The notes beneath the pieces are model-generated. The model was not told where the DNA came from, did no database searches, and worked only from the letters and a program-made list of their open reading frames with translations. This document shows, piece by piece, positions 1 through 64,000 of a DNA stretch of 64,000 nucleotides. Location: assembly GCA_963795085.1 (NCBI GenBank), contig CAWCFX010000006.1, forward strand, positions 160,001 to 224,000, given 5' to 3'. Origin of the DNA: an uncultured Gemmatimonadales bacterium. Its GTDB lineage: Bacteria; Gemmatimonadota; Gemmatimonadetes; Gemmatimonadales; GWC2-71-9. The position numbers were made by a program, and so were the translations under genes. Within the stretch, counting starts at the first letter, position 1, and every line of letters begins with the position of its first letter.

Positions 1-1
1 G

Positions 2-118
2 ACGGTGCTCGGCCCGACCACCCTGCGGGCCGTCACCCATCTCGACGTCAACCGGGCCCAGGTCGACGCTGCGGCCCGCACCATCCGGGAGGCACTGGAA
101 GGGCCCGCGGCGGGCTGA
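2..118 (+). CDS. 3' end of a probable low-specificity L-threonine aldolase (partial)
   Basis: Frame 2 reads TVLGPTTLRAVTHLDVNRAQVDAAA...*. The RxVTHLDV C-terminal motif is typical of LtaE-like aldolases. Confidence 0.6.
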   Translation, partial: TVLGPTTLRAVTHLDVNRAQVDAAARTIREALEGPAAG

Positions 119-120
119 GA

Positions 121-1068
121 TCAGGTCCCCAGGATATCCCCGTACACCTTCCGGTCGATGTTGCCGCCGCTCAGCACCACCGCGACCCGCTTTCCTTTCA
201 TCCGTTCCTTTTCCCGGCACAGCGCGGCCAGCGCGATGGCGCCCGCCCCCTCCGCCAGGTTGTGCGTGGCGGTGAAGTAGAGCCGCATCGCCTCTTTGAC
301 CGCGTCGTCGGGCACCATCACCACTCGTTCCAGTCCATGGAACATGATGGCGAGCGCTTCCGGGTCCGGTACCCGGCAAGCCACCCCGTCGGCAAAGGTA
401 TCCGCCGTCTCAGTCGCGAGCAGTTCCCGGTGGCGGAAGGAGAGGGCATAGGCGGGTGCCCGGTCACTGACGACGCCGACGATCCGGGTGGCCAGCCCCA
501 GGGCATTGCGGGCCGCGATCAGCCCGCAGGCTCCGGACCCCATGCCAATGGGGACGAAGATGGTGTCGATGGCGGAGACAGCGCGAAACAGTTCCAGCCC
601 GTAGCTGGCCACGCCCGATACCAGCAACGGATTGAAGGACCGCACCATGTGCAGCCCCCGCTCCCCGGCAAGCCGGGCCGCGTACTCGGCGGCGGCCTGG
701 AAGTCACGCCCGGCTTCAATCAGCTCGACACCCAGTGCCCGCATCGCCGCGTTCTTCTCCACGCTGTTCCCAATCGGCGCGACGACAGTCGCCGGGATTC
801 CCACCCGGCCGGCGGCAAACCCGATGCTCTGCCCGTGGTTGCCCCGGGTCGCCGTGATGACGCCGCTCGGCCGGCTCTCCACCAGGCTCGCAAGGTAGAC
901 CAGTCCGCCCCGCACCTTGAAGGCACCGGTCGGCAGGTGATTCTCGTGCTTGACCCACACCTCGGCGCCGCAGGCCTCGGCCAGCAGCGGCCAGGCGATC
1001 TGGGGCGTCGGTGCAAGCACGGAGTGAACCACGGAGGCGGCGGATTCCAGATCGGGGAGAGAGAGCAT
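121..1068 (-). CDS. PLP-dependent threonine/serine dehydratase
   Basis: KHENHLPTGAFKVRGG PLP-lysine motif, ATRGNHG, PIGMGSG, SGGN. Start moved to ATG 1068 (MLSLPD) because the upstream extension is a translated repeat. Confidence 0.9.
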   Translation of the reverse strand: MLSLPDLESAASVVHSVLAPTPQIAWPLLAEACGAEVWVKHENHLPTGAFKVRGGLVYLASLVESRPSGVITATRGNHGQSIGFAAGRVGIPATVVAPIGNSVEKNAAMRALGVELIEAGRDFQAAAEYAARLAGERGLHMVRSFNPLLVSGVASYGLELFRAVSAIDTIFVPIGMGSGACGLIAARNALGLATRIVGVVSDRAPAYALSFRHRELLATETADTFADGVACRVPDPEALAIMFHGLERVVMVPDDAVKEAMRLYFTATHNLAEGAGAIALAALCREKERMKGKRVAVVLSGGNIDRKVYGDILGT

Positions 1069-1069
1069 G

Positions 1070-1186
1070 GGGATTGAGGGAAATGAGGGAATGGGGGAAT
1101 TGAGGGAATGTTGGAATTGAGGGAGTGTTGGAATTGAGTTGAGCCTCACAAATTCCACAATTTCCTCAAGTCCGACATTCCCTCAA
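1070..1186. repeat. Degenerate 9-bp repeat (TTGAGGGAA-like) followed by inverted degenerate copies
   Basis: GGATTGAGGGAAATGAGGGAATGGGGGAATTGAGGGAATG... then AATTCCACAATTTCCTCAAG...ATTCCCTCAA. Same unit as the array at 55248. Confidence 0.7.
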
Positions 1187-1189
1187 ATC

Positions 1190-1786
1190 CTATGGCGTAA
1201 ACACCGCCGCGCTCCCCTGCCCGTCCGTGATGATCCCGATCCCGGTTCGAGAATTGTGATAGGACCCGCTGCCATCGCCATAGTTTTCGCCAACCCCGCT
1301 TCCCTGGCGGTACAGTCCCCGCTGCATGGCGAGGGCGCGAAGGTTCACAATGGCGGCCTGGCCTTCGAATCCCGCGTTCCCCTGGTAATCGAGCCAATAA
1401 CGTCCCTGGGCCACCGGCCCGGTGAGCTGCTGTAATCCCGTCAGGTCCGCCGCTGGCAACTGGCGCCCATTGATGAAGACCCCGGTGGTCCCCCGGGAGA
1501 TATCTGCAGGGAGGTCACCGCCGATGGGCAGCAGTGGAACCGTGAATCCCATGGTGGCGCCGCCTTCCTGACCCCAGGCCCCGGAGATCTTGTCATACCA
1601 GTAACGGCCGTCCGGGACGCGGGTCTGGAAGGTCTGCTCCAGCAAGGCCAGCGTATCGGCCGGGAGCCGGGCCCGATTGATGAAGACACTGCGAGCTGCC
1701 TGTGCCTGAACGACTTCCATTATCCCTCCCGTCAGCAGGAACCCGCAGAGAGGCACTACCGCGCGTAACACTCGATCCGGCTTCAT
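1190..1786 (-). CDS. Exported hypothetical protein with two internal VFIN...GRYW.D..G..G.EG repeats (plant XLG/EDR4 N-terminal domain-like)
   Basis: Signal-like N-terminus MKPDRVLRAVVPLCGFLLTGG. Alternative start at 1720 with a GGAGG SD. The repeated motif is visible in the translation. Confidence 0.7.
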   Translation of the reverse strand: MKPDRVLRAVVPLCGFLLTGGIMEVVQAQAARSVFINRARLPADTLALLEQTFQTRVPDGRYWYDKISGAWGQEGGATMGFTVPLLPIGGDLPADISRGTTGVFINGRQLPAADLTGLQQLTGPVAQGRYWLDYQGNAGFEGQAAIVNLRALAMQRGLYRQGSGVGENYGDGSGSYHNSRTGIGIITDGQGSAAVFTP

Positions 1787-2089
1787 AGGCCCGACCTTGT
1801 TCCAGGGTAAGGGATGGCTGCGCCCTATGCTACCACCCCGGCACTGCCCGGCGCAATTCTTCGCTGATTTTTCGGGTCGTCGTCTGATCTCGGAAACCGC
1901 CAACGACGCCAGGCGATCCTCGATGGGGATGCGGAACCGGACCGCAACCGGGGTGGCCGGCGCATCGCGGTTTTTGAGGTGGGGATCGCGGTTTTCCGGT
2001 GCCGGTCGCGGGAACCCCGTTCGGTAGGTTGGCGTGCCGTCGCATCGCGCCTGGCCGCCGGCGCACCAACGCACAGCCTGGAGGTTCCC

Positions 2090-3331
2090 ATGCACCGAAG
2101 CACCCTGCTCGCCGCCGTCGCGCTGCTGGCGCTTGTGTCCGCCTGCACCGACCGCACCCCGCCGGCCACCGCGCCCAATGGGGCCGACACCCCTGCTACC
2201 CAGTCATCCGGGCCCGCCGTTGAGCGGGAGCGGTTCCAGCGGCTGGCTCGGCATCTCGCCCGGGCCCTGCGAGACAGCGCCTTCCGGGCCACCCTTCGCG
2301 GCCGTCTCGAGGCCTCTCGATTTCCGGAGCACAAACTGCATTTCCAGGGAGTTCTGGCGGGAGACAACCAGCGCCTGCTCACCGAGATCGCCCGGCTGAG
2401 CGGCGCGCCGGAAGCCGAGCTCCGGGAGGACGCCGCCAATGCGGGCGCCATCGAGATCTATCTCCCGGTCCCGGAACACCGAAGGGCGTGGCAGGGTGAG
2501 GAGGACATCCTGGTGGCCACCGCCCTCACCGACGACGAGGCGCCTGTGGCCTGGGACACCCGTGGCGGGAAGCACCTCCTCGACCGGGCGGCGCCCCCGT
2601 CCCGGCCCGTCCTCGGGCTGGTCCCCGCCGAGACCGATTTCCAGGCCACCCGCCCGGCGGGGGCGGACTGCACCGAGGCGACGTGTCCCCCCACTGATGG
2701 GGGGAACCCCGGGGGGGGCGGCGGCGGCATTCCGAGCCCCATGGCACCCGGTTTGTACATGACCTATGCCCATACAACACAGACATTTGAGAGTTGGTTG
2801 AAGGGGAACCCCGAATTTGAGGTGCATATCCTGGGGCAGTTGGGCCAGACCGACTCCCTCGCCGACTATCAGTGCGCGGGTGAGCATGCCGGGGGGCCCT
2901 ACCAGTATGACCAGAACAGCACCGACTGGACTGGCAACGTCCTGCTCTTCAGCCAGGCCCAACTGGACAGTTACCGGGTCCAGCATCCGGGGCAAAGCAT
3001 CCGGGTCTTCATGGTGGAAGATGACGATACTGCCTGTGATATCCGAAACGGAGGCACCACGATGGAAGAGATCCTGGCGGCGGTGGACGGTGCCTATTCC
3101 ATACTGACCGGAGGCCGGGACAGTCTCGCGGGGCCTATCCGGTATTTCAGGAAGGCACGCGCGTATCAGAAGCTGCTGCAGAAGCTGGCCCAGATCATCA
3201 AGACCAACGATGAACTGGTCGGCAATGCGATCGAGGACGCCGTGGTCGGCCAGTACTACCCGGGAGCGAACTGGATCATCAAGGGCGAAAAGAACGTGAC
3301 GAACGGCTGGATCAAGCTGGTCATGAAGTAG
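2090..3331 (+). CDS. Lipoprotein, possibly DUF3103-like
   Basis: GGAGG SD before ATG 2090, lipobox LVSA-C, Gly/Pro linker, FESWLKGNPEFEV motif. Confidence 0.7.
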   Translation: MHRSTLLAAVALLALVSACTDRTPPATAPNGADTPATQSSGPAVERERFQRLARHLARALRDSAFRATLRGRLEASRFPEHKLHFQGVLAGDNQRLLTEIARLSGAPEAELREDAANAGAIEIYLPVPEHRRAWQGEEDILVATALTDDEAPVAWDTRGGKHLLDRAAPPSRPVLGLVPAETDFQATRPAGADCTEATCPPTDGGNPGGGGGGIPSPMAPGLYMTYAHTTQTFESWLKGNPEFEVHILGQLGQTDSLADYQCAGEHAGGPYQYDQNSTDWTGNVLLFSQAQLDSYRVQHPGQSIRVFMVEDDDTACDIRNGGTTMEEILAAVDGAYSILTGGRDSLAGPIRYFRKARAYQKLLQKLAQIIKTNDELVGNAIEDAVVGQYYPGANWIIKGEKNVTNGWIKLVMK

Positions 3332-3360
3332 CACCCCTGCACCTCAACCGGGAGGAGAAC

Positions 3361-3963
3361 GTGCGCACCCTTCGAATGGTTCTGCCGGCACTCTGGCTCA
3401 TGGCAGGCTCCGCGTCGCTCAACGCCCAGCAGGGCTGGGGGGTCGCGCTGGAGATCGGCTCCGCCGGTTTCAGCGGACACTCCGGGTCGACCGGCGACAC
3501 GCCGGAAAGCTCCGGGCGCCCCGCCGGCACCAGCACCTGGGGGGTGCTGCTCGACCGAACCGGGCGCGCCGTTCGCTTCTCGGTGGGGGCCAGGGTGGCC
3601 TCCACCGGCGTGATGATCGAGGACGACGAGATCTCGGTGGAAGCCCGGGACGTGCTGACCCTGCTGGAGATCGCCCCCGAGGCAGCGGTCACCGTCCTGC
3701 GGCCGGAAGGCGGGGCGATCCGCCTGCATGTGGGGGTGGTGGTAGACCGCTGGAGCGCGGATGGCGTCGAAGCGCGGACCAGGGTCGGCGGCCTGGGAGG
3801 CGTGTCGTTGGAGATGCCGCTGGCCCGGCGGATCGGGATCCAGGTGCGGTGGGACGCCAGCATCACCGGGTCGGTGTTCAGGGACGAAGACTTGCCGGCT
3901 GACTTCGAGCGTCGGAGCGGCCGGCGAACCCGGTGGTCGCTGGGCGCCCGTTACCGGCTCTAG
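3361..3963 (+). CDS. Outer-membrane beta-barrel-like protein
   Basis: GGAGGAG SD, signal peptide (ASLNA-Q), amphipathic strands, C-terminal WSLGARYRL. Confidence 0.65.
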   Translation: MRTLRMVLPALWLMAGSASLNAQQGWGVALEIGSAGFSGHSGSTGDTPESSGRPAGTSTWGVLLDRTGRAVRFSVGARVASTGVMIEDDEISVEARDVLTLLEIAPEAAVTVLRPEGGAIRLHVGVVVDRWSADGVEARTRVGGLGGVSLEMPLARRIGIQVRWDASITGSVFRDEDLPADFERRSGRRTRWSLGARYRL

Positions 3964-4526
3964 CGCCTGGTGGCGCCGGCCTGCTCCGGGACCGCGGCCA
4001 CCTGGGGCCGGCCGCATGCCTCGCAGAAACGGGCTCCGTAATCGAGAGGCGCGGAACAGGCCGGGCAGACAACGCCGGTCGCCAGCCGGTCACCACAGTT
4101 GGAGCAGAACACCGCGTCCGGTTCCGGACGGGGTCCGCAGGTCGAACAGGAGAGCACGCCGGGTCCCGCCGAAGCGGAGCGAAGCGCGCGTATTTTAGCG
4201 GAGATAATTGCTTCGACGGGATCCGGCACCTCCCCTGCCTCGGCCGGCATATCGGGCGCCGCCGCCTCGGCCCGCATCGCGGTGATCGCCGATTGCGTGT
4301 AGCGGTCCCGGAGCAGTTGGTAATCCGCATCGGAAAGTTTGCCGGTCTCCCGGTCGAACTCGATTTCCTTCAGCGCGGCCATCGCCATGCCGCGGGGGGT
4401 GTCCTCGATGTCCGGGAGCAGGAATTCGGGCGGGCGGCGCCCGCCGCCCGAACCGAGCAGGGGTTCCAGGATCATAAACAACGCGACCAGCCCCACCACG
4501 AGCGCCGCCCCGATCTCAATGATCAT
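3960..4526 (-). CDS. Membrane-anchored double zinc-ribbon protein (CcmI-N-like), ccm operon
   Basis: N-terminal TM, LKEIEFDRETGKLSDADY motif, four CxxC pairs. 4-bp overlap with ccmH. Confidence 0.75.
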   Translation of the reverse strand: MIIEIGAALVVGLVALFMILEPLLGSGGGRRPPEFLLPDIEDTPRGMAMAALKEIEFDRETGKLSDADYQLLRDRYTQSAITAMRAEAAAPDMPAEAGEVPDPVEAIISAKIRALRSASAGPGVLSCSTCGPRPEPDAVFCSNCGDRLATGVVCPACSAPLDYGARFCEACGRPQVAAVPEQAGATRR

Positions 4527-5151
4527 TCATCATCCCGCTGGACCGCCCGCCGGAGCTCGGCCAGTTCTTCATCAGTGGCATCGACGGGAGAAGGCCCCCC
4601 GGGCGGTGAAGTCGAAGGGGTCCCCGCCGCCACGGCGGCTACCGATTTCCGGCGGGTTATGTAGAGCGCCAGGACGGTACCGGCAGTCAGGATGGCGGCC
4701 CCCGGCACCGCGTAACCCGCCAGGTTGAATCCCTCAGGGCGGGGAGCCATCAGCGCCTGCTCGCCGTACTGGTCCACGAACTGTTGAATGATCTGCGCCT
4801 CGCTGAATCCGGACTGATACAGCCCCAGCACCTGCTTGTGCAGCCGGGGCGAGGTCTCACAGGTAAAGTCGGTGGTGCGGCACGTGAAGATGTCCAGGTT
4901 GCACCCGCACGAGCACTTGAGCTTCTGCTCGATTTGCCTGACCGCTTCGTCGTTATCCGCCGCGGTGGCCCGCGCCCGGGGCCTTCCCACCGAGTAGGGA
5001 TCCCGCAGGGTGCCGGTCTCCCCCGTCCCGGCCAGCGAATCCTGCTGGCCGGCGACATCGCCGCGGACCAGGAAGGCCCCGCTAGCGACAACGGCTGCCG
5101 CACGAAGGAATCCCCGCCGGCTGAGGCTCCGGCCGCCCGCCGCCGCGCCGT

Positions 5152-5155
<4 letters not shown>
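4523..5155 (-). CDS. ccmH: Cytochrome c biogenesis protein CcmH-like, with twin-arginine signal
   Basis: SRRGFL, LKCSCGC..., IIQQFVDQYGEQALMAP, C-terminal TM. ATGA overlap with ccmF. Confidence 0.75.
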
Positions 5156-7202
<2,047 letters not shown>

Positions 7203-7206
<4 letters not shown>

Positions 7207-7628
7207 GCTTCTTTCTGCTCCTCGTACACCGCCTCGTAGCGGGAGCCGCACTTGGCGAGCAGGGTGGTCGCGTGGAAAACACCATCGGTGTTGAGCCGGC
7301 CTTCCACCACCACCTCGATGTTATCCTGGGTGTCGGTGAAGGTATCAGGCGCCATGCCACGGTAGGTCACCGGATAGCTCTTGGTCCCGTCGGTCACTTC
7401 GAAGTCGATGGTCTGGCTGGCCGCATCCCGGCGAATGGTGCCGGGGACCACCCTGGCCCCCATCTTGACGCCCACATTATGGAACGTCGGATCCTGGGCG
7501 GTCCGGGCGGCCAGTTCCGTCGGGGTGAAGAAGTAGGTGCCGGTCTGCTTGACCCCTTCATATATCATGTATGTAATCGCGGCTACGATGACGACGGCCC
7601 CGACCAGGAACTTGTGTCCTGCCTTCAT
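7203..7628 (-). CDS. ccmE: Heme chaperone CcmE (CxxxY variant)
   Basis: N-terminal TM, YFFTPTEL, YRGMAPDTF...VVVEG, LLAKCGSRY. Confidence 0.9.
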
Positions 7629-7687
7629 GGCGTTCTGCTCCCCGGGAGTAAGAATGGAAAATACAGCGTTGGCACCGGGAAAGTCAT

Positions 7688-8437
7688 CTAGGCCCCGCGC
7701 GCCGCGGTCAGGAAGTCCTCGACCGACCGCTTGTGCTCCCCGTATTCCGGACGGCCTCGGGCCATTTCCTCTTCATAGTGCCCCAGGAAGTCGGCGTACG
7801 CCTGCTTCAGGGCAAGCGAATCCCCCGCAAAGCGCGCCCGCGCCCCCCGGATCATGTAGGCAAACAGGTGTCCCGGGGTCTGCTGGAGGATGGTATCGGC
7901 CAGGGCCTCGACGGCGACCGCATCACCGGTATGGATGCGCAGCAGGGCAAGGTGAAACCGGGCGTCCGCATCGACCCGGCCCAGCTGGTCATACGCCATC
8001 ACCGCCATCGGGGTGAACTGGGTCACGGTAGCCATGTCGCCGGACTCCGCAGCCGACATGACCCTGTTGTAGAGCCGGTCGAAGCGTTCCCGGGGTGTCA
8101 GGCTGGAAATATCCGGCGGGGTCCCGGCCGCGTCGGCCGCGAACTGCGGGGTCGCGACGGCTGGCTTCACCACCGGCTCGCTCCGCGCCAACACGAACAC
8201 CAGGAGCACGAGGAGACCGAGTCCGGCCACCCCACTGATCACCCAGGGGGCCTTACCTCCCGGTTGACCCGCCGAGGTCCGCGTTGCCCCGCAATGGGCG
8301 CAGAAACGGCCCTGGCCGGTCAGCGGCTGGGAGCAGCCGGCACAGACCTCGCCCCCAACCGCCGTCCCGCATTCCTGGCAGAATTTTCCGGAGACCCGGC
8401 TGCCGCAGCCGGGGCAGAGGATCGAAGCATGGGGCAT
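7688..8437 (-). CDS. Zinc-ribbon + TM + TPR-like protein
   Basis: Four CxxC pairs, a hydrophobic segment and a helical C-terminal domain. Lies directly upstream of ccmE. Confidence 0.7.
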   Translation of the reverse strand: MPHASILCPGCGSRVSGKFCQECGTAVGGEVCAGCSQPLTGQGRFCAHCGATRTSAGQPGGKAPWVISGVAGLGLLVLLVFVLARSEPVVKPAVATPQFAADAAGTPPDISSLTPRERFDRLYNRVMSAAESGDMATVTQFTPMAVMAYDQLGRVDADARFHLALLRIHTGDAVAVEALADTILQQTPGHLFAYMIRGARARFAGDSLALKQAYADFLGHYEEEMARGRPEYGEHKRSVEDFLTAARGA

Positions 8438-8521
8438 CGGCGCAATTCACTCCGGTCAGGGGTGTCCGGAACAATAAAGCCTGACCATGAAGATTGGGTG
8501 AAATTGGACCGGTCCCGGCTT

Positions 8522-9568
8522 TTAGCAGGGTACACCGTGATACCAGCAGCTGGTGTGGGGGGACTGGGTGAAGAAATCGAACAGGAACTGCCCCACCTTG
8601 GTCTCCCCGGCCTGGCTGGGGTGGAACCCGTCGGTTTCGAAGTCTGCCCGGACCCAGGTGAGCCCGTCCGCGCGAGGGGTGGTGCCGTCGGCCCACAGGT
8701 ACGGGCCCCAAGCCACCCAGGGGGCCACCGTGCGGTGGTCAAGATTGCCGGAGAGCGGGTCGATGGTCCCCTTGAGGATCTGGCGGACCTGGGCGGCGAT
8801 CGTCCAGGCCATCGCCAACCCGCTTTCGTACGCGTAGGGCTCCGGGTTGTTGGTGGCCGTCGTATAGCCGGCGTAGATCCGGCTGGACACGAAGACCTGC
8901 TGCAGGTTCGGATACACGATCTTGAGGGTTCGCAGAATGTTGCCGACGCTGCGCTGGAGGTTGAAGGCATCGGCGCTGGCTGCGGGCAGCGCCACGGTCG
9001 GCGCCTTGTTCACCACTTTGAGCCAGATGACCTGGACCTGCTGATCGGTGACGTTCTGGAGCGCCAGCTCGGTCCGCACCCTCGCGTAGCTGGCTGAAAG
9101 GTACGACTCCCAGACGGGGGCCGGCTGGTTGCCGTCCGCCCCGTTCACCAGGATGAGCGCGGACGACCGGCCGGGATCAGCGCTGACCCGGCCTCCCAGG
9201 GTCCAGCTGTTGCACACCGGGCCCGGCCGCTTGCCGCAGAACTCCTGCCGGGCGCTCGACATTCCCACCGAGAGCAGGACCACCTTCCCGTTGGGCGCGG
9301 GATGCCCCGCGGCATCGAGCGGCTGGATCCGGCGGGCCGCCGCCAGCCCGTCGGTGGTGTGCCGGGCCGGCATGGTGTTGCTGCCATTGTAGAGACCGAG
9401 CTTCCAGCTGTAGTAGGTGCTCGAGGGGCTATCGGCCAGGGGAATCGGGGTGGCGGTCGCGGCGGCCGAAGCATCGAGCCCCGGGTCCAGCGGCTGGCGG
9501 TCCGGCGTGCATCCGGCGCCGAAAATCGACACGGCGGACATGGCCGCCCAAAGTGACCTGCGCTGCAT
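8522..9568 (-). CDS. Lipoprotein, SGNH/GDSL hydrolase-like
   Basis: Lipobox FGAG-C, block-I-like LSVGMS, C-terminal DGFHP (DxxH). Confidence 0.6.
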   Translation of the reverse strand: MQRRSLWAAMSAVSIFGAGCTPDRQPLDPGLDASAAATATPIPLADSPSSTYYSWKLGLYNGSNTMPARHTTDGLAAARRIQPLDAAGHPAPNGKVVLLSVGMSSARQEFCGKRPGPVCNSWTLGGRVSADPGRSSALILVNGADGNQPAPVWESYLSASYARVRTELALQNVTDQQVQVIWLKVVNKAPTVALPAASADAFNLQRSVGNILRTLKIVYPNLQQVFVSSRIYAGYTTATNNPEPYAYESGLAMAWTIAAQVRQILKGTIDPLSGNLDHRTVAPWVAWGPYLWADGTTPRADGLTWVRADFETDGFHPSQAGETKVGQFLFDFFTQSPHTSCWYHGVPC

Positions 9569-9661
9569 CGTTTGGCTCCCGGGTCGCGGTGCGCCACCGC
9601 GGCGCGTCTTCCCAAAAATAGGCCGGACCGGCGCCCTGTCCTGTGATCTGGGTCGCCCCCA

Positions 9662-10786
9662 TCAGCCTCGCCGACGCCGCTTGACCGCGGGCTCGATGGC
9701 GGCTGCCCGGGCCAGCTCCCGGTGGATCCGGCCCACCCGTTCGATCTGCCCCTTGGCGGGGAACCGCTCGTAAAAGCCATCGGCGCGGAAGTTCCTCGTC
9801 AGTTCCGACCAGGGCGCCAGTCGCCCGGCCCAGCGCTTGACCCGGCCTTCCTCGAGATCTTCTTCAGCCCAGAGATCGGCGGCCACCCGGATCATGGCTT
9901 TCAGGGTCACCGAACTGGTGATGAAATAGTTGCTGTTCCCCCAGGCATCGCCCCAGACTGATTCGGCGGCCTTGAAGAAATCGCGGATGACCCGGTAGAA
10001 TCGCTCCACGTAGCGGCGGTCGGTTCCGGTCCGTTCAATGGCCTTCCACTCCGCATGCACCCAGCGGTGCACCTCGTTGAACAGCTCGGCCTGGAGGATC
10101 CACTTTTCCTGGCGGCTCCGCCCGCCCAGCCGGTTGATCCGGTACCGAAGCGGGCTATCCGCCTCCTTGTAGAGCAGTTCCACCACCCGGGCCGAAAACT
10201 TCTTGTCGGGGTCCGCCCAGGAGACCCGCTCGTAGAGATCGACCAGGTGGCTCTTGTTGATGCGGGTGGGCGTACTGTTGATGATGACGAACATCTCGGT
10301 GGCGAAGTCTTCGCTCTTGCCGTCGAAGATGATGCAGGGCACATGCAGCGATGCGGCCTCCTCCGGCCGTTCGTTCTGATAGAACTGCAGCGCGGCCAGC
10401 CGGTGCTGGCCGTCGATAATGAGAAAACCGCCGGAGGGCTGGACCAGAATCCCGTTGTTTCCCGACTGCGGGGTAAACCGCAGCCGTTCGGCCGTAAACA
10501 GGAGCACGGTGCCCGGGATGGGCGGCTGGCTCACGGCCGTTTCGTAGAAATTCTTGATGGCCTTGACCTTGGCCTTGGAGAGGGTGCGCTGAAACGCTGC
10601 TTCCGAGCGCTCGACCCTGGAGATGAACCGCGCAATGTCGTCTTCTTCGGGGGGAGCCTCGGGGGCGATTTGCTCGCCCTCGCCATAGAACCGGCTGATG
10701 AATCGCACCCGCTCCAGCAGTTCCGCGGCAGGATAGGCGGCGAAATAGAAGACGCTGTCCTTCTGGCGTACCTGGGTGGCAAGCAT
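9662..10786 (-). CDS. DGQHR-domain protein (DndB/ParB-like superfamily)
   Basis: FQRTL, IIDGQHRL and FVIINSTP motifs. Confidence 0.85.
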   Translation of the reverse strand: MLATQVRQKDSVFYFAAYPAAELLERVRFISRFYGEGEQIAPEAPPEEDDIARFISRVERSEAAFQRTLSKAKVKAIKNFYETAVSQPPIPGTVLLFTAERLRFTPQSGNNGILVQPSGGFLIIDGQHRLAALQFYQNERPEEAASLHVPCIIFDGKSEDFATEMFVIINSTPTRINKSHLVDLYERVSWADPDKKFSARVVELLYKEADSPLRYRINRLGGRSRQEKWILQAELFNEVHRWVHAEWKAIERTGTDRRYVERFYRVIRDFFKAAESVWGDAWGNSNYFITSSVTLKAMIRVAADLWAEEDLEEGRVKRWAGRLAPWSELTRNFRADGFYERFPAKGQIERVGRIHRELARAAAIEPAVKRRRRG

Positions 10787-10843
10787 CCCGGGTCTCCGTA
10801 GTCGGGGGACGATTCACGAGGGGATTGGGGGCTGGCTACAAGT

Positions 10844-12325
10844 TTACTCCTCCCGGGTGGGCTCGCAATCTCTGGCCCAGGCCAGGGCCGCCCGGACGGC
10901 CCGGCTCCACTCCTCTCGCCGGCGGCGGCGTTCCTCGCCGGCCATGCCGGGCTCGAACACCGTAAACCTCCGCCCGGCGATGAACTCTTCCGGTGTACGC
11001 CAGAGTCCCAGGGCCAGGCCGGCCAGGCCCGCCGCGCCCAGCGCCGTGGTTTCCACCATGTCCGGGCGTTCCACCGGGATGCCCAGGGCGTCGGCCTGGA
11101 ATTGCATCAGCCAATCGTTGGCGGCCGCCCCCCCATCCACCCGCAGCGTCGCGATGGCGGTGCCGGCATCACGGGTCATGGCGGCGACCAGTTCGGCGCT
11201 GCTCCAGGCCATCGCTTCGAGGGCGGCGCGCACCAGGTGCGCCCGGGTGGTGCCCCGGGTCAGGCCGGTGATGGTGCCCCGCGCGTCCGCTTCCCAGTGG
11301 GGCGAGCCGAGGCCCACGAACGCCGGCACGAAGGAGACCCCGCCCGCGTCGGGGACGCTCCGCGCCAGGGCCTCTGTCTCGGCCGCTTCCCCCACCAGGC
11401 CCAGCCCATCCCGCAGCCATTGCACCGCCGCGCCGGCGATGAACACGCTGCCTTCAAGGGCGAACGCCGGCTCGCCCCGGGGCCCGCAGGCGATGGTCGT
11501 CAATAAACCCGCCTGGGAACGGGCCCGCGCGGCGCCGGTGTGTTCCAGCAGAAACGCGCCGGTGCCGTAGGTGTTCTTCGCCATCCCCGGTCGCACGCAT
11601 CCCTGCCCGAAGAGGGCCGCCTGCTGGTCACCGGCGACTCCCGCGATAGGGAGGGCGGCCCCGAAGAATTCCGGATCGCTTTCGCCGAGGATACCGCTGG
11701 AGCTGACCAGGGTGGGCAAGACGTCGCGGGGGACGCCGAACAGGCCCAGCAGTTCGTCGTCCCAGTCGTGGCGGGCCAGGTTATAGAGAAGGGTACGCGA
11801 GGCGTTGGTATGATCGGTGACATGGACGCGCCCGCCAGTCAGGCAGGCGATCAGCCAACTGTCGACCGTGCCGAAGGCCAGGTTCGGCACATCCCGGTGG
11901 CGCGCGAGCAGCCACTCCAGTTTGGTCGCCGAGAAGTACGGATCCAGGACCAGCCCGGTCAGCTCGCGCAGGCGGGGTTCTCTGCCCCCGGCTCGCAGTT
12001 CGGCACAACGCGCCGCCGTGCGGCGGTCCTGCCAGACGATCGCGGGGGCCACCGGCGCCAGCGACGCGCGGTCCCACAGAACCACCGTCTCCCGCTGGTT
12101 GGTAATCCCGATGCCCTCGGGAGTTTCTCCGGCGGCGGCGATGGCGTCCCGGGCAGCCTCGACCGTCACCCGGAGAATCTCCCGGGGATCGTGTTCCACC
12201 CACCCGGGCTGGGGAAAATACTGGGTGAACTCCCGGTAGCCCCGGCCGATCACCCGGCCCTCCCGGTCGATGACCAGCGCGGTCGAGCCGGTGGTGCCCT
12301 GGTCGAGCGCCAGGATGCTCGGCAT
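10844..12325 (-). CDS. glpK: Glycerol kinase
   Basis: [47 protein letters not shown]. Confidence 0.95.
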
Positions 12326-12329
12326 CCGC

Positions 12330-13349
12330 TCAGTCCCGGAGGCTGAGAATTTCGGCGCCCCGAAGGACCCCGGCATCGGTGATATACGCCGCGACCAGGT
12401 CGGCCGGCGTCACGTCAAAGGCCGGGTTCCAGGTACCCACGCCCACAGGTGACGTGACCTGGCCGTTGAATCCGCGGACCTCATCGGCATGCCGCTGTTC
12501 GATGGGTATGGAATTGCCGTCCGGGGTCGCGAAATCGAACGTGGTGCGCGGCGCCGCAACGTAGAAAGGCACCTGGTGGGCGCGCGCCGCCAGGGCCAGC
12601 CCGTAGGTGCCGATCTTGTTGGCAACATCCCCGTTCCGGGCAATCCGGTCGGCGCCCACGATCACGCAGTCCACGTCTCCCTGCCGGAGCCGGCTGGCGG
12701 CCATTCCCTCGGTGATCAGGGTGCAGGCGATTCCCGCCCGGGTCAGTTCCCAGGCGGTGAGCCGGGCTCCCTGCAGGAGAGGGCGCGTCTCCGAGGCCAC
12801 CACCCGGATGTCACGGCCGGCGTCACGGGCCTTGTACAGCGGCGCCAGCGCGGTCCCGATGCCGCCGGTGGCAAGCGCCCCCGCGTTGCAATGGGTGACG
12901 ACCACGGCTCGGTCCCCCAGCAACGCAAGGCCGGCAACCCCGATCCGATCGCACATGGCGGCATCTTCTTTCCAGATGGCGGTGGCTTCCGCGACCAGGA
13001 CCGGGTGAAGCTGGGCCGGGGCGGCGGCCACTGCCCGGCGCCACATCCGGTCCAGCGCCCATCCCAGGTTCACCGCCGTCGGGCGGGTGGCGCGGAGCAG
13101 GTCGTGAGCGCGGCGCAAGCCGGCCAGCGCATCTCCGTCGCCCCCGCCCTGGGGCACCGCCAGCGTCAGGCCCATGGCGGCGCTGATGCCGATGAGCGGC
13201 GCGCCCCGCACCCGGAGGGAGCTAATAGCCTCGGCCACGGCCTCGGCGGTGGCGAGGTCGAGGTAATGTTCGCGGGAGGGAAGCAAGGTCTGGTCGAGAA
13301 TCCGGACCTGGTGGTCCGGCGTCCAGCCGATTGGGTGGGGGATAGGCAT
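12330..13349 (-). CDS. mtnA: Methylthioribose-1-phosphate isomerase
   Basis: [52 protein letters not shown]. Confidence 0.95.
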
Positions 13350-13378
13350 GCAGGCAATCTAACAGCGGGCCGGCGGCG

Positions 13379-14959
13379 TCAGCGGGCTCCCAGCGAGTTG
13401 GTGAACGCGTCATAGACGTCGGCCCGCCACCAGTGCCGGGATTGTTCCATGATCCCGTAGGCTTCTTCCATCGGCATGGCCGCCCGGTAACTGCGGGTGG
13501 TGGTCAGCGCGTCAAAAACATCCGCGATGCAGATGACCTGGGCGTGGAGCGGGATCTCGTCGCCCTTGAGCCGGTCCGGATAGCCGGTACCGTCGTAACG
13601 CTCGTGGTGGGAACGGATGATCGGCTTGATGTCCCAGGGAAATTCCACCGCCGCCAGCAGTTCGAGGCCCCACACCGGGTGCATCTTGACGATATCAAAC
13701 TCTTCGTTGGTAAGCCGGCCCGGCTTGTTGAGGATTTCGTGGGGCACCTTGACCTTGCCAAGATCGTGGAGATAGGCGCCGAGCCGAAGAGTGGTCTGTT
13801 CCTCCTCGCTGAGTCCGAGGGCCTGCGCCACCTTGAGGCCGTACTCCGCCACCCGGCCGCAGTGGCCGAAGGTGTACCGGTCCGACGATTCGATCGACTG
13901 GCCCCACTCGGCGACGACCTTGAGAAACGTCCCTTCCAGCTCCGAGACCTTGCCGCGAATATCCACCAGGTCCACCCGGGCGTTCAGGCGGTGGAAGAGT
14001 CGGTGGGAAGTGTTCAGGAGCCGCAGCGAATCCTGGTTTCGCCCCATCATCTGGAGCAGCAGGGCCATTTCGCGGGAGGCCTCGGCCTCGCTCAGGACCG
14101 AGCCGGTCTCCACCGCGAGGTCGATCGCCGCCTTGAGACGTGACTCGGCCACGGCGTGATGACCGGTTTCCCGGTAGACCGTACCCAGCACCTTGTAGGC
14201 ATCGGCCTTGTCGAGCCGGGCGCCCAGTTCGTCGAATATGCGGAGCGCCGCCTCGGCGCTGTCGCGGGCCTTTTCATAGCGCTGCCGGGCCAGGTGGACT
14301 TCCGCGTGGTTGAGAAGACAGAGTCCCTGAAGATGAATATCGCCCATGGTGGAGGCGCGGGCGTGGCTGGCCACGAAGTACCGGTCCGCTTCTTCCCACT
14401 GTTCCTGGTCGGCGCTGATCATGCCCAGGTTGTGGTACGCAATGGCGCAGCCCCGTTCGTCACCGGCATGCACGAATGCCTGGAGGGAATCGAGGTAGTG
14501 CTGCCGGGCCTGGTCGAGATCTCCCTCGACGTTGGCCAGGATCCCGAGGTTCTGGAGGATCCGGCCCTGCAGTTCTTCAGAATCCCGGCCCAGTTGCAGT
14601 CCGGCCGTAAACCGTTCCCGGGCGGAGTTCATGTCCCCCGCCTCAAACTCGAAGCCGGCCAGCGCGTTCAGCGCTTCGGCAGCCAGCACATGTAGTTCAG
14701 CTTGCTGCGCGGATTCGTAGCTCTGCTGGCAGAGGGCTCGGGCCCGGGCAGGTTCGCTCCGGTGATGGCAGATGACCCCGAGCCGCCGGCGGGCTTCAAT
14801 GCCCGCCGACCCCCGCCCGGCCGAGTCTATGGCTCGCTCATAGCAAGCGGCCGCCAGGTCCAGCTTGCCCTGGCGTTCAAAGCCCCGGCCACTCCGCAGG
14901 TCATTCTCTGCGGCGTCGAGAGCGGGTTCCGGAGCGGGCCGGGCCTCGGGCTTGGTCAT
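13379..14959 (-). CDS. TPR-repeat + HD-GYP domain protein (putative cyclic-dinucleotide phosphodiesterase)
   Basis: About 330 aa of TPR-like repeats (NLG motifs), then HDLGK, HHERYDGTGYP, ADVFDAL. Confidence 0.9.
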   Translation of the reverse strand: MTKPEARPAPEPALDAAENDLRSGRGFERQGKLDLAAACYERAIDSAGRGSAGIEARRRLGVICHHRSEPARARALCQQSYESAQQAELHVLAAEALNALAGFEFEAGDMNSARERFTAGLQLGRDSEELQGRILQNLGILANVEGDLDQARQHYLDSLQAFVHAGDERGCAIAYHNLGMISADQEQWEEADRYFVASHARASTMGDIHLQGLCLLNHAEVHLARQRYEKARDSAEAALRIFDELGARLDKADAYKVLGTVYRETGHHAVAESRLKAAIDLAVETGSVLSEAEASREMALLLQMMGRNQDSLRLLNTSHRLFHRLNARVDLVDIRGKVSELEGTFLKVVAEWGQSIESSDRYTFGHCGRVAEYGLKVAQALGLSEEEQTTLRLGAYLHDLGKVKVPHEILNKPGRLTNEEFDIVKMHPVWGLELLAAVEFPWDIKPIIRSHHERYDGTGYPDRLKGDEIPLHAQVICIADVFDALTTTRSYRAAMPMEEAYGIMEQSRHWWRADVYDAFTNSLGAR

Positions 14960-14972
14960 GCCTTGCTCTGTG

Positions 14973-14987
14973 GCAAGCCGGGCGCCA
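14973..14987 (-). promoter_or_regulatory. Sigma54 -24/-12 promoter candidate for the TPR-HD-GYP gene
   Basis: Minus strand TGGCGCCCGGCTTGC (GG-N10-GC), 13 nt upstream of the ATG. Confidence 0.6.
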
Positions 14988-15112
14988 ATGTGGTCCGCCC
15001 CTTGGGAAGCAGCCTATATTGCTTGTTGACAACGGATTACGGCTACGATTAGAGATTCCAGGCCTCCCTACCCTCCTGGGTTCTTGCCGCAATCTTCCAT
15101 GAAAAGTGGCGA

Positions 15113-15149
15113 TTCAAATAAATACGGCGGCTCCCTGGGGAGCCGCCGT
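15113..15149 (-). terminator. Intrinsic terminator downstream of lipoprotein 15171-15695
   Basis: Stem ACGGCGGCTCC/GGAGCCGCCGT followed on the minus strand by ATTTATTT. Confidence 0.7.
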
Positions 15150-15170
15150 TTGCCCGCCGGTCCGCGCCGA

Positions 15171-15695
15171 CTACCAGGCTACCGCGTACCGCGAGAAGTG
15201 CTCGAGATTGGTGCTGACTTTCTTGCTCAGTTTGTCGTCCACCGACGGCAGCAGCTGCAATATCCGGAGGCCGTCCGTCGTGTAGGCGACCCGGCGCGGC
15301 AGAATCGAAGCCGGCAGCGGGCAGTTGTCGTAGTTCAGGGTGAGCACGGCCGGTTTACCGGCGTTAAATACCAGGCCCTCAGGCTGTAACTGGACGGAAT
15401 TAGTCGTGTCGGCTTCCATGCTCATCGTAATGAGCGTCGAGCGGTTCAGCGCTCCCGCAGGAATCACCAGCTTGTGTTTGCCGACCTTGAGGGTTCCCCC
15501 GGCCTGGTTCACCCGCAGCGATATGGTCGCCGCCGGCGTGGCGGAGCACTTCAGCAGTTTGGAGAGGCCCAGCGCCCCAAACTCCGGCCCGGCCAGGGTG
15601 GGGTCCGGCGCCGCGGCCCGATCAATACCACAACTGACAGTCACCGCCACCAGGGCGGCCACAAACATGAGTCCTACCAGTCGTCTCGCCTTCAT
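15171..15695 (-). CDS. Lipoprotein with ZU5-like domain, C-terminal HFSRYAVAW
   Basis: AAGGAG SD, lipobox TVS-C, GGTLKVGKHKLVIPAGAL ZU5-like start, terminal HFS motif. Confidence 0.75.
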   Translation of the reverse strand: MKARRLVGLMFVAALVAVTVSCGIDRAAAPDPTLAGPEFGALGLSKLLKCSATPAATISLRVNQAGGTLKVGKHKLVIPAGALNRSTLITMSMEADTTNSVQLQPEGLVFNAGKPAVLTLNYDNCPLPASILPRRVAYTTDGLRILQLLPSVDDKLSKKVSTNLEHFSRYAVAW

Positions 15696-15712
15696 TCTTG
15701 CCGCTCCTTGGA

Positions 15713-15780
15713 AGTGAATGTCATGCGCCTATACCGCTGCCTCTTGGCTGCCGACCCGGATGCGGGTGGACGCGGAAAAC
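15713..15780 (-). promoter_or_regulatory. Conserved structured 5' leader motif, copy 1
   Basis: UUUCCGCGUCC-ACCCG/CGGGU-CGGCA-GCC/GGC-AGCGGUA..GGCGCA....AUUCACU. Homologous to 16578-16648. Confidence 0.55.
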
Positions 15781-15797
15781 TTGCAGGCACCATAGGG

Positions 15798-15813
15798 TGC
15801 AAAGCGGATGCCA
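15798..15813 (-). promoter_or_regulatory. Sigma54 -24/-12 promoter candidate
   Basis: Minus strand TGGCATCCGCTTTGCA, near the consensus TGGCAC-N5-TTGCA. Confidence 0.75.
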
Positions 15814-16018
15814 GATGGAGTGCAACTCCGCGCAGTACCCCGCTCCGCCGGGGTGTGCCCACAACATCTCGTGAGCCAACCACTTACCGGCGGCCGGGAG
15901 GCGCCTGAAGGCGCGGCTCAATCCCGCCTGCGAACGGCCTTCGCTTTCACTCTCCCACAACGCGAAACGTCGCCGCCACTGGCGACGACGTTTCGAGATT
16001 TGAGGAGTGGCGCGCGGA

Positions 16019-16564
16019 TCAATAGGCCACGGCGTACCGGGAGAAATGTTCCAGCGGTGCGGTCACTTTCTTCGCCAGAATATTGTCCACCGACCGCAGG
16101 ATCTCGAGCAGCTGCAGCCGTTCGGTGGTGTACACGATCTTCTTGGGAAGCAGGCGCGCCACCAATGAGCAGTTCGCATAGCTCATCGTCAGGCTCGCGG
16201 GCTTCCCGCTTGCGAACCGCAGGCCCTCCGGCAGCAGGCGAACCGAGTTCACGCTGTCCAGGACGATCTCGGCGGTGATGACCGTGTTTTTCGTCAGGGC
16301 GCCCGGCGGGATCACCAGCGTGTGCGGGCCAACCGTGATCGTCCCACCCCGGATCCCGATGGTCTTGCTGCTGATCGCCGGGCGGAGGGGCGAGCAGCTG
16401 AGCAGGGTGGCCAGGAGATTCGTCCCGAGTAGTCCGTCCCGCTGTTCCAGCGCCGGGATTCCGGACAGGTCCGTTGGCCCCTGTGAATCACCCGCAGAGC
16501 AGCTGATGCCGGCCACCAGGAAGAGGCCCAGGAACATCATCGAGATAAGGCGCGAGCGTTTCAT
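16019..16564 (-). CDS. Lipoprotein with ZU5-like domain, C-terminal HFSRYAVAY (paralog of 15171-15695)
   Basis: Lipobox GIS-C, GGTITVGPHTLVIPPGAL, NSVRLLPEGL.F..GKPA, LEHFSRYAVAY. Confidence 0.75.
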   Translation of the reverse strand: MKRSRLISMMFLGLFLVAGISCSAGDSQGPTDLSGIPALEQRDGLLGTNLLATLLSCSPLRPAISSKTIGIRGGTITVGPHTLVIPPGALTKNTVITAEIVLDSVNSVRLLPEGLRFASGKPASLTMSYANCSLVARLLPKKIVYTTERLQLLEILRSVDNILAKKVTAPLEHFSRYAVAY

Positions 16565-16577
16565 CGGACTGCCTCGG

Positions 16578-16648
16578 AGTGAATAGTGTGCGCCGGTACC
16601 GCGGCCGCTTTGGCCGCCGGCCCCAGACATCGGGGCGGACGCGGAAAC
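16578..16648 (-). promoter_or_regulatory. Conserved structured 5' leader motif, copy 2
   Basis: UUUCCGCGUCC-GCCCC/GGGGC-CGGCG-GCC/GGC-CGCGGUA..GGCGCA....AUUCACU. Confidence 0.55.
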
Positions 16649-16664
16649 TGCCGTGCCGATGTAG

Positions 16665-16680
16665 AGCAAGTTGGGGCCCA
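16665..16680 (-). promoter_or_regulatory. Sigma54 -24/-12 promoter candidate (weaker)
   Basis: Minus strand TGGGCCCCAACTTGCT (GG-N10-GC). Distance to the leader motif is similar to copy 1. Confidence 0.5.
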
Positions 16681-16761
16681 GCAGATTGGAATAACGACGC
16701 ACTATTTGACAGCACAATTATATACCCACCCTAACTCTCAGTTCGATAAGTATATAGGCGA

Positions 16762-16786
16762 TATATCAGATATTGCATCTGACATA
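16762..16786. promoter_or_regulatory. AT-rich inverted repeat, candidate activator/operator site
   Basis: TATATCAGAT-N5-ATCTGACATA (one mismatch) inside an AT-rich stretch between divergent genes. Confidence 0.45.
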
Positions 16787-16929
16787 ATATTGAACAACCA
16801 ACGAGGCTGGTCCCGGACCATGGCCAGTGCCATGTTGCTGGGCCTGCCCCCCGTTCGTTGCGGGAGAGCCACAGTCTGCACCCGGCCAGGGAGGCCGCTA
16901 TACTTCCAGTTCCTCTTTCATCCCCGGCC

Positions 16930-17712
16930 ATGAACTTCCCAAGCCTTCTCCTGGAAACCGCCGGCGGCATCGCCCGCCTGACGATCAACCGCCCCGACAA
17001 GCTGAACGCCCTGAACGACCAGGTCATCGCCGACCTGGGCCGGGCCATGGACCAGATAGACACGGACCCAGCCATCCGGGGCGTCATTGTGACCGGGAGC
17101 GGGACGAAAGCCTTTGTCGCGGGCGCGGACATCCCGGAGCTGTCCCGCCAGGGCCCCTTCGACGGCAAGGCTCGGGCGCTGGTCGGCCAGCGGGTCTTTC
17201 GCCGGATCGAACGCTCGGGGAAGCCGGTGATCGCCGCCATCAACGGGTTTGCCCTCGGCGGGGGCTGCGAGCTCGCCATGGCCTGCCACATCCGGATTGC
17301 GGCCGAGTCGGCGAAGTTCGGCCAGCCGGAAGCGAAGCTGGGCATCGCCCCGGGGTATGGCGGCACCGTGCGGCTCCCCCGGCTGGTGGGGAAAGGCCGG
17401 GCCCTGGAGCTCCTCCTGACCGGGGTGATGATTGACGCGAACGAGGCCTACCGGATTGGACTGGTGAACCGGGTGGTTCCGGGCGAGCATCTGCTGGACG
17501 CGGCGGAAACGATGATGCGGACGATCCTGGAGAACGGCCCGCTCGCGGTCAGGGTCTGCATCGAAGCGGTGGACTCGGCGTTGGAAACCACTCTCGACGA
17601 AGGCCTCCTGCTGGAAGCCAATTACTTCGGTCTGCTGGCCTCGACGACCGACATGCGGGAAGGCATGGCCGCCTTTCTCGAGAAGCGCAAGGCGGCCTTT
17701 ACCGGCCACTGA
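16930..17712 (+). CDS. Enoyl-CoA hydratase/crotonase
   Basis: INRPDKLNAL, AFVAGADI, NGFALGGGCELAMAC, GQPE. Confidence 0.93.
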   Translation: MNFPSLLLETAGGIARLTINRPDKLNALNDQVIADLGRAMDQIDTDPAIRGVIVTGSGTKAFVAGADIPELSRQGPFDGKARALVGQRVFRRIERSGKPVIAAINGFALGGGCELAMACHIRIAAESAKFGQPEAKLGIAPGYGGTVRLPRLVGKGRALELLLTGVMIDANEAYRIGLVNRVVPGEHLLDAAETMMRTILENGPLAVRVCIEAVDSALETTLDEGLLLEANYFGLLASTTDMREGMAAFLEKRKAAFTGH

Positions 17713-17748
17713 AGGTGTCCGCGCCGCGGGGAGAGACGTCCTACCGGT

Positions 17749-18141
17749 ATGATCCGACAGCTCGCGGGACTGACAGCCCTCGCCCTGGTGGCCGGATGCC
17801 CCGAACGGGGCCGGCTGACCGGTCCCACCAACGGCATCGGCATCGGCCCGGCTGTAAGCATCGACAATCCAGCCCAGGACGTCACCATGACGGCGGGGTC
17901 GGCCATGCTGATCGGGGGAACCGCGTTCGATGAGGAGGGGGTGGACTCGGTCTACTTTACCGCGCTCGACCGTCCCGGAGAAACCGCCACCATTGCTGCG
18001 GGCGGCCATCCACGGGCTTCCTTTTCGTTTGTGCTGAACCTGGTTGGCAACCCGGGCGACACCATCACGGTATGGGTCTATGCGGCCAACCTGAACCAGG
18101 TGCGTGGCGATCCGGTCAGCCGCCGCATCCGGCTGCGCTGA
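17749..18141 (+). CDS. Small lipoprotein with Ig-like domain
   Basis: Lipobox VAG-C, PAVSIDNPAQD...GTAFDEEGVDSVYF. Paralog of 19744-20178. Confidence 0.7.
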   Translation: MIRQLAGLTALALVAGCPERGRLTGPTNGIGIGPAVSIDNPAQDVTMTAGSAMLIGGTAFDEEGVDSVYFTALDRPGETATIAAGGHPRASFSFVLNLVGNPGDTITVWVYAANLNQVRGDPVSRRIRLR

Positions 18142-18154
18142 CCCAGCCCTCCCG

Positions 18155-18604
18155 TCAGGTCCTGATCACCCCGAGGCTATCCGCCGACCTCGGCCGCCAT
18201 TTGGGCACGGAATCCGGCAGCATCTCCCGCCAGTCCAGGTACCATTGGTAACTGAAGGCATCGGTGGGCACGGCCGGCGCCAGCCGGTGCAGCGCCTTCC
18301 GCGCGCCCGGGGGCAACGCCACGCCGAGCCCGACCGCGCCGCAGCCGCCTTTCCGAATGTTGATGCATCCCTCGACGTGCAGTGAATCCACCCACACAGT
18401 ATCCGCGGTCGGGTTCCTGGCCCAGAGCACCGCGCCGCGGCGGGCGGGGAGGATGTCCTCCCAGGTCACCAGCGGAGACGGCAACGCCTCCGCCTGACCC
18501 ACCGCCCGGCCCAATGGAACGATCGCCGCCCCCCACCAGAGGAATAGCGCCCCCAGGGGAAGGCGACTCGCCGGTGACGGAATCCAGGGGTCGGGCCGGT
18601 GCAC
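18155..18604 (-). CDS. Hypothetical exported protein
   Basis: C-terminal part of ORF 18155-19582 with a hydrophobic segment and CxNxxxxxC. Start uncertain (GTG 18604, just after the TauE stop). Confidence 0.5.
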   Translation of the reverse strand: MHRPDPWIPSPASRLPLGALFLWWGAAIVPLGRAVGQAEALPSPLVTWEDILPARRGAVLWARNPTADTVWVDSLHVEGCINIRKGGCGAVGLGVALPPGARKALHRLAPAVPTDAFSYQWYLDWREMLPDSVPKWRPRSADSLGVIRT

Positions 18605-18606
18605 CG

Positions 18607-19539
18607 CTAGGACGCCGCCACTTCCTTGGCTCCGGCCTGCAGTTCCGAGGTCCTGGAATGGTCCCGCCGGGCGGCGCGAAGGAGGCTGACGCTGGTGTAC
18701 ACCACGACCACCACGACCAGGTAGCGGATGACGGAGAGGGGCAGTGACTTGACGATGTACGCGGCGATCAGCACGGCGGGGATTCCCCCCAGCGCCATGC
18801 CGAACGTGGCGCCGGGATGGTAGGCGCCGGCCTTGATGAACCGGGCGCTGGCAACCGGCATGAGGAAGGCGCACGACCCCATCATGATGGGGAAAGCGGC
18901 CGTGGGGTTCATGCCCAGGAGGCTGACCAGGATCAGACAGGGGCCATAGAGCCCGATCCCCAGCGTCATCAGGGTGCCGAGGATGAAGTTCCCGATTACG
19001 CCGGCCCAGAGCAGGGTACCGGTCAGGGCCAGCGCTTCCCCGCCGGCGGGGATCAGATTGAACTGGGCCAGCAGCATGAGCCCGGCTGCCGCCAGGAGGG
19101 CAATCCCCATTCCGATCTGGATCGCCCGGCGCGGCCACCGGGCAACGATGCCCGCACCCAGCCAGGCCCCGGCCACGGCGGCGAGTATCATGAGCACCAG
19201 CGTCTTGCTGTCCACCGGCACCAGCTGGGTGAAGATGATCGCCTGGGCGATGGTAGGAAGGGTGTGCCCTGCGTTGAGGGTGCCGGGAATGACTTCGTCC
19301 CGCACCATCTTCCATTGCCGGAACACCGCCGTGGTGGTCGCGAACGAACCGATGCCCAGAGTATCGAAGAAGTTGGCCACGAACCCGGTCGCGAACATGC
19401 CCGGTCCAGCCCGGGTGTCCTCCCGCGCCGCGCGTTTGGCCGCCCGGAGGCCGAGCCCCAGGACGACGATGTAGAACACGGTAAAGCCCGCCAGGGCGAG
19501 CAGCAGAAAGTCTTTGGCGTTCCAGTCCTGGAAGTTCAT
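18607..19539 (-). CDS. TauE/SafE-family sulfite exporter-like membrane protein
   Basis: NFFDTLGIGSFATT, TLGIGLYGPC, PIMMGSCAFLMP, multiple TMs. Confidence 0.85.
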   Translation of the reverse strand: MNFQDWNAKDFLLLALAGFTVFYIVVLGLGLRAAKRAAREDTRAGPGMFATGFVANFFDTLGIGSFATTTAVFRQWKMVRDEVIPGTLNAGHTLPTIAQAIIFTQLVPVDSKTLVLMILAAVAGAWLGAGIVARWPRRAIQIGMGIALLAAAGLMLLAQFNLIPAGGEALALTGTLLWAGVIGNFILGTLMTLGIGLYGPCLILVSLLGMNPTAAFPIMMGSCAFLMPVASARFIKAGAYHPGATFGMALGGIPAVLIAAYIVKSLPLSVIRYLVVVVVVYTSVSLLRAARRDHSRTSELQAGAKEVAAS

Positions 19540-19743
19540 GGCTCGCGGGGAGAATGGGGGTGATGCACGGCGGTTTGGACAATTGTACGCATCCCCTGCG
19601 CGAAAAGCGAACCAGCTTCGGTTCGCCCCCGGGCCGAGGTGCGAAAAGCGAGGCCGGCGCGGCTCGGCTATGTTTGCCTGCCCGATAAAGTTAGACCGCT
19701 TCCGAACTCTCGATTTTCGAGCCTGCTCCCACTACATTACGGG

Positions 19744-20178
19744 ATGTTTTTCGACCCCTGCCGGGCGGGTCAGGCCCGGGAATGCGGAGGACTGGGATGG
19801 AGCGCTTGCTGGGTAGCGCTGGCGCTCCTGTCGGGGTGTGCGGCACGAGACCGAATCACCTTTCCCGTGGCCGACGGCCTCGGTCCGGCGGTGATGATCA
19901 TTTCACCGGGCCAGGACACCACGGTAACCGCAGGACCTTTTGCCCAGGTGAGTGGGCGGGTCACCGACCGGGACGGCATTGACACCGTGTACTTTGATGT
20001 AACGGGGGGCGGCGCCTCCTTTCAGCCATATGTCGCGTCAGGGGCGGACACCGTCAACTTTTCTCTCCCCCTGGCGACGTCCGGCCTGAACGGAGTGACG
20101 ATGACCGTCACCATATTCGCCACCGACCTGGGCGGCGTAAGGGGCGACACGGCCATCCGGAACGTCACCGTCCAGTAG
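19744..20178 (+). CDS. Small lipoprotein with Ig-like domain
   Basis: Lipobox LSG-C, GPAVMIISPGQD...GRVTDRDGIDTVYF. TACATT 5 nt before the ATG. Stop overlaps the recF start (TAGTG). Confidence 0.65.
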   Translation: MFFDPCRAGQARECGGLGWSACWVALALLSGCAARDRITFPVADGLGPAVMIISPGQDTTVTAGPFAQVSGRVTDRDGIDTVYFDVTGGGASFQPYVASGADTVNFSLPLATSGLNGVTMTVTIFATDLGGVRGDTAIRNVTVQ

Positions 20179-21263
20179 TGCGGCTCTGCCAGTTGGCGGT
20201 CCGCGGATTTCGTAACCTCGCCGACGGCGTGATGCGCTTTCCGCCGGGGGGGGTGGCCCTGCTGGGCGATAATGGCCAGGGCAAGACCAACCTGCTTGAA
20301 GCGATTTACTACCCGGTCTTCTTCCGCTCCTTCCACGGCGCCGGCGACCAGGAAATCGGCCATTTCGGCGGGCCTGGATTCGGGGTGGAGGCGAGCATCG
20401 ATACGCCGGCGCCCCATGCGATCGGCGTTCGATACTCGGGCCGGAAAAAACTGATCGAGGTTGACGGGGTTGCCGCCACCCGGCTGGCCGATCACGTGGG
20501 CACCTGGCTGGCGGTGGCGTTTCTTCCCCAGGACTTGCGCCTCGCCGACGGGCCGGCGTCCGGGCGGCGGCGCTTCCTCGACCGGATGCTGGCGATCGCG
20601 GACCGGCATTACTACCTCGCCCTGGCGCACTACCGTGCGGCGCTGGCCCAGCGAAACGCCGCCCTTCGCCAGGGGCGGCCGGACCTGGCCCGGGCCTTTG
20701 ACGAAGCCCTCGCGCGGGCCGGGTCGCGGGTCGTGGCTTCCCGCCTCGCCTGGGTGGAGACAGCCCGGGAAGAAATGGCCACGGAACTGGCCCACCTGGG
20801 GGAGCGGGAATCGGTAGATCTCGCTTACGGGGGCCGGGCCGAGCTCGCGGACCCGGCCGGCTGGGCCCCCGCGCTGGACGCCAGCGAAAAGCGGGACCGG
20901 CTGCAGCGCAATACCGGCATCGGGCCACACCGCGACGACCTCCGGATCAACCTGGCCGGGCACCCGGCCCGGGAGTATGGCTCTACCGGGCAGCAGCGAA
21001 GCGTCGCGATTGCGCTCAAGCTCATCGAGCTGGCGACCCTGGCCCGCTCCCGGGGCGCGGCTCCGGCGCTCCTGCTCGATGACGTTTTCGCGGAACTGGA
21101 TATTGGCCGGCAACGGCAACTGGCGCGCCGGCTGCTCCCGGCGGGAGAGCGGCAGATCTTCCTGACGTCCCCGCGCGAAGACGAACTGCCCCCCAACCTG
21201 GAGCTTCCGGTCTGGCGGGTCTCCGGCGGCGTTGTCTCAGCGGACCGGATCGCGGACCGGTAA
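20178..21263 (+). CDS. recF: DNA replication/repair protein RecF
   Basis: FRNL, GDNGQGKTNLLEA, RRRFLD, GPHRDDL, GSTGQQR, LLLDDVFAELD. Confidence 0.95.
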   Translation: MRLCQLAVRGFRNLADGVMRFPPGGVALLGDNGQGKTNLLEAIYYPVFFRSFHGAGDQEIGHFGGPGFGVEASIDTPAPHAIGVRYSGRKKLIEVDGVAATRLADHVGTWLAVAFLPQDLRLADGPASGRRRFLDRMLAIADRHYYLALAHYRAALAQRNAALRQGRPDLARAFDEALARAGSRVVASRLAWVETAREEMATELAHLGERESVDLAYGGRAELADPAGWAPALDASEKRDRLQRNTGIGPHRDDLRINLAGHPAREYGSTGQQRSVAIALKLIELATLARSRGAAPALLLDDVFAELDIGRQRQLARRLLPAGERQIFLTSPREDELPPNLELPVWRVSGGVVSADRIADR

Positions 21264-21272
21264 AGGGGGAGC

Positions 21273-21665
21273 ATGACCGAAAGCGCGGACGACCGGCTGG
21301 CCAAGGCCACCGCCTGGATCCATCAGCAGGGGGCCCGGAAGAAGAAAGGGCGGCTGGCCAGCGCGGGCGAGGCGGTGGACCGTTTCCTGGCACGGGCGGG
21401 CCTGGCCAAGCGGGTCGCGCAGGCCAGCATCGTGGAAGAGTGGCCGCAGTTGGTCGGCCCCCAGATCGCCGCGGTGACCCGGGCGGACTCGGTGACCCCG
21501 GACGGCGTGCTTCGGGTCCTCGTGTCCACCGCCGCCTGGGCCAGCGAGTTGAGCCTGATGGCCCCCCGGATCCTCGCCCGGCTCAACGCCGAGCGGCGGG
21601 GCCGGATCACCGAAATACGCTGGATCGTCGGCGACCGACGGCCCGCGGCCCGGCCGGCACCCTGA
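21273..21665 (+). CDS. dciA: DciA / DUF721 family protein
   Basis: WPQLVGPQIA, GVLRVLVSTAAWASEL. Canonical position between recF and gyrB. Confidence 0.85.
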   Translation: MTESADDRLAKATAWIHQQGARKKKGRLASAGEAVDRFLARAGLAKRVAQASIVEEWPQLVGPQIAAVTRADSVTPDGVLRVLVSTAAWASELSLMAPRILARLNAERRGRITEIRWIVGDRRPAARPAP

Positions 21666-21701
21666 TGCCCGGTTTCTGATCTTTGAGCGCAGCACAACTG
21701 A

Positions 21702-23648
<1,947 letters not shown>

Positions 23649-23775
23649 GTCCCTGTCCCCGTGCGGAACCCAGGCCCCGGCGCTGTTCGGCCGGGGCTTG
23701 TCATTTCATCCGGCGAGACTAGACTGAGCAACGACACCCCGGGCGCTCCAACTTCCCGTGCCGCAAGGGTTTCTA

Positions 23776-25764
23776 GTGAGCGACGATCCCGTTCCTGTGC
23801 GACTTCGCAGTCTCGTTCTCATAGCCGCCATCTGCGCGGGCGCGATTCCCCTGGTCGCGCTGGCAGGCTGGATCCTCAACGCCCCTGCCCTCCGCGGGGT
23901 GCTTCCCGGCGCCATCGCCATGAACCCGGTGACCGGTGCGGCGCTGCTGCTGCTGGCGATGGCCGTGGCCGTTGCGGACCGCCCGGGGCACACCATTCTC
24001 CGCCGGGTGCTGAGCGGGGCAGTCGCGGTCGCGGGCATCAGCCGGCTGGCCGACGGCCTCGGGCTCCCGGTCGCAGCCCTGGACCTGGTCCTGTTCCGGC
24101 AGGAGATTCTGGGGCTGTCCCCGGTGCCCCGGATGGCGTATTCCACCGCCATCTGCCTTGTGGTCCTGGCTGCGGGGCTCGGCAGCTACCGCGTGGAGGC
24201 CCCCGGCCGCGGACGGCTGCTGATCCTGCCGGCCGCCCTCTTCGCCCTCTTCGCGGCCACCGGCTACATCTACCAGGCCGAATGGTTCTTCAACATTCCC
24301 GCCTTGAAGCCGATGGCGCTCAATACCGCGATCGCCCTGATCGCGCTCTGCGTCGGAGTGACGGCCCTGCCGCCCGCCCTGGCCCCCACCGATCAACTGG
24401 TGGCACCGGGGGTCGTTGGGGTTACCGCGCGCCAGCTGATCCCGGCCGCCTTCCTGATTCCGTTCATCCTCGGCTTTTTCCGGGTCATTGCCGAGCGGAG
24501 CGGGTGGGTAGACCTGGGCCTGGGCACCGCGATATTCGTGGTGCTGACCGCCTTGATCCTCTCCGGTCTCGCCCGCTACAGCGTGCTCAAGATTCTCCGC
24601 GCCGGCGAGGCGCAACAACAGATGGAAAGGGCGATCCGTACCTCGGAACGGCGGCTCTTCCAGATACTCGAAGCGATACCGGTCGGGATCTTCGTGATCG
24701 GCCGGGACGGACGGCCCTACTACGCCAACCGCCGCAGCAACGAGATCGCGGGGTTGGAGCTGCAGCCAGGCATCGCGGCGGGTGACCTGTCGAGGACCTT
24801 CCGGGTGTACCGGGCGGGAACCGGGGAGCCCTATCCGAACGCCGAACTCCCGGTCGTCCGGGCCCTCCGGGACGAGCGGGTCTACGTGACCGATATCGAG
24901 CTGGGCCGGCCGGAGGGGCGGGTGCCGATCGAAGTCTGGGCCGAGCCGGTCAAGGGAGACGATGGCCAGATCGAATACGCCGTCTCCGCCTACAACGACA
25001 TCACGGCCCGGGTCCAGGCCGAGCACCAGATCCGGTCGCTCAACCAGGAATTACGGCACCAGGTCGTCGAACTGGCGGCAGTCAATCGGGAGCTCGAGAC
25101 CTTCAGCTACTCGGTCAGCCACGACCTCCGGGCGCCACTCCGGGCAGTGGACGGGTTTTCCCGGATACTGGAGACCGATCACGCTCCGGCGCTCGACGCC
25201 GAGGGTCACCGACTCCTGGGCCGGGTCCGGGATAACGTGCGCCGCATGGGCAACCTGATCGACGACCTGCTTCGTTTTTCCCGGCTGAGCCGGGCAGCGC
25301 TGGAGGTCAGGCCGGTGGACATGAACGACCTGGTCCGGAACGTGGTGGCCGATTTGACCCGGGACGGGGCCAGCCGGGCAATGGTGAGCATCGGCCCCCT
25401 GCCCCCCGCGCCCGGCGATATGGGCCTCCTCCGGCAGGTCTGGACCAACCTGGTCTCCAACGCCCTCAAGTACAGCGACCCCGGTGCCGATCCTCGGATT
25501 GAGATCCAGGGCCTCATCACCGGGGGCGGAGTGGAGTACTCCGTGCGGGACAACGGGGTGGGATTCGACATGGCGTACGCCGACAAGCTCTTCGGAGTCT
25601 TCCAGCGGCTCCACCGGCAGGACGAGTTCGAAGGGACCGGGGTCGGCCTCGCCATCGTGCAGCGTATCGTGCACCGGCACGGCGGAACGGTCCGGGCAGA
25701 ATCGGCGCCCGGACAGGGTGCCACTTTTTCTTTCTTGTTACCCCTGGCAGAAACCCATGGCTGA
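23776..25764 (+). CDS. Membrane sensor histidine kinase (multi-TM, PAS, HisKA, HATPase)
   Basis: [14 protein letters not shown]-box, [25 protein letters not shown]. Confidence 0.92.
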
Positions 25765-26185
25765 GCTCGAGGGGGTGGAGATTCTCCTGGTGGAAGACAG
25801 CAGCGACGACGCGGAGCTGACCCTGCGCTCGTTGCGCGAACACAAGATTGCGAACCGGATCGAGCTGGCCCGGGATGGCGCCGAGGCCGTGGACTACCTC
25901 GAGTCGGGACGCCCGCTGCCCCGCCTGGTGCTGCTGGACCTCAAGCTCCCCCGGCTCACCGGGCTGGAGGTGCTGCGAAAGATTCGTGCTGCCCCCCGCA
26001 CCCGGACCCTCCCGGTGGTGATTCTGACCTCCTCGCGCGAAGAACCTGATATCGCGCAGGCGTACGAACTGGGCGTCAACAGCTACATCGTCAAGCCGGT
26101 CGAGTTCGAAGATTTCGTCAAGGCGGTCACCGAGGCGGGGCTCTACTGGCTCCTCCTGAACGAAGCACCGAGGTCCAGCCGATGA
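25757..26185 (+). CDS. Single-domain response regulator (Rcp1-like)
   Basis: [29 protein letters not shown]. Confidence 0.92.
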
Positions 26186-28095
26186 CGACGCGGATCCTGC
26201 TGGTCGAGGACAGTCCGAGCGACGCAGAACTGCTCATCATGGCGCTTCGGAAATCGCTGGCCCAGTGCGACGTGCACCAGGTCGTCGACGAGGCCGCGTT
26301 CCTGCAGGAACTGGCGGAGTTCCGTCCCGACATCGTAATCAGCGATCACAACTTGCCTCGTTTCAGCGGCCCCCGCGCCCTGGAACTCACCCGGCTGGCC
26401 GACCCGCACCTGCCCTTTCTCCTGGTCACCGGGTCGCTCGACGAAGAGACGGCGGCGCACTACATGCGGTCGGGTGCGACCGACTACCTCCTCAAGGACC
26501 GCACCGCGCGGCTGGGCTCGGCGGTGCTGGCCGCACTGCAGCAGTCTCAGCAGCGGAAGAGTCTCGACCGGCAGCAGATGCTGCTCCAGAAAGTGATTGA
26601 CACCGACCCGAACCTCATCTTCGTCAAGGACTACGACGGCCGGTTCCTCCTGGCCAATGGCGCGGCGGCGGAAATCTACGCCTGCTCGATAGAGGCGCTG
26701 GTGGGCCGGACCGACGCCGACTTCAACGCCAACGCCGCCGAAGTCGAACATTTCCTCCGGGTGGACCGGGAGGTAATGGAATCGGGAGAGTCGAGGTTCG
26801 TGGCCGAGGAGCCGGTCACCAACCCGGCGACGGGGCAAACCCGCTGGTTCCAGACGATCAAGGTTCCCCTGACGCTGCCGGGGTACGACCAGAAGCTGAT
26901 TCTGGGGGTGGGCACCGACATCACCAAGCGGCGGGACCTGGAAGAACAACTCCGGCAATCGCAGAAGATGGAAGCGATCGGCCGGCTGGCGGGAGGCATT
27001 GCCCACGACTTCAACAACGTCCTTACCGCCATCCTGGGCTATTCCCAGATGCTGCTGCAGGACCTGTCACCTGAGGACCGCCGGCGCGAGGATGTCCAGG
27101 AAATCGAGCAGGCCGCCACCCGGGCCGCGAGGCTGACCCGCCAGCTTCTCGCCTTCAGCCGGCGCCAGGTGCTGCAGCCCCAGACTCTCGATCTCAATGA
27201 ACTGATCGGGACCCTGGACATGTTCCTGCGCCGGCTGATCGGCGAGGACATCAATCTCCGGGTCCGTCCGGGCGAGGCCCTGTGGATGGTCTCGGCGGAC
27301 GCCGGCCAGATCGAACAGGTTATCATGAACCTGGTCGTCAACTCGCGTGACGCGATGCCCCAGGGCGGCAAGATCACCGTCGAGACCGCGAATGTGCTCC
27401 TCGACGCGGGCTACGCCCAGCGGCACGTGACGGTCAAGCCCGGCGAGTATGTCATGATCGCCGTGAGCGACACCGGGACCGGGATGGACGAGGCAACCCA
27501 GGGGAGGGCCTTCGAGCCCTTCTTCACAACCAAGCCCGCCGGCCAGGGCACCGGCCTGGGGCTGTCCACGGTGTACGGCATCGTCAAGCAGAGCGGCGGA
27601 AACGTCTGGATCTATTCCGAGCCGGGCCGGGGCACCACCTTCAAGGTGTACCTGCCCAGGGCCATCGGGGTGAGCGATGCCGCCCGGCCGGCCGCGGCCG
27701 ACCCATCTGATTTCCGGGGGACCGAAACCATCCTGCTGGCCGAGGATGAAGACAGCGTCCGTTCGCTGACCGCCAGGGTGCTCCGGGGGCTGGGATACCA
27801 GGTACTGGAAGCCCGGCTGGGCCGGGAGGCGGAAGAGATCGCCCGGGGGCGGACCGCGCCGGTTGAGTTGCTGCTTACCGATGTCGTCATGCCGGAATAC
27901 TCGGGCTCGGAATTGGCCGCCCGGCTCTCTCGGCAGAGCCCCGGCCTCAAGGTGCTTTACATGTCGGGGTACACCGACGAAGCAGTCATCCACCACGGCC
28001 TGCTCGAATCCAACATCGCCTACCTGCAGAAGCCGTTCACCCCGGTTGTCCTGGGACGCAAGGTGCGCGAGGTGCTGGACTCAGCGCGGGCGTAA
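26182..28095 (+). CDS. Hybrid sensor kinase REC-PAS-HisKA-HATPase-REC
   Basis: N-terminal [33 protein letters not shown]-terminal REC. Confidence 0.93.
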
Positions 28096-30933
28096 GGATC
28101 CTGCCAGCCGGGCAGCTCGTCCCCGCACCTCCGCCACCATGGGCTGAAACTCTGGATCGGCATGCTGCCAGAGGCGGCTGACCCGGAGATACGCCGCGGC
28201 CGCTTCTCGGCCCCGGCCCAGCCGCTCCAGCAGTTCACCCCGCCGGTACAGCGAGGGCGCCAGGTAAGCCCGGCCGAACGCGGAGTGCTCCGTCGGCGCG
28301 GCCAGCCAGCCAAGGGCCATCTCCGTCTGGCCCGTATGCACCAGCCACTCCGCCCGCACCATCCGCTCCAGCCGGAATCCCAGGAACGGCGCATCCAGGC
28401 CCCGGTCCAGCACCTCGGGCTTGGCCTCCGTGGCCAGCAGTCCCTCCTCCCAGCGTGACAGGTTGCGTCCGAGCATTCCGCTGTACGCCCGAATCGAAGA
28501 CGCCAGGGCCGAGTGCCGCGGGGTGGGCGGCCGGCGTGCCAGCAATGCAGCCTGCGCAAGACTGACATCGTGCCGGCCCATGCGCGCACTCAGCAGGCCC
28601 CGCACGTAGGCCAGGCGGTCGGCGTGGGCGAGCCGTTCCTCGCCGGCCGGCATGAACGGCCTGGCCTCCGGGTCCACCGCATCCAGCCAGGCCCGCACCT
28701 GGGAGAGCGCGGTATCCGGAAGGGGAAGCCCCGGTGTACTGAAGAGCAGTCCGGCGTGTTCCGCCGCCAGCAACGGGTCCAGCCGGGCCGCCGAATCGAG
28801 CATGCCGAGCGCTTCCCGCCATCGGCCTCCGCCCATCAGGAGGTGAGCCAACAACAGCCGCCCGGTCAGCCGAATGGCGGGGGGGCGATCGGCCGAATCC
28901 ATGAGCCGGACGATGCCGGCCGCGGCTTCGCCGTCCTCCAGCAGGTACAGCGCGTGGGCTCCGACCGTGGCCAGTTCCTGGCCGGGCACCTGCCGAAGTT
29001 CGTCCTCGATCTTCCGCCGATCCGCTTCGCGACCCAGCTCGACGGCCCGCACCATCCGGCCGGCCCACCAGAAATGGGACCCCGGGACGATCCGGCTCAG
29101 CAGCGAGTCAAATGTTCCGTACTCCCGCTCCAGGGCGGCGATTTCGAGCAGATGAATGAGCGGGGCCTCGCCGTCGTTCATGGCGTACGCGCGGCGGAAG
29201 AAGTCCCCCGCCTCGGCCACGGGGCGCCCGCGGCTGGGATTGAAGTGAAACAGGACTTCGCCGAGGTTGAAGATGGCATCCACCTCTTCAGGGCGGCGCC
29301 GCAGAATTTCCCGGTACCGCCGTTCGGCATCGTCGGCGTCGCCCCGCTCGTAGTGAAGGAACGCTTCGACCAGTTCCCGTTCCGGCGGCGGCAACCGCTC
29401 GCCATATCGGGCCGCCTGCTCGGCGGCCCAGCGCGATGAATCAACCGCCGACCAGGTATAGGCCTGGGCGAGGCGGTAGTAGGCGAGTGCAAACGCCGTG
29501 TCCAGCGCGATGGCGCGCTGGTAACCCGCGATGGCACGGGGGAAGGTTCCCCGTTGAAATTCCCACTCGCCCTCGAGATAGGCCTTGAGCGCGGGAATCG
29601 AGTGGGTGGTGCGGGCGGCCAGCCGGGCGACCCCGCGAGCCGGGCTCTCCCGTCCGGCCGCGATCAACCGGGCCGTCAGCTGGTCCACCAGCGCAAAGAG
29701 AGAATCGGCCGGCCCCTCGACCATGGCGGTTTCCAGCTTGTGGCCGGGAGGGTCCACCCGGAACAACGAGGCACTGATGCGGAGACGGCTCCCGGTGGCG
29801 ACCACGTCTCCGGTCACGAACATACCGGCACCCAGGATTTCGGCCGTGCGTTGCGCCTGCTCGGGGGTGGGCGCGGCCGCTTCCGGCCGGGCCAGCGCTC
29901 GCGGGTGAATGCTGCGGAGATCTCCGGCACCGTCGAGACCGGTACTGAGGAGCGCGGGGGCGCCCTCGCCGACGTAGGCCAGCGACGGTTCCCCGAGCAC
30001 GGCAAAAGGAAAAACTGCCACGATGTTGGACTGGCGGCCGAGCGGCACCCCGGCCGTCTCCAGCCCGGTCCAGGACCCCGAGATGACCATCAGGGCCCCT
30101 ACCAGCCGAGCGAGGGAGCGGCGCCGGCCCCGGTGCCGGTTCGGAAGGGAGGGACGGGGCGGCGGCACGGGGAGCAAGGCAGGCGCAGGGGAACCTGCTT
30201 CGGTCCCGGAGGGAGCACGGGCCCGGATAGCCCGGGCCAGTGCCTGCGTTTCGGCCGATGGTTCCGCATCGAAATCGACCTTCAACCGGCGCGCGAAATC
30301 TTCATACGCCTGGACCGCCCCGGCCCGATCACCGAGGCGGTCCAGCAGGGCGAGCAGACGGGTAAGGGCGCTTTCGTCATCGGGAATCAGCCCAAGCGCC
30401 CGGCGTCCCCAGTGCGCGGCACCGAACCGGTTCCCGGAACGTTCCTCCCGGTCGGCCAGGGCCCAGGCCGCATCGAAGGCCCGGCGATGCAGTCGGCTGC
30501 GTTCCCGTTCCATCCATCGCTCGAAATCGGGAGTGTCAGGCAGGAAGTAGGCCTCGAGGAGCGCGCCCTGGTACTTCTCGAGCGCCGGGATGGTGTGTCC
30601 AGCCTCCAGGTCTGCCTCGAACGCGACCGCATCACACCAGACCGACCCCTCGGCCAACCGGACCTCGTCGTCGCCGCGGCTTTCCAGTGCCCCGGCACCC
30701 AGGGCGCGCCGCAGATAGTGAAGCGTCTTGCGAAGAGCAGCCCTGGCCCGGTCCTGGTCCAGCTCGGGCCAGAACAATGCGACCAGTGCGTCCCGCCGGT
30801 GAAATCCCCGGGGCTGCGCCAGGGCCAGGTACACGAGTAACCCGGCCCGCTTGGGATGCACGAGGATGCCCCGCGCGGCTTCCGGGTCGGGCGCCGTGAG
30901 ATCGAGTCGGCCGAAGGTGCGAAGCTCTATCAT
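28081..30933 (-). CDS. SARP/BTAD-family regulator with TolB-N-like and TPR domains
   Basis: IELRTFGRLDL, LLVYLAL, RRDALVALFWPE, BTAD (AEPSAET), central TM, VAVFPF, TTHSIPALKAYLEG. Confidence 0.85.
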   Translation of the reverse strand: MIELRTFGRLDLTAPDPEAARGILVHPKRAGLLVYLALAQPRGFHRRDALVALFWPELDQDRARAALRKTLHYLRRALGAGALESRGDDEVRLAEGSVWCDAVAFEADLEAGHTIPALEKYQGALLEAYFLPDTPDFERWMERERSRLHRRAFDAAWALADREERSGNRFGAAHWGRRALGLIPDDESALTRLLALLDRLGDRAGAVQAYEDFARRLKVDFDAEPSAETQALARAIRARAPSGTEAGSPAPALLPVPPPRPSLPNRHRGRRRSLARLVGALMVISGSWTGLETAGVPLGRQSNIVAVFPFAVLGEPSLAYVGEGAPALLSTGLDGAGDLRSIHPRALARPEAAAPTPEQAQRTAEILGAGMFVTGDVVATGSRLRISASLFRVDPPGHKLETAMVEGPADSLFALVDQLTARLIAAGRESPARGVARLAARTTHSIPALKAYLEGEWEFQRGTFPRAIAGYQRAIALDTAFALAYYRLAQAYTWSAVDSSRWAAEQAARYGERLPPPERELVEAFLHYERGDADDAERRYREILRRRPEEVDAIFNLGEVLFHFNPSRGRPVAEAGDFFRRAYAMNDGEAPLIHLLEIAALEREYGTFDSLLSRIVPGSHFWWAGRMVRAVELGREADRRKIEDELRQVPGQELATVGAHALYLLEDGEAAAGIVRLMDSADRPPAIRLTGRLLLAHLLMGGGRWREALGMLDSAARLDPLLAAEHAGLLFSTPGLPLPDTALSQVRAWLDAVDPEARPFMPAGEERLAHADRLAYVRGLLSARMGRHDVSLAQAALLARRPPTPRHSALASSIRAYSGMLGRNLSRWEEGLLATEAKPEVLDRGLDAPFLGFRLERMVRAEWLVHTGQTEMALGWLAAPTEHSAFGRAYLAPSLYRRGELLERLGRGREAAAAYLRVSRLWQHADPEFQPMVAEVRGRAARLAGSLRPR

Positions 30934-31143
30934 GCGATAAGGATGGATGGCAGGGGTTCCCCACCCGTTCCGGGACGGGAACGCCGCCGTTATTGCGAAG
31001 GTAACGCCGCGGGAACGACCGCGCACCAGGTTGGATCCGTGTTCCGAGCCCGCTCCCGGTCCGAGGGGGATCCAACCTCGTCGGGGCGGCGGCGGAGCGC
31101 CAGATCACCCTGGGCTCGTCCCCCGCAACCAAGGAGTCTACTC

Positions 31144-32490
31144 ATGCGACTATTGTATCTCGGCCTGCTGGCCGCGACCGTGGCCACCGCCTGCGTCGAA
31201 GGCACCATCCCCACGCCGGCCCGCTGGCTGAACCGCCCAGACCAGGCCCGCCCCGGCCGGCCGGCCGGGGGCTATGAAGTCTGGGTGGTGGACCAGTCGA
31301 ATACCACCGGCCTCGCCCACGGGGGGGCCCTCTATATCTACCCAGCGGAGCAGCTGGCCGGAGCACACCCAGCTCCCGAGCGCATCGACCTGGCCGGGAG
31401 CGCCACGACCCTGTGTATGGGGACCACCGGGGCGGCGCCGGTGCGCCCCCACATGGTGTTCTTCAACAGCAGCGCGAGTCATGCAGTGCTCTCGTTCGTG
31501 TCCAGCGGGCACGTGGTGATATTCGATGCGGCCACCCGGGAGCCGGTGTCCTGCCTGCGCACCTCTCCGGGGGTTGGTGGCGCACGCCAGGCGCATGCCG
31601 CTTTTCCCGCTCCGGACGACCGCTATATCCTGGTGGCCAACCAGAACGGCAAACTGCTGGAGCGGATCGATACCGATTTCGGCTCCGGTCACTTCCAATT
31701 CAACCCTGCGGCGACGCTCGACCTGGCAACCTGCGTGACGCCGGGCGGGGCGGCCTGTGAATCTCCGGCTTACCGTCCCGACAACGCGCCCATCTGCCCT
31801 ATCGTCGATGCCGACAGTAGGCACGCGTTCGTGACACTGCGGGGGGGAGGACTTTTTGTGGTCAACGCCGCGGCGACTCCCATGCGGATCGTCGCGGAGT
31901 ATGACCGCAGCACGGTCCATGGGAACGGTTGCGGCGGGGTCCAGGTGGGCAGCCACATGTTCCTGGATTCGGGCGGCGGCACCGGGACGAACATGACGGA
32001 GTTCGACGTGTACCGCTTTGGCGCCGGCGCCTTTGCCGGGGTCAATCCGCCCAACACGCCAGCGCCGGCGCTGCTGTACTCGGACGATGCCGCGAACCGT
32101 GATGCGCATGGCATGGCCGCCACCACGAACGGTCGTTTTCTCTGGGTTGCCGACCGAGCTGCCAATCTGTTCGAGATCTTCGGCGTCGGCTCGGGCGAGC
32201 ACCTGGCGACCCTTCCCCTGGCCGGCCCGCTCTCGGACGACCCAACCCCCGATCTGGTGGACGTCTCCCCGGACGGGACCCTCCTCTTGACCACCCTTCG
32301 CGGCCCTAACCCGCTGAGCGGAGACCCCCATGTTTCCACCGGCTCCACGCCCGGGCTGGGGATCCTGCGGCTCGCGGGCGCCGGAAGCCGCGGTGAGTTA
32401 GTGGCGATCCACCGCATCAGTAACGTGGATCAGGCCGGGGTGGAACGGGCCGACCCGCATGGCATCCGGGTTCGTTCCCCCCGCCAGTAG
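31144..32490 (+). CDS. Lipoprotein, beta-propeller (YVTN-like)
   Basis: AAGGAG SD, lipobox ATA-C, repeated H-containing blades (RPHM, QAHA, DAHG, DPHG). Divergent from the BTAD regulator. Confidence 0.7.
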   Translation: MRLLYLGLLAATVATACVEGTIPTPARWLNRPDQARPGRPAGGYEVWVVDQSNTTGLAHGGALYIYPAEQLAGAHPAPERIDLAGSATTLCMGTTGAAPVRPHMVFFNSSASHAVLSFVSSGHVVIFDAATREPVSCLRTSPGVGGARQAHAAFPAPDDRYILVANQNGKLLERIDTDFGSGHFQFNPAATLDLATCVTPGGAACESPAYRPDNAPICPIVDADSRHAFVTLRGGGLFVVNAAATPMRIVAEYDRSTVHGNGCGGVQVGSHMFLDSGGGTGTNMTEFDVYRFGAGAFAGVNPPNTPAPALLYSDDAANRDAHGMAATTNGRFLWVADRAANLFEIFGVGSGEHLATLPLAGPLSDDPTPDLVDVSPDGTLLLTTLRGPNPLSGDPHVSTGSTPGLGILRLAGAGSRGELVAIHRISNVDQAGVERADPHGIRVRSPRQ

Positions 32491-32547
32491 TGCCCGCCGC
32501 AGGCTCGAACGGGGTGGGCCGCGACCCACCTCGTGCTACTTTCCAGC

Positions 32548-33582
32548 ATGAACGCCACCGAATCCATTCTGATCGTCGGGGCCGGCCCCATCGGGCTGGC
32601 CTGCGCCATTTCGGCCCGACGCCGCGGATTCGACCCGTTGGTGATCGATGCTGGCGCCATCGCCAATTCGATCGTCAATTATCCGGTGGGGATGACTTTC
32701 TTTACCACCCCGGAACGGCTGGAAATCGGAAACCACCCCCTGGTGGCCAGCGGGGCCAAACCCACCAGGGAAGAAGCCCTGATGTACTACCGCGGGGTTG
32801 TCAGGTCCGAGCGGATCCGGGTCCGCCCGTATACTCGACTCCGCGGGGTCCGACGAACGGAGGGCCGGCTGGTGGCGGAAGTAATTTCGGGCATCGGGGA
32901 GCCGACGGCGTTTTCCATCACCAGTGACCGGCTGGTCCTGGCGACCGGCTACTTCGAACACCCCAACCAACTGGGAATTCCGGGGGAGGAACTGCCCCAC
33001 GTGAGCCACTACCCGACCGAAGCTCACCAGACGGCCGGCCTCGATGTTGTGGTCGTCGGAGCCAAGAACTCGGCCGTCGAGATGGCCCTGGCCAGCTATC
33101 GCGCGGGCGCCCGCGTCAGCCTGGTCCACCGGGGCCCCGGCCTCCGGCCCAGCGTGAAATACTGGCTGCGCCCAGACCTGGAGAACCGGATTCTGCACCA
33201 GGAAATTCAAGTATGGTGGACGAGTTCCCTGGTCGAGATCCGGCCAGACAGCGTTGCGGTCCGCGGGGAAGACGGTCGGGTTCACTGGCTTCCGGCGGAC
33301 ATGGTCTATCTTCTCACCGGCTATCACCCCGACTTCGAGCTATTCCGCCGGATCGGTCTCACCCTGGATCCCGAAAGCGGCCGGCCGGACCACGACTCCG
33401 AGACCCTGGAAACCTCCATCCCGGGCATCTCCCTGGCGGGCAGTGTTACATCGGGACGATTCATCTCCGAAATCTTTATCGAGAATGGTAGGTATGATGG
33501 AGAAAAGATCTTCGGAGACGCGGCCAGCCGGCGCGCGGCGCTGGAGGCTGCCGACATGATTCAACGGCCCATGGGGGAATAG
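32548..33582 (+). CDS. YpdA-family FAD-dependent (bacillithiol-type) disulfide reductase
   Basis: IVGAGPIGLACA, NSIVNYP..MTFFT, KPTREEALMYY, VKYWLRPD.ENRI, IFIENGR. Confidence 0.88.
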   Translation: MNATESILIVGAGPIGLACAISARRRGFDPLVIDAGAIANSIVNYPVGMTFFTTPERLEIGNHPLVASGAKPTREEALMYYRGVVRSERIRVRPYTRLRGVRRTEGRLVAEVISGIGEPTAFSITSDRLVLATGYFEHPNQLGIPGEELPHVSHYPTEAHQTAGLDVVVVGAKNSAVEMALASYRAGARVSLVHRGPGLRPSVKYWLRPDLENRILHQEIQVWWTSSLVEIRPDSVAVRGEDGRVHWLPADMVYLLTGYHPDFELFRRIGLTLDPESGRPDHDSETLETSIPGISLAGSVTSGRFISEIFIENGRYDGEKIFGDAASRRAALEAADMIQRPMGE

Positions 33583-33590
33583 TTGCCTTA

Positions 33591-33636
33591 ATTTACCCGG
33601 GTGTTATTGACAACCATTATTACACCCGGGTATAAT
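33591..33636 (+). promoter_or_regulatory. Consensus sigma70 promoter with two ACCCGGGT palindromic operators
   Basis: TTGACA 33607-33612, 18-bp spacer, TATAAT 33631-33636. TACCCGGGTG 33594-33603 and CACCCGGGTA 33623-33632. Confidence 0.85.
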
Positions 33637-33663
33637 AGTCGCACCTTAAAACCGGTTGACCGG

Positions 33664-34275
33664 ATGCCCCTCCCCTTCCAGACCCGCTGTATAGCGTTCG
33701 AGGGCTCAACCAGAATCGCTTCCGGTGAACTGCACCAGGTGGCCCTTAAATCGAAAGAGGTCCTCGATCGGGGCGAAGGACCCGTCCTCATCTTCCACGA
33801 GGCGACCAGCGAGCCGATCGAGGTGGACTTCAGGGGCACCGCCGCCGAGGTCTTTGAGCGGATTACTTCAGCGGAGGCCGTGCGCCAGTCAGCCGGAGCG
33901 CCGGACTCGAAGCCGGTGCGTGGCCGGGGGCGCCCCCGGCTGGGTGTCGTAGCCAGGGAGGTGACGCTCCTCCCCCGCCACTGGGAATGGCTCGGCGGGC
34001 AGCCCGGGGGCGCATCGGTGGCCCTGCGGAAGCTGGTGGACGAGGCCCGCCGCGCGCGGGCCGGAGGCGACCGCCTGCGGCAGCAGGAGGAGGCGGCGTA
34101 CCGGTTCATTTCCGCCATGGCCGGCGATGAACGCGGCTTTGAGGAAGCGACCCGGGCGCTCTTTGCCCATGACGTGTCGCGGTTCTGTGAGCTGGCCGGG
34201 CTGTGGCCGCCGGACGTGCGCGATCATGCCCGGACGCTGGCGCTGGCCATCGACAAGAGCCCAGCCACTCCATGA
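33664..34275 (+). CDS. DUF2239-family protein
   Basis: RGRGRPRLGVVAREVTLLPRHWEWLGGQPGGASVALRKLVDEA and AYRFISAMAGD..GFEEATRALF are hallmark motifs. Confidence 0.9.
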   Translation: MPLPFQTRCIAFEGSTRIASGELHQVALKSKEVLDRGEGPVLIFHEATSEPIEVDFRGTAAEVFERITSAEAVRQSAGAPDSKPVRGRGRPRLGVVAREVTLLPRHWEWLGGQPGGASVALRKLVDEARRARAGGDRLRQQEEAAYRFISAMAGDERGFEEATRALFAHDVSRFCELAGLWPPDVRDHARTLALAIDKSPATP

Positions 34276-34739
34276 ACCCCTCCGTCCGCCGCGCCGGTCC
34301 CGGCGACGCCCCGATGCTGGCCCGGCTACGCTGGGAGTTTCGCGCATCGTACGGAGTGCCCGACGAGACTGAAGTCTCCTTCCTGGCGCGGTGCGAGCCG
34401 TGGATCGCGGAGCGCCTCGCCCCTCCCGGCGGGCGCTGGTCCGCCTGGATCGCGGAGGCCGGATCCGCGGCCATCGGCGCGATCTGGGTCCAATGGATCG
34501 AAAAGATTCCCAATCCGGTCGTGGAACCCGAGTGGCACGCCTATCTCACCAGCTTCTACGTCAGGGCATCATTCCGGGGAAGGCAGGTGGGATCGGCGCT
34601 GCTTCAGGCCGCGCTTTCGGAGAGCCGCCGGCGGGAGGTCGATTCGGTGATTCTCTGGCCCACACCGGAGAGCCGCTCGCTTTACGCCCGCCATGGCTTT
34701 GCCGCGGCGGGCGTGATGGAGTTACGGGACGCTCAGTAG
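34272..34739 (+). CDS. GNAT-family N-acetyltransferase
   Basis: YLTSFYVRASFRGRQVGSALL, SRSLYARHGF. ATGA overlap with DUF2239. Confidence 0.88.
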   Translation: MNPSVRRAGPGDAPMLARLRWEFRASYGVPDETEVSFLARCEPWIAERLAPPGGRWSAWIAEAGSAAIGAIWVQWIEKIPNPVVEPEWHAYLTSFYVRASFRGRQVGSALLQAALSESRRREVDSVILWPTPESRSLYARHGFAAAGVMELRDAQ

Positions 34740-34972
34740 GAGCGGGGGACCCCGGGTCCCCAATCGTCGCCGGCCTGTTCTTCGTCCGGCTCGACCGCAC
34801 TCCCCCGCTGTTGGACCTCTTGTTCGGCTTCCCGCAGCTCCCGCCGCGCTTCCAGTTCTTCGTAGCTGAGGCCGTCCTCGGGTTCCCGGGGGCGGGGCGG
34901 CGCATGCCGGCCCCGCAGCAGCCACACCAGCAGCCCGGCGAGGGCGGCGACCGCGATCACCCCTCCCCACAT
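34733..34972 (-). CDS. Small membrane-anchored acidic protein
   Basis: MWGGVIAVAALAGLLVWLL followed by an acidic tail. TGATG coupling to the upstream phosphorylase. Confidence 0.6.
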   Translation of the reverse strand: MWGGVIAVAALAGLLVWLLRGRHAPPRPREPEDGLSYEELEARRELREAEQEVQQRGSAVEPDEEQAGDDWGPGVPRSY

Positions 34973-36297
34973 CAGGCCAGCGCCTCCACGCCGTGCCGGG
35001 TAACGCGATGGGATATGAGGGGAAGCGGCGCGGCTGCATCCCCGATCTGGATAGCCTCGTCCAGGGCGGCACACCCCACGGCAATCCCGGCGGCATCCCG
35101 GGCGAACACCGAAGCGATCGGCTCCCCGGCGCTCACCCGGTCTCCCGGCTTGACGGTGATCACGAATCCGACCGCGGGATCGATGGTGTCCTCCAGCGTC
35201 CGCCGCCCGCCGCCCAGTTCAATGATCGCCTGGCCTATGCGTCGCGGTTCCACCCGGGCGATGGTACCCGCCGCCCGGGCCCGGTAGACTTCCACGGCGC
35301 CGGCCTGGGGAAGGATCGAGGGATCCTCGACCACGCGGCGATCACCGCCCTGGGCCTCGATGAGCCGGCCGAACATGTCCAGCGCCTCGCCCGAGGCCAG
35401 CGCCCGTTCCAGGCGCTGCCGGGCCGCCGGCCGCAGGGATTCAACCCCGGAGATCAGCAACATCTCCTCGGCCAGCGCCAGGGTGACCTGCATCAGATCC
35501 TCGGGACCCTTGCCCTCCAGGGCCTGGATGCTTTCCTCGATTTCGAGCGCGTTCCCGAGCGCACGGCCCAGCGGGCGATCCATCGCGGTGAGCAGGGCGA
35601 CTGTGCGGCAGCCCCGGGCTTCCCCCAGGCCGATCATGGTGCGAGACAGGTCCAGCGCCCGGGCAGGGTCGGGAAGAAAGGCTCCGCTTCCGGTCTTTAC
35701 GTCGAGCACCAGTCCCCCCAGGCCTTCGGCCAGTTTCTTCGACATGATGCTGGCGGCGATGAGGGGAATGGATTCGACCGTCGCGGTGACGTCGCGGAGC
35801 GCATAGACTTTTCCGTCCGCGGGTGTAATCTCCGGAGTCTGCCGCAGCATGGCGCACCCCAGGGAGCGGACCTGCGCACCGACCTCGGCGAGGCTCAGAC
35901 CGGTCCGGAACCCGGGAATCGACTCCAGTTTGTCCACCGTGCCCCCGGTATGGCCGAGTCCGCGGCCGGACATCATGGGCACCGCGGCACCACAGGCCGC
36001 CACCAGGGGGACCAGTATGAGGGAGGTCTTGTCGCCGACCCCCCCGGTCGAGTGCTTGTCGACGACCGGACGGTCCAGGCCGGTGAAATCCAGCCGGTCC
36101 CCGGATTGGAGCAGGGCGTCGGCGTAGGCGTCCAGTTCCGCGGCCTCAAGGCCCTGGAAAAAAACCGCCATGAGCAGCGCGGCCATCTGGTAGTCCGGCA
36201 CTTCGCCGGATGAGTAGCCGGCCACCACCTCGCGCCACTCGTCCGGCGACAGCGCCTCGCCATCGCGCTTCCGTTCTATGACCCTGGGCATCAGCAT
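34972..36297 (-). CDS. pdp: Pyrimidine-nucleoside/thymidine phosphorylase
   Basis: DKHSTGGVGDK, SGRGLGHTGGT.DKLESIPG, YALRDVTATV, SIMSKK. Confidence 0.93.
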   Translation of the reverse strand: MLMPRVIERKRDGEALSPDEWREVVAGYSSGEVPDYQMAALLMAVFFQGLEAAELDAYADALLQSGDRLDFTGLDRPVVDKHSTGGVGDKTSLILVPLVAACGAAVPMMSGRGLGHTGGTVDKLESIPGFRTGLSLAEVGAQVRSLGCAMLRQTPEITPADGKVYALRDVTATVESIPLIAASIMSKKLAEGLGGLVLDVKTGSGAFLPDPARALDLSRTMIGLGEARGCRTVALLTAMDRPLGRALGNALEIEESIQALEGKGPEDLMQVTLALAEEMLLISGVESLRPAARQRLERALASGEALDMFGRLIEAQGGDRRVVEDPSILPQAGAVEVYRARAAGTIARVEPRRIGQAIIELGGGRRTLEDTIDPAVGFVITVKPGDRVSAGEPIASVFARDAAGIAVGCAALDEAIQIGDAAAPLPLISHRVTRHGVEALA

Positions 36298-36307
36298 AAG
36301 GGATGTA

Positions 36308-37090
36308 ATGAAAGCCTGTCGTGTCGCGCTGGTCCTGGCCATGGTGCTGCCCCTGCCGCTATGGGCCCAGGCGCCCGATCATATCGCGATGGGGGTCGTC
36401 CGGGCGGAGGCGCGGGATCCGGGGGCGGCCCTTGTGCACTTTAAGGCCAGGCTGGCGGCCGAGCCTTCCGACTATGAAGCCAACTGGCGGGCGGCGCTCG
36501 CCCTGCTGGACCTGGGCAAGCAAATACCCGACTCCGCCCGGAGTGCCCGGCGAGACTCCTTATACGCCGAGTCCGAGCGGTTGGCGCGGCGGGCCACCGA
36601 ACTCAACCCGGCCGATGCGGAGGGCCACTTCGTGCTCGCCGCGGCGATCGGACGGGCATCGCTGACCCGGAGCAGCCGGGAGCGGGTGAAACGGGCGGCG
36701 GAGATCCGGGCCGAGGCCCTGCGGGCGGTCGAACTGGACCCCCGCCACGACGGCGCGCTCCACGTGCTGGGCCGATGGCACGCCGAGGTCATGCGGCTCA
36801 CGGCGGTCGAGCGTTTCTTCGCGCGAAGCTTTCTGGGCGGCGGTGATTTGCGCCAGGCCTCGTGGGACCAGGCTCTTGCCTGCATGGAGCGGGCGGTGCG
36901 CCTGGCGCCGGCCAATATCTACCACCAATTGGACCTGGCGGAGATTTACATCGACCGCCGGCGATTCGCCGACGCCCGTGCCCGCCTGGAGGGGATCGCG
37001 CTCCTGCCGGTGCGGGACGTCATGGATCCGGAGTACCAGGCGGCAGCGGCCCGCCTGCTGGCCCGGATCGCAGACCGGCCCACCCGCTGA
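36308..37090 (+). CDS. Exported TPR protein (RMD/RMDN-like)
   Basis: Signal peptide (LWA-Q), YEANWRAA, HVLGRWH.EV..L...ER helical repeats. Confidence 0.7.
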   Translation: MKACRVALVLAMVLPLPLWAQAPDHIAMGVVRAEARDPGAALVHFKARLAAEPSDYEANWRAALALLDLGKQIPDSARSARRDSLYAESERLARRATELNPADAEGHFVLAAAIGRASLTRSSRERVKRAAEIRAEALRAVELDPRHDGALHVLGRWHAEVMRLTAVERFFARSFLGGGDLRQASWDQALACMERAVRLAPANIYHQLDLAEIYIDRRRFADARARLEGIALLPVRDVMDPEYQAAAARLLARIADRPTR

Positions 37091-37100
37091 CGCGGTCCGC

Positions 37101-37367
37101 TCAGGCCCGGCGGACCCGCTGGAGTTCCTTGCGGAGCTGGTTTTTCATCTCTCGCACCGAATCGCCGGAGCGGTCTTTGAGCTGGCGCATCTTGCGTCCC
37201 AGCCGGCGCCGGGTCCGGCTGCCCCGGTCGGGGGCGTACAGGAGGGCAAAGCCGGCGCCGATCAGGGCTCCGACCGCGATGCCGGTTAGAAAGGTCCGGG
37301 TTCCGCGGCTGGTCTCCGCCGGGTCTTCCCGATAATCGTCGTCCAGGGAGAATTCGTCGTCCGTCAT
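37101..37367 (-). CDS. YtxH-domain protein
   Basis: FLTGIAVGALIGAGFALLYAPDRGSRTR. Confidence 0.85.
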   Translation of the reverse strand: MTDDEFSLDDDYREDPAETSRGTRTFLTGIAVGALIGAGFALLYAPDRGSRTRRRLGRKMRQLKDRSGDSVREMKNQLRKELQRVRRA

Positions 37368-37478
37368 GGCAAGCCTCTGAAGAATACGGGGACAGGTAAC
37401 CTACAGCGGGTGGAACCCCGCCCGATAGGGCCGGGAGTGTGCTATCTTTGAAGCTACCCTTATCCCCGACCCAGCCCT

Positions 37479-38264
37479 ATGACCTCCGTCACGACGCCCT
37501 CCGACCAGGACGAAATCGAACGGCTGACCGCCCGGGTCGACGCACTGGAGCATGAACGCCGCCACCTGCTGGCGGTCATCGAAATCCTCCAGGAGATCGC
37601 GGCGTCGCTCCACTTCACCGACATCGTGCAATCCATCGCCAGGAAGCTGGGCGAGGCGTTCGGGCTGGACCGTTGCTCGATCTTCCTGGCCGAGCGGGGC
37701 GGACGGACGGTGCGCCTGGTGGCGAGCTACGAGGATCCCAGCATTCGCAACTACGTGGTGGACCTGGAGCGCTACCCCGAACTCCGGCGCTCGCTTTCGA
37801 CCGGCCAGACGGTGTTCATCCCCGACGCGGCCAGCGACACGTCGCTGCAGCATATCAAGGGGACCCTGGCCAACCGGAAGGTCAAGTCCATAACCGTGGT
37901 GCCAATCACCTGGCGGGGGGTGGCCATCGGCGCCATCTTCCTGCGCACCTTCCGTGACGGCCCCGCGTTCAGCGACTCGGACGTGCGCTTCTGCCAGGTG
38001 GTGGCAAACCTGACCGCCAAGGCCCTCCGCAACGCGCACCGCTTCGAGCGGCTGCAGGAGCGGCGGGGAGAGAATTCCGCCTCCCGGGCCCGGGAGCGGG
38101 AACAGGCTGCCCTGGTCGGGTTCATACGCCGGCTGCTGGAAGAATATGCCGCCAAGGACGGGCCCTGGGGCGAGGGCGTTCTGGCCAAGGCCAGCGCCGA
38201 AGAGCTGGACCGGATGGTCGGCGTGGCGCTGACGGTGATCACCCAGGAAGCGTCGGGCCGCTAG
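37479..38264 (+). CDS. Stand-alone GAF-domain protein
   Basis: N-terminal coiled coil, DRCSIFL, YPEL, SITVVPI...IGAIFL, ALRNA. Confidence 0.8.
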   Translation: MTSVTTPSDQDEIERLTARVDALEHERRHLLAVIEILQEIAASLHFTDIVQSIARKLGEAFGLDRCSIFLAERGGRTVRLVASYEDPSIRNYVVDLERYPELRRSLSTGQTVFIPDAASDTSLQHIKGTLANRKVKSITVVPITWRGVAIGAIFLRTFRDGPAFSDSDVRFCQVVANLTAKALRNAHRFERLQERRGENSASRAREREQAALVGFIRRLLEEYAAKDGPWGEGVLAKASAEELDRMVGVALTVITQEASGR

Positions 38265-38393
38265 GCCGAAATGTGATTACTGCGGAGAATACAACGCACG
38301 AAGAAACGAGATGATAGAAACCAGGAGAGGAGACCTTTCGTCCAACTTTGTTGTCCCGCGTGAACTGGCCCTGTTGAGATTTCCACGCCTCGC

Positions 38394-40394
38394 ATGACCC
38401 CCTCCGCCGACCGCGCCCGCTCGCTCCGGGAGCAACTGGAGCGCGCCAACCGCGCCTACTACGTGCTGGACGCGCCCGAAATCAGCGATGCCGAGTATGA
38501 CCGGCTCTTTCGCGAACTGCAGGGACTGGAGGAGGCCCATCCGGAGCTGCGGATGCCGGACAGCCCCACCCTGCGGGTCGGCGCGGCCCCGGCCACCGCA
38601 CTGGGAAAGCACGCCCACCACCGCCCGATGATCTCCCTGGCCAACGCCTTCGACACCGCCGAGTTGGAGGCCTGGCAGGACCGGAACACCCGGATCAATG
38701 CCGACGTGCTGAAGGCGGGGTACACCACTGAAGTGAAAATCGACGGGGCGGCGGTGAGCATGACCTACCGGGAGGGCCGGCTGGTGACCGGCGCCACCCG
38801 CGGGAACGGCATCGTGGGCGAGGACATCACCGCCAACCTGCGTACCATTCCCGACGTCCCCCTGGTGCTCAAGGGCTCCGGCCATCCCGCCCTGATGGAA
38901 ATTCGCGGCGAGGTGTACTTCACCTATGCCGCGTTCAGCCGGCTCAACCAGCAGCGGGAGGCCGCGGGAGAGCCCCTCTTCGCCAACCCGCGCAACGCCG
39001 CCGCCGGCGGGCTGCGGCAACTGGATCCCGCCGTCACCCGGGAGCGCCGGCTCCGGATGTTCGCGTTCCACGTCGAGGTCGTGGAGGGCAAACTCCCGGC
39101 CACCACCCATTGGCAGACGCTCGACCTGCTCCAGTCCTGGGGTTTCCAGGTGGAGGAGCACCGGGCCCGGCTGACCGACCTCGCCGGCGTGATCCGGCGC
39201 ATCGAAGACTACGAGACCCTGCTGCCCACCCTGCCCTTCCAGGCCGATGGCGTTGTCATCAAGGTGGACCAGCTTCGGCTGCACGACGACCTGGGCATCG
39301 TGGGCGGCCGGGAGCCCCGCTGGGCCGTCGCCCGGAAGTTTGCGCCTGAGGTCGCCATTACCCGGGTGAAGGAAATCCGGGTGAACGTCGGACGTACCGG
39401 GGCCCTCAACCCTTACGCGGTGCTGGAGCCGGTGGAGTGCGGCGGAGTGACCGTCTCCAACGCCACCCTTCATAATGAAGACCTGATCGCCCAGAAGGAC
39501 ATCCGGGAGGGCGACTGGGTCGAGATCATCCGGGCCGGCGAGGTGATCCCCCAGGTCATCGGACCCCTGCGCGACCGGGAGCGGGGTCCCCGGCCGTTCG
39601 TCATGCCCGACGCCTGCCCGGCGTGCGGGACCCCGGTGGAACGGATGCCGGACGAGGCGATGCGGTACTGCCCCAACGCCTCCTGCCCGGGCCGGATTCT
39701 CGAGAGCATCGTGCACTTCGCCTCCCGGGACGCCATGGATATCCGGGGCCTGGGGTACGAGCGGGTCCGCCAGCTGCTCGACACCGGGCTCATCCGTACG
39801 GTGGCGGACTTGTACCGCATCACCGCAGACCAGCTGGTGGAACTGGAGCGCTACGCCGCGCAGTCGGCGAAGCAGCTGGTCGTCGCCATCGCCGACAGCC
39901 GGAGCCGGCCCCTGTCGGTCCTGCTCTTTGGCCTGGGGATCCGCCACGTGGGCAAGACGGTGGCCGCGCTGCTGGCGCGCTACTTCGGCACCATGGACCG
40001 GCTCCAGGCCGCCACCGCCGACGAGATCAGCGCCGTTCCCGGCGCTGGCATGGTCATCGCGGAGGCGGTGACCAGTTTCTTTCACAATCCCGGCAACCGG
40101 GCCCTGGTCGCCGAACTCGCCGACCGGGGACTGGCCATGCGGGAACCGGCCGCCGCGCCACGGGAAGGGCCCCTGCTCGGTCGGACCTACGTGATCACCG
40201 GGACGCTGCCGACGTTGAGCCGGGCCGCCGCCGCGGCGCTGATCGAAGAGGCGGGCGGCCGGGTGGCCGGCAGCGTAAGCAAGAAGACCGACGCCCTGCT
40301 GGCCGGCGAAGAGGCCGGCAGCAAACTGGACAAGGCGAAATCGCTCGGCGTGGAGGTGATCGACGAGGCGGAACTCTTGCGCCGCGTGCGCTGA
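38394..40394 (+). CDS. ligA: NAD-dependent DNA ligase
   Basis: YYVLDAPEISDAEYD, EVKIDG, ANPRNAAAG, VGRTG, zinc finger, BRCT. Confidence 0.97.
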   Translation: MTPSADRARSLREQLERANRAYYVLDAPEISDAEYDRLFRELQGLEEAHPELRMPDSPTLRVGAAPATALGKHAHHRPMISLANAFDTAELEAWQDRNTRINADVLKAGYTTEVKIDGAAVSMTYREGRLVTGATRGNGIVGEDITANLRTIPDVPLVLKGSGHPALMEIRGEVYFTYAAFSRLNQQREAAGEPLFANPRNAAAGGLRQLDPAVTRERRLRMFAFHVEVVEGKLPATTHWQTLDLLQSWGFQVEEHRARLTDLAGVIRRIEDYETLLPTLPFQADGVVIKVDQLRLHDDLGIVGGREPRWAVARKFAPEVAITRVKEIRVNVGRTGALNPYAVLEPVECGGVTVSNATLHNEDLIAQKDIREGDWVEIIRAGEVIPQVIGPLRDRERGPRPFVMPDACPACGTPVERMPDEAMRYCPNASCPGRILESIVHFASRDAMDIRGLGYERVRQLLDTGLIRTVADLYRITADQLVELERYAAQSAKQLVVAIADSRSRPLSVLLFGLGIRHVGKTVAALLARYFGTMDRLQAATADEISAVPGAGMVIAEAVTSFFHNPGNRALVAELADRGLAMREPAAAPREGPLLGRTYVITGTLPTLSRAAAAALIEEAGGRVAGSVSKKTDALLAGEEAGSKLDKAKSLGVEVIDEAELLRRVR

Positions 40395-40435
40395 ATCTTG
40401 TAGCTTGGCACAACCTTCTCCCTGACTCCCAGACT

Positions 40436-40993
40436 ATGAACGCCGCGGCCCTGCTCATCCCCCATCGCTGCCTCGTGCTCAGCCGCGCAGCGCTGCACCA
40501 GCTCCGGGTCAGCCTGGAAAAAGGCACCGGCGTCCAGAGCGCGACCTACCTCCAGGAGGCCGGGTTCGCCAGCGGGGAGGGCGTGTACGGCGCCTTCGCG
40601 GAGTGGGCGGCGGCCACCTACTTCGTCGCGAAGCCGGCCGACCTCGACGTCCAGTTCCTGGGAGAGGCCATGTCCGGGTTTTTTCAGGAATGCGGCTGGG
40701 GCACCCTGGTACCGGACCAGATCGCCCCGGCGGTGATGTGCCTTGATTCCACCGACTGGTCGGAAGCGGCCCCGGAAACCGAAGCGCAATACCCGTCCTG
40801 TCATTTTTCCTGCGGCATGCTGGCCGACTTTATGGGCCGGCTCTCCGGCGGTCTCATGGGCGTGATGGAAGTCGAGTGCCGGTCCCGGGGCGACGAGCGC
40901 TGCCGCTTCCTGGGCGGCTCGCCCGAGACGCTGAATGTCATCTACGAACGCATGAACCAGGGGATCGGATACCAGCAGGCGCTGGGGATGTAG
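40436..40993 (+). CDS. Stand-alone V4R-domain protein
   Basis: FFQECGWG, PSCHFSCGML, EVECRSRGDERCRF. Confidence 0.85.
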   Translation: MNAAALLIPHRCLVLSRAALHQLRVSLEKGTGVQSATYLQEAGFASGEGVYGAFAEWAAATYFVAKPADLDVQFLGEAMSGFFQECGWGTLVPDQIAPAVMCLDSTDWSEAAPETEAQYPSCHFSCGMLADFMGRLSGGLMGVMEVECRSRGDERCRFLGGSPETLNVIYERMNQGIGYQQALGM

Positions 40994-41142
40994 CGGACGG
41001 GCGGGCCCGGCGGCGTTCCCGCCGCGGGCCAACCGCGCCGGGCGAATGCATCCGGTGGGACGGCATTGGCGGAGTGACTCAAGGATCTCTGGTTTCGCGG
41101 GAGATCCTTTGTCCTATCGGAAATCCCTCACCCAGGCTTCGA

Positions 41143-41517
41143 GTGCGCTACGTCGACCTTCGCGAACTGCTCGAACTCGCCGTGGGCACCCTGCTGGGCG
41201 TCGGGCTTGTCTCGCTCCTTCACCACCAGTGGCCCGGCCTGCTGGTTTCTCCTCCTACCTATGACACCTGGCGGATCATTGGCGCCGGTCTGGGCCTGTT
41301 GCTGGCCGTCGTCTGGAGCGCCCGGAAGGTGGACCAGCGAATCGATCACCGGATCCCCCCCCACCAGCGGAAGCTGCCCGCGTTCAACGAAGGACGCCCG
41401 GTCGGGGTCCTGGCCTGGCGCACCCGCGATGCGGCTTCAGAGTATCTATGGCTGGTGATGGGGGTGGTGGTGGTATTGATGATCCTGTGGCTGGTCAGGA
41501 CGTTCGTACCCCGGTAA
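41143..41517 (+). CDS. Hypothetical membrane protein (3 TMs)
   Basis: Three hydrophobic segments in ORF 40876-41517. Start uncertain. Confidence 0.55.
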   Translation: MRYVDLRELLELAVGTLLGVGLVSLLHHQWPGLLVSPPTYDTWRIIGAGLGLLLAVVWSARKVDQRIDHRIPPHQRKLPAFNEGRPVGVLAWRTRDAASEYLWLVMGVVVVLMILWLVRTFVPR

Positions 41518-41520
41518 AAG

Positions 41521-41590
41521 GGGGCAAGAGGGTCAGGGGGCAGGAGGGTCAGGGGGCGGAAGGGTCAGGGGGCAGAAGGGTCAGGGGAGC
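41521..41590. repeat. 16-bp G-rich tandem repeat, about 4.5 copies
   Basis: GGGTCA recurs at 41530, 41546, 41562 and 41578. Unit approximately GGGTCAGGGGGCAGAA. Confidence 0.9.
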
Positions 41591-41602
41591 ATTCCTCTGC
41601 GG

Positions 41603-42145
41603 TTAGGGGTTGCATTCGCCGGCTTCCGGCGGTTCCGCCGCTCCGTACCGGGTTCGCAGCAGGCTCACCGGCGTAACTCCCCCCTGCCGTTCCAGCACAA
41701 AAAGCGCGGAGTACTGGCCATCGCAGAGGTCTGGCATCGTCGGACCGCCGAGGGCGGCGATGATTGCCGCCAGCGTGTTGCTGTGGCCGACCACGAGTGC
41801 GGTCGAGCCAGGGGGCAACCCGTCGAGCGCGCGGACCACCCCGGGAGGGCCGGCACCGGCCGGCACGATGGTGACCGCGAGGTTCGCGGCGCCGGCGGCG
41901 GGTGCCGCCGTGAGCCGGGTGCGCAGATACTGCGTACTGATGACAGCGGCCAGGCGAACATCGGCGAGGGCGCGGGCGAGATCCTGGGCCCGTTGTTCCC
42001 CGGCCGCGGTCAGCCCCGGGTCTCCGCTGGGCGCGGCCTTTTCGGCGTGGCGCACCAGGACCACCGTCGAGGCCTGGGCCGGCAGGCGGGTCGCGGCCAG
42101 CGCCAGCAGCAGGAGGGGGGCGGCACCCAGGCTTCGCAGGATCAT
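41603..42145 (-). CDS. Exported histidine phosphatase (SixA/PGM-like)
   Basis: Signal peptide, VLVRHAEK, LTAAGEQRA, LVVGHSNT. Confidence 0.85.
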   Translation of the reverse strand: MILRSLGAAPLLLLALAATRLPAQASTVVLVRHAEKAAPSGDPGLTAAGEQRAQDLARALADVRLAAVISTQYLRTRLTAAPAAGAANLAVTIVPAGAGPPGVVRALDGLPPGSTALVVGHSNTLAAIIAALGGPTMPDLCDGQYSALFVLERQGGVTPVSLLRTRYGAAEPPEAGECNP

Positions 42146-43437
42146 CGGCCAGTGACCGAGACACCGTCGATGACCATCGGCGGCACCCCGGTGCTGCCGA
42201 CCCACTTCACGTGTTTGCCCAGCCCCGCGATCCGCTTCAGCAGGTCGTACACCACGCCGGCGATGGCGGCATCCTTGATCCGGCCGGTCACTTCGCCGTT
42301 GACCACCCGGTACGCCAGGGCGACCGGGTGCGAGAAGGCGCCGCCGATCACGTTGCCCTGCCCCACGCCGAGCAGTTCGTCCACCAACAGGCCGTCCTGG
42401 ATCTGCGCAACCAGCTCGGTAAACTCGAGGGAGCCCGGCTCCACCATCAGGTTGGAGTAGGCGGCTTGCGGTTTGCCGAAGGTGCTGCGCCTGGCGTGGC
42501 CGGACGGTGCGACCCCCGCCCGTCCGGCGGTCTCCAGGTCGTAGATGAACCGGCGCACGCTGCCCTGCTCGATGAGTGGAGTCATGGCGGAGGGGACGCC
42601 TTCGTCGTCCACCGGCCGGGATCCGCTCCGGCCATCGAGCAGCGGGTTGTCCACGAGGGTGAACCCGGCATCGAACATCGGGGTGTCGCGCCGTTCCCAG
42701 AGCGGCGACACCCCCTGGATCGCTGACTTGCCCTGCAGCGCCAGCTTGAGCGGCGTGAGCAGCACCGCCGCGCCCCCCGGCGTGAAGCAGACCGGTACCG
42801 CGCCGGATGGTGGGGCGGCGGCGCGGTCAGCCCACGCGACGCGCTGCAGCATCCCCTCGACCAGGCCCTCGAGATCGGCCGGGGCGGGCAGGTCGGCCCC
42901 GGCCAGGTAGTCCGCGACGATCAGCACGTCGTCGCCGCGAACCCGGGTAAGCTCCGCAGACAGGCTGACGGTCGTGACGTCGTAGCTGGCGTCAACGCCG
43001 GCGGTGTTGGCCACTCGGACGGACCCTACCGAGCGCTCCACCGTCACATTGACCTGGCAGTGATCGCGGGAGAGCCGGGACAGCACGAAGTTACCCAACT
43101 GGGCCAGGTCGGCGACCGATGCCGCCGCGGCCCGCGGGAAATGGGTGGCGACGGCGGGCAGAGGCCGGGGTCCCGGCAGGTCGACCCGGGCGGTTTCTCC
43201 GATCCGGGCCGAGGCGAATGCGGCCTCCACGACGGCGGCGGCATCGTCCGCGGTACTGCCGGAGAATCCCATGCGGCCATCCAGGACGACCCGGAGGTTA
43301 ACCCCTCGCTCCTGGGCATACGCCGAGCTCTTGAGCCGGCCTGCCTCGATGATGAGCGTCGTGGTCTCGTCGGTCTTGAGCACCGCATCGGCCAGCCTGG
43401 CCCGCCGGGAGGCCCGGTCCAGCAGTTCGCCGATCAC
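42142..43437 (-). CDS. TldE/PmbA-family protein
   Basis: SRPVDDEGVP, no HExxH, GTGA-coupled to tldD. Confidence 0.88.
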   Translation of the reverse strand: MIGELLDRASRRARLADAVLKTDETTTLIIEAGRLKSSAYAQERGVNLRVVLDGRMGFSGSTADDAAAVVEAAFASARIGETARVDLPGPRPLPAVATHFPRAAAASVADLAQLGNFVLSRLSRDHCQVNVTVERSVGSVRVANTAGVDASYDVTTVSLSAELTRVRGDDVLIVADYLAGADLPAPADLEGLVEGMLQRVAWADRAAAPPSGAVPVCFTPGGAAVLLTPLKLALQGKSAIQGVSPLWERRDTPMFDAGFTLVDNPLLDGRSGSRPVDDEGVPSAMTPLIEQGSVRRFIYDLETAGRAGVAPSGHARRSTFGKPQAAYSNLMVEPGSLEFTELVAQIQDGLLVDELLGVGQGNVIGGAFSHPVALAYRVVNGEVTGRIKDAAIAGVVYDLLKRIAGLGKHVKWVGSTGVPPMVIDGVSVTGR

Positions 43438-44810
43438 GCGACCTCGCCGCCCACCACGGTCTCCGCGATCCGGATGTGGGGCGCTCCCTCGGTCACCGCC
43501 AGGGGGACCTGGAACCCCTTGCCGCAGCCGCCGCCCATCTGGTTCCAGCGGAAGTCCCCGGCCACCCGGTCGATCGCGCCCAGGGTATGGAACAGGTTGC
43601 CGGCGAGCGTGACGTCCCGCACCAGCTCGGCGACTTTCCCCTTCCGGATCATGTACCCGTAGCCGGCGGTGAACGAGAAATCCTCGAGGTAGGTCTGGCC
43701 GCCCAGCGCGTCACAGGCATAGACGCCCAGCTCGACGTCGGCGAAGAGATCCTCGGCCGTCCCCTTGCCGCTCGCGATGTAGGTGTTGGTCATCCGGACG
43801 ATGGGCGGGTGGCGGAACGAGAGGGCGCGGGCGTTGCCGGTGGCGGTCTCGCCCATGCGGGCAGCGGTCTCCCGCGAATGCAGCCGGCCCACCAGGACGC
43901 CGTTCTGGATGAGCGTGGTGTTCTGGGTCGGGGTCCCCTCGTCGTCGTAGGGGAGGGTGCCCCGCAGGCCGGCCGCGCTGCCGTCGTCACCGATCGTGAG
44001 CAGGTCGGATCCGAACCGCCGGCCCAGCGTCATCATGGCGCGGGCCTGCGGGTTCTCATAGACGAAGTCGGCCTCGCTCAGGTGGCCGAAGGCTTCATGC
44101 ACAAAGACACCGGCGAGCTTGGGATCCAGCACCACCGGATAGGTCCCGCCCCTGACCCGCGGGGCGTGCAGCAGGTCCACCGCCCGGCGCGCGGCGGAGA
44201 GGAATTGTTCCTCCCGGCCCTGGACCGCGTTCCAGCCGCGGCGGAGGCCGATGCTCTCCAGCGCCCGCTCGATGCCGCCATCCTCGCGCGCCATGGCGAC
44301 CGCCGAGAGGGTGACTTCGGGGCGAACCTCGTAGAGGAGGCTGCCGTCGGAATTGGCGAACCAGTACTCGGTGACCTCGTCGCGGTAGGCGGCCTGGGTG
44401 TCCACGACCCTCCGGTCGTAGCCCAGCATCAGGCCGTTGAGGTGTTCCAGCAGGTCCTTTTTCCGGTCCAGTGCAATCCCCCGCACGTCGCCGTCCAGAT
44501 CGAGACGAACATCGTCCTGCCGCACTGGAACCGGAGCCAGCAGGATCGGCTGTTCCAGCCGGACCGCCAGCGACAGCTCGTGGGCCCGGGCCACCATCGC
44601 GGGGAGCCGGTCCACCGAGGTGAAACTGGCCACGCCCCACCCGTGGCCACGGTTGAGGCAGCGCACGAACCCGCCCGCATCCACGCAGGCGCTGGCGCCT
44701 TCCAGCCGGCTGCCGCGATAGGCGACCGTCGAGATCCAGGACCGCTCCAGCCGGATTTCGGTGTAGTCGGCGCGCGAGTTCCTGATGGCGTCGTGCAGTT
44801 GATTCTTCAT
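43434..44810 (-). CDS. tldD: TldD metalloprotease
   Basis: HEAFGHLSEAD, YDDEG, VRMTNTY, GGCGKG.Q. Confidence 0.92.
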   Translation of the reverse strand: MKNQLHDAIRNSRADYTEIRLERSWISTVAYRGSRLEGASACVDAGGFVRCLNRGHGWGVASFTSVDRLPAMVARAHELSLAVRLEQPILLAPVPVRQDDVRLDLDGDVRGIALDRKKDLLEHLNGLMLGYDRRVVDTQAAYRDEVTEYWFANSDGSLLYEVRPEVTLSAVAMAREDGGIERALESIGLRRGWNAVQGREEQFLSAARRAVDLLHAPRVRGGTYPVVLDPKLAGVFVHEAFGHLSEADFVYENPQARAMMTLGRRFGSDLLTIGDDGSAAGLRGTLPYDDEGTPTQNTTLIQNGVLVGRLHSRETAARMGETATGNARALSFRHPPIVRMTNTYIASGKGTAEDLFADVELGVYACDALGGQTYLEDFSFTAGYGYMIRKGKVAELVRDVTLAGNLFHTLGAIDRVAGDFRWNQMGGGCGKGFQVPLAVTEGAPHIRIAETVVGGEVA

Positions 44811-44859
44811 CGCGTTTCGCGGGAGATCGGCCAGGGCAATCCGGGCAGGCGCGGGGGGC

Positions 44860-45384
44860 CTAGGCGCCGGGGCCCTGGGCCTTGAGCCGGGCGGCGTAGT
44901 CGGGCCGGACGACGACTTCGCCGTTTTGAATGATTTCCCGGTCCCAGGGAAGGATAATGAAATTGTCGGTCTCGAAGGCGCTGTAGTCGGGAGCATAGTC
45001 GCCGGTGCGGAAGGACACCGCGGTGCGCACCTCGGCGGGGTGCTTGGCCCGGACCTCATTGAGCGCCAGCTTGAGGGTCGCGCCGGTATCGCAGGTCTCG
45101 TCCACGAGGAGGATCCGGCGGCCCTTGATCGTGCCCGGAGGGCCGGCGACCAGCACCGGGGCCTGCCCCTCGGTCTGCCGGGTCACGGTCATCGAGGTGA
45201 ACTCGACCTGGAGAATGGAGGCGACGACGACACCGGGAATGACTCCCGCCTTGGCCACGCCGAGGATCACCTCGGGCTGATAGTCCCGCGCCACCCGCAG
45301 GGCGAGCGCGCGGCAGATCTCGCCGAAGAAGGCCCAGTCCACCTCCATTACTCCGCGGGGGGTAACCGGCGACTGTCTGCGCAT
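44860..45384 (-). CDS. Type I phosphoribosyltransferase
   Basis: ILLVDETCDTGATL PRPP-binding motif, FIILPWD. Confidence 0.88.
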   Translation of the reverse strand: MRRQSPVTPRGVMEVDWAFFGEICRALALRVARDYQPEVILGVAKAGVIPGVVVASILQVEFTSMTVTRQTEGQAPVLVAGPPGTIKGRRILLVDETCDTGATLKLALNEVRAKHPAEVRTAVSFRTGDYAPDYSAFETDNFIILPWDREIIQNGEVVVRPDYAARLKAQGPGA

Positions 45385-45538
45385 GGGGAGCTCCTGGGGG
45401 GCGGAGGACGGACCTGAAACTAACGTACTCCGGTCCGGAAAGGGGTTCAACCGCGTTGCGGCCCCGCCGGGGCGGGGCTATTATAGGCTAACCCGCGAGT
45501 ACCCGGTCTTACCGCCCGATGGAGCCTGCCTGCCCGCG

Positions 45539-45982
45539 ATGACATTTTGGCGCCGACTGTTTGGCCACCAGAAGACCGATAGCCTGCGCCCGCAGCGGCT
45601 CGATTATCTCAATGAAGCGCTGGCGCTGGAACGGCAGGGAGATTACGCCGCGGCGCTCACATCGTACCGGCTGGCCCTCCGCGATCATCCCAACGACGCC
45701 CGCATCCTCCAGAATATTGCCATCGCCTTCACCAAGACGGGGCAACCGGACGAAGCCATTCGCCACTACAAGAAGGCGCTGGAACTGGACGACACCCTGG
45801 TCGGGGCCCACTATGGCGTCGCCTTCCTGCTGCTCAAGCGGGGGGAGACCGGCGAGGCGGCCACCCATCTGCGGGCCTTCCTCCAGCAGCCACCCAAGGG
45901 CGCCGACGCCGACCGCTGGGTTCGCCACGCGGAATCGGCGCTCCGGGAGATCGGCAGCGGAGCCGCGCCGGAGTCGGTATGA
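45539..45982 (+). CDS. TPR-repeat protein
   Basis: Canonical TPRs (AALTSYRLAL..HPND, EAIRHYKKALELD). Confidence 0.85.
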   Translation: MTFWRRLFGHQKTDSLRPQRLDYLNEALALERQGDYAAALTSYRLALRDHPNDARILQNIAIAFTKTGQPDEAIRHYKKALELDDTLVGAHYGVAFLLLKRGETGEAATHLRAFLQQPPKGADADRWVRHAESALREIGSGAAPESV

Positions 45983-46725
45983 ACGGCGGCCTATCCCGGG
46001 CCAGGCGAGCGGGGTCCACCCTGCTCCTCTGCCTGCTGGCCGGCCTGCCGCTGGCCGCGTGCAGTGACCTCAGCGGCGATTCCGACCTGCCCATCGTGCT
46101 CGAGATCCGGGCGCCCGCCGGCATCGGGGGCGCCGCCCCGCTGGTCGAGATCGGCGACACCATCACGCTGGCGGCGCGGGCGCTGAACCAGGCGGGAGAC
46201 AGCGTGGCGGCCACCTTCACCTGGCGCTCGCCGGACACTGCCCTCATCTCCGTCGATCCCGCGACCGGCCAGATCACGGGAAAGAGCCCGGGCATCGGCC
46301 GGGTCCAGGTCACCAGCGGCGGCCTGACGTCGGACCTGGTTCCCTTCAACGTGGTGCCCCGGGCCGACAGCCTTCTCCTCGTCCCCCCCGATTCAGCCCG
46401 GGTGCTGGTGACCGACACGGCCTCGGCCCCCCTGATCGCCGAGCTCGACACCCTGAATCCTGATGGCCCGCTCCAGGGCCGGCAGATCACTTACCAGCTG
46501 ACCGACATTTTCGGCCAGCCGGGCGACACCGCCAGTCTGGGCGGCGGACTCATGCTGCGCACTGTCACGACCAGCGCCCTGGGCCAGCCCAACATCCCGG
46601 TGTACGTGCGACCGATTCCGGCCCAGCCCCGGCCGGACAGCGTCTATGTCACCGTCACCGCCCTCCGGCCCAGCGGTACCCCCATACCGGGAAGCGGGCA
46701 GCAGTTCGTGGTGCGGTTTGACTGA
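45979..46725 (+). CDS. Lipoprotein with bacterial Ig-like domain
   Basis: Lipobox LAA-C, TWRSPDTALISVDPATGQITG Big_2-like motif. Confidence 0.75.
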   Translation: MNGGLSRARRAGSTLLLCLLAGLPLAACSDLSGDSDLPIVLEIRAPAGIGGAAPLVEIGDTITLAARALNQAGDSVAATFTWRSPDTALISVDPATGQITGKSPGIGRVQVTSGGLTSDLVPFNVVPRADSLLLVPPDSARVLVTDTASAPLIAELDTLNPDGPLQGRQITYQLTDIFGQPGDTASLGGGLMLRTVTTSALGQPNIPVYVRPIPAQPRPDSVYVTVTALRPSGTPIPGSGQQFVVRFD

Positions 46726-46838
46726 GCCCGATTTCAGGCGGTCGATTTCAGACTGCCGGTGGATGGGAGTTTCCGCATCGGAAACGGACAGTGTACGCAG
46801 CAATCTGACAGCGGCAATCTGCAATGGCCGGAGGCATC

Positions 46839-48660
46839 GTGGCTGACCCGGGTACCCTGACCGAACTCTATTTTGACGCGATGGACCGGTTCGGCAGCCG
46901 GCCGGTGGCCATGCGGACTCGGCAGTCGGGAGACTGGATTGACATCAGCTACGCCGAGCTGGCGGACCGGGTCGAGTCCTTCAGCATCGGGTTGCTGGAG
47001 CTGGGCGATGCAGCCCGGCGACCACGTGGCCATCCTGTCGGAGAACCGGCCCGAATGGGCGATCGCCGATTACGCGTGCCTGGCGGCTCGTTGCGCCGAC
47101 GTCCCGATCTATCCCACCCTGCCACCCAGGCAGATCGAGTACGTGCTCCGGGACTCCGAGTCGGTGGCCGTGTGCGTCAGCACGGCGACCCAGCTCGCCA
47201 AGATCCAGGAGATCCGCGGCAACCTGCCCCGCCTGAAGCACGTTATCGTTTTCGACAAGGTCGCCGCCTCCAGCAACGCCACCTGGTTCGACGAGGTCGT
47301 GACCCGGGGACGGGAGGCCCGGGGCCGGCATCCGGACTGGCGCGCCAACGCCCTCGGGGCGGCGCCCGACGACCTGGCGACGCTGATTTACACCAGCGGC
47401 ACCACCGGCGATCCCAAGGGCGTCATGCTCACCCACGGGAACATCACGTCCAATGTCCTGGGCGGCCTCCACGTGCTGCAGCTGCGGGACACCGACGAGT
47501 GTCTCTCCTTTCTCCCGCTTTCCCACATCTTTGAACGGATGGCCGGGCACTACTGCATGCTGCGGGGCGGGGTGATTATCAGCTATGCCCTCAGCGTGGA
47601 CACCGTCTCGGCGGACATGATGGACCGCTCCCCCACCGTGGTGCTGTCGGTGCCGCGCCTCTACGAGAAGATCTATGCCCGGGTGCTGGACGGGGCCACC
47701 GGGGGGTCGGCTCTGAAAAAACAGATCTTTTTCTGGGCCCGGCGCACGGCGGAGACGTGGGCTGACCTGGCGCTGGCCGGGAAATCCATACCACCGGCGC
47801 TCGCGCTCAAGAAGCAGGTCGCGGACAAGCTGGTATTCTCCAAGCTGCAGGTGCGCACCGGTGGACGGCTCCGATTTTTTGTCTCCGGCGGCGCGCCTCT
47901 CTCGCCGGATATCGCGCGGTTTTTCTACGCCGCCGGGCTTCCCATCCTGGAGGGCTACGGCCTCACGGAGACCTCGCCGGTGATCACCGTGAACGGCCTC
48001 GAAAGCCTCCGGATCGGTTCGGTGGGCCGGCCGATCCCCGGGGTGACCGTGCGGATCGCCCCGGACGGCGAGATCCTGACTCAGGGACCCAACGTGATGA
48101 AGGGGTACTACCGGAAACCCGAAGCCACCGCCGAGGTGCTGGACGCGGACGGGACCTTCCATACCGGGGATATCGGGGAGCTCGACCCGGACGGGTTCCT
48201 GCGGATCACCGACCGGAAGAAGGACCTGATCGTAACGGCGGGCGGCAAGAACATCGCGCCCCAGCCGATCGAAGGCCGGGTCAAGGCCAGCAAGTTTGTC
48301 GCGAACGCCGTCATGCTGGGAGACAAGCGGCGCTTCCCGATCATGCTGGTCGTCCCCAACATGGAAAACCTGAAGGAATGGGCCCGGCGGAAGGGACTCC
48401 GGTTCGAAGACGACCAGAGCCTGGTCGATAACCCGGAAGCCGTGGCGAAAGTAGAGCGGGAGATGCAGAAGCATCTCCGCGACCTGGCCCATTTCGAGAT
48501 GCCCAAGCGGGTGATCCTGCTGCAGCGGGACTTCACGGTCGAGGGGGGCGAACTGACGCCGACGATGAAAGTGAAGCGCCGGGTGGTCGAACAGAACTAC
48601 CGGGACCGGATCGAGGCGGTCTACGCCGAGGCGGCCAGCGGGCATTCCACGGCGGGTTAG
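46839..48660 (+). pseudogene. Long-chain fatty-acid-CoA ligase with a +1 frameshift near 47007 (pseudogene or sequencing error)
   Basis: N-terminus (GGAGG SD, GTG 46839 ...IGLLELG) is in one frame. MQPGDHVAILSENRPEW, YTSGTTGDPKG, GYGLTET and FHTGDIG are in the next frame. Confidence 0.8.
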
Positions 48661-49248
48661 TCATTGCCGCTGGGCAACCCACCATCCTTCCGCGGATGCC
48701 AGCACCTCCAGGGCCGCACCTTCCGGCACCGGCCCCTGCCCCACCACCCGCAGCCCCGGCAGCACCACCCGGCCCGCCTCGGCGAGCCACGCGGGATCGC
48801 CGGCAAAGTCTCCCCACAATACGACCCCTCTGAGTGATCGAGCCTTGACCGGAATGCCCGCGGCGGTGACCAGGCTCAGCCGCGGCAGTTCGGCGGCCGG
48901 CGGTGAGGGATTCACCCCGATGAAATGCACCCCCGGCATGGCGGTGATGAGCGCGGCGCCTACCGATGGACCTGGGCCGACCAGCCCCACGTAGCCACCG
49001 GGCCCGCCGAGACCGAGGAAAGCCTGGATCGCCACGGGATCGAGGGAGGATCCGGGCGCCGGGAAATCGGCCGGAGGGGCCGCGAAGCACACGATGCCAT
49101 CCCGGATCGGGTACTCACGCTGACAGACGGGGCACCCCAGTGTCCCCGTCCGCACCGATCGATCGGTCATCTCGCCGGGAATCAGCACCACGAACTGTTC
49201 GGCATGCGGCTCGGGACAGCGGAGGATATCGGTCAGTTCAATGAACAT
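48661..49248 (-). CDS. Trm112-like domain fused to a degenerate methyltransferase-like fold
   Basis: TDILRCP...LGCPVCQREYPIRDGI, then LVGPG and EAGRVVLPG. Confidence 0.65.
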   Translation of the reverse strand: MFIELTDILRCPEPHAEQFVVLIPGEMTDRSVRTGTLGCPVCQREYPIRDGIVCFAAPPADFPAPGSSLDPVAIQAFLGLGGPGGYVGLVGPGPSVGAALITAMPGVHFIGVNPSPPAAELPRLSLVTAAGIPVKARSLRGVVLWGDFAGDPAWLAEAGRVVLPGLRVVGQGPVPEGAALEVLASAEGWWVAQRQ

Positions 49249-49291
49249 GATGTTGTGATCAGGGGACCCGCAGCACCGCGCTTGTCACCGC

Positions 49292-50818
49292 TCACTTCTC
49301 ACCTCTAAACTCTACCCACGTCACCCTGCCCGCCTCCACCCGGATGCGCCGCAGCACCTTCGCGCCGCCGATTTCCACGCCCAGCACATAGTCGCCTGGC
49401 GGCACGTCGCCCACCGCGAAATGCTCGCCATACAGCGGGTGCGGATGGGCCCGACTTCCGTAGGTCTCGGCAAACGAGAAGGGCGTCTCCCGGGGCAGCG
49501 GCTTGGACAGCCCATAGACGCGGGCCTGCGGTACCGGCTGGCCATCGGCGTCGAAGACCTGTCCGGCGACGACCCCGGTGCCGGGCAGCGGCTGGATCCA
49601 TAACTCGGGGTTCGTGGTGTAGGCGGGAAACCGGTTCAGGGAATCCACCACGGCGGCGATGGAATCGGTAGGCGCGGCGTGCACCTCGAGGTGGAGGTGG
49701 TCGTTGGTCGCGCGCCCGCTGTGGCCCACCCGGGCGACCAGGTCACCCGCCTTCACCCGCGCCCCCACCGTGGCCACCAGCGAGCTGTTATGGTAGTACA
49801 CCGAGAACACGTGCAGGCGGCCCCCCGGCGTGACCAGCGCGGAATCATGCCTGATCGCCACGGTGAGTGCCCCCCGCTCGGCCCGGCCGGAATAGACCAC
49901 GACGCCGTTGCCGATCGCGTACACCGGCGTACCGTCCTGGTTGTTGAACTCCACCCCCTGGTGCTGCTGGAAGTTGCCGCCCATGGTGGAGCCGTACCGG
50001 TAGGTCTGGTCGATATACCAGTTGGCGGCCGAATCGATGGGACGCCGGAACCAGGTGGTACGCGGTGGCATGATGGTGCCCTGGATGCTGGCGCCGCGCG
50101 CCCGGCCCTGCCAGGCCGGAAGCTGCCGCAGTTCGCTTCGGGATTCCGATATCCGCATGCGGGCCGTGGACGGCCGCCAGCCCCCGGCTTCGGGCGCCAC
50201 CACCTGCTGGCCACAGGGCGTTGTGACCGACAGCAGCCCACGGGCCTCCGCCAGGCCGATGACATACTCACAGCGAAGGATGACGATCGCGGTGTCGGCC
50301 GGCCCGCGGGCCGGCGGCCCGGTCGAATCCACGAGGGCCGTCCACGACGCGCCGTCGTCGGTGGTCACCTGGACGCCGTCCGCGGTCCCGATGTAGGTCG
50401 TGTCTCCCTGGACGACGATCCCCTCCGGGGCCACGTACTGCCACTCGGGGCCCAGCTGGTCGAAGGTCCAGTTCTTCCAGGTGCGGCCATCGTCCCGGGA
50501 TACGCCCCAGCCATTGCCCACCGTGCCGTACCAGATTTGCCCCCGCGGCCCGAACCCGAACGCATGGACGAAGTCCCAGCTGATGGACCCCGGGGTGGTA
50601 TCGCTCGCGATGTGGTCCCAGGACGAGGCGCCCGGGCGGAACCGGAAGATGCCCCGGCCATAGGTGCCCACCCAGATCGAGCCGTCGGGCGCCTTTGCCG
50701 AGGTGAGCACGTGCACACCCCAGCCAGTGGAGTCCGGCAACGACGGCAGTGGCTGCTGGGCAGAAGCCGAAGCCGCCGCGAGAAGAGAGATTAGTAAAGC
50801 CTGACGACCTGGGGTCAT
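49292..50818 (-). CDS. Exported M23-family peptidase with N-terminal beta-propeller and C-terminal carboxypeptidase-regulatory-like domain
   Basis: Asp-box SRDDGRTW / TTDDGASW, HQGVEF, GTPVYA, VKAGD, HLHLEV. Confidence 0.8.
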   Translation of the reverse strand: MTPGRQALLISLLAAASASAQQPLPSLPDSTGWGVHVLTSAKAPDGSIWVGTYGRGIFRFRPGASSWDHIASDTTPGSISWDFVHAFGFGPRGQIWYGTVGNGWGVSRDDGRTWKNWTFDQLGPEWQYVAPEGIVVQGDTTYIGTADGVQVTTDDGASWTALVDSTGPPARGPADTAIVILRCEYVIGLAEARGLLSVTTPCGQQVVAPEAGGWRPSTARMRISESRSELRQLPAWQGRARGASIQGTIMPPRTTWFRRPIDSAANWYIDQTYRYGSTMGGNFQQHQGVEFNNQDGTPVYAIGNGVVVYSGRAERGALTVAIRHDSALVTPGGRLHVFSVYYHNSSLVATVGARVKAGDLVARVGHSGRATNDHLHLEVHAAPTDSIAAVVDSLNRFPAYTTNPELWIQPLPGTGVVAGQVFDADGQPVPQARVYGLSKPLPRETPFSFAETYGSRAHPHPLYGEHFAVGDVPPGDYVLGVEIGGAKVLRRIRVEAGRVTWVEFRGEK

Positions 50819-50849
50819 ATATCGTGGTGATTTTGGGGTGTCGTGGCGA

Positions 50850-51081
50850 CCTCGAAACAGAACGGCCACACTGAAGCAAACGCCCGCACTCGAACGGTGG
50901 GTGTCGGGGATCCCGGTGACTTCGCATTCCGAGGCAATTCCACACCGAGCACACCGAGCGAACCCTGGGAGGCAGGGCAAAACATTCATAGCTTCGGCGG
51001 ACTCTCGGTCAGCGCTGCGGCCTCTGCGTTACAGCGCCTCGATACAGAACGGCCACGATGAAGCAAACGCCCGCATTTCGA
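50850..51081. repeat. Pair of approximately 44-bp imperfect direct repeats flanking a 143-bp core
   Basis: CCTCGAAACAGAACGGCCACACTGAAGCAAACGCCCGCACTCGA (50850-50893) and CCTCGATACAGAACGGCCACGATGAAGCAAACGCCCGCATTTCGA (51037-51081). Confidence 0.85.
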
Positions 51082-51112
51082 CCAGGAAAACCCACAAACG
51101 CCCCTACGGCAC

Positions 51113-51808
51113 TTAGGCCGGACCCATCCGGATCAGATCAACCGACACGTTGGCCGGCTGGGTCGCCGCCCAGAGCACGGCCCCCGCCACGTCCTCCGGC
51201 TTGAGCATGCGGGCCCGGGGCGTGAAGCCGGCCCGGCGGTCGGGATCGAAGGGATCCCAGATCGAGGTGTCGGTGGGACCGGGTGAGATGAGCGTGAGCC
51301 GGATCCCGGTGCCGCGATACTCGGCGGCCAGAGTCTCGTGCAGGCCGCGCAGGCCGAACTTGGAGGCGGCGTAGGCGGCATTCTCGGGAAAGGCGGCGTG
51401 GTCGGCCACGCTGCCGATGGTGACCAGGTGGCCCCGGCCGGCCTGCCTCATGGGGGGCAGCAGCGCCCGGGCAACATTGAACGGGGCGACCAGGTTGATA
51501 TCCAGCTGCTCGAGCAACTCGTCCTCGGTGGTCTCCTCGAACAGCCGGAGCAGGAACCCCCCGGCGTTGTTCACCAGGATGTGGGGCGGGCCGAACTCGG
51601 CCAGCACTTCGTCCATCGCCCGCTTGAGCAGGACGTGGTCGGTCAGGTCGGTGGTAAGGTTGAAGTAGGGGCCGTCTTCGCCGTCGGCCAGGCTCCGGGC
51701 CAGCCGCACCACGGTCGCGCCTTCGCCGGCCAGCCCCGCCGCGATGGCCGCCCCGACCCCCCGGGATGCCCCGGTGACCACCGCCACCTGCCCGCTGAGG
51801 GGCTTCAC
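51113..51808 (-). CDS. Short-chain dehydrogenase/reductase (possible sepiapterin-reductase role)
   Basis: [21 protein letters not shown]-coupled to folE. Confidence 0.9.
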
Positions 51809-52407
51809 TCGTTGCCCCGCCCCGCGTGGACCAGCCGTAGAAACTCTGACCGGGTCTTGTCGTCGTCCCGGAACACCCCCCGGAGCGCGCTCGTGACGGT
51901 GCGGGAGTTCTGCTTCTCGACGCCCCGCATCGCCATGCACAGGTGGGTGCATTCGATCACCACGCCGACGCCGAGCGGATCGAGCACGTCCATGATGGCG
52001 TCGGCGACCTGGTCGGTCAGCCGCTCCTGCACCTGCAGCCGCCGGGCGAACACATCCACCAGGCGGGGCAGCTTGGAAAGCCCGATGATCCGGCCGTTCG
52101 GGATATAGGCCAGGTGGGCCCGGCCGAAGAACGGCAGCATGTGGTGTTCGCACATCGAGTAGAGTTCGATGTCCCGCACCAGGATCATGCTTTCGTGGTT
52201 CTCCTCGAACACCGCGTCGCCCACCACCGCCTCGACGGACAGCCCGTAGCCGCGGGTCAGCCAGCGGTAGGCGGCCTCGACCCGGGAGGGCGTCTTGAGC
52301 AGGCCTTCGCGAGCCGGGTCCTCGCCCAGTGCGGCAAGAATTTCCCGGACCTGGGGAGCGAACGGCGTCCGTTCCGGCGCCGCCTTATGAACCTTGATAC
52401 TCGACAT
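51805..52407 (-). CDS. folE: GTP cyclohydrolase I
   Basis: [44 protein letters not shown]. Confidence 0.96.
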
Positions 52408-52798
52408 AGTTCCTCGGAGTTTCCCAGAGCCGTATCCCGAGCCGCAGCCCGGCGGGAAGAACGCGGGAGAGTTCCTCCCAGCAGACGACCGCGATATTCT
52501 CAGCCGACGGGATCCGGTCCCGGAACCAGGGCACATCCAGGTTCAGGTTCTGGTGGTCCAGCCGGCTCAGGAGATGCCGCTCCACCAGGTCCTTCAGCGC
52601 CCCGATATCCATGACGTAGCCGGACTCGGGATCGATCTCCCCTGCCACGGTGACGTCCATCTCGTAATTGTGACCGTGATAGTTCGGGTTGTTGCACACT
52701 CCGAAGGTCAGCCGGTTCCATTCGTCGGACCGGGCCGGATTGTGCAACCGGTGGGCGGCGTTGAAATGGACCCGTCGGGTAACAGCGCAAAGGGACAT
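52385..52798 (-). CDS. 6-pyruvoyl-tetrahydropterin synthase (COG0720, CX5HGH type)
   Basis: [39 protein letters not shown]. Confidence 0.92.
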
Positions 52799-52875
52799 GG
52801 GGACAGTGGGTCAGGAGAACAGTGGGACAGCGCCCGTCAAGAAAAATCGCCGACCCGGTAAAGATCGGCGAAGAA

Positions 52876-53039
52876 GGAAAGAACGGCAACGAGGGGGTTA
52901 ATTGAAGCCCGAAGATAATACGCGGCGCCCTCACCAGGTGCGTCTGTCTTCCCCCGAGGGGCATGACATCGGCATCGGCATTTGGGCCCATCGACGGACC
53001 TGTTGGCTCAATAACGGATTCCCCGCTGCCGCTCTCTTT
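52876..53039 (-). ncRNA. ssrS: Probable 6S RNA
   Basis: 17-bp terminal stem (AGAGAGCGGCAGCGGGG / CCUCGUUGCCGUUCUUU, G-U pairs work only on the minus strand), UUGAGCC / GGCUUCAA inner stem, central bubble, about 165 nt, own sigma70 promoter. Confidence 0.65.
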
Positions 53040-53045
53040 GATCCT

Positions 53046-53073
53046 AAGATAAGGACTGGCCCAACGGCGTCAA
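53046..53073 (-). promoter_or_regulatory. Sigma70 promoter for the putative 6S RNA
   Basis: Minus strand TTGACG-N16-TATCTT. Confidence 0.6.
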
Positions 53074-53089
53074 CCGCCTTCCGGCGCCA

Positions 53090-53245
53090 TCAGGCATGGC
53101 GGATCGCATACCAGCGCACCAGGAGCGTGGCGCCCACCGCGAACAGCAGGTGAATAGCGCCCACGCCCACCGGAAACAGGAATCCCAGCACGATCCAGAG
53201 CGCGAGCGCGGCCAGTGCGGCCACCAGCGTCATCGTCTGTCCCAT
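53090..53245 (-). CDS. Small membrane protein (lmo0937/DUF5670-like), absent from the ORF track
   Basis: MGQTMTLVAALAALALWIVLGFLFPVGVGAIHLLFAVGATLLVRWYAIRHA*: two TMs with LW..G....G.IHLL. Confidence 0.65.
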   Translation of the reverse strand: MGQTMTLVAALAALALWIVLGFLFPVGVGAIHLLFAVGATLLVRWYAIRHA

Positions 53246-53350
53246 CTGCTAACCACCCGGGAAAAGATGACCGGAACGTAGACGGCTCGCCACCCCGGCG
53301 GGAGGGGGCTCCGCCTGCGCCGGGTTTCGCTCCCGGTTACCTTCATGGCC

Positions 53351-54589
53351 ATGCCTGAACCAGTGTCGCCCGGCGCGCGCCTTGCTTCGCTGCCCGCCCT
53401 CGCCCTGCTGCTTTTCGGCGTCATGCTGATCAGCGTCCGGGAGATCCTCGGCCCATTTCTCGTCTTCGCGCTGATCCTGCTGGTGCTTTGGCCGCTCCGG
53501 TCCCGACCCGACGTGCGCCGCATCCTGATCGCGTCCGGCCTCCTGGCCGTCTGCTGGTTCATCTACAACTACAGCGCGCTGCTGGGGCCGTTCTTCGTGG
53601 CGGCCATCGTGGCCTACCTGCTGGCGCCGGCCGTCGCCTGGATGGAAAGCAAGGGGGTCCGGCGCGGCCTCGCCATCACCGGCGCCACCGTACCGGTGCT
53701 TCTGCTCGTGGCCGGCGTCATGTTCCTGACGATTCCCCAGGTCGTGGACCAGTCGGGCGAACTCGCTAACCGGCTGCCTCAGTTCGGCGAGAAACTGGTC
53801 GGCCTGCTGGAGGGCACCCGGGACCGCCTGCTCACCTTCCGGCTGCTGACCGAGGAGCAGCGCCTGTGGCTGCAGAACCTCAGGGCCGAGAACATCGGGT
53901 CCCTCCTCCAGGAAAACGGCGATGTCATCGCCCAGCGGGTCTGGGGATGGGCGCTCTCACTCCTGCGGCACGTGTGGAGCATCTTCGGCCTGCTCGGCTA
54001 CCTGGTGATCACCCCGGTCGTGGCCTTTTACCTGTTGAGCGACTGGCGAGCCGTGCTGCAGTCGGCGGAAACACTCATTCCTCCCGCGCGGCGGCCGGCC
54101 ATCCTCGCCTTCGTCGCCCAGTACGACAAGGCCCTCGGCGGGTTCATCCGGGGCCAACTGATCGAAGCAACGCTGGTGGCCGTCATCACCACCCTCGGCC
54201 TCCTGGTCCTGGGGGTGCCCAGCGCGCTGCTGCTGGGCGTGACCGCGGGACTCTTCAACCTGATTCCCTACATCGGGATTGTGATCTCGGCGGTGCCGGC
54301 GCTGGTCATTGCCCTGACGATGGCGGACCCGCTGGGCGGGCTCTGGCGGGTGGCGCTGGTGTATGGCGTGGTGCAGTTTATCGACGGAAACATCACCGGG
54401 CCGCGGATCGTGGGGGAATCGGCAGGGTTGCATCCCCTCTGGATCATGCTGGCCCTGGCCATCGGAGGAGCGTTGCTGGGGTTCATCGGGCTGCTGCTCG
54501 CGGTACCGCTGGCCATCCTGGTCAAGATGCTGGGCGAGCGTGCCCTGGTGTCCTATCGAGGGTCCGGCGCCTACAACGGCGCCGGGTAG
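53351..54589 (+). CDS. AI-2E family transporter
   Basis: AYLLAP, FIRGQLI, NLIPYIG, QFIDGNITGPRIVG...LHP, GLLLAVP. Confidence 0.92.
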   Translation: MPEPVSPGARLASLPALALLLFGVMLISVREILGPFLVFALILLVLWPLRSRPDVRRILIASGLLAVCWFIYNYSALLGPFFVAAIVAYLLAPAVAWMESKGVRRGLAITGATVPVLLLVAGVMFLTIPQVVDQSGELANRLPQFGEKLVGLLEGTRDRLLTFRLLTEEQRLWLQNLRAENIGSLLQENGDVIAQRVWGWALSLLRHVWSIFGLLGYLVITPVVAFYLLSDWRAVLQSAETLIPPARRPAILAFVAQYDKALGGFIRGQLIEATLVAVITTLGLLVLGVPSALLLGVTAGLFNLIPYIGIVISAVPALVIALTMADPLGGLWRVALVYGVVQFIDGNITGPRIVGESAGLHPLWIMLALAIGGALLGFIGLLLAVPLAILVKMLGERALVSYRGSGAYNGAG

Positions 54590-54590
54590 C

Positions 54591-55241
54591 TCACCGGGCG
54601 GCGAACCCCGCCGGGCCGTGCGACCCATCGCAGAAGGGTTTGCGGCCGGAGGCGCCGCACCGGCAGAACGACGCCCGCTGGCGGACGATCACAGTGTGGT
54701 CGGCGGCCACGATCTCCATCGGGCCCGACGCCCGGAGCGCCGCCCCGGCCAGCACCGTCACCACCAGCGGGCCGTCGTCCGCCCCGCCCGATACTTCTGA
54801 CTCTCCCGCCACATTTCCCCCATCGCTGAACCCCGCCGCGGTGTGGCTCCCGTCACAGAACGGCTTCCGGGCCGAGCGGCCACAGCGGCAGAGCGCCACC
54901 CGGGTATCGTGAAGGATCTCTACACCGTCCTCCCGCTCGACCCGGATATCGCCCCGCAGGTAGAGCGGCCCGTCGGGATCTACCCTGACGCGATTGACCG
55001 AATCCGCAGCTTCCTCCGGCCCGCCATCCTGCCGGGTATAGTGGAGCGCACCGGTGGGGCACTGGACGACCACGGCGGCCACCGTGGCAACGTCCGCACC
55101 CAACGGATCAATCCAGCGGCGACGGCGGGGGTCGAACACCAGCGGCGCCCCCCGCACACACGCCTCCGCATGCAGACAGCGGGAGCGGTCGAAGGTCAGG
55201 GTAAAGCCATCGCCAGCGTACTGATGCACCTTGTCGGTCAC
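54591..55241 (-). CDS. Divergent 4Fe-4S (Fer4_19-like) + two CDGSH iron-sulfur domains
   Basis: CLHAEACVRG..VFD....WIDP, CPTGAL, and CRCG.S..KPFCDGSH twice. Confidence 0.9.
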   Translation of the reverse strand: MTDKVHQYAGDGFTLTFDRSRCLHAEACVRGAPLVFDPRRRRWIDPLGADVATVAAVVVQCPTGALHYTRQDGGPEEAADSVNRVRVDPDGPLYLRGDIRVEREDGVEILHDTRVALCRCGRSARKPFCDGSHTAAGFSDGGNVAGESEVSGGADDGPLVVTVLAGAALRASGPMEIVAADHTVIVRQRASFCRCGASGRKPFCDGSHGPAGFAAR

Positions 55242-55247
55242 CGCATG

Positions 55248-55310
55248 TTCCTCAATTCCCTCAATTCCCTCAATTCCCTCAATTCCCTCAATTCCCTCAA
55301 TTCCCTCAAT
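55248..55310. repeat. Perfect 9-bp tandem repeat (CTCAATTCC), about 7 copies
   Basis: Units start at 55251, 55260, 55269, 55278, 55287, 55296 and 55305 (partial). Confidence 0.95.
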
Positions 55311-55313
55311 CTC

Positions 55314-56276
55314 CTAGATCTCCCAATTCGACCACACCACACCCCGCCCCGGCAGGGTTTCCTGGTATCCAGCGAGGGTCATTCTCAAGTCGGTCCAGTG
55401 GACCCGGAAACCCAGGGCGACCAGGTGACTGTAGGCTTCCCCGAACGCCGTCTGGCAACGGACGGAAACCCGGCGCAGCCCCTCGCCCAGGGTGGCGGCG
55501 CTGACCGCGCCGATCACGGCGTCAAAGGCCTCCAGGTCCTCGGCGACCAGCTTGAGGACCCGGACTTCATCCCGGGGCCGCCCCTCGGCGAGGGGGGCCG
55601 AGTGCCAGAGGGCGAATCCTGCCAGCCGGCCGTCCCGCCTGACCAGCGTGGTATCCCCGATCTGGAGGTCGAGCGTCAGCTGCAGTTCGCGGGTGAAGTC
55701 GAGCCCCGGCGCCAGCCGTTTGCTCAGCTCGCGGCATTCCGCCATCACCTTGAGATGCTCGGTGCCGGAAGACGACAGCAGTTCCCCCAGTGCCAGCGGC
55801 TTTCGCGGGACATCGCGGGTCAGAGTAACGGTGAGATGCCCGGGCACCAGGTCGAGCCGGCTGTAAAAGCCGATATTGTCCACCGTCCGCGGCATGGTTT
55901 CCAGCCCGATGGTGCGGGCGCCCCGGGCCCGGAGCCACTCGATGCCTTCCTGCACGACCGACTTGCCGAGGCCTTCGTTCTGGCGGTCGGGACGGACCGC
56001 CAGCGGCCCCATCCAGCCTTCGCTTCCGGACTGGTGCACCATGTTGAAGGCCACCGGCCGGCCATCGGGGTCGCGCCAGATCATGGCGCCGTCGCCGGCG
56101 TCCTCAATGGCGTAGCGCCAGATCAGCGGGTTCAGGTAAGGCACCCGCACCCCCACCAGGCCGTCCCGGCGATAGCGGTCCGTGAACGCCTCCGCAAAGA
56201 TCCGGTTGAGCGGCTCGATGTCGCGCACCGTGGGGCGCTCCGGGCCCCGGATCCCCCGCTCAGGCAGCCAGGCCAC
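55314..56276 (-). CDS. GNAT-family acetyltransferase (tandem-domain type)
   Basis: WMGPLAVRPDRQNEGLGK, NIGFYSRL. Overlaps the sbcC end. Confidence 0.8.
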   Translation of the reverse strand: MAWLPERGIRGPERPTVRDIEPLNRIFAEAFTDRYRRDGLVGVRVPYLNPLIWRYAIEDAGDGAMIWRDPDGRPVAFNMVHQSGSEGWMGPLAVRPDRQNEGLGKSVVQEGIEWLRARGARTIGLETMPRTVDNIGFYSRLDLVPGHLTVTLTRDVPRKPLALGELLSSSGTEHLKVMAECRELSKRLAPGLDFTRELQLTLDLQIGDTTLVRRDGRLAGFALWHSAPLAEGRPRDEVRVLKLVAEDLEAFDAVIGAVSAATLGEGLRRVSVRCQTAFGEAYSHLVALGFRVHWTDLRMTLAGYQETLPGRGVVWSNWEI

Positions 56277-58674
56277 CGGGGCCTCCGATTTCCCGGATGA
56301 ACGACGTCCCGCGGTCGAGATCCACATCCACCCTGATCATGCGATCCAGCATCGGCACCGATTCGACATGAGTAATGAGCAGCACCTGGGGGAAACGGTC
56401 GGCCAGCCCCCGCAGCAGGTCCACCACCGAGAGCCGGCGCTCCTCGTCGAGCGACCCGAACACTTCGTCCAGCACCAGGAGCGAGAGCGGCTGGCCGGCC
56501 CGGTCGGCGATCATCTGGCTGATGGCCAGCCGCAGCGCCAGGTTAACCATATCCTCTTCGCCCCCTGAAATCACCGTCCGCTCCTCGCCGTCCTGAATCA
56601 CCCGCGCCGCGTAGTCCTCGTCCAGCTCCAGCTCGGCATACCGGCCGGCCGTCATGTCCCGCAGGAAGATCGATGCGCTCTCCGACAGCCGGGGCCGCAA
56701 GCTGTCGTTGAGTTCGGTCCGCAAGTCGGTAAAGGCCCGGTCCACCTCGGCGTGGAGCTTGAGGACGGTGGTCATCTCCCGCGCTTCCTTTTCCCGGCGG
56801 GCCCGCTCTTCCCGGCGCCGCGCGACCTGTATCAAGGCTTCTTCGGCCGCCCCGATATCCGCCCGGATGCGGATCACGCTGAGGTCGGCGTCGCGGCGCG
56901 CCTGGTGGGCCCGCTCGGCTTCGCCCAGGAGTTCGGTATAGTCGAACTCCCGGTAGCCCAGGCTCTCCATTTGCTGGCGCACATCGCGGGCGTGCTTTTC
57001 CCGTTCGGACAGCGCCTGCTCCGCCTGCTCGAACTCCTGGACCAGCAGCTCGGCCCGGTCGGCCAGGACCCGGAGCCGCTCCACCTGCAGCCGGGTGTCT
57101 TCGAGTTCGTTCAGTTGGCGGCGAACGTCCTGGTGCCGCTTCCGATCGTAGGGCGCGGCCGACGCGGCCAGCTGCGCTTCCACCACCTTCATGCGGTCAC
57201 CCAGGCCGGCCTGTTCCTTCCGGAGCGCCGGCTCCTCCGCCGCGTGGCTGCGCAACTGGGCTGCCCGTTCGGTGAGTTTCTGGATCTCCCGGTCAGCGGC
57301 GGCCACGCCCTTCTCTGCCTTGGCCAGATCGGCCGGCGGCCTGGAAAGCTGCTTATCACGCTGGCGGTAGTACTTACCGTTGTCCGCCACCGCCTGCAGC
57401 TGGCGCTCCAGCAGGCCTTTGACATTTTCGAATTCCTTGCCCAGCGGCCGGGTGCAGGTCGGGCAGGCTCCGTCAGGGCCCAGCTGGTTGATCCGGTCCA
57501 GTTGCTCCTTGAAGTCGCGGAACTGGGCAAGGTGGCTCTCCAGCTTGGTCTTGACGTCCTGGCCATCGCGGACCCACGCGGTGCGGCTCTCCTCCGCCTG
57601 CGCCGCCAGCACGGCGCGCTCGCCGCGTTTCTGTTCCAGCGCCCGGGATGCCTCGGCCACCGTCTCCGGGGTGGGCAGGCCGGCCATCCGCTCCCGGATC
57701 ACCTTGTCCCGCCCGCGGAGATCCTGCAGCTGGGCCTCGAACCCCTGCCGCGCCGCGACGGTGCGCTCCAGGGCGTCCAGCGATTCGCCTTCCGCCTTGA
57801 GCGCCGGCAGCGGTCCCAGCTGGTCCATCAGGGGCTTGAGCCGGTCCCGCGCCGAGACGGCCTCGATGAGCTGGCGGTCCAGCTGCTCGTGGCGGTCTCG
57901 AGACTCCGTCACCTTGTGGTCGGCGAGCTTCAGTTCGCCGTTCAGTTCGGCCACCTTCTGCTTCAGCCGATGCATGGCTTCCAGTCTTGGCTTGAGCGCG
58001 TCCACCGCCTGGGTGGAGACGGCCAGCGCCTTCGTCGCTTCGGCTTCCGCCGCTTTCCCCCGCTCGATCCGCGCCTTCACCATGGACTCGTCGGCCTCCA
58101 GCTCGGCCGTGTCGAGCAGAGTGCTCTCGAGGGTCTGCAGTTGCGCCCGCAGGGCCGTCCTCCGCTCGCGGAGACGGTCCTGGGCCTCCTTCAGCTTTTC
58201 ATACCCCAGCACCCGGGACAGGAACTGGGCCTTCTCCGGCCCGGTCATGGCCGCCATGACCTTGAGTTCCTTCTGGCCGGTGAAGTAGGTGTTGAAGAAA
58301 TCGGGGCGGGTCATCCCCAGGATCTGGCTGAGCCGCTCTGTCACCGTGCCCAGCGATGTCGTCATCGGGGCGGTCTCCCCGTCCTGGTACAGAAAGGCGT
58401 TGCTCAGGGTGCGGACCACCCGGTAGCGATGCGGGCCGAGGGTGAACTCGACCTCGACGCTGACCGCGGACCGCGGCGGGGCCTGGCGGCGGCGGATCGA
58501 GTCCTTGCCGCCCCGGGCGGCCGGCGTCCCATAGATGGCCCAGGCGAGGGCCTCGAGGATGGTGGTCTTGCCCGCGCCGTTGGGGCCCACGATGCCGGTG
58601 AGGCCGACGCCGAGGACCAGCTCGGTATCCTCGTGCTGGCGGAAGTTGACCAGGCGGAGGCGGTTGATGAGCAT
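56260..58674 (-). CDS. sbcC: SbcC/Rad50 SMC-type ATPase
   Basis: GPNGAGKT, coiled coils, CPTC zinc hook, ISGGE, LVLDEVFGSLD, LITH. Confidence 0.92.
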   Translation of the reverse strand: MLINRLRLVNFRQHEDTELVLGVGLTGIVGPNGAGKTTILEALAWAIYGTPAARGGKDSIRRRQAPPRSAVSVEVEFTLGPHRYRVVRTLSNAFLYQDGETAPMTTSLGTVTERLSQILGMTRPDFFNTYFTGQKELKVMAAMTGPEKAQFLSRVLGYEKLKEAQDRLRERRTALRAQLQTLESTLLDTAELEADESMVKARIERGKAAEAEATKALAVSTQAVDALKPRLEAMHRLKQKVAELNGELKLADHKVTESRDRHEQLDRQLIEAVSARDRLKPLMDQLGPLPALKAEGESLDALERTVAARQGFEAQLQDLRGRDKVIRERMAGLPTPETVAEASRALEQKRGERAVLAAQAEESRTAWVRDGQDVKTKLESHLAQFRDFKEQLDRINQLGPDGACPTCTRPLGKEFENVKGLLERQLQAVADNGKYYRQRDKQLSRPPADLAKAEKGVAAADREIQKLTERAAQLRSHAAEEPALRKEQAGLGDRMKVVEAQLAASAAPYDRKRHQDVRRQLNELEDTRLQVERLRVLADRAELLVQEFEQAEQALSEREKHARDVRQQMESLGYREFDYTELLGEAERAHQARRDADLSVIRIRADIGAAEEALIQVARRREERARREKEAREMTTVLKLHAEVDRAFTDLRTELNDSLRPRLSESASIFLRDMTAGRYAELELDEDYAARVIQDGEERTVISGGEEDMVNLALRLAISQMIADRAGQPLSLLVLDEVFGSLDEERRLSVVDLLRGLADRFPQVLLITHVESVPMLDRMIRVDVDLDRGTSFIREIGGPGGLAA

Positions 58675-59849
58675 CAGCCCTGCACCACCCCGCGCTCGAC
58701 GTCATCGAACACGTCCAGGCCCAGGCGCTCAAAGGCCGCCCGGTCGAGTTCGCCGGGCAGCGGCCGGTACTGCAGGTATTCCTGGAGAAGATGCCGCAGG
58801 GTCTTCCGCTGCCCCGGCACCACCAGTCCGGAGTCCTTTTCCGAGTCCGGCCGGCGCACATCGAGGTGAAAGTGGAGCGCCTTCGCCTTGCGCTCCCGGA
58901 TGGCGGTGTGGTTCAGCTCCCGCCCGATGTGCCGGGGCAGGTTGTACACCACCAGCCGCACGATCTGGTCAGTGAGGCCGCCGGGAATATTGTCCACCCG
59001 CTCCCGGATCATGGCGTCGATGTCGGCGGCGTTGCGGCCCGCCGCCTCGACAGGATCGAGGTCCATCACCCGGCGCGCCGCGGGGACCGGCTGGAACTCG
59101 GGAACGCCCCGGTCCACGTCCACCAGCAGCCAGCCCTTTCCGGGGACCCGGCGGGTGCCTTCGTCGCGCAGCTCGCCCCACGGGTTGGTGGTGACGTAAT
59201 CGAGCGCGCCGGCATACCAGGCCCGCGGACTCACCTCCATGCGCACGTGGTAGTGGCCCAGGGCGACGTAGCTCCACTCGCCCTGGCGCAGGTCGCCGGT
59301 GGTGAGAATCGGGCCGCCCTGGTCCATGGTTCGCTCGGCGTAGGGCAGCTGTTCGTGAACGCCGTGGATCACCAGCACCTGGCGCCGCTCGGGTCCGGCC
59401 GGCTCCAGCACCGGCCGGGGGGTAGCGGCCAGGGCCTGGTGGGGCACCGCGAGCACGCTCAGGTCCAGCTGGGGATATACCAGCCGGCGAGGTTCGTCGT
59501 GGGCGACATCCACGCCGAGGGTCTCAAAGAGCTTGAGGATGGTCCCGGTTTCGGTCGAGCGAGGAGTGTCGTGGTTGCCGGCGATGAGAATGATGGGAAC
59601 GTTGGGAAGACCTTCCCGCATCCGGTGGATCTGCTGGAACGCGAACAGGATGGCGGGGTTGGACGGGCGCACGGAGTGGAAGAGATCGCCGGCGATGATG
59701 ACCGCGTCGGGCCGGGCCTCCAGGACGCCGTCCACGGCGGCCCGGAAGGCGTTCGCGACATCGGCTTCCCGCTGGTTGATCCCGTTGGGGGTCAGCCGGT
59801 AATACTGGCGGAAACCCAGGTGGGCATCGGCTAAGTGGGCGATTCTCAC
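58674..59849 (-). CDS. sbcD: SbcD/Mre11 nuclease
   Basis: ADAHLG, AGDLF, AGNHD, ALGHYH. Real start is GTG 59849; the ORF extension is a translated repeat. Confidence 0.92.
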   Translation of the reverse strand: MRIAHLADAHLGFRQYYRLTPNGINQREADVANAFRAAVDGVLEARPDAVIIAGDLFHSVRPSNPAILFAFQQIHRMREGLPNVPIILIAGNHDTPRSTETGTILKLFETLGVDVAHDEPRRLVYPQLDLSVLAVPHQALAATPRPVLEPAGPERRQVLVIHGVHEQLPYAERTMDQGGPILTTGDLRQGEWSYVALGHYHVRMEVSPRAWYAGALDYVTTNPWGELRDEGTRRVPGKGWLLVDVDRGVPEFQPVPAARRVMDLDPVEAAGRNAADIDAMIRERVDNIPGGLTDQIVRLVVYNLPRHIGRELNHTAIRERKAKALHFHLDVRRPDSEKDSGLVVPGQRKTLRHLLQEYLQYRPLPGELDRAAFERLGLDVFDDVERGVVQG

Positions 59850-59895
59850 GGCTTTAGAATGGCCGCAGAGGGGCCGGGAGGCAAGCCGGGCGGGG

Positions 59896-60031
59896 GGGAC
59901 AGTGGGACAGTGGGACAGTGGGACAGTGGGACAGTGGGACCGTGGGACCGTGGGACAGTGGGACGGTGGGACAGTGGGACCGTGGGACGGTGGGACCGTG
60001 GGACAGTGGGACCGTGGGACCGTGGGGCAGT
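59896..60031. repeat. 8-bp tandem repeat GGGAC(A/C/G)GT x17
   Basis: Continuous 8-bp periodicity from 59896. Mainly position 6 varies; the last unit is GGGGCAGT. Confidence 0.95.
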
Positions 60032-60067
60032 GGAGAGGCCGGGCAGCCGGGAAGCCGGGCGGCACTG

Positions 60068-60118
60068 TGTCATCCCGAGCGAAGCGAGGGATCTCAAGGT
60101 TGCCTTATCGGGATGTCT
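60068..60118. repeat. REP-like element half-site (GTCATCCCGAGCGAAGCGAGGGATCT)
   Basis: Resembles the widespread GTCATCC(C/T)GAGCGAAGCGA(G/A)GGATCT intergenic repeat. CATCCCGA can pair with TCGGGATG downstream. Confidence 0.55.
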
Positions 60119-60258
60119 TTCTCAAACGTCTCACTTCTCCCGCTTCGGCCGGAGTATCCACTGGGAAATCCCGCCGGGGCCGGGTCAGCGGGGTGATGCT
60201 GAGAGAGTTCAGCCTGTTGCGCTGGCGGAAGTCCCGGTTGGCAACGGCAAAGTGATGC

Positions 60259-62550
60259 TCACGAATTTTTTCGATGGTCCCGGGAGGGACCCGAAGGCGA
60301 TTGGACGGGCGGGTGTTGTCCCGCTAGTGCTCCCAACACAGAATCGACCAGCCGGACCAGCGATTCGGGCGAGAACGGCTTCTGGATGAAGGGTGAGCCC
60401 TTCGGCAGCAGTCCCCTGAGGACGCGGTCATCACCGGTGTACCCGGACATGAACAGCACAGGTAAGCCCGGGCGGTGCCGGGTGAAGGCATCCGCGACAT
60501 CGCGCCCATTGATACCGGGCATGATGATGTCGGTTACCAGCAGATCGGGCATGTTCGCCGCGTCCAGGCTGTCCAGCGCGTGCTGCCCGTCCATGGACTC
60601 CTCCACCAGGTAACCCGCATCCTCGAGTGAGCGGCGCGTAATCTGGCGTACCGCAGGGTCATCTTCCACCACCAGGATCCGAGTCTGGCTGGTCCTGGCG
60701 CTGGCCCGCCGGGACGGAAGTTCCGCCGCCTTCACCAACTGACCGGCGTCGGCCAGCGGCAGATAGACTTTCACCGTGGTGCCCAGCCCCGGCTCGCTGT
60801 AAGCCCAGACGAAGCCTCCGTGCTGTTTCACGATTCCGTACACCATGGACAGCCCCAGCCCCGTCCCCTGCCCCACGCCCTTGGTCGTAAAGAACGGTTC
60901 GAAGACCTGCTGCAGCGTTTCTCTCGTCATCCCGGAGCCAGAGTCGGAGAAACTCAGCAGCGCGTAGGACCCGGGCACGCTGTGGATGCCGCCGTGCAAC
61001 CGGCCATAGCCTTCGTCCAGGGTGACGTGGCTGAGCCCGATGGTCAAACGGCCACCGGTGGACAGCGCGTCACGGGCATTGGCCGTGAGATTGATAAAGA
61101 CCTGTTCCAGCTGGGTAGGGTCGGCGTCCACGAAGGTCGGCGGACCCTCCGCGGGAATCTCCAGGTGCAGATCGGCCCCCATCAGCCTGGTGAGGAGGGG
61201 ACGCAGTTCCTGCAGGACCGGCAGCAGCGCGAGCCGCCGGGGCTGAGTCACCTGCCGCCGGCTGAATGCCAGCAGCTGCTGGGCGACCTTGGCGGTCCGT
61301 TCCGCGGCGCTGATCATCTGGCGGATGTCGTCGGCCGCTGCCGAAGCCTTGTCCATGGCCCCGAGCGCGAAGCGGCCGCACCCGATGACCACGGTCATCT
61401 GGTTATTGACCTCGTGGGCCATGCCCCCGGCAAATGTCCCCATTGACTGGAGTTTCTGGACCTGGCGCAACTGCTGCTCGGTCCGCATGGCCTCCGTGAT
61501 GTCGGTCGCGGAATTGACCCACTCGGAGCCGGGCGGTGTATGACCCTCAACAGCCACCCGCCGGATGGCCATCAACCGCCAGGCGCCGTCGTACCGGCGG
61601 ACCCGGACCTCCGCTGCCCCCTGAGACTCGGTGCGGATTCTGTCGGGCTCCAGGACCTGGCCGCGCTCATCCGGGTGGATGGCTTCGGCCCAGCCGGTGC
61701 CCTGGCAATCCGGCTCGGACTGGCCAGTGAACTGTCGCCAGGCTTCGGCGTCCGCGACGATCCGGTTGGCCGCATCGGTGACCCAGATGACGCTGGTCGT
61801 CGCCTCTACCAGGGCCCGGTACCGGTCCTCTCGCCGCGCCGCGGCGGCCAGGGCCTGGGCGCGGGCAGCCGCCTCGACCTCCAGCGAGGCCGCGGTGCTC
61901 AGCAGGAGACTGGTCTGGGCCTCCAATTCGGCGGACTGTTCCTGCAGATGTTCGTAGCTCGATTCCAGCTCAACTGTCTGCTCCTTGAGCCGGGCATGCG
62001 CCTCCGCCAGGGCCTGTCCCCGGGTTTCGGCCCGCTGCAGCGCGTCCTGGAGGGCGCCCCGCGTCGTATCCAGCGCCCGCGAGAGGACCGTCGCGCGGGC
62101 CGCGGTTTCCCGGGCTACCTGCGCCCGGGCTGACGCCGTGGCCGCTGCCAGTTCCCCGGACAGCGCGCCAGCCACCAGCGGCAGGAGCAACAGAAAGGCC
62201 GCCCGGTCGGGAGCGGGAGCGGCCGAGCCACCGATCAGGGCGCACACGGACGCGCCGCCTTCCGCCGGATAGCCGCGGACCGGCCTCGGCGCACTATCCC
62301 CGGCCAGCCGGAGTGAACCCGTGACCTCCTCTCCCGCAATAACGGAGCGAAGAAAGGCCTGCCACGCGGAGCCATCGGCGAGCTTCTGGGAGTAGCCCGG
62401 GGCCGGAAGGTAGAGCCCCAGGTCGGGATCGCGCAGAAAGATGAGGAGTGCCTCGGCACCGAAGCGGGCGGCCAGGGCCTGGCTGGCCGCCTCGCGGTGG
62501 CCCGGCTGGATCAGCCGGGAGGCTAACCCCGCGATCACGTCATCAATCAT
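60259..62550 (-). CDS. Cytoplasmic hybrid histidine kinase (coiled coil-PAS-HisKA-HATPase-REC)
   Basis: [43 protein letters not shown]...KPF. Confidence 0.92.
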   Translation of the reverse strand: MIDDVIAGLASRLIQPGHREAASQALAARFGAEALLIFLRDPDLGLYLPAPGYSQKLADGSAWQAFLRSVIAGEEVTGSLRLAGDSAPRPVRGYPAEGGASVCALIGGSAAPAPDRAAFLLLLPLVAGALSGELAAATASARAQVARETAARATVLSRALDTTRGALQDALQRAETRGQALAEAHARLKEQTVELESSYEHLQEQSAELEAQTSLLLSTAASLEVEAAARAQALAAAARREDRYRALVEATTSVIWVTDAANRIVADAEAWRQFTGQSEPDCQGTGWAEAIHPDERGQVLEPDRIRTESQGAAEVRVRRYDGAWRLMAIRRVAVEGHTPPGSEWVNSATDITEAMRTEQQLRQVQKLQSMGTFAGGMAHEVNNQMTVVIGCGRFALGAMDKASAAADDIRQMISAAERTAKVAQQLLAFSRRQVTQPRRLALLPVLQELRPLLTRLMGADLHLEIPAEGPPTFVDADPTQLEQVFINLTANARDALSTGGRLTIGLSHVTLDEGYGRLHGGIHSVPGSYALLSFSDSGSGMTRETLQQVFEPFFTTKGVGQGTGLGLSMVYGIVKQHGGFVWAYSEPGLGTTVKVYLPLADAGQLVKAAELPSRRASARTSQTRILVVEDDPAVRQITRRSLEDAGYLVEESMDGQHALDSLDAANMPDLLVTDIIMPGINGRDVADAFTRHRPGLPVLFMSGYTGDDRVLRGLLPKGSPFIQKPFSPESLVRLVDSVLGALAGQHPPVQSPSGPSRDHRKNS

Positions 62551-62554
62551 CGGC

Positions 62555-63718
62555 CTAGGCCGGGATCACGCAAACGACCGCGGTACAGTTGTGGAACCCG
62601 CTGAACTGTCCTTCGGCCCGCGCCACCTGCCCGTACGTATTGAGACCGACATACCTGGTTTCCCCCAGTTCGCCGGCGAGGGCAGCCAGTTCCTGCCCAA
62701 ATTCCTTGCCCAGGCGCAGGCGGGTGGCGACGCAGTCAAAGAAGAGGGCCACCGCCGGCGGGTGGCCCGCCAGTTGGTCGAGCGCATCGCGGGCCGCGGC
62801 TGCTGCCGCCTCAGCCGCGGATGCCGACGTTGTCTTCATGATGCTCACCACCGTGCCGGCGGGAATTTCTGCGGCACAGGTGACGCAGCCGTCCGCGTCC
62901 AACCCCAGGGGCACCCGGAGCCGGTGCTCTTCGCCGGCCTGGACGCCCAGGATATTGTGGAGAAAGAAGGGGACCGGGTCTTCATGGTCGAAGGGCTGGC
63001 CGGTGGCGCTGGCGTGGGCATCGAAAACCTCGACGGCTGGGGCGGCATTGAGGCTGGACAGTACCATGCCCTCCGCGGTCGTCACCCGGACGGGATCGGT
63101 CGCGGGCTGCCACCCGTGGCGGACCCCCACCCCGATCGGCTTGTGGGACAGGATCTCCAGCGCCACGACCGCATTCGTCCGCGCCTCGGTGCCGGCAAAC
63201 ACCATGGTTTCCTGGAAACGGGCGTCGTCACCCGCGCCCCCTCCAAAGAACTGGTAAGTCCCGCCGGTCAGCATCGTCAGTTCTTCCACCAATCCGTCCG
63301 CATGGCCGGCGAGCGCGTCCATCAGCACCAGCGCCGACCGATACCGGAAGTCATGCGAGCTCAATCCACTGAAGCCACGAGCCAGCTCGGCGGCGGCCGC
63401 GGAATAATCTTCCCGGACGTCGCCGGCCATGACGCCGCGGAACTTCATGGAATCCGAATGCAGGGCCACCGCGCAACTCATGCCCTCTCCCTGCCCTTCG
63501 CTGGTGAACTCCCCCGCGCTGGAGCATCCCACCATCACCTCGGGCTGGCAGGCTCCCCGCAGCGATGTCAGTAGTTCCCCATAGTTGTTGCGGGAGGAAG
63601 CAAAGACGATCAGCGCATGGGGAACCCGCCCGCTCAGTTGACTCTTCAGGTCGGCGCCGAGGGCCTGCCCGGCGGCGCGGTCCGTGAGAGAAGTTTGAGC
63701 AATCGCCGCTATCGTCAT
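62555..63718 (-). CDS. FIST-domain signal transduction protein (NosP-like)
   Basis: VGCSSAGE, FFGGGAGDD, HGWQP, FFDCVATR, GLNTYGQ, FHNCT. Confidence 0.88.
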   Translation of the reverse strand: MTIAAIAQTSLTDRAAGQALGADLKSQLSGRVPHALIVFASSRNNYGELLTSLRGACQPEVMVGCSSAGEFTSEGQGEGMSCAVALHSDSMKFRGVMAGDVREDYSAAAAELARGFSGLSSHDFRYRSALVLMDALAGHADGLVEELTMLTGGTYQFFGGGAGDDARFQETMVFAGTEARTNAVVALEILSHKPIGVGVRHGWQPATDPVRVTTAEGMVLSSLNAAPAVEVFDAHASATGQPFDHEDPVPFFLHNILGVQAGEEHRLRVPLGLDADGCVTCAAEIPAGTVVSIMKTTSASAAEAAAAAARDALDQLAGHPPAVALFFDCVATRLRLGKEFGQELAALAGELGETRYVGLNTYGQVARAEGQFSGFHNCTAVVCVIPA

Positions 63719-64000
63719 AGAGCCTGGAATTCTGGAAGGGAGAAGCCGGGGGGAGAAAAGGCGGGGAATCGGCGCGAAGAATACACCCAGGTACCAAGCG
63801 CCTCAAGGTCGCTGCCACTCCGGCCGGTCGGGGATCGGATGAGAGCCGCCCAGCGCCGCGACCCACCCGGAACCCCCGGTCCGCCGCCGGGCTACGCCGA
63901 AGGGCACGGAAAAGAGGCTAGATTACACGAGATCACAGATGGCCGGTAATCACCCCGATCCCAAGAGTCGAGCCATGCAGCGACTGACCATGCTCTTTTC

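What the first reader, a model, noticed from the sequence alone, without database searches (positions are those of the whole stretch)
13379..16790. Candidate peptide-signalling module: two autoproteolytic ZU5-like lipoproteins + TPR-HD-GYP receptor, all sigma54-driven
Seen: three co-oriented genes. Two paralogous lipoproteins end in LEHFSRYAVAW and LEHFSRYAVAY, and the third has about 330 aa of TPRs fused to an intact HD-GYP domain. Each gene has a GG-N10-GC motif upstream. Established: ZU5/Nup98-type domains (e.g. PIDD) self-cleave at HF|S, TPR domains of RRNPP receptors bind 5-10 aa peptides, and HD-GYP domains hydrolyse cyclic dinucleotides. Inference: cleavage would give the near-invariant heptapeptides SRYAVAW/SRYAVAY, the most conserved part of two otherwise diverged paralogs. 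These could be the ligand for the TPR-HD-GYP, linking a surface-derived peptide to c-di-GMP turnover. I know of no description of such a system.
Basis: partly seen in the sequence, partly recalled or inferred. Interest (0 to 1): 0.8.

Follow-up and report, generated by a model that had tools for sequence, protein, structure and literature searches.

The report
Self-cleaving lipoprotein paired with TPR phosphodiesterase
A small exported lipoprotein with a self-cleaving-type fold sits next to a cytoplasmic peptide-binding-type sensor fused to a c-di-GMP-degrading enzyme throughout the phylum Gemmatimonadota, which looks like an undescribed peptide signalling circuit but has not been tested at the bench.

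Summary
Two paralogous lipoproteins (45% identical) end in HFSRYAVAW and HFSRYAVAY. Downstream lies a 526-aa TPR protein with an intact HD-GYP domain. All three genes are on the minus strand, each behind a sigma54-type -24/-12 site.

The lipoprotein model has a ZU5 fold (Z 11.6 to ankyrin ZU5; GAIN, FIIND and Nup98 autoproteolytic domains rank lower). In 243 relatives, 241 keep HFS and 233 of those end exactly 7 residues after HF|S.

Linkage is strong. In 77 of 80 related loci, and 19 of 20 hand-picked divergent ones, a TPR gene is the neighbour, in at least five flanking contexts and three orientations. The TPR part is usually fused to HD-GYP, and is sometimes alone beside a sigma54 activator.

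The TPR model resembles LGN/Pins and keeps an invariant Asn ladder, typical of grooves that bind extended peptides. Opp-type peptide importer genes flank 22 of 80 loci.

Sigma54 sites with at most 2 mismatches precede 60 of 81 lipoprotein genes, against 9 of 162 controls.

Cleavage, peptide release, import and binding are all inferred. The tail is also the last structural strand of the fold, and the one complex prediction gave no verdict. I put the peptide-ligand model at about 0.4. No description was found in the papers searched.

The parts
16666..16680 (-). sigma54-type -24/-12 site (TGGGCCCCAACTTGC, 2 mismatches) 102 nt upstream of the lipoprotein B start
   Evidence: The same spacing class as lipoprotein A. 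Conserved in relatives.
16019..16564 (-). lipoprotein B, 181 aa: signal peptide with lipobox Cys, disordered linker, ZU5-like domain, ending HF|SRYAVAY (tail codons 16022-16042)
   Evidence: E 7.3e-65 to the family profile
15964..15995 (-). strong hairpin just after the lipoprotein B stop (15-bp stem, no U tract)
   Evidence: -35.1 kcal/mol, z -4.26. Sequence read.
15799..15813 (-). sigma54-type -24/-12 site (TGGCATCCGCTTTGC, 1 mismatch) 104 nt upstream of the lipoprotein A start
15171..15695 (-). lipoprotein A, 174 aa: signal peptide plus Cys22 (15630-15695), linker, ZU5-like domain aa 51-174 (15174-15545), ending HF|SRYAVAW (tail codons 15174-15194)
15124..15149 (-). terminator-like hairpin (11 pairs, 9 GC) followed by ATTTATTTGA, after lipoprotein A
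14973..14987 (-). sigma54-type site (TGGCGCCCGGCTTGC, 1 mismatch) ending 14 nt before the ATG of the TPR-HD-GYP gene. This is the weakest of the three, as it would give a nearly leaderless transcript.
13928..14926 (-). TPR superhelix, aa 12-344, 17 helices, with the Asn ladder N98/N137/N177/N217
13433..13894 (-). HD-GYP domain, aa 356-509 (part of gene 13379..14959), with HD and GYP motifs present
   Evidence: HD_5 5.2e-38; the NCBIfam NosR-family c-di-GMP phosphodiesterase hit of 3.2e-32 is below its cut-off; motifs read

Best explanation
This is a sigma54-controlled signalling module whose conserved core is a gene pair. One gene encodes an exported lipoprotein with a ZU5-type autoproteolytic domain. 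The other encodes a cytoplasmic TPR receptor, here fused to an HD-GYP cyclic-dinucleotide phosphodiesterase.

Proposed course of events:
1. A sigma54 activator switches on the lipoprotein genes.
2. The lipoproteins are exported and lipidated.
3. Their ZU5 domain cuts itself between Phe and Ser of HF|S by an N-O acyl shift.
4. The 7-residue tail (SRYAVAW or SRYAVAY) first stays in place as the last beta strand. It is freed only when the domain is unfolded or degraded.
5. The peptide is taken up by an Opp-type ABC importer and binds in the Asn-lined groove of the TPR superhelix.
6. Binding changes HD-GYP activity and so c-di-GMP levels. In the sister cassettes it would act on a TPR-only protein that works with a sigma54 activator.

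Shown here: the genes, the folds, the motifs, the conserved linkage, the promoters, and the recurring importer neighbours. Inferred: cleavage, release, import, binding and the effect on the enzyme.
For: Fold. The AF2 model has pLDDT above 90 over aa 50-174. The best PDB matches are ankyrin ZU5 (Z 11.6, rmsd 2.6 over 114 residues) and UNC5b (Z 9.0). Next come the autoproteolytic GAIN (Z 7.7-8.2), CARD8/NLRP1 FIIND (Z 5.4-5.9) and Nup98 (Z 4.7) domains.

Cleavage motif. 241 of 243 family proteins held carry HFS. Of the other two, one is truncated and one has HFT, which keeps a nucleophile. 233 of the 241 end exactly 7 residues after HF|. Divergent paralogs keep x-[FL]-[ST] (GFS, SFT, HLS). In D'Osualdo 2011 (passages read), Phe and Ser are essential, while the His (Nup98) or Ser (CARD8) that precedes Phe matters only marginally.

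Linkage. A TPR gene follows the lipoprotein gene on the same strand in 77 of 80 loci. Two of the other three contigs end within 150 bp, and one is a real exception. The pair sits in at least 5 different flanking contexts. In 19 of 20 divergent loci that I picked, a TPR gene is adjacent in co-directional, divergent or convergent orientation.

Output domain varies. HD-GYP follows the TPR part in 61 of 80 loci (3 more have weak matches). A TPR-only partner is found in 9 main loci and in the bEBP-lipoprotein-TPR cassettes. This marks the TPR as the part tied to the lipoprotein.

Peptide-type groove. The TPR model has pLDDT 91.6. Its best matches are LGN/Pins TPRs solved with extended peptides (E 5e-12, TMq up to 0.76) and OGT; Rap receptors match at E 1.6e-7. 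N98, N137, N177 and N217 are invariant in 70 sequences and kept in 11-12 of 12 divergent partners.

Importer. Opp-type parts (SBP_bac_5, BPD_transp_1, ABC_tran plus oligo_HPY) lie in the flanks of 22 of 80 loci in at least 3 arrangements. In L046 the Opp ATPase ORF opens 4 nt after the TPR-HD-GYP stop. The window's own genome has only 4 SBP_bac_5 genes. One of them sits beside its bEBP-lipoprotein-TPR cassette on contig C4 and is 52-55% identical to the locus-linked ones.

Sigma54. Sites with at most 2 mismatches occur upstream of 60 of 81 lipoprotein genes against 9 of 162 controls. Sites with at most 1 mismatch occur in 33 of 81 against 0 of 162. rpoN and 12 strong activator genes are present.
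Against: Nothing biochemical is known.

The tail pattern S-x-Y-[AV]-[VI]-[AGS]-[WYF] and the strand at 170-173 in the model fit a structural last strand. D'Osualdo 2011 calls the equivalent strand crucial for fold stability. Its conservation therefore needs no ligand role, and a cut tail would not leave by itself.

The lipoprotein is predicted to be outside the cytoplasm (lipobox; near-invariant Cys50 and Cys125). The receptor has no signal peptide.

The tail is almost the same across the phylum. It is also nearly the same in cassettes with different outputs within one genome (W, Y and F ends), so it carries little specificity.

In divergent members the last residue is D, L, E, Q or N, and the tail is 7-10 residues long.

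The window's own pair has no Opp gene nearby. 58 of 80 loci have none within the fetched flanks. The loci are related, so these counts overstate independence.

The own genome also has a TPR-HD-GYP paralog with no lipoprotein gene beside it (contig C2).

Pfam ZU5 is not reached at sequence level: E 0.12 for A, none for B, and 3 of 37 relatives at E <= 0.01.
Confidence: 0.4

Rival explanations
1. The pair is functionally coupled, but not through a free heptapeptide. The TPR domain binds another protein or peptide, for example a segment of a sigma54 activator or nutrient peptides brought in by Opp. The ZU5 lipoprotein is a co-regulated envelope protein whose self-cleavage, if any, is only maturation.
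For: The tail conservation is explained by the fold alone. TPR-only partners sit next to sigma54 activators, and a Rap protein bound to a response regulator is among the fold matches (3ulq). A TPR-GGDEF enzyme regulated by a neighbouring TPR protein is known in Vibrio (RcbAB; abstract read). One TPR-HD-GYP paralog has no lipoprotein neighbour.
Against: It gives no reason why the lipoprotein gene in particular stays beside the TPR gene through changes of context, orientation and output domain. It also does not explain why x-F-[ST] plus a short free C-terminus is kept in every subfamily.
Confidence: 0.3
2. This is a sentinel for export or lipoprotein-trafficking stress. The TPR groove recognises the unfolded free C-terminus of precursor that piles up in the cytoplasm when export fails, and adjusts c-di-GMP. 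No cleavage or re-import is needed.
For: It solves the compartment problem. TPR domains often clamp free C-terminal peptides (recalled knowledge: Hop, PEX5). The tail is kept even where His is lost (GFS and SFT paralogs). The lipoprotein NlpE serves as a trafficking sentinel in E. coli (recalled, not checked here).
Against: It does not explain the near-universal F-[ST] nucleophile pair, the recurring Opp importer neighbours, or the tandem multiplication of the lipoprotein gene.
Confidence: 0.1
3. The genes are neighbours only by inherited synteny within one phylum, and the sigma54 motifs are chance matches.
For: All loci come from one phylum and are not independent. The GG-N10-GC pattern is not enriched in the window as a whole.
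Against: There are at least 5 flanking contexts. Co-directional, divergent and convergent arrangements occur. Several independent cassettes exist per genome. Promoter sites with at most 1 mismatch are found in 33 of 81 upstream regions against 0 of 162 controls.
Confidence: 0.03

Closest known systems
ZU5 / FIIND / Nup98 autoproteolytic domains (PIDD, UNC5CL, NLRP1, CARD8, Nup98) and bacterial ZU5 autopeptidases of polymorphic toxins (Zhang 2012, PMC3482391)
   Same: A beta-sandwich fold (Z 11.6 to ankyrin ZU5) with an [HSG]-F-[ST] motif just before the last strand. Bacterial ZU5 autopeptidases on secreted proteins are already described (passages read).
   Different: This is a stand-alone 120-residue domain on a lipid anchor. 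What lies after the cut is only 7 residues, not a domain or toxin. It is paired with a TPR sensor rather than with RHS/SpvB/TcdB export parts. Pfam ZU5 is not reached by sequence.
GAIN domain of adhesion GPCRs with its tethered agonist (Stachel)
   Same: The fold is related (Z 7.7-8.2). The H-[LF]-|-[ST] cleavage site is followed by a roughly 7-residue hydrophobic beta strand that stays buried after cleavage and acts as a ligand once exposed (recalled knowledge). Some relatives even read HLS.
   Different: In GAIN the strand is covalently tied to the receptor it activates. Here it would be a free peptide, and the proposed receptor is a separate cytoplasmic protein.
RRNPP peptide quorum sensing of Firmicutes (Rap/Phr, NprR, PlcR/PapR, PrgX, Rgg)
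   Same: The receptor gene is adjacent to the gene of an exported precursor. The signal is the C-terminal 5-8 residues of that precursor. Import is Opp-dependent, the receptor is a cytoplasmic TPR protein, and some systems have a locus-encoded OppA homolog (PrgZ). This is recalled knowledge, plus the abstract start of PMC10075063 in the listing.
   Different: The host is a diderm phylum. The precursor is a folded 174-aa lipoprotein that would process itself. The TPR is closer to LGN/Pins than to Rap. The output is a C-terminal HD-GYP, not an N-terminal HTH or phosphatase fold. The peptide hardly varies between species.
LGN/Pins and OGT TPR superhelices
   Same: These are the best structural matches (E 5e-12, TMq up to 0.76). 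They share about 40-residue repeats, with one conserved Asn in every second helix lining the inner groove.
   Different: They are eukaryotic scaffolds or enzymes with only 16-19% identity, and no functional relation is implied.
RcbAB of Vibrio vulnificus (TPR-GGDEF plus a TPR partner; PMC12282931)
   Same: A two-gene operon in which a TPR domain gates a c-di-GMP enzyme and the neighbouring gene product relieves it (abstract read).
   Different: There the enzyme is a cyclase rather than HD-GYP, the partner is a cytoplasmic TPR protein rather than an exported ZU5 lipoprotein, and no peptide is involved.

Membership tests
ZU5 domain superfamily | ZU5 beta-sandwich fold | tested here: met
   VIA-align: ankyrin ZU5A 3ud1 Z 11.6, rmsd 2.6 over 114 residues; UNC5b 3g5b Z 9.0; ZO-1 Z 8.2. 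Foldseek: ankyrin ZU5 E 1e-4. Model pLDDT is above 90 over the domain.
ZU5 domain superfamily | sequence match to Pfam PF00791 above its cut-off | tested here: not met
   Lipoprotein A scores E 0.12, 13.1 bits, against a cut-off of 21; B has no hit. 3 of 37 relatives match at E <= 0.01, best 0.0026. One related Atlas cluster carries PF00791 in 50% of its members.
ZU5 domain superfamily (autoproteolytic subgroup) | [HS]-F-[ST] motif before the last strand | tested here: met
   HFS is present in 241 of 243 family proteins, with one HFT. Paralogs carry GFS, SFT or HLS.
ZU5 domain superfamily (autoproteolytic subgroup) | self-cleavage between F and S | not testable with these tools
   Needs intact-mass MS of the purified protein and an S168A control.
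HD-GYP phosphodiesterases | HD-GYP domain with metal-binding H/HD/H/HH/D residues and the GYP motif | tested here: met
   Pfam HD_5 5.2e-38 and HD 5.5e-24. LHDLGK, SHHERYDGTGYP and IADVFDAL are read in the translation. The assignment of ligand residues is from recalled knowledge.
HD-GYP phosphodiesterases | hydrolysis of c-di-GMP (or cGAMP) | not testable with these tools
   Needs an enzyme assay.
RRNPP receptors | homology to Rap/NprR/PlcR/PrgX/Rgg TPR domains with their N-terminal effector (HTH or 3-helix bundle) | tested here: not met
   There is no HTH or other N-terminal domain. Rap chains appear only at rank 41 and beyond (E 1.6e-7), behind LGN, designed TPRs and OGT. The output domain is C-terminal.
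RRNPP receptors | adjacent gene for a small secreted propeptide whose C-terminal part is the ligand | tested here: inconclusive
   The adjacent gene is exported and has a conserved C-terminal 7-mer, but it encodes a folded 174-aa lipoprotein. The ligand role is untested.
sigma54-dependent promoters | -24 GG and -12 GC elements at fixed spacing upstream of the gene, conserved in relatives | tested here: met
   Window sites. At most 2 mismatches in 60 of 81 upstream regions against 9 of 162 controls; at most 1 mismatch in 33 of 81 against 0 of 162. Own paralogs on C1 and C4 also have sites.
sigma54-dependent promoters | rpoN and a cognate activator (bEBP) in the genome | tested here: met
   rpoN at C2:375987-376463, E 9.5e-64. 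There are 12 strong Sigma54_activat matches. Two activator genes lie directly upstream of lipoprotein paralogs. No activator gene is adjacent to the window's own pair.
sigma54-dependent promoters | transcription start and dependence on RpoN | not tested
   Needs 5' end mapping and an rpoN or activator mutant.

The most novel reading that the evidence does not exclude
Gemmatimonadota may run a peptide signalling system of a kind not known in diderm bacteria. The pro-signal is a lipid-anchored ZU5 domain that cuts itself and holds its own 7-residue signal as a buried strand, like the tethered agonist of adhesion GPCRs. Release by unfolding or proteolysis, uptake by a dedicated Opp-type importer and capture by LGN-like TPR receptors would then set c-di-GMP levels (HD-GYP fusions). 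They would also set sigma54-dependent transcription of the lipoprotein genes themselves (TPR-only plus activator cassettes), giving an auto-inducing loop.
Probability: 0.3. Interest if true: 0.88.

Novelty: new variant of a known kind. Interest (0 to 1): 0.76.

Why it matters
If the model holds, three things follow:
- It would be the first RRNPP-style peptide-receptor circuit in a diderm phylum.
- It would be the first case of a self-cleaving ZU5 domain used to make a diffusible signal rather than to free a toxin or effector domain.
- It would be a direct link from an envelope-derived peptide to c-di-GMP turnover and sigma54 transcription.

It would also give a bacterial counterpart to the 'cleaved but held' logic of GAIN and FIIND domains.

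Even under the cautious reading, the family is worth annotating. It has more than a thousand 50%-identity clusters, is found in about half of the Gemmatimonadota genomes sampled, has no Pfam or NCBIfam name, and has a clear fold and an obligate partner. Every step can be tested with a 7-residue synthetic peptide and two soluble domains.

Tried and rejected
Complex prediction: TPR domain (alignment A2) with residues 140-174 of lipoprotein A (alignment A1). The result was 'no answer' (scores 0.22 and 0.13, mark 0.32, controls not run). It says nothing either way. The 7-mer alone could not be sent because chains must be at least 30 residues.

Sequence search of the family profile against PDB chains: only two chance-level hits (E 0.14 and 1). 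The ZU5 relation is visible by fold only.

NCBIfam: no family for either lipoprotein.

Search for longer, fused relatives: none at E <= 0.001 among 5628 candidates. This is weak evidence, as the tool itself says.

Earlier notes of this scan: nothing for this place or sequence.

Tat export was considered for the RR in MKARRL and rejected, because the twin arginine is not conserved in the alignment.

A tail/TPR covariation test was considered and dropped. The 80 loci were selected with a pattern that fixes the tail, the window itself pairs one receptor with both W and Y tails, and the divergent set is too small and confounded by phylogeny. Residue R133 varies, but not interpretably.

Paper searches returned no description of a ZU5 lipoprotein with a TPR-HD-GYP. 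Only listings and abstract starts were seen, apart from the papers named elsewhere in this report.

Sigma-70 scan: 0 promoter-like sites in 13000-17200.

Full report
WHAT IS THERE

On the minus strand the window carries, in order of transcription:
- Lipoprotein B, 16564..16019, 181 aa counted from the ATG that aligns with its relatives.
- Lipoprotein A, 15695..15171, 174 aa.
- A 526-aa TPR-HD-GYP protein, 14959..13379.

A and B are 45% identical (82 of 181, E 4e-51). Each has a signal peptide ending in a lipobox Cys, a roughly 30-residue low-confidence linker and a compact C-terminal domain. They end in LEHFSRYAVAW and LEHFSRYAVAY.

The third protein has Pfam TPR_12 (3.7e-28) and HD_5 (5.2e-38). 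Its HD and HHERYDGTGYP motifs are intact. It has no signal peptide; the model is helical from residue 12 onward.

A strong hairpin follows B (-35.1 kcal/mol, z -4.26). A terminator-like hairpin with a T-rich tail follows A. No sigma-70-like promoter was found in 13000-17200.

SIGMA54

Sites of the type TGGCAC-N5-TTGC lie 102 and 104 nt before the starts of B and A, and 14 nt before the HD-GYP ATG. The window as a whole is not enriched for the loose pattern (55 found, 61.8 expected). However, 2 of its only 3 sites with at most 1 mismatch are these.

The comparative test is decisive for the lipoprotein genes. I examined 81 upstream regions of 250 nt from related loci, taking lipoprotein matches that start within the first 15 profile positions and have enough upstream sequence:
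- 60 have a GG/GC-cored site with at most 2 mismatches, and 33 with at most 1.
- Of 162 control regions (the antisense of the same stretches, and 250 nt inside the genes), 9 have at most 2 mismatches and 0 have at most 1.

The genome has rpoN and 12 strong sigma54-activator genes. Two of those activator genes stand directly upstream of further lipoprotein paralogs, on contigs C1 and C4. Sites also occur 108 nt before the C1 paralog and about 54 nt before one C4 paralog.

The site before the HD-GYP gene is the least secure. In most relatives the TPR gene follows the lipoprotein gene closely (the TPR match starts 6-122 bp after it in most loci).

THE LIPOPROTEIN DOMAIN

Pfam and NCBIfam give no family: ZU5 at E 0.12 for A only, and 3 of 37 relatives at E <= 0.01.

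The AF2 model built on 37 relatives is confident over aa 50-174. It matches the following:
- ZU5 domains: ankyrin 3ud1 Z 11.6, rmsd 2.6 Å over 114 residues; UNC5b Z 9.0; ZO-1 Z 8.2. Foldseek gives E 1e-4.
- Lower down, the autoproteolytic relatives: GAIN (Z 7.7-8.2), CARD8/NLRP1 FIIND (Z 5.4-5.9) and Nup98 (Z 4.7).

The family is large. There are 96 hits in the 90% clusters and 1074 representatives at 50% identity. It was found in 148 of 301 sampled Gemmatimonadota genomes and 74 of 127 genera (this tally includes the unpublished genomes G181 and G056). 79 of the 80 best loci in genome contigs carry Gemmatimonadota labels.

One of the other two is truncated and one reads HFT. 233 of the 241 end exactly 7 residues after HF|. 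In the 37-row alignment H, F, S, R, Y and A are invariant. In the wider set the tail reads S-x-Y-[AV]-[VI]-[AGS]-[WYF] with position 2 free. In still more distant members it is 7-10 residues long and may end in D, L, E, Q or N.

Paralogs next to activators read GFS or SFT, and some distant ones read HLS. Passages of D'Osualdo et al. 2011 state three relevant points. In Nup98 and CARD8 the residue before Phe matters only marginally. The buried Phe and the Ser nucleophile are essential. The motif lies just before a long strand important for fold stability. So the part of the motif that catalysis needs is what the family never loses. I take self-cleavage as likely (about 0.65) but unshown.

The same facts mean the tail is a structural strand (E170-173 in the model). 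It would remain bound after cleavage, as in GAIN, FIIND and Nup98.

Near-invariant Cys50 and Cys125 suggest a disulfide, which fits an exported protein (inference).

THE LINKAGE

Among the 80 best related loci, the main lipoprotein gene is followed on the same strand by a TPR gene in 77. In two of the other three (L020, L048) the contig ends 48 and 148 bp after the gene. L059 is a true exception, with another cassette nearby.

The partners break down as follows:
- A full or nearly full HD-GYP match follows the TPR part in 61 loci; 3 more (L023, L024, L035) have a short or weak match.
- 9 loci have a TPR-only partner. For 8 of these, Pfam finds nothing but TPR.
- In 4 loci the contig cuts the TPR gene.

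Clustering of flanking genes shows the pair in at least five different contexts. The window belongs to the gyrB/recF/enoyl-CoA hydratase | pair | mtnA/glpK context.

I then fetched 20 lower-scoring family matches, chosen by me from the list, so not a random sample. 19 have a TPR gene adjacent, placed co-directionally, divergently or convergently, with or without HD-GYP or an activator.

Genomes often hold several cassettes. The window's genome has four:
- Lipoproteins B and A with TPR-HD-GYP (this window).
- Activator plus a lipoprotein ending WHFSRYAVAF (C1).
- An OppA-like gene, an activator, a lipoprotein ending SFTRYALAY, a TPR-only gene and a lipoprotein ending GFSKYAVAY (C4).
- A TPR-HD-GYP plus a TPR gene with no lipoprotein (C2).

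The constant partner of the lipoprotein is therefore the TPR domain. The output varies. Inherited synteny alone cannot explain this.

THE TPR DOMAIN

The model (pLDDT 91.6, 17 helices) is closest to LGN/Pins TPRs solved with extended peptides in their inner groove (E 5e-12, TMq up to 0.76). OGT follows, and Rap pheromone receptors appear at E 1.6e-7.

In 70 partner sequences N98, N137, N177 and N217 are invariant. That is one Asn in every second helix at a period of about 40 residues. R58, R133, Q136, H176, E220, R263, R274 and E293 are also invariant. In 12 divergent partners the four Asn are kept in 11, 12, 12 and 11.

Such Asn ladders bind the backbone of extended peptides in LGN, OGT and importin-alpha (recalled knowledge). 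This argues for a peptide ligand but does not name it.

PEPTIDE-HANDLING NEIGHBOURS

Pfam on representatives of the recurrent flank clusters gave:
- An OppA-type binding protein (SBP_bac_5), an Opp-type permease and an Opp-type ATPase (ABC_tran plus oligo_HPY).
- A DPP-IV/S9 peptidase and an M1 aminopeptidase.

Opp-type parts lie in the fetched flanks (mean locus 11.7 kb) of 22 of 80 loci, and OppA in 20. Any of the five families occurs in 39 of 80.

The Opp parts appear in at least three arrangements:
- oppA-oppB-x-[pair]-oppD, with the oppD ORF opening 4 nt after the HD-GYP stop in L046.
- oppD-EF-G-like-[pair]-oppA.
- oppA-[pair].

The window's genome has only 4 SBP_bac_5 genes in 3.9 Mb. 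One of them lies beside the C4 cassette and is 52-55% identical to the locus-linked OppAs elsewhere. A rough chance expectation is about 1-2% per locus.

Caveats: the loci are related, the window's own pair has no Opp gene nearby, and 58 of 80 loci show none.

HOW IT MOST LIKELY WORKS

Best reading (about 0.4): sigma54-driven expression of a self-cleaving ZU5 lipoprotein; the 7-residue tail held as a strand until the domain is unfolded or degraded; uptake by an Opp-type importer; and capture in the TPR groove, which gates HD-GYP, or in sister cassettes a TPR-only protein acting with a sigma54 activator. That last arrangement would close an auto-inducing loop. Everything after 'expression' is inference.

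Rivals:
- A real functional link that does not run through the free peptide (0.3).
- A cytoplasmic sensor of unexported precursor tails (0.1).
- Mere synteny (0.03).

COMPARISON WITH THE KNOWN

Bacterial ZU5 autopeptidases are described, but as N-terminal processing domains of RHS-type polymorphic toxins (Zhang 2012, passages read; Kaur 2021, passages read).

The module works like RRNPP systems in its logic and like GAIN in its 'cleaved but held' strand. It is a member of neither (see membership table).

RcbAB of Vibrio is a precedent for a TPR-gated c-di-GMP enzyme with a partner gene (abstract).

Four full-text searches found no description of this pairing. Supplements were not consulted.

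VERDICT

This is a new variant of known kinds of system, with high value as a testable lead.

Noticed in passing
L022, L037-L039, L041, L047, L048, L053, L065, L075, L077, L079 (DPP-IV/S9); L008, L009, L011, L012, L023, L024, L059, L081 (M1): A DPP-IV-family S9 peptidase gene (12 of 80 loci) or an M1 aminopeptidase gene (8 of 80) recurs near the pair. In mammals DPP8/9 bind the new N-terminus made by ZU5 (FIIND) autoproteolysis in NLRP1/CARD8, a curious parallel. In the window's genome the one strong DPP-IV gene lies about 30 kb away.
   Followed up: partly
G041:C2:29136-31322; G212:C7:282-1910; G007:C313: The lipoprotein gene is multiplied in tandem, with up to four copies in a row and up to 8 matches per genome, as in the window's B and A pair.
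   Followed up: no
own genome C1:282958-283632 (L086); rows P0077, P0082, P0083, P0088, P0093 of alignment A1: A 'long' subfamily of about 240 aa carries a lysine/glutamate-rich, probably helical insert of about 50 residues between the lipid anchor and the ZU5 domain.
   Followed up: no
L100, L102, L106: Distant family members read HLS instead of HFS, which is the motif of GAIN domains.
   Followed up: no
L010, L026, L049, L052, L054, L064, L068, L073, L074, L078; own genome C2:104629-107336 (L088): A second, TPR-only gene often follows the TPR-HD-GYP gene. The own-genome C2 copy has this arrangement without any lipoprotein gene.
   Followed up: partly
L087:6883-8946 (own genome C4); cluster 11 in L050, L056, L061, L063, L069, L077, L080, L081: An EF-G paralog recurs next to the cassettes in one group of contexts. 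The reason is unknown.
   Followed up: no
own genome C1:281134-282606 and L087:2878-4221: The sigma54 activators beside lipoprotein paralogs have an N-terminal region of 115-140 residues with no Pfam match. This is an unknown sensor or partner-binding domain.
   Followed up: no
window 17749-18141 (+) and 19639-20178 (+): Two small paralogous proteins with a Big_7 Ig-like domain and lipoprotein-like N-termini flank a TauE/SafE permease gene at 18607-19539(-).
   Followed up: no
window 9662-10786 (-): A 374-aa ORF contains the string IIDGQHRLAAL, reminiscent of DGQHR/DndB-like domains (seen; the family name is recalled and was not scanned).
   Followed up: no
L020: This is the only locus of 80 not labelled Gemmatimonadota. 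It is a 1.5-kb contig of a bin labelled Sporichthyaceae, probably a binning error rather than a transfer.
   Followed up: no

Follow-up and report, generated by a model that had tools for sequence, protein, structure and literature searches.

Riboswitches for c-di-GMP often precede genes for cyclic-di-nucleotide turnover (GGDEF, EAL, and HD-GYP), and the c-di-GMP-I riboswitch is built on a three-helix junction. The purine and TPP riboswitches are three-way-junction aptamers as well, made up of a closing helix, two hairpins, a conserved junction, and variable stems. Another kind of structured leader is found in autoregulatory ribosomal-protein operons, in which the RNA mimics the rRNA site for a protein that the operon itself encodes. 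For the Gemmatimonadota, which are abundant soil bacteria, RNA regulation is to our knowledge almost undescribed.

Here we describe a candidate cis-regulatory leader RNA that occurs twice in a stretch of 64,000 nucleotides (the window) from an uncultured Gemmatimonadales bacterium, each time upstream of a lipoprotein gene. Like both c-di-GMP-I and c-di-GMP-II it would be a structured 5' leader, and like c-di-GMP-I it is predicted to contain a three-helix junction. It differs from both in carrying no conserved tetraloop-receptor or pseudoknot signature, in the freely varying loops of its hairpins P2 and P3, and in its restriction to one operon type. The models of these two classes, which we take to be RF01051 (c-di-GMP-I, or GEMM-I) and RF01786 (c-di-GMP-II), gave no match on the leaders at E<=10 with permissive filters.

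With the purine and TPP aptamers the leader has in common that two hairpins join a closing helix, that nucleotides of the junction are conserved, and that the stems vary. Unlike them, it has no conserved loop-loop interaction and two of its junction strands are of zero length; with Rfam 15, no sequence or model similarity between these riboswitches and the leaders was found. It also resembles the ribosomal-protein leaders in being structured, lineage-restricted, tied to a single operon, and placed next to the Shine-Dalgarno sequence (SD), whereas no RNA-binding protein is evident in its operon.

Across the whole window the 4227 models of Rfam 15 gave no match at gathering score, and between positions 15000 and 17500 a threshold of E<=10 returned three chance-level matches, none of them on either leader. 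The initial annotation, made from the sequence by eye, had described an unrecognised structured RNA, and the absence of any known family among these models bears this out. A full-text search of the literature turned up no mention of an RNA motif linked to Gemmatimonads, HD-GYP, sigma54, or lipoproteins. The main texts of PMC5737381, PMC11109978, and bioRxiv 10.64898/2026.10.21.760802 hold no motif with any of these four links either, and their supplements may list more. As far as Rfam and the literature searched show, the leader thus appears to represent a new RNA family. Among orphan riboswitch candidates that go with a single gene, the nadA motif, going by part of its description in PMC6859854, is comparable in its narrow phylogenetic range, its association with one gene family, and its discovery by comparative genomics. 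There the gene indicated the ligand, whereas here a lipoprotein gene and then a putative phosphodiesterase gene follow; the architecture differs too.

Two leaders before paralogous lipoprotein genes

The features of the locus are collected in Table 1. Neither lipoprotein matches a Pfam family at E<=0.01 (the Pfam ZU5 model included) or an NCBIfam family. The predicted structure of lipoprotein B (pLDDT 82.8) finds its top PDB matches, according to Foldseek, in the ZU5 domains of ankyrin, UNC5b, and ZO-1 (E 4e-5 to 4e-3, probability 1.0, TM about 0.5), and on this model the lipoprotein is predicted to adopt a ZU5 beta-sandwich fold. Across the lipoprotein family the C-terminus, HFSRYAVA(Y/W/F), is nearly invariant.

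Table 1. Features of the leader locus, in window coordinates
Feature	Position	Strand	Remarks
TPR + HD-GYP protein, 526 aa	13379..14959	-	HHERYDGTGYP in translation
Third sigma54-type box TGGCGCccggcTTGCC	14972..14987	-	9/11 consensus positions (manual count); ends 12 nt before HD-GYP ATG
Terminator-like hairpin, 11 pairs then AUUUAUUUGA	15124..15149	-	22 nt past gene A stop; consensus scan
Lipoprotein A, 174 aa	15171..15695	-	paralog of B, 45% identical
Leader RNA copy 1	15713..15779	-	89.1 bits with model R1, 54.4 bits with model R2
Copy 1, P1'	GCGUC 15773-15769 pairs with GGCGC 15729-15725	-	
Copy 1, hairpins	P2 15767-15754; P3 15748-15739	-	
Copy 1, junction strand	GGUAUA 15735-15730	-	
Sigma54-type box TGGCATccgctTTGCA, downstream unit (gene A)	15798..15813	-	10/11 consensus positions
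Lipoprotein B, 181 aa	16019..16564	-	signal peptide, lipobox ISCS, ZU5-like domain ending HFSRYAVAY
Leader RNA copy 2	16578..16648	-	97 bits with model R1, 56.7 bits with model R2
Copy 2, P1'	GCGUC 16642-16638 pairs with GGCGC 16594-16590	-	
Copy 2, hairpins	P2 16636-16620; P3 with GCG/CGC extension 16617-16601	-	
Copy 2, junction strand	GGUACC 16600-16595	-	tail runs to AUUCACU
Sigma54-type -24/-12 box TGGGCCccaacTTGCT, upstream unit (gene B)	16665..16680	-	read in sequence

Re-read on the minus strand, both leader sequences are as the initial annotation gave them. They are 85% identical across 71 aligned columns, and similarity between the two units is far lower in the upstream (promoter-distal) DNA and in the first codons than in the leader blocks. 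Because the leaders share 85% and the proteins 45% (82/181) of their positions, the leader is conserved beyond the coding sequence. The pairwise alignment of the copies also displays the compensatory changes that had been reported for the first hairpin, namely A-U to G-C and G-C to C-G. The folding energy of the two window copies is ordinary when compared with shuffles (z -0.39 and +0.91).

Each leader sits between a sigma54-type box and the SD and start of its lipoprotein gene, which is a 5' UTR position as predicted from sequence. A manual count places the boxes 20 and 18 nt before the UUUCC of copies 1 and 2, in agreement with the spacing first described. A sigma54-type box (GG-N10-GC/TTGC) with at least 8 of 11 consensus positions, its GG and GC elements spaced as in TGGCAC-N5-TTGCW, lies upstream of 60 of 66 related leaders, at a distance from the model start that varies between 8 and 24 nt. 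The genome encodes rpoN (PF04552, 215 bits, a 543-aa open frame on contig C2), and the leaders appear to be transcribed from putative sigma54-type promoters. G-U pairs are frequent, as expected if the RNA has the sequence of the minus strand.

Distribution and operon context

With a covariance model (R1) that rests on the two window copies and nothing else, a third copy is detected elsewhere in the genome (G000:C1:282867-282937, E 2e-10), which stands behind a sigma54 box and before a third lipoprotein paralog of 224 aa. Since the two-copy model by itself leads to a third copy before a third paralog, the likeness is above chance. Among the weak R1 matches in relatives (L018-L045), only L017 precedes a lipoprotein homolog out of the top few whose context was checked.

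In a strict pattern scan of 185,579 species, with one genome per species, 19 matches were obtained. All 12 matches in the Gemmatimonadales or Gemmatimonadota lie just upstream of lipoprotein homologs, and none of the 7 from other phyla has such a homolog. The matches listed from a loose pattern scan included chance ones in GC-rich genomes; L118/L187, L098, L076, and L084 we regard as chance hits (coding DNA, no sigma54 box, no lipoprotein). Among the matches listed from a second relaxed scan, 4 of the 7 Gemmatimonad ones are real, and no new variant type is found there. A metagenome scan gave 43 stretches that are mostly due to chance; 7 are real, including two more members with the C-G pair discussed below and one with a C-to-U (G-U) change.

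Model R2 matches 13 of 151 genomes in a sample of the bacterium's own family (f1), 9 of which were judged true by context, 8 of 61 genomes of this family in an order-wide sample, and 66 of 103 genomes of the genus g24, where the f1 and g24 tallies include two unpublished genomes (G206 and G315) whose sequences were not used. The same order-wide sample holds no R2 match in f2 (0/62) or f3 (0/27). When 20 further g24 matches were fetched, the weakest all included, 19 were found before a lipoprotein homolog. Gene context led us to dismiss the weak R2 matches L187-L190, and L232 (from g24) proved false in the same way.

A same-strand lipoprotein homolog (E<=9e-21) follows 65 of the 67 distinct leaders; behind each of the remaining two stands an ORF, truncated or frame-broken, which begins with a signal peptide all the same. 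The motif is present in more than 70 genomes and, as judged from these scans, appears confined to one Gemmatimonadales family. The initial annotation had named a relic of tandem duplication as the alternative to a conserved RNA. The model made from both copies finds the third copy, dozens of other genomes hold the motif in the same gene context, and these homologs, together with the covariation described below, speak against such a relic.

The HD-GYP gene that had been noted beside the leaders and lipoprotein genes is clearly recognised by Pfam (HD_5 E 5e-38, HD E 5.5e-24), and its product satisfies the HHExxDGxGYP signature. For the whole predicted protein, Pfam and NCBIfam return TPR and HD/HD-GYP families alone. 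Of 69 loci, 50 have a homolog beside the lipoprotein gene (E<=8e-25), and most of the others have flanks too short to judge. In 49 distinct loci other than the window, the median distance from the lipoprotein stop to the first aligned residue of HD-GYP is 34 nt, and where the alignment starts at residue 2-9 (35 loci) the gap between the two genes is 7-54 nt. No sigma54 box lies between them in any of the 36 loci examined for one. The short gap in 49 loci therefore suggests that the leader heads a lipoprotein-HD-GYP operon in most genomes, where the two genes would usually be co-transcribed.

The window itself is arranged differently. Two lipoprotein units stand first, both with a promoter and a leader of their own, and after them come a terminator-like hairpin (from a consensus scan that gave 3 sites in the region against 2.6 expected), a gap, a sigma54-type box, and the HD-GYP gene; 211 nt separate the latter from gene A. 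Relative to the usual lipoprotein-HD-GYP operon, this order is derived. Genome G223 carries a second leader 190 nt before its HD-GYP gene, over a decayed lipoprotein remnant of 53 codons.

Covariation and the helix that closes the junction

On comparative evidence, the leader is predicted to be a three-way-junction RNA with real covariation. The sequence and length of P2 and P3 drift freely while pairing is kept, and their loops vary; P2 ranges from about 15 to more than 70 nt and is sometimes branched, and hairpin lengths are not in multiples of three. When 15 leaders are aligned with MAFFT, blind to structure, the share of paired cells is 87.6%, and sliding the partners by 1-3 columns lowers it to 27-57%. 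Changes on both sides are seen at 11-12 of the 18 pairs in this alignment. A model-fitted alignment of 67 distinct leaders gives 91.8% paired cells versus 25-52% when slid, with both-side changes at 14 of 21 pairs (197 cells), and none of 500 shuffles reaches any of five measures; the sequences are kin, so that the shuffle controls overstate significance, and A6 and A9, being model-fitted alignments, are biased towards the model. Two alignments fitted with R1 (A3 and A4) were too poor and were dropped.

About 30 positions are invariant across genera. The conserved unpaired parts are the six-base junction strand GGUAYC, a CC just 5' of the closing helix (P1'), and an (A/C)ACC tail. Of the structure first proposed, the covariation and the three-way-junction layout stand, while the CCGC/GCGG closing helix and the extent of P3 find no support. 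P3 had been drawn too short: both RNAalifold, which finds the GCG/CGC base independently, and the pair counts add a GCG...CGC extension beneath it.

Nearly invariant segments of the leader can pair in three mutually exclusive ways. In the first (S1), which the initial annotation had drawn as the closing helix, CCGC(G) pairs with (C)GCGG. The second (S2) joins GCG-bulge-AC with GUCGC and includes the GCG/CGC base beneath P3. The third (S3), between CGCGUACC and GGUA-Y-CG-U-CG, is often the computed minimum-energy fold; across the 67 leaders it shows no compensatory change and has 17 unpaired cells, and it was rejected as the closing helix. S1 has no compensatory change in the same 67 leaders either, with four unpaired cells, and its otherwise invariant CCGC/GCGG pairing is broken in one member, which argues against its role in closing the junction.

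S2, on the other hand, does covary. One of its P1' pairs is A-U in 61 and C-G in 4 of the 67 leaders, and one pair of the P3 base is G-C in 66 and A-U in 1. The C-G state is found in all three copies of the source genome and in an unrelated g24 lineage (L235; two metagenome contigs), and a same-genus relative (G002) has an intermediate C.U. In the source genome S2 takes the form of GCGUC with GGCGC. This complementarity had been noted in both leaders, where it is indeed present, as a mere alternative to the closing helix; the pair counts identify it as a covarying pairing instead.

The base between GCG and AC (U in 47, A in 5, C in 1, absent in 5, and UCC in 5-6) behaves like a bulge in these alignments. 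Where it is absent (L186, L227, L228, and L231), a perfect GCGAC/GUCGC helix results, and in L186 the CC of the originally drawn helix is changed to AC. Exceptions to S2 are found in L233 (A.C), in copy 1 of the window (A.A at the P3 base), and in G002 (C.U). All in all, the comparison favours S2 on a small number of events: the C-G swap is seen in two lineages, the A-U pair of the P3 base in a single sequence. The helix that one would naturally draw (CCGC/GCGG) differs from the one that evolution supports.

When either pairing is enforced, the mean difference in computed energy between S1 and S2 is 1.0 kcal/mol, and S2 is lower in 58 of 66 leaders. The CC 5' of P1' is conserved in 65 of 66 and the GG of GGUAYC in all, though both are unpaired in S2; they could pair with each other as a two-base-pair pseudoknot, or within S1 in an alternative state. 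In partition-function folding the probability that the SD is unpaired is alike under S1 and S2 (0.29 vs 0.26), and the main predicted partner of the SD is a short stretch immediately upstream. The same folding does not support a role of the 5' UUCC as a conformer-dependent anti-SD.

Possible modes of action

We propose that the sigma54-transcribed leader would begin about 5-20 nt from the predicted 5' end of the mRNA and fold into a three-way junction of P1', P2, and P3. Herein, P1' would consist of GCG-(variable bulge)-AC paired with GUCGC, P2 would be a free hairpin, and P3 a free hairpin on its GCG/CGC base. The invariant junction would most likely bind a ligand, and binding would decide which of two pairings of nearly equal energy forms, CCGCG/CGCGG or GCG-AC/GUCGC. 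The favoured ligand would be a small molecule; a nucleotide second messenger, or a product of its breakdown, is a reasonable first guess. The SD follows the motif at a distance of 10-25 nt and a consensus scan finds no terminator after the motif, from which we infer control in cis, acting on translation initiation or mRNA fate of the unit that encodes the ZU5-fold lipoprotein (and in most genomes the TPR-HD-GYP protein as well). That the leader is such a ligand-responsive, riboswitch-type element is a candidate reading which, in our estimate, stands an even chance of being right.

As to the ligand, the HD-GYP neighbour points by association alone to cyclic dinucleotides, which is a guess. This idea is better based than plain adjacency would make it, because the HD-GYP gene closely follows the lipoprotein gene in 49 loci. 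We nevertheless think it quite unlikely that the leader represents a new riboswitch class for a nucleotide second messenger (c-di-GMP, 3'3'-cGAMP, or linear pGpG).

A trans-acting RNA-binding protein might take the ligand's place at the invariant junction, thereby repressing or activating translation. Such an operator would sit well with a motif that is exclusive to one operon type in one family and tightly linked to the TPR-HD-GYP gene, with a small junction of six unpaired conserved bases and no conserved loop-loop contacts, and with the lack of an evident expression platform (SD accessibility being alike in S1 and S2). The binder could be the operon's own cytoplasmic TPR-HD-GYP protein, in an autoregulation like that of ribosomal-protein leaders, or a global regulator. 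The TPR-HD-GYP protein, however, contains no RNA-binding family in Pfam or NCBIfam, the three leaders of the source genome precede lipoprotein genes that are not co-transcribed with HD-GYP, and the exported lipoprotein itself cannot autoregulate. We consider a protein-bound leader a serious contender, if a somewhat improbable one.

A constitutive structural element, whether it protects the 5' end from RNases, serves as a processing site, or fixes a low translation rate, would fit a motif placed right at the start of the predicted transcript, as well as an SD that is predicted to be largely paired under either enforced conformer. But a plain stabilising hairpin has no need of about 30 invariant positions amid drifting helices, and three mutually exclusive pairings of conserved segments with similar energies suggest a switch, which makes this reading rather unlikely in our view. 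That the conservation is not one of RNA at all, but of a DNA-level site (a repressor operator or promoter-downstream element), a relic of duplication or gene conversion, or part of an extended ORF, is highly improbable: the window copies do belong to tandem paralogs, a 232-aa ORF (16019-16717, open from a TTG at 16717) does span copy 2, and the core bases are as invariant as a DNA site would show, yet the stems stay paired through both-side changes and strand-specific G-U pairs, the hairpins vary from about 15 to more than 70 nt in lengths that are not multiples of three, the distance to the promoter box varies over 8-24 nt, the sigma54 box falls inside the long ORF, and the motif recurs in more than 70 genomes.

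The leader brings together an invariant three-way junction supported by covariation, putative sigma54 promoters, and an operon of a ZU5 lipoprotein and a TPR-HD-GYP protein. If it is a small-molecule sensor, as we propose, it would add a class to the known riboswitches and may connect the turnover of cyclic dinucleotides with sensing by RNA. Should the nucleotide-messenger version of this proposal be true, the operon would receive direct feedback from the substrate or product of its own phosphodiesterase, and the leader would be a third, structurally unrelated RNA solution to cyclic-dinucleotide sensing. If it is bound by a protein, it would add a new post-transcriptional layer to a sigma54 regulon. 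In each case the leader offers a direct handle on an operon of unknown function in many uncultured genomes.

The genes that would be regulated belong to one operon type alone, in which the gene for the ZU5-like lipoprotein stands by itself or together with that for TPR-HD-GYP. Such a restriction, to one kind of operon within one bacterial family, is seen more typically in leaders that bind proteins than in riboswitches for metabolites.

Fold and distribution of the leader-associated lipoproteins

The lipoproteins encoded behind the three-way-junction leader adopt, as judged by Foldseek, a ZU5-like fold, matching the ZU5 domains of ankyrin, UNC5b and ZO-1 and, weakly, also GAIN. They carry two invariant cysteines, not counting that of the lipobox, and their C-terminus is an almost invariant HFSRYAVA(Y/W/F). 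In some eukaryotic ZU5-UPA proteins, HFS serves as the motif for autoproteolysis. No family is assigned in Pfam or NCBIfam to a bacterial ZU5-like lipoprotein of this kind. The third paralog, encoded elsewhere in the genome, has, after its lipobox and ahead of the ZU5-like domain, a Lys/Asn/Arg-rich insert of ~50 residues, which is absent from lipoproteins A and B.

More distant lipoprotein homologs are found in other Gemmatimonadales (loci L003, L004, and L007), likewise downstream of sigma54-type boxes. Their leaders differ and lack the RNA motif; the L004 leader nonetheless retains ...UAUCACC as its final bases ahead of the SD. Control by sigma54 seems to predate the RNA motif.

Features of the leader-lipoprotein loci and the adjacent HD-GYP gene
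Feature	Location	Strand	Remark
Sigma54-type box TGGCGCccggcTTGCC	window 14972-14987	-	upstream of HD-GYP gene
Strong terminator-like hairpin, then AUUUAUUUGA	window 15124-15149	-	immediately 3' of lipoprotein gene A
Lipoprotein gene A	window 15171-15695	-	preceded by a leader copy; ZU5-like fold
Lipoprotein gene B	window 16019-16564	-	preceded by a leader copy; ZU5-like fold
Third lipoprotein paralog	G000 (window genome):C1:282958-283632	+	preceded by a leader copy; 224 aa; ZU5-like fold
L197	G223:C121		second leader copy; leader-to-HD-GYP distance ~190 nt

Separation of the HD-GYP gene from gene A

The hairpin following gene A comprises 11 pairs, 9 of them G-C, and only in the window genome does it set gene A apart from the TPR-HD-GYP gene. 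The end of the sigma54-type box TGGCGCccggcTTGCC lies only 12 nt upstream of the annotated HD-GYP ATG (14959); an mRNA starting from this box would be nearly leaderless, or the real start codon would be located further downstream. At 36 other loci, the HD-GYP gene directly follows the lipoprotein gene and no such box is present.

Duplication and decay of the units

The whole promoter-leader-gene unit is duplicated recurrently. Tandem pairs of leader-lipoprotein units, as in the window, are also present in other genomes, at L204 (G322:C14) and at L193/L197 (G223:C121), the two units of a pair being spaced by 1-1.7 kb. The L197 leader stands before a 53-codon lipoprotein-gene remnant that has retained its signal peptide, suffered an internal deletion, and carries the C-terminal HFS motif out of frame. 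Since the HD-GYP gene comes immediately after this remnant, the leader has been retained with HD-GYP despite the decay of the lipoprotein.

Frame breaks, which may be assembly errors or mark pseudogenes, occur in some lipoprotein ORFs of metagenome-assembled genomes, namely those of L168 (998-1570), L172, and L183, and are positioned just past the signal peptide or mid-gene.
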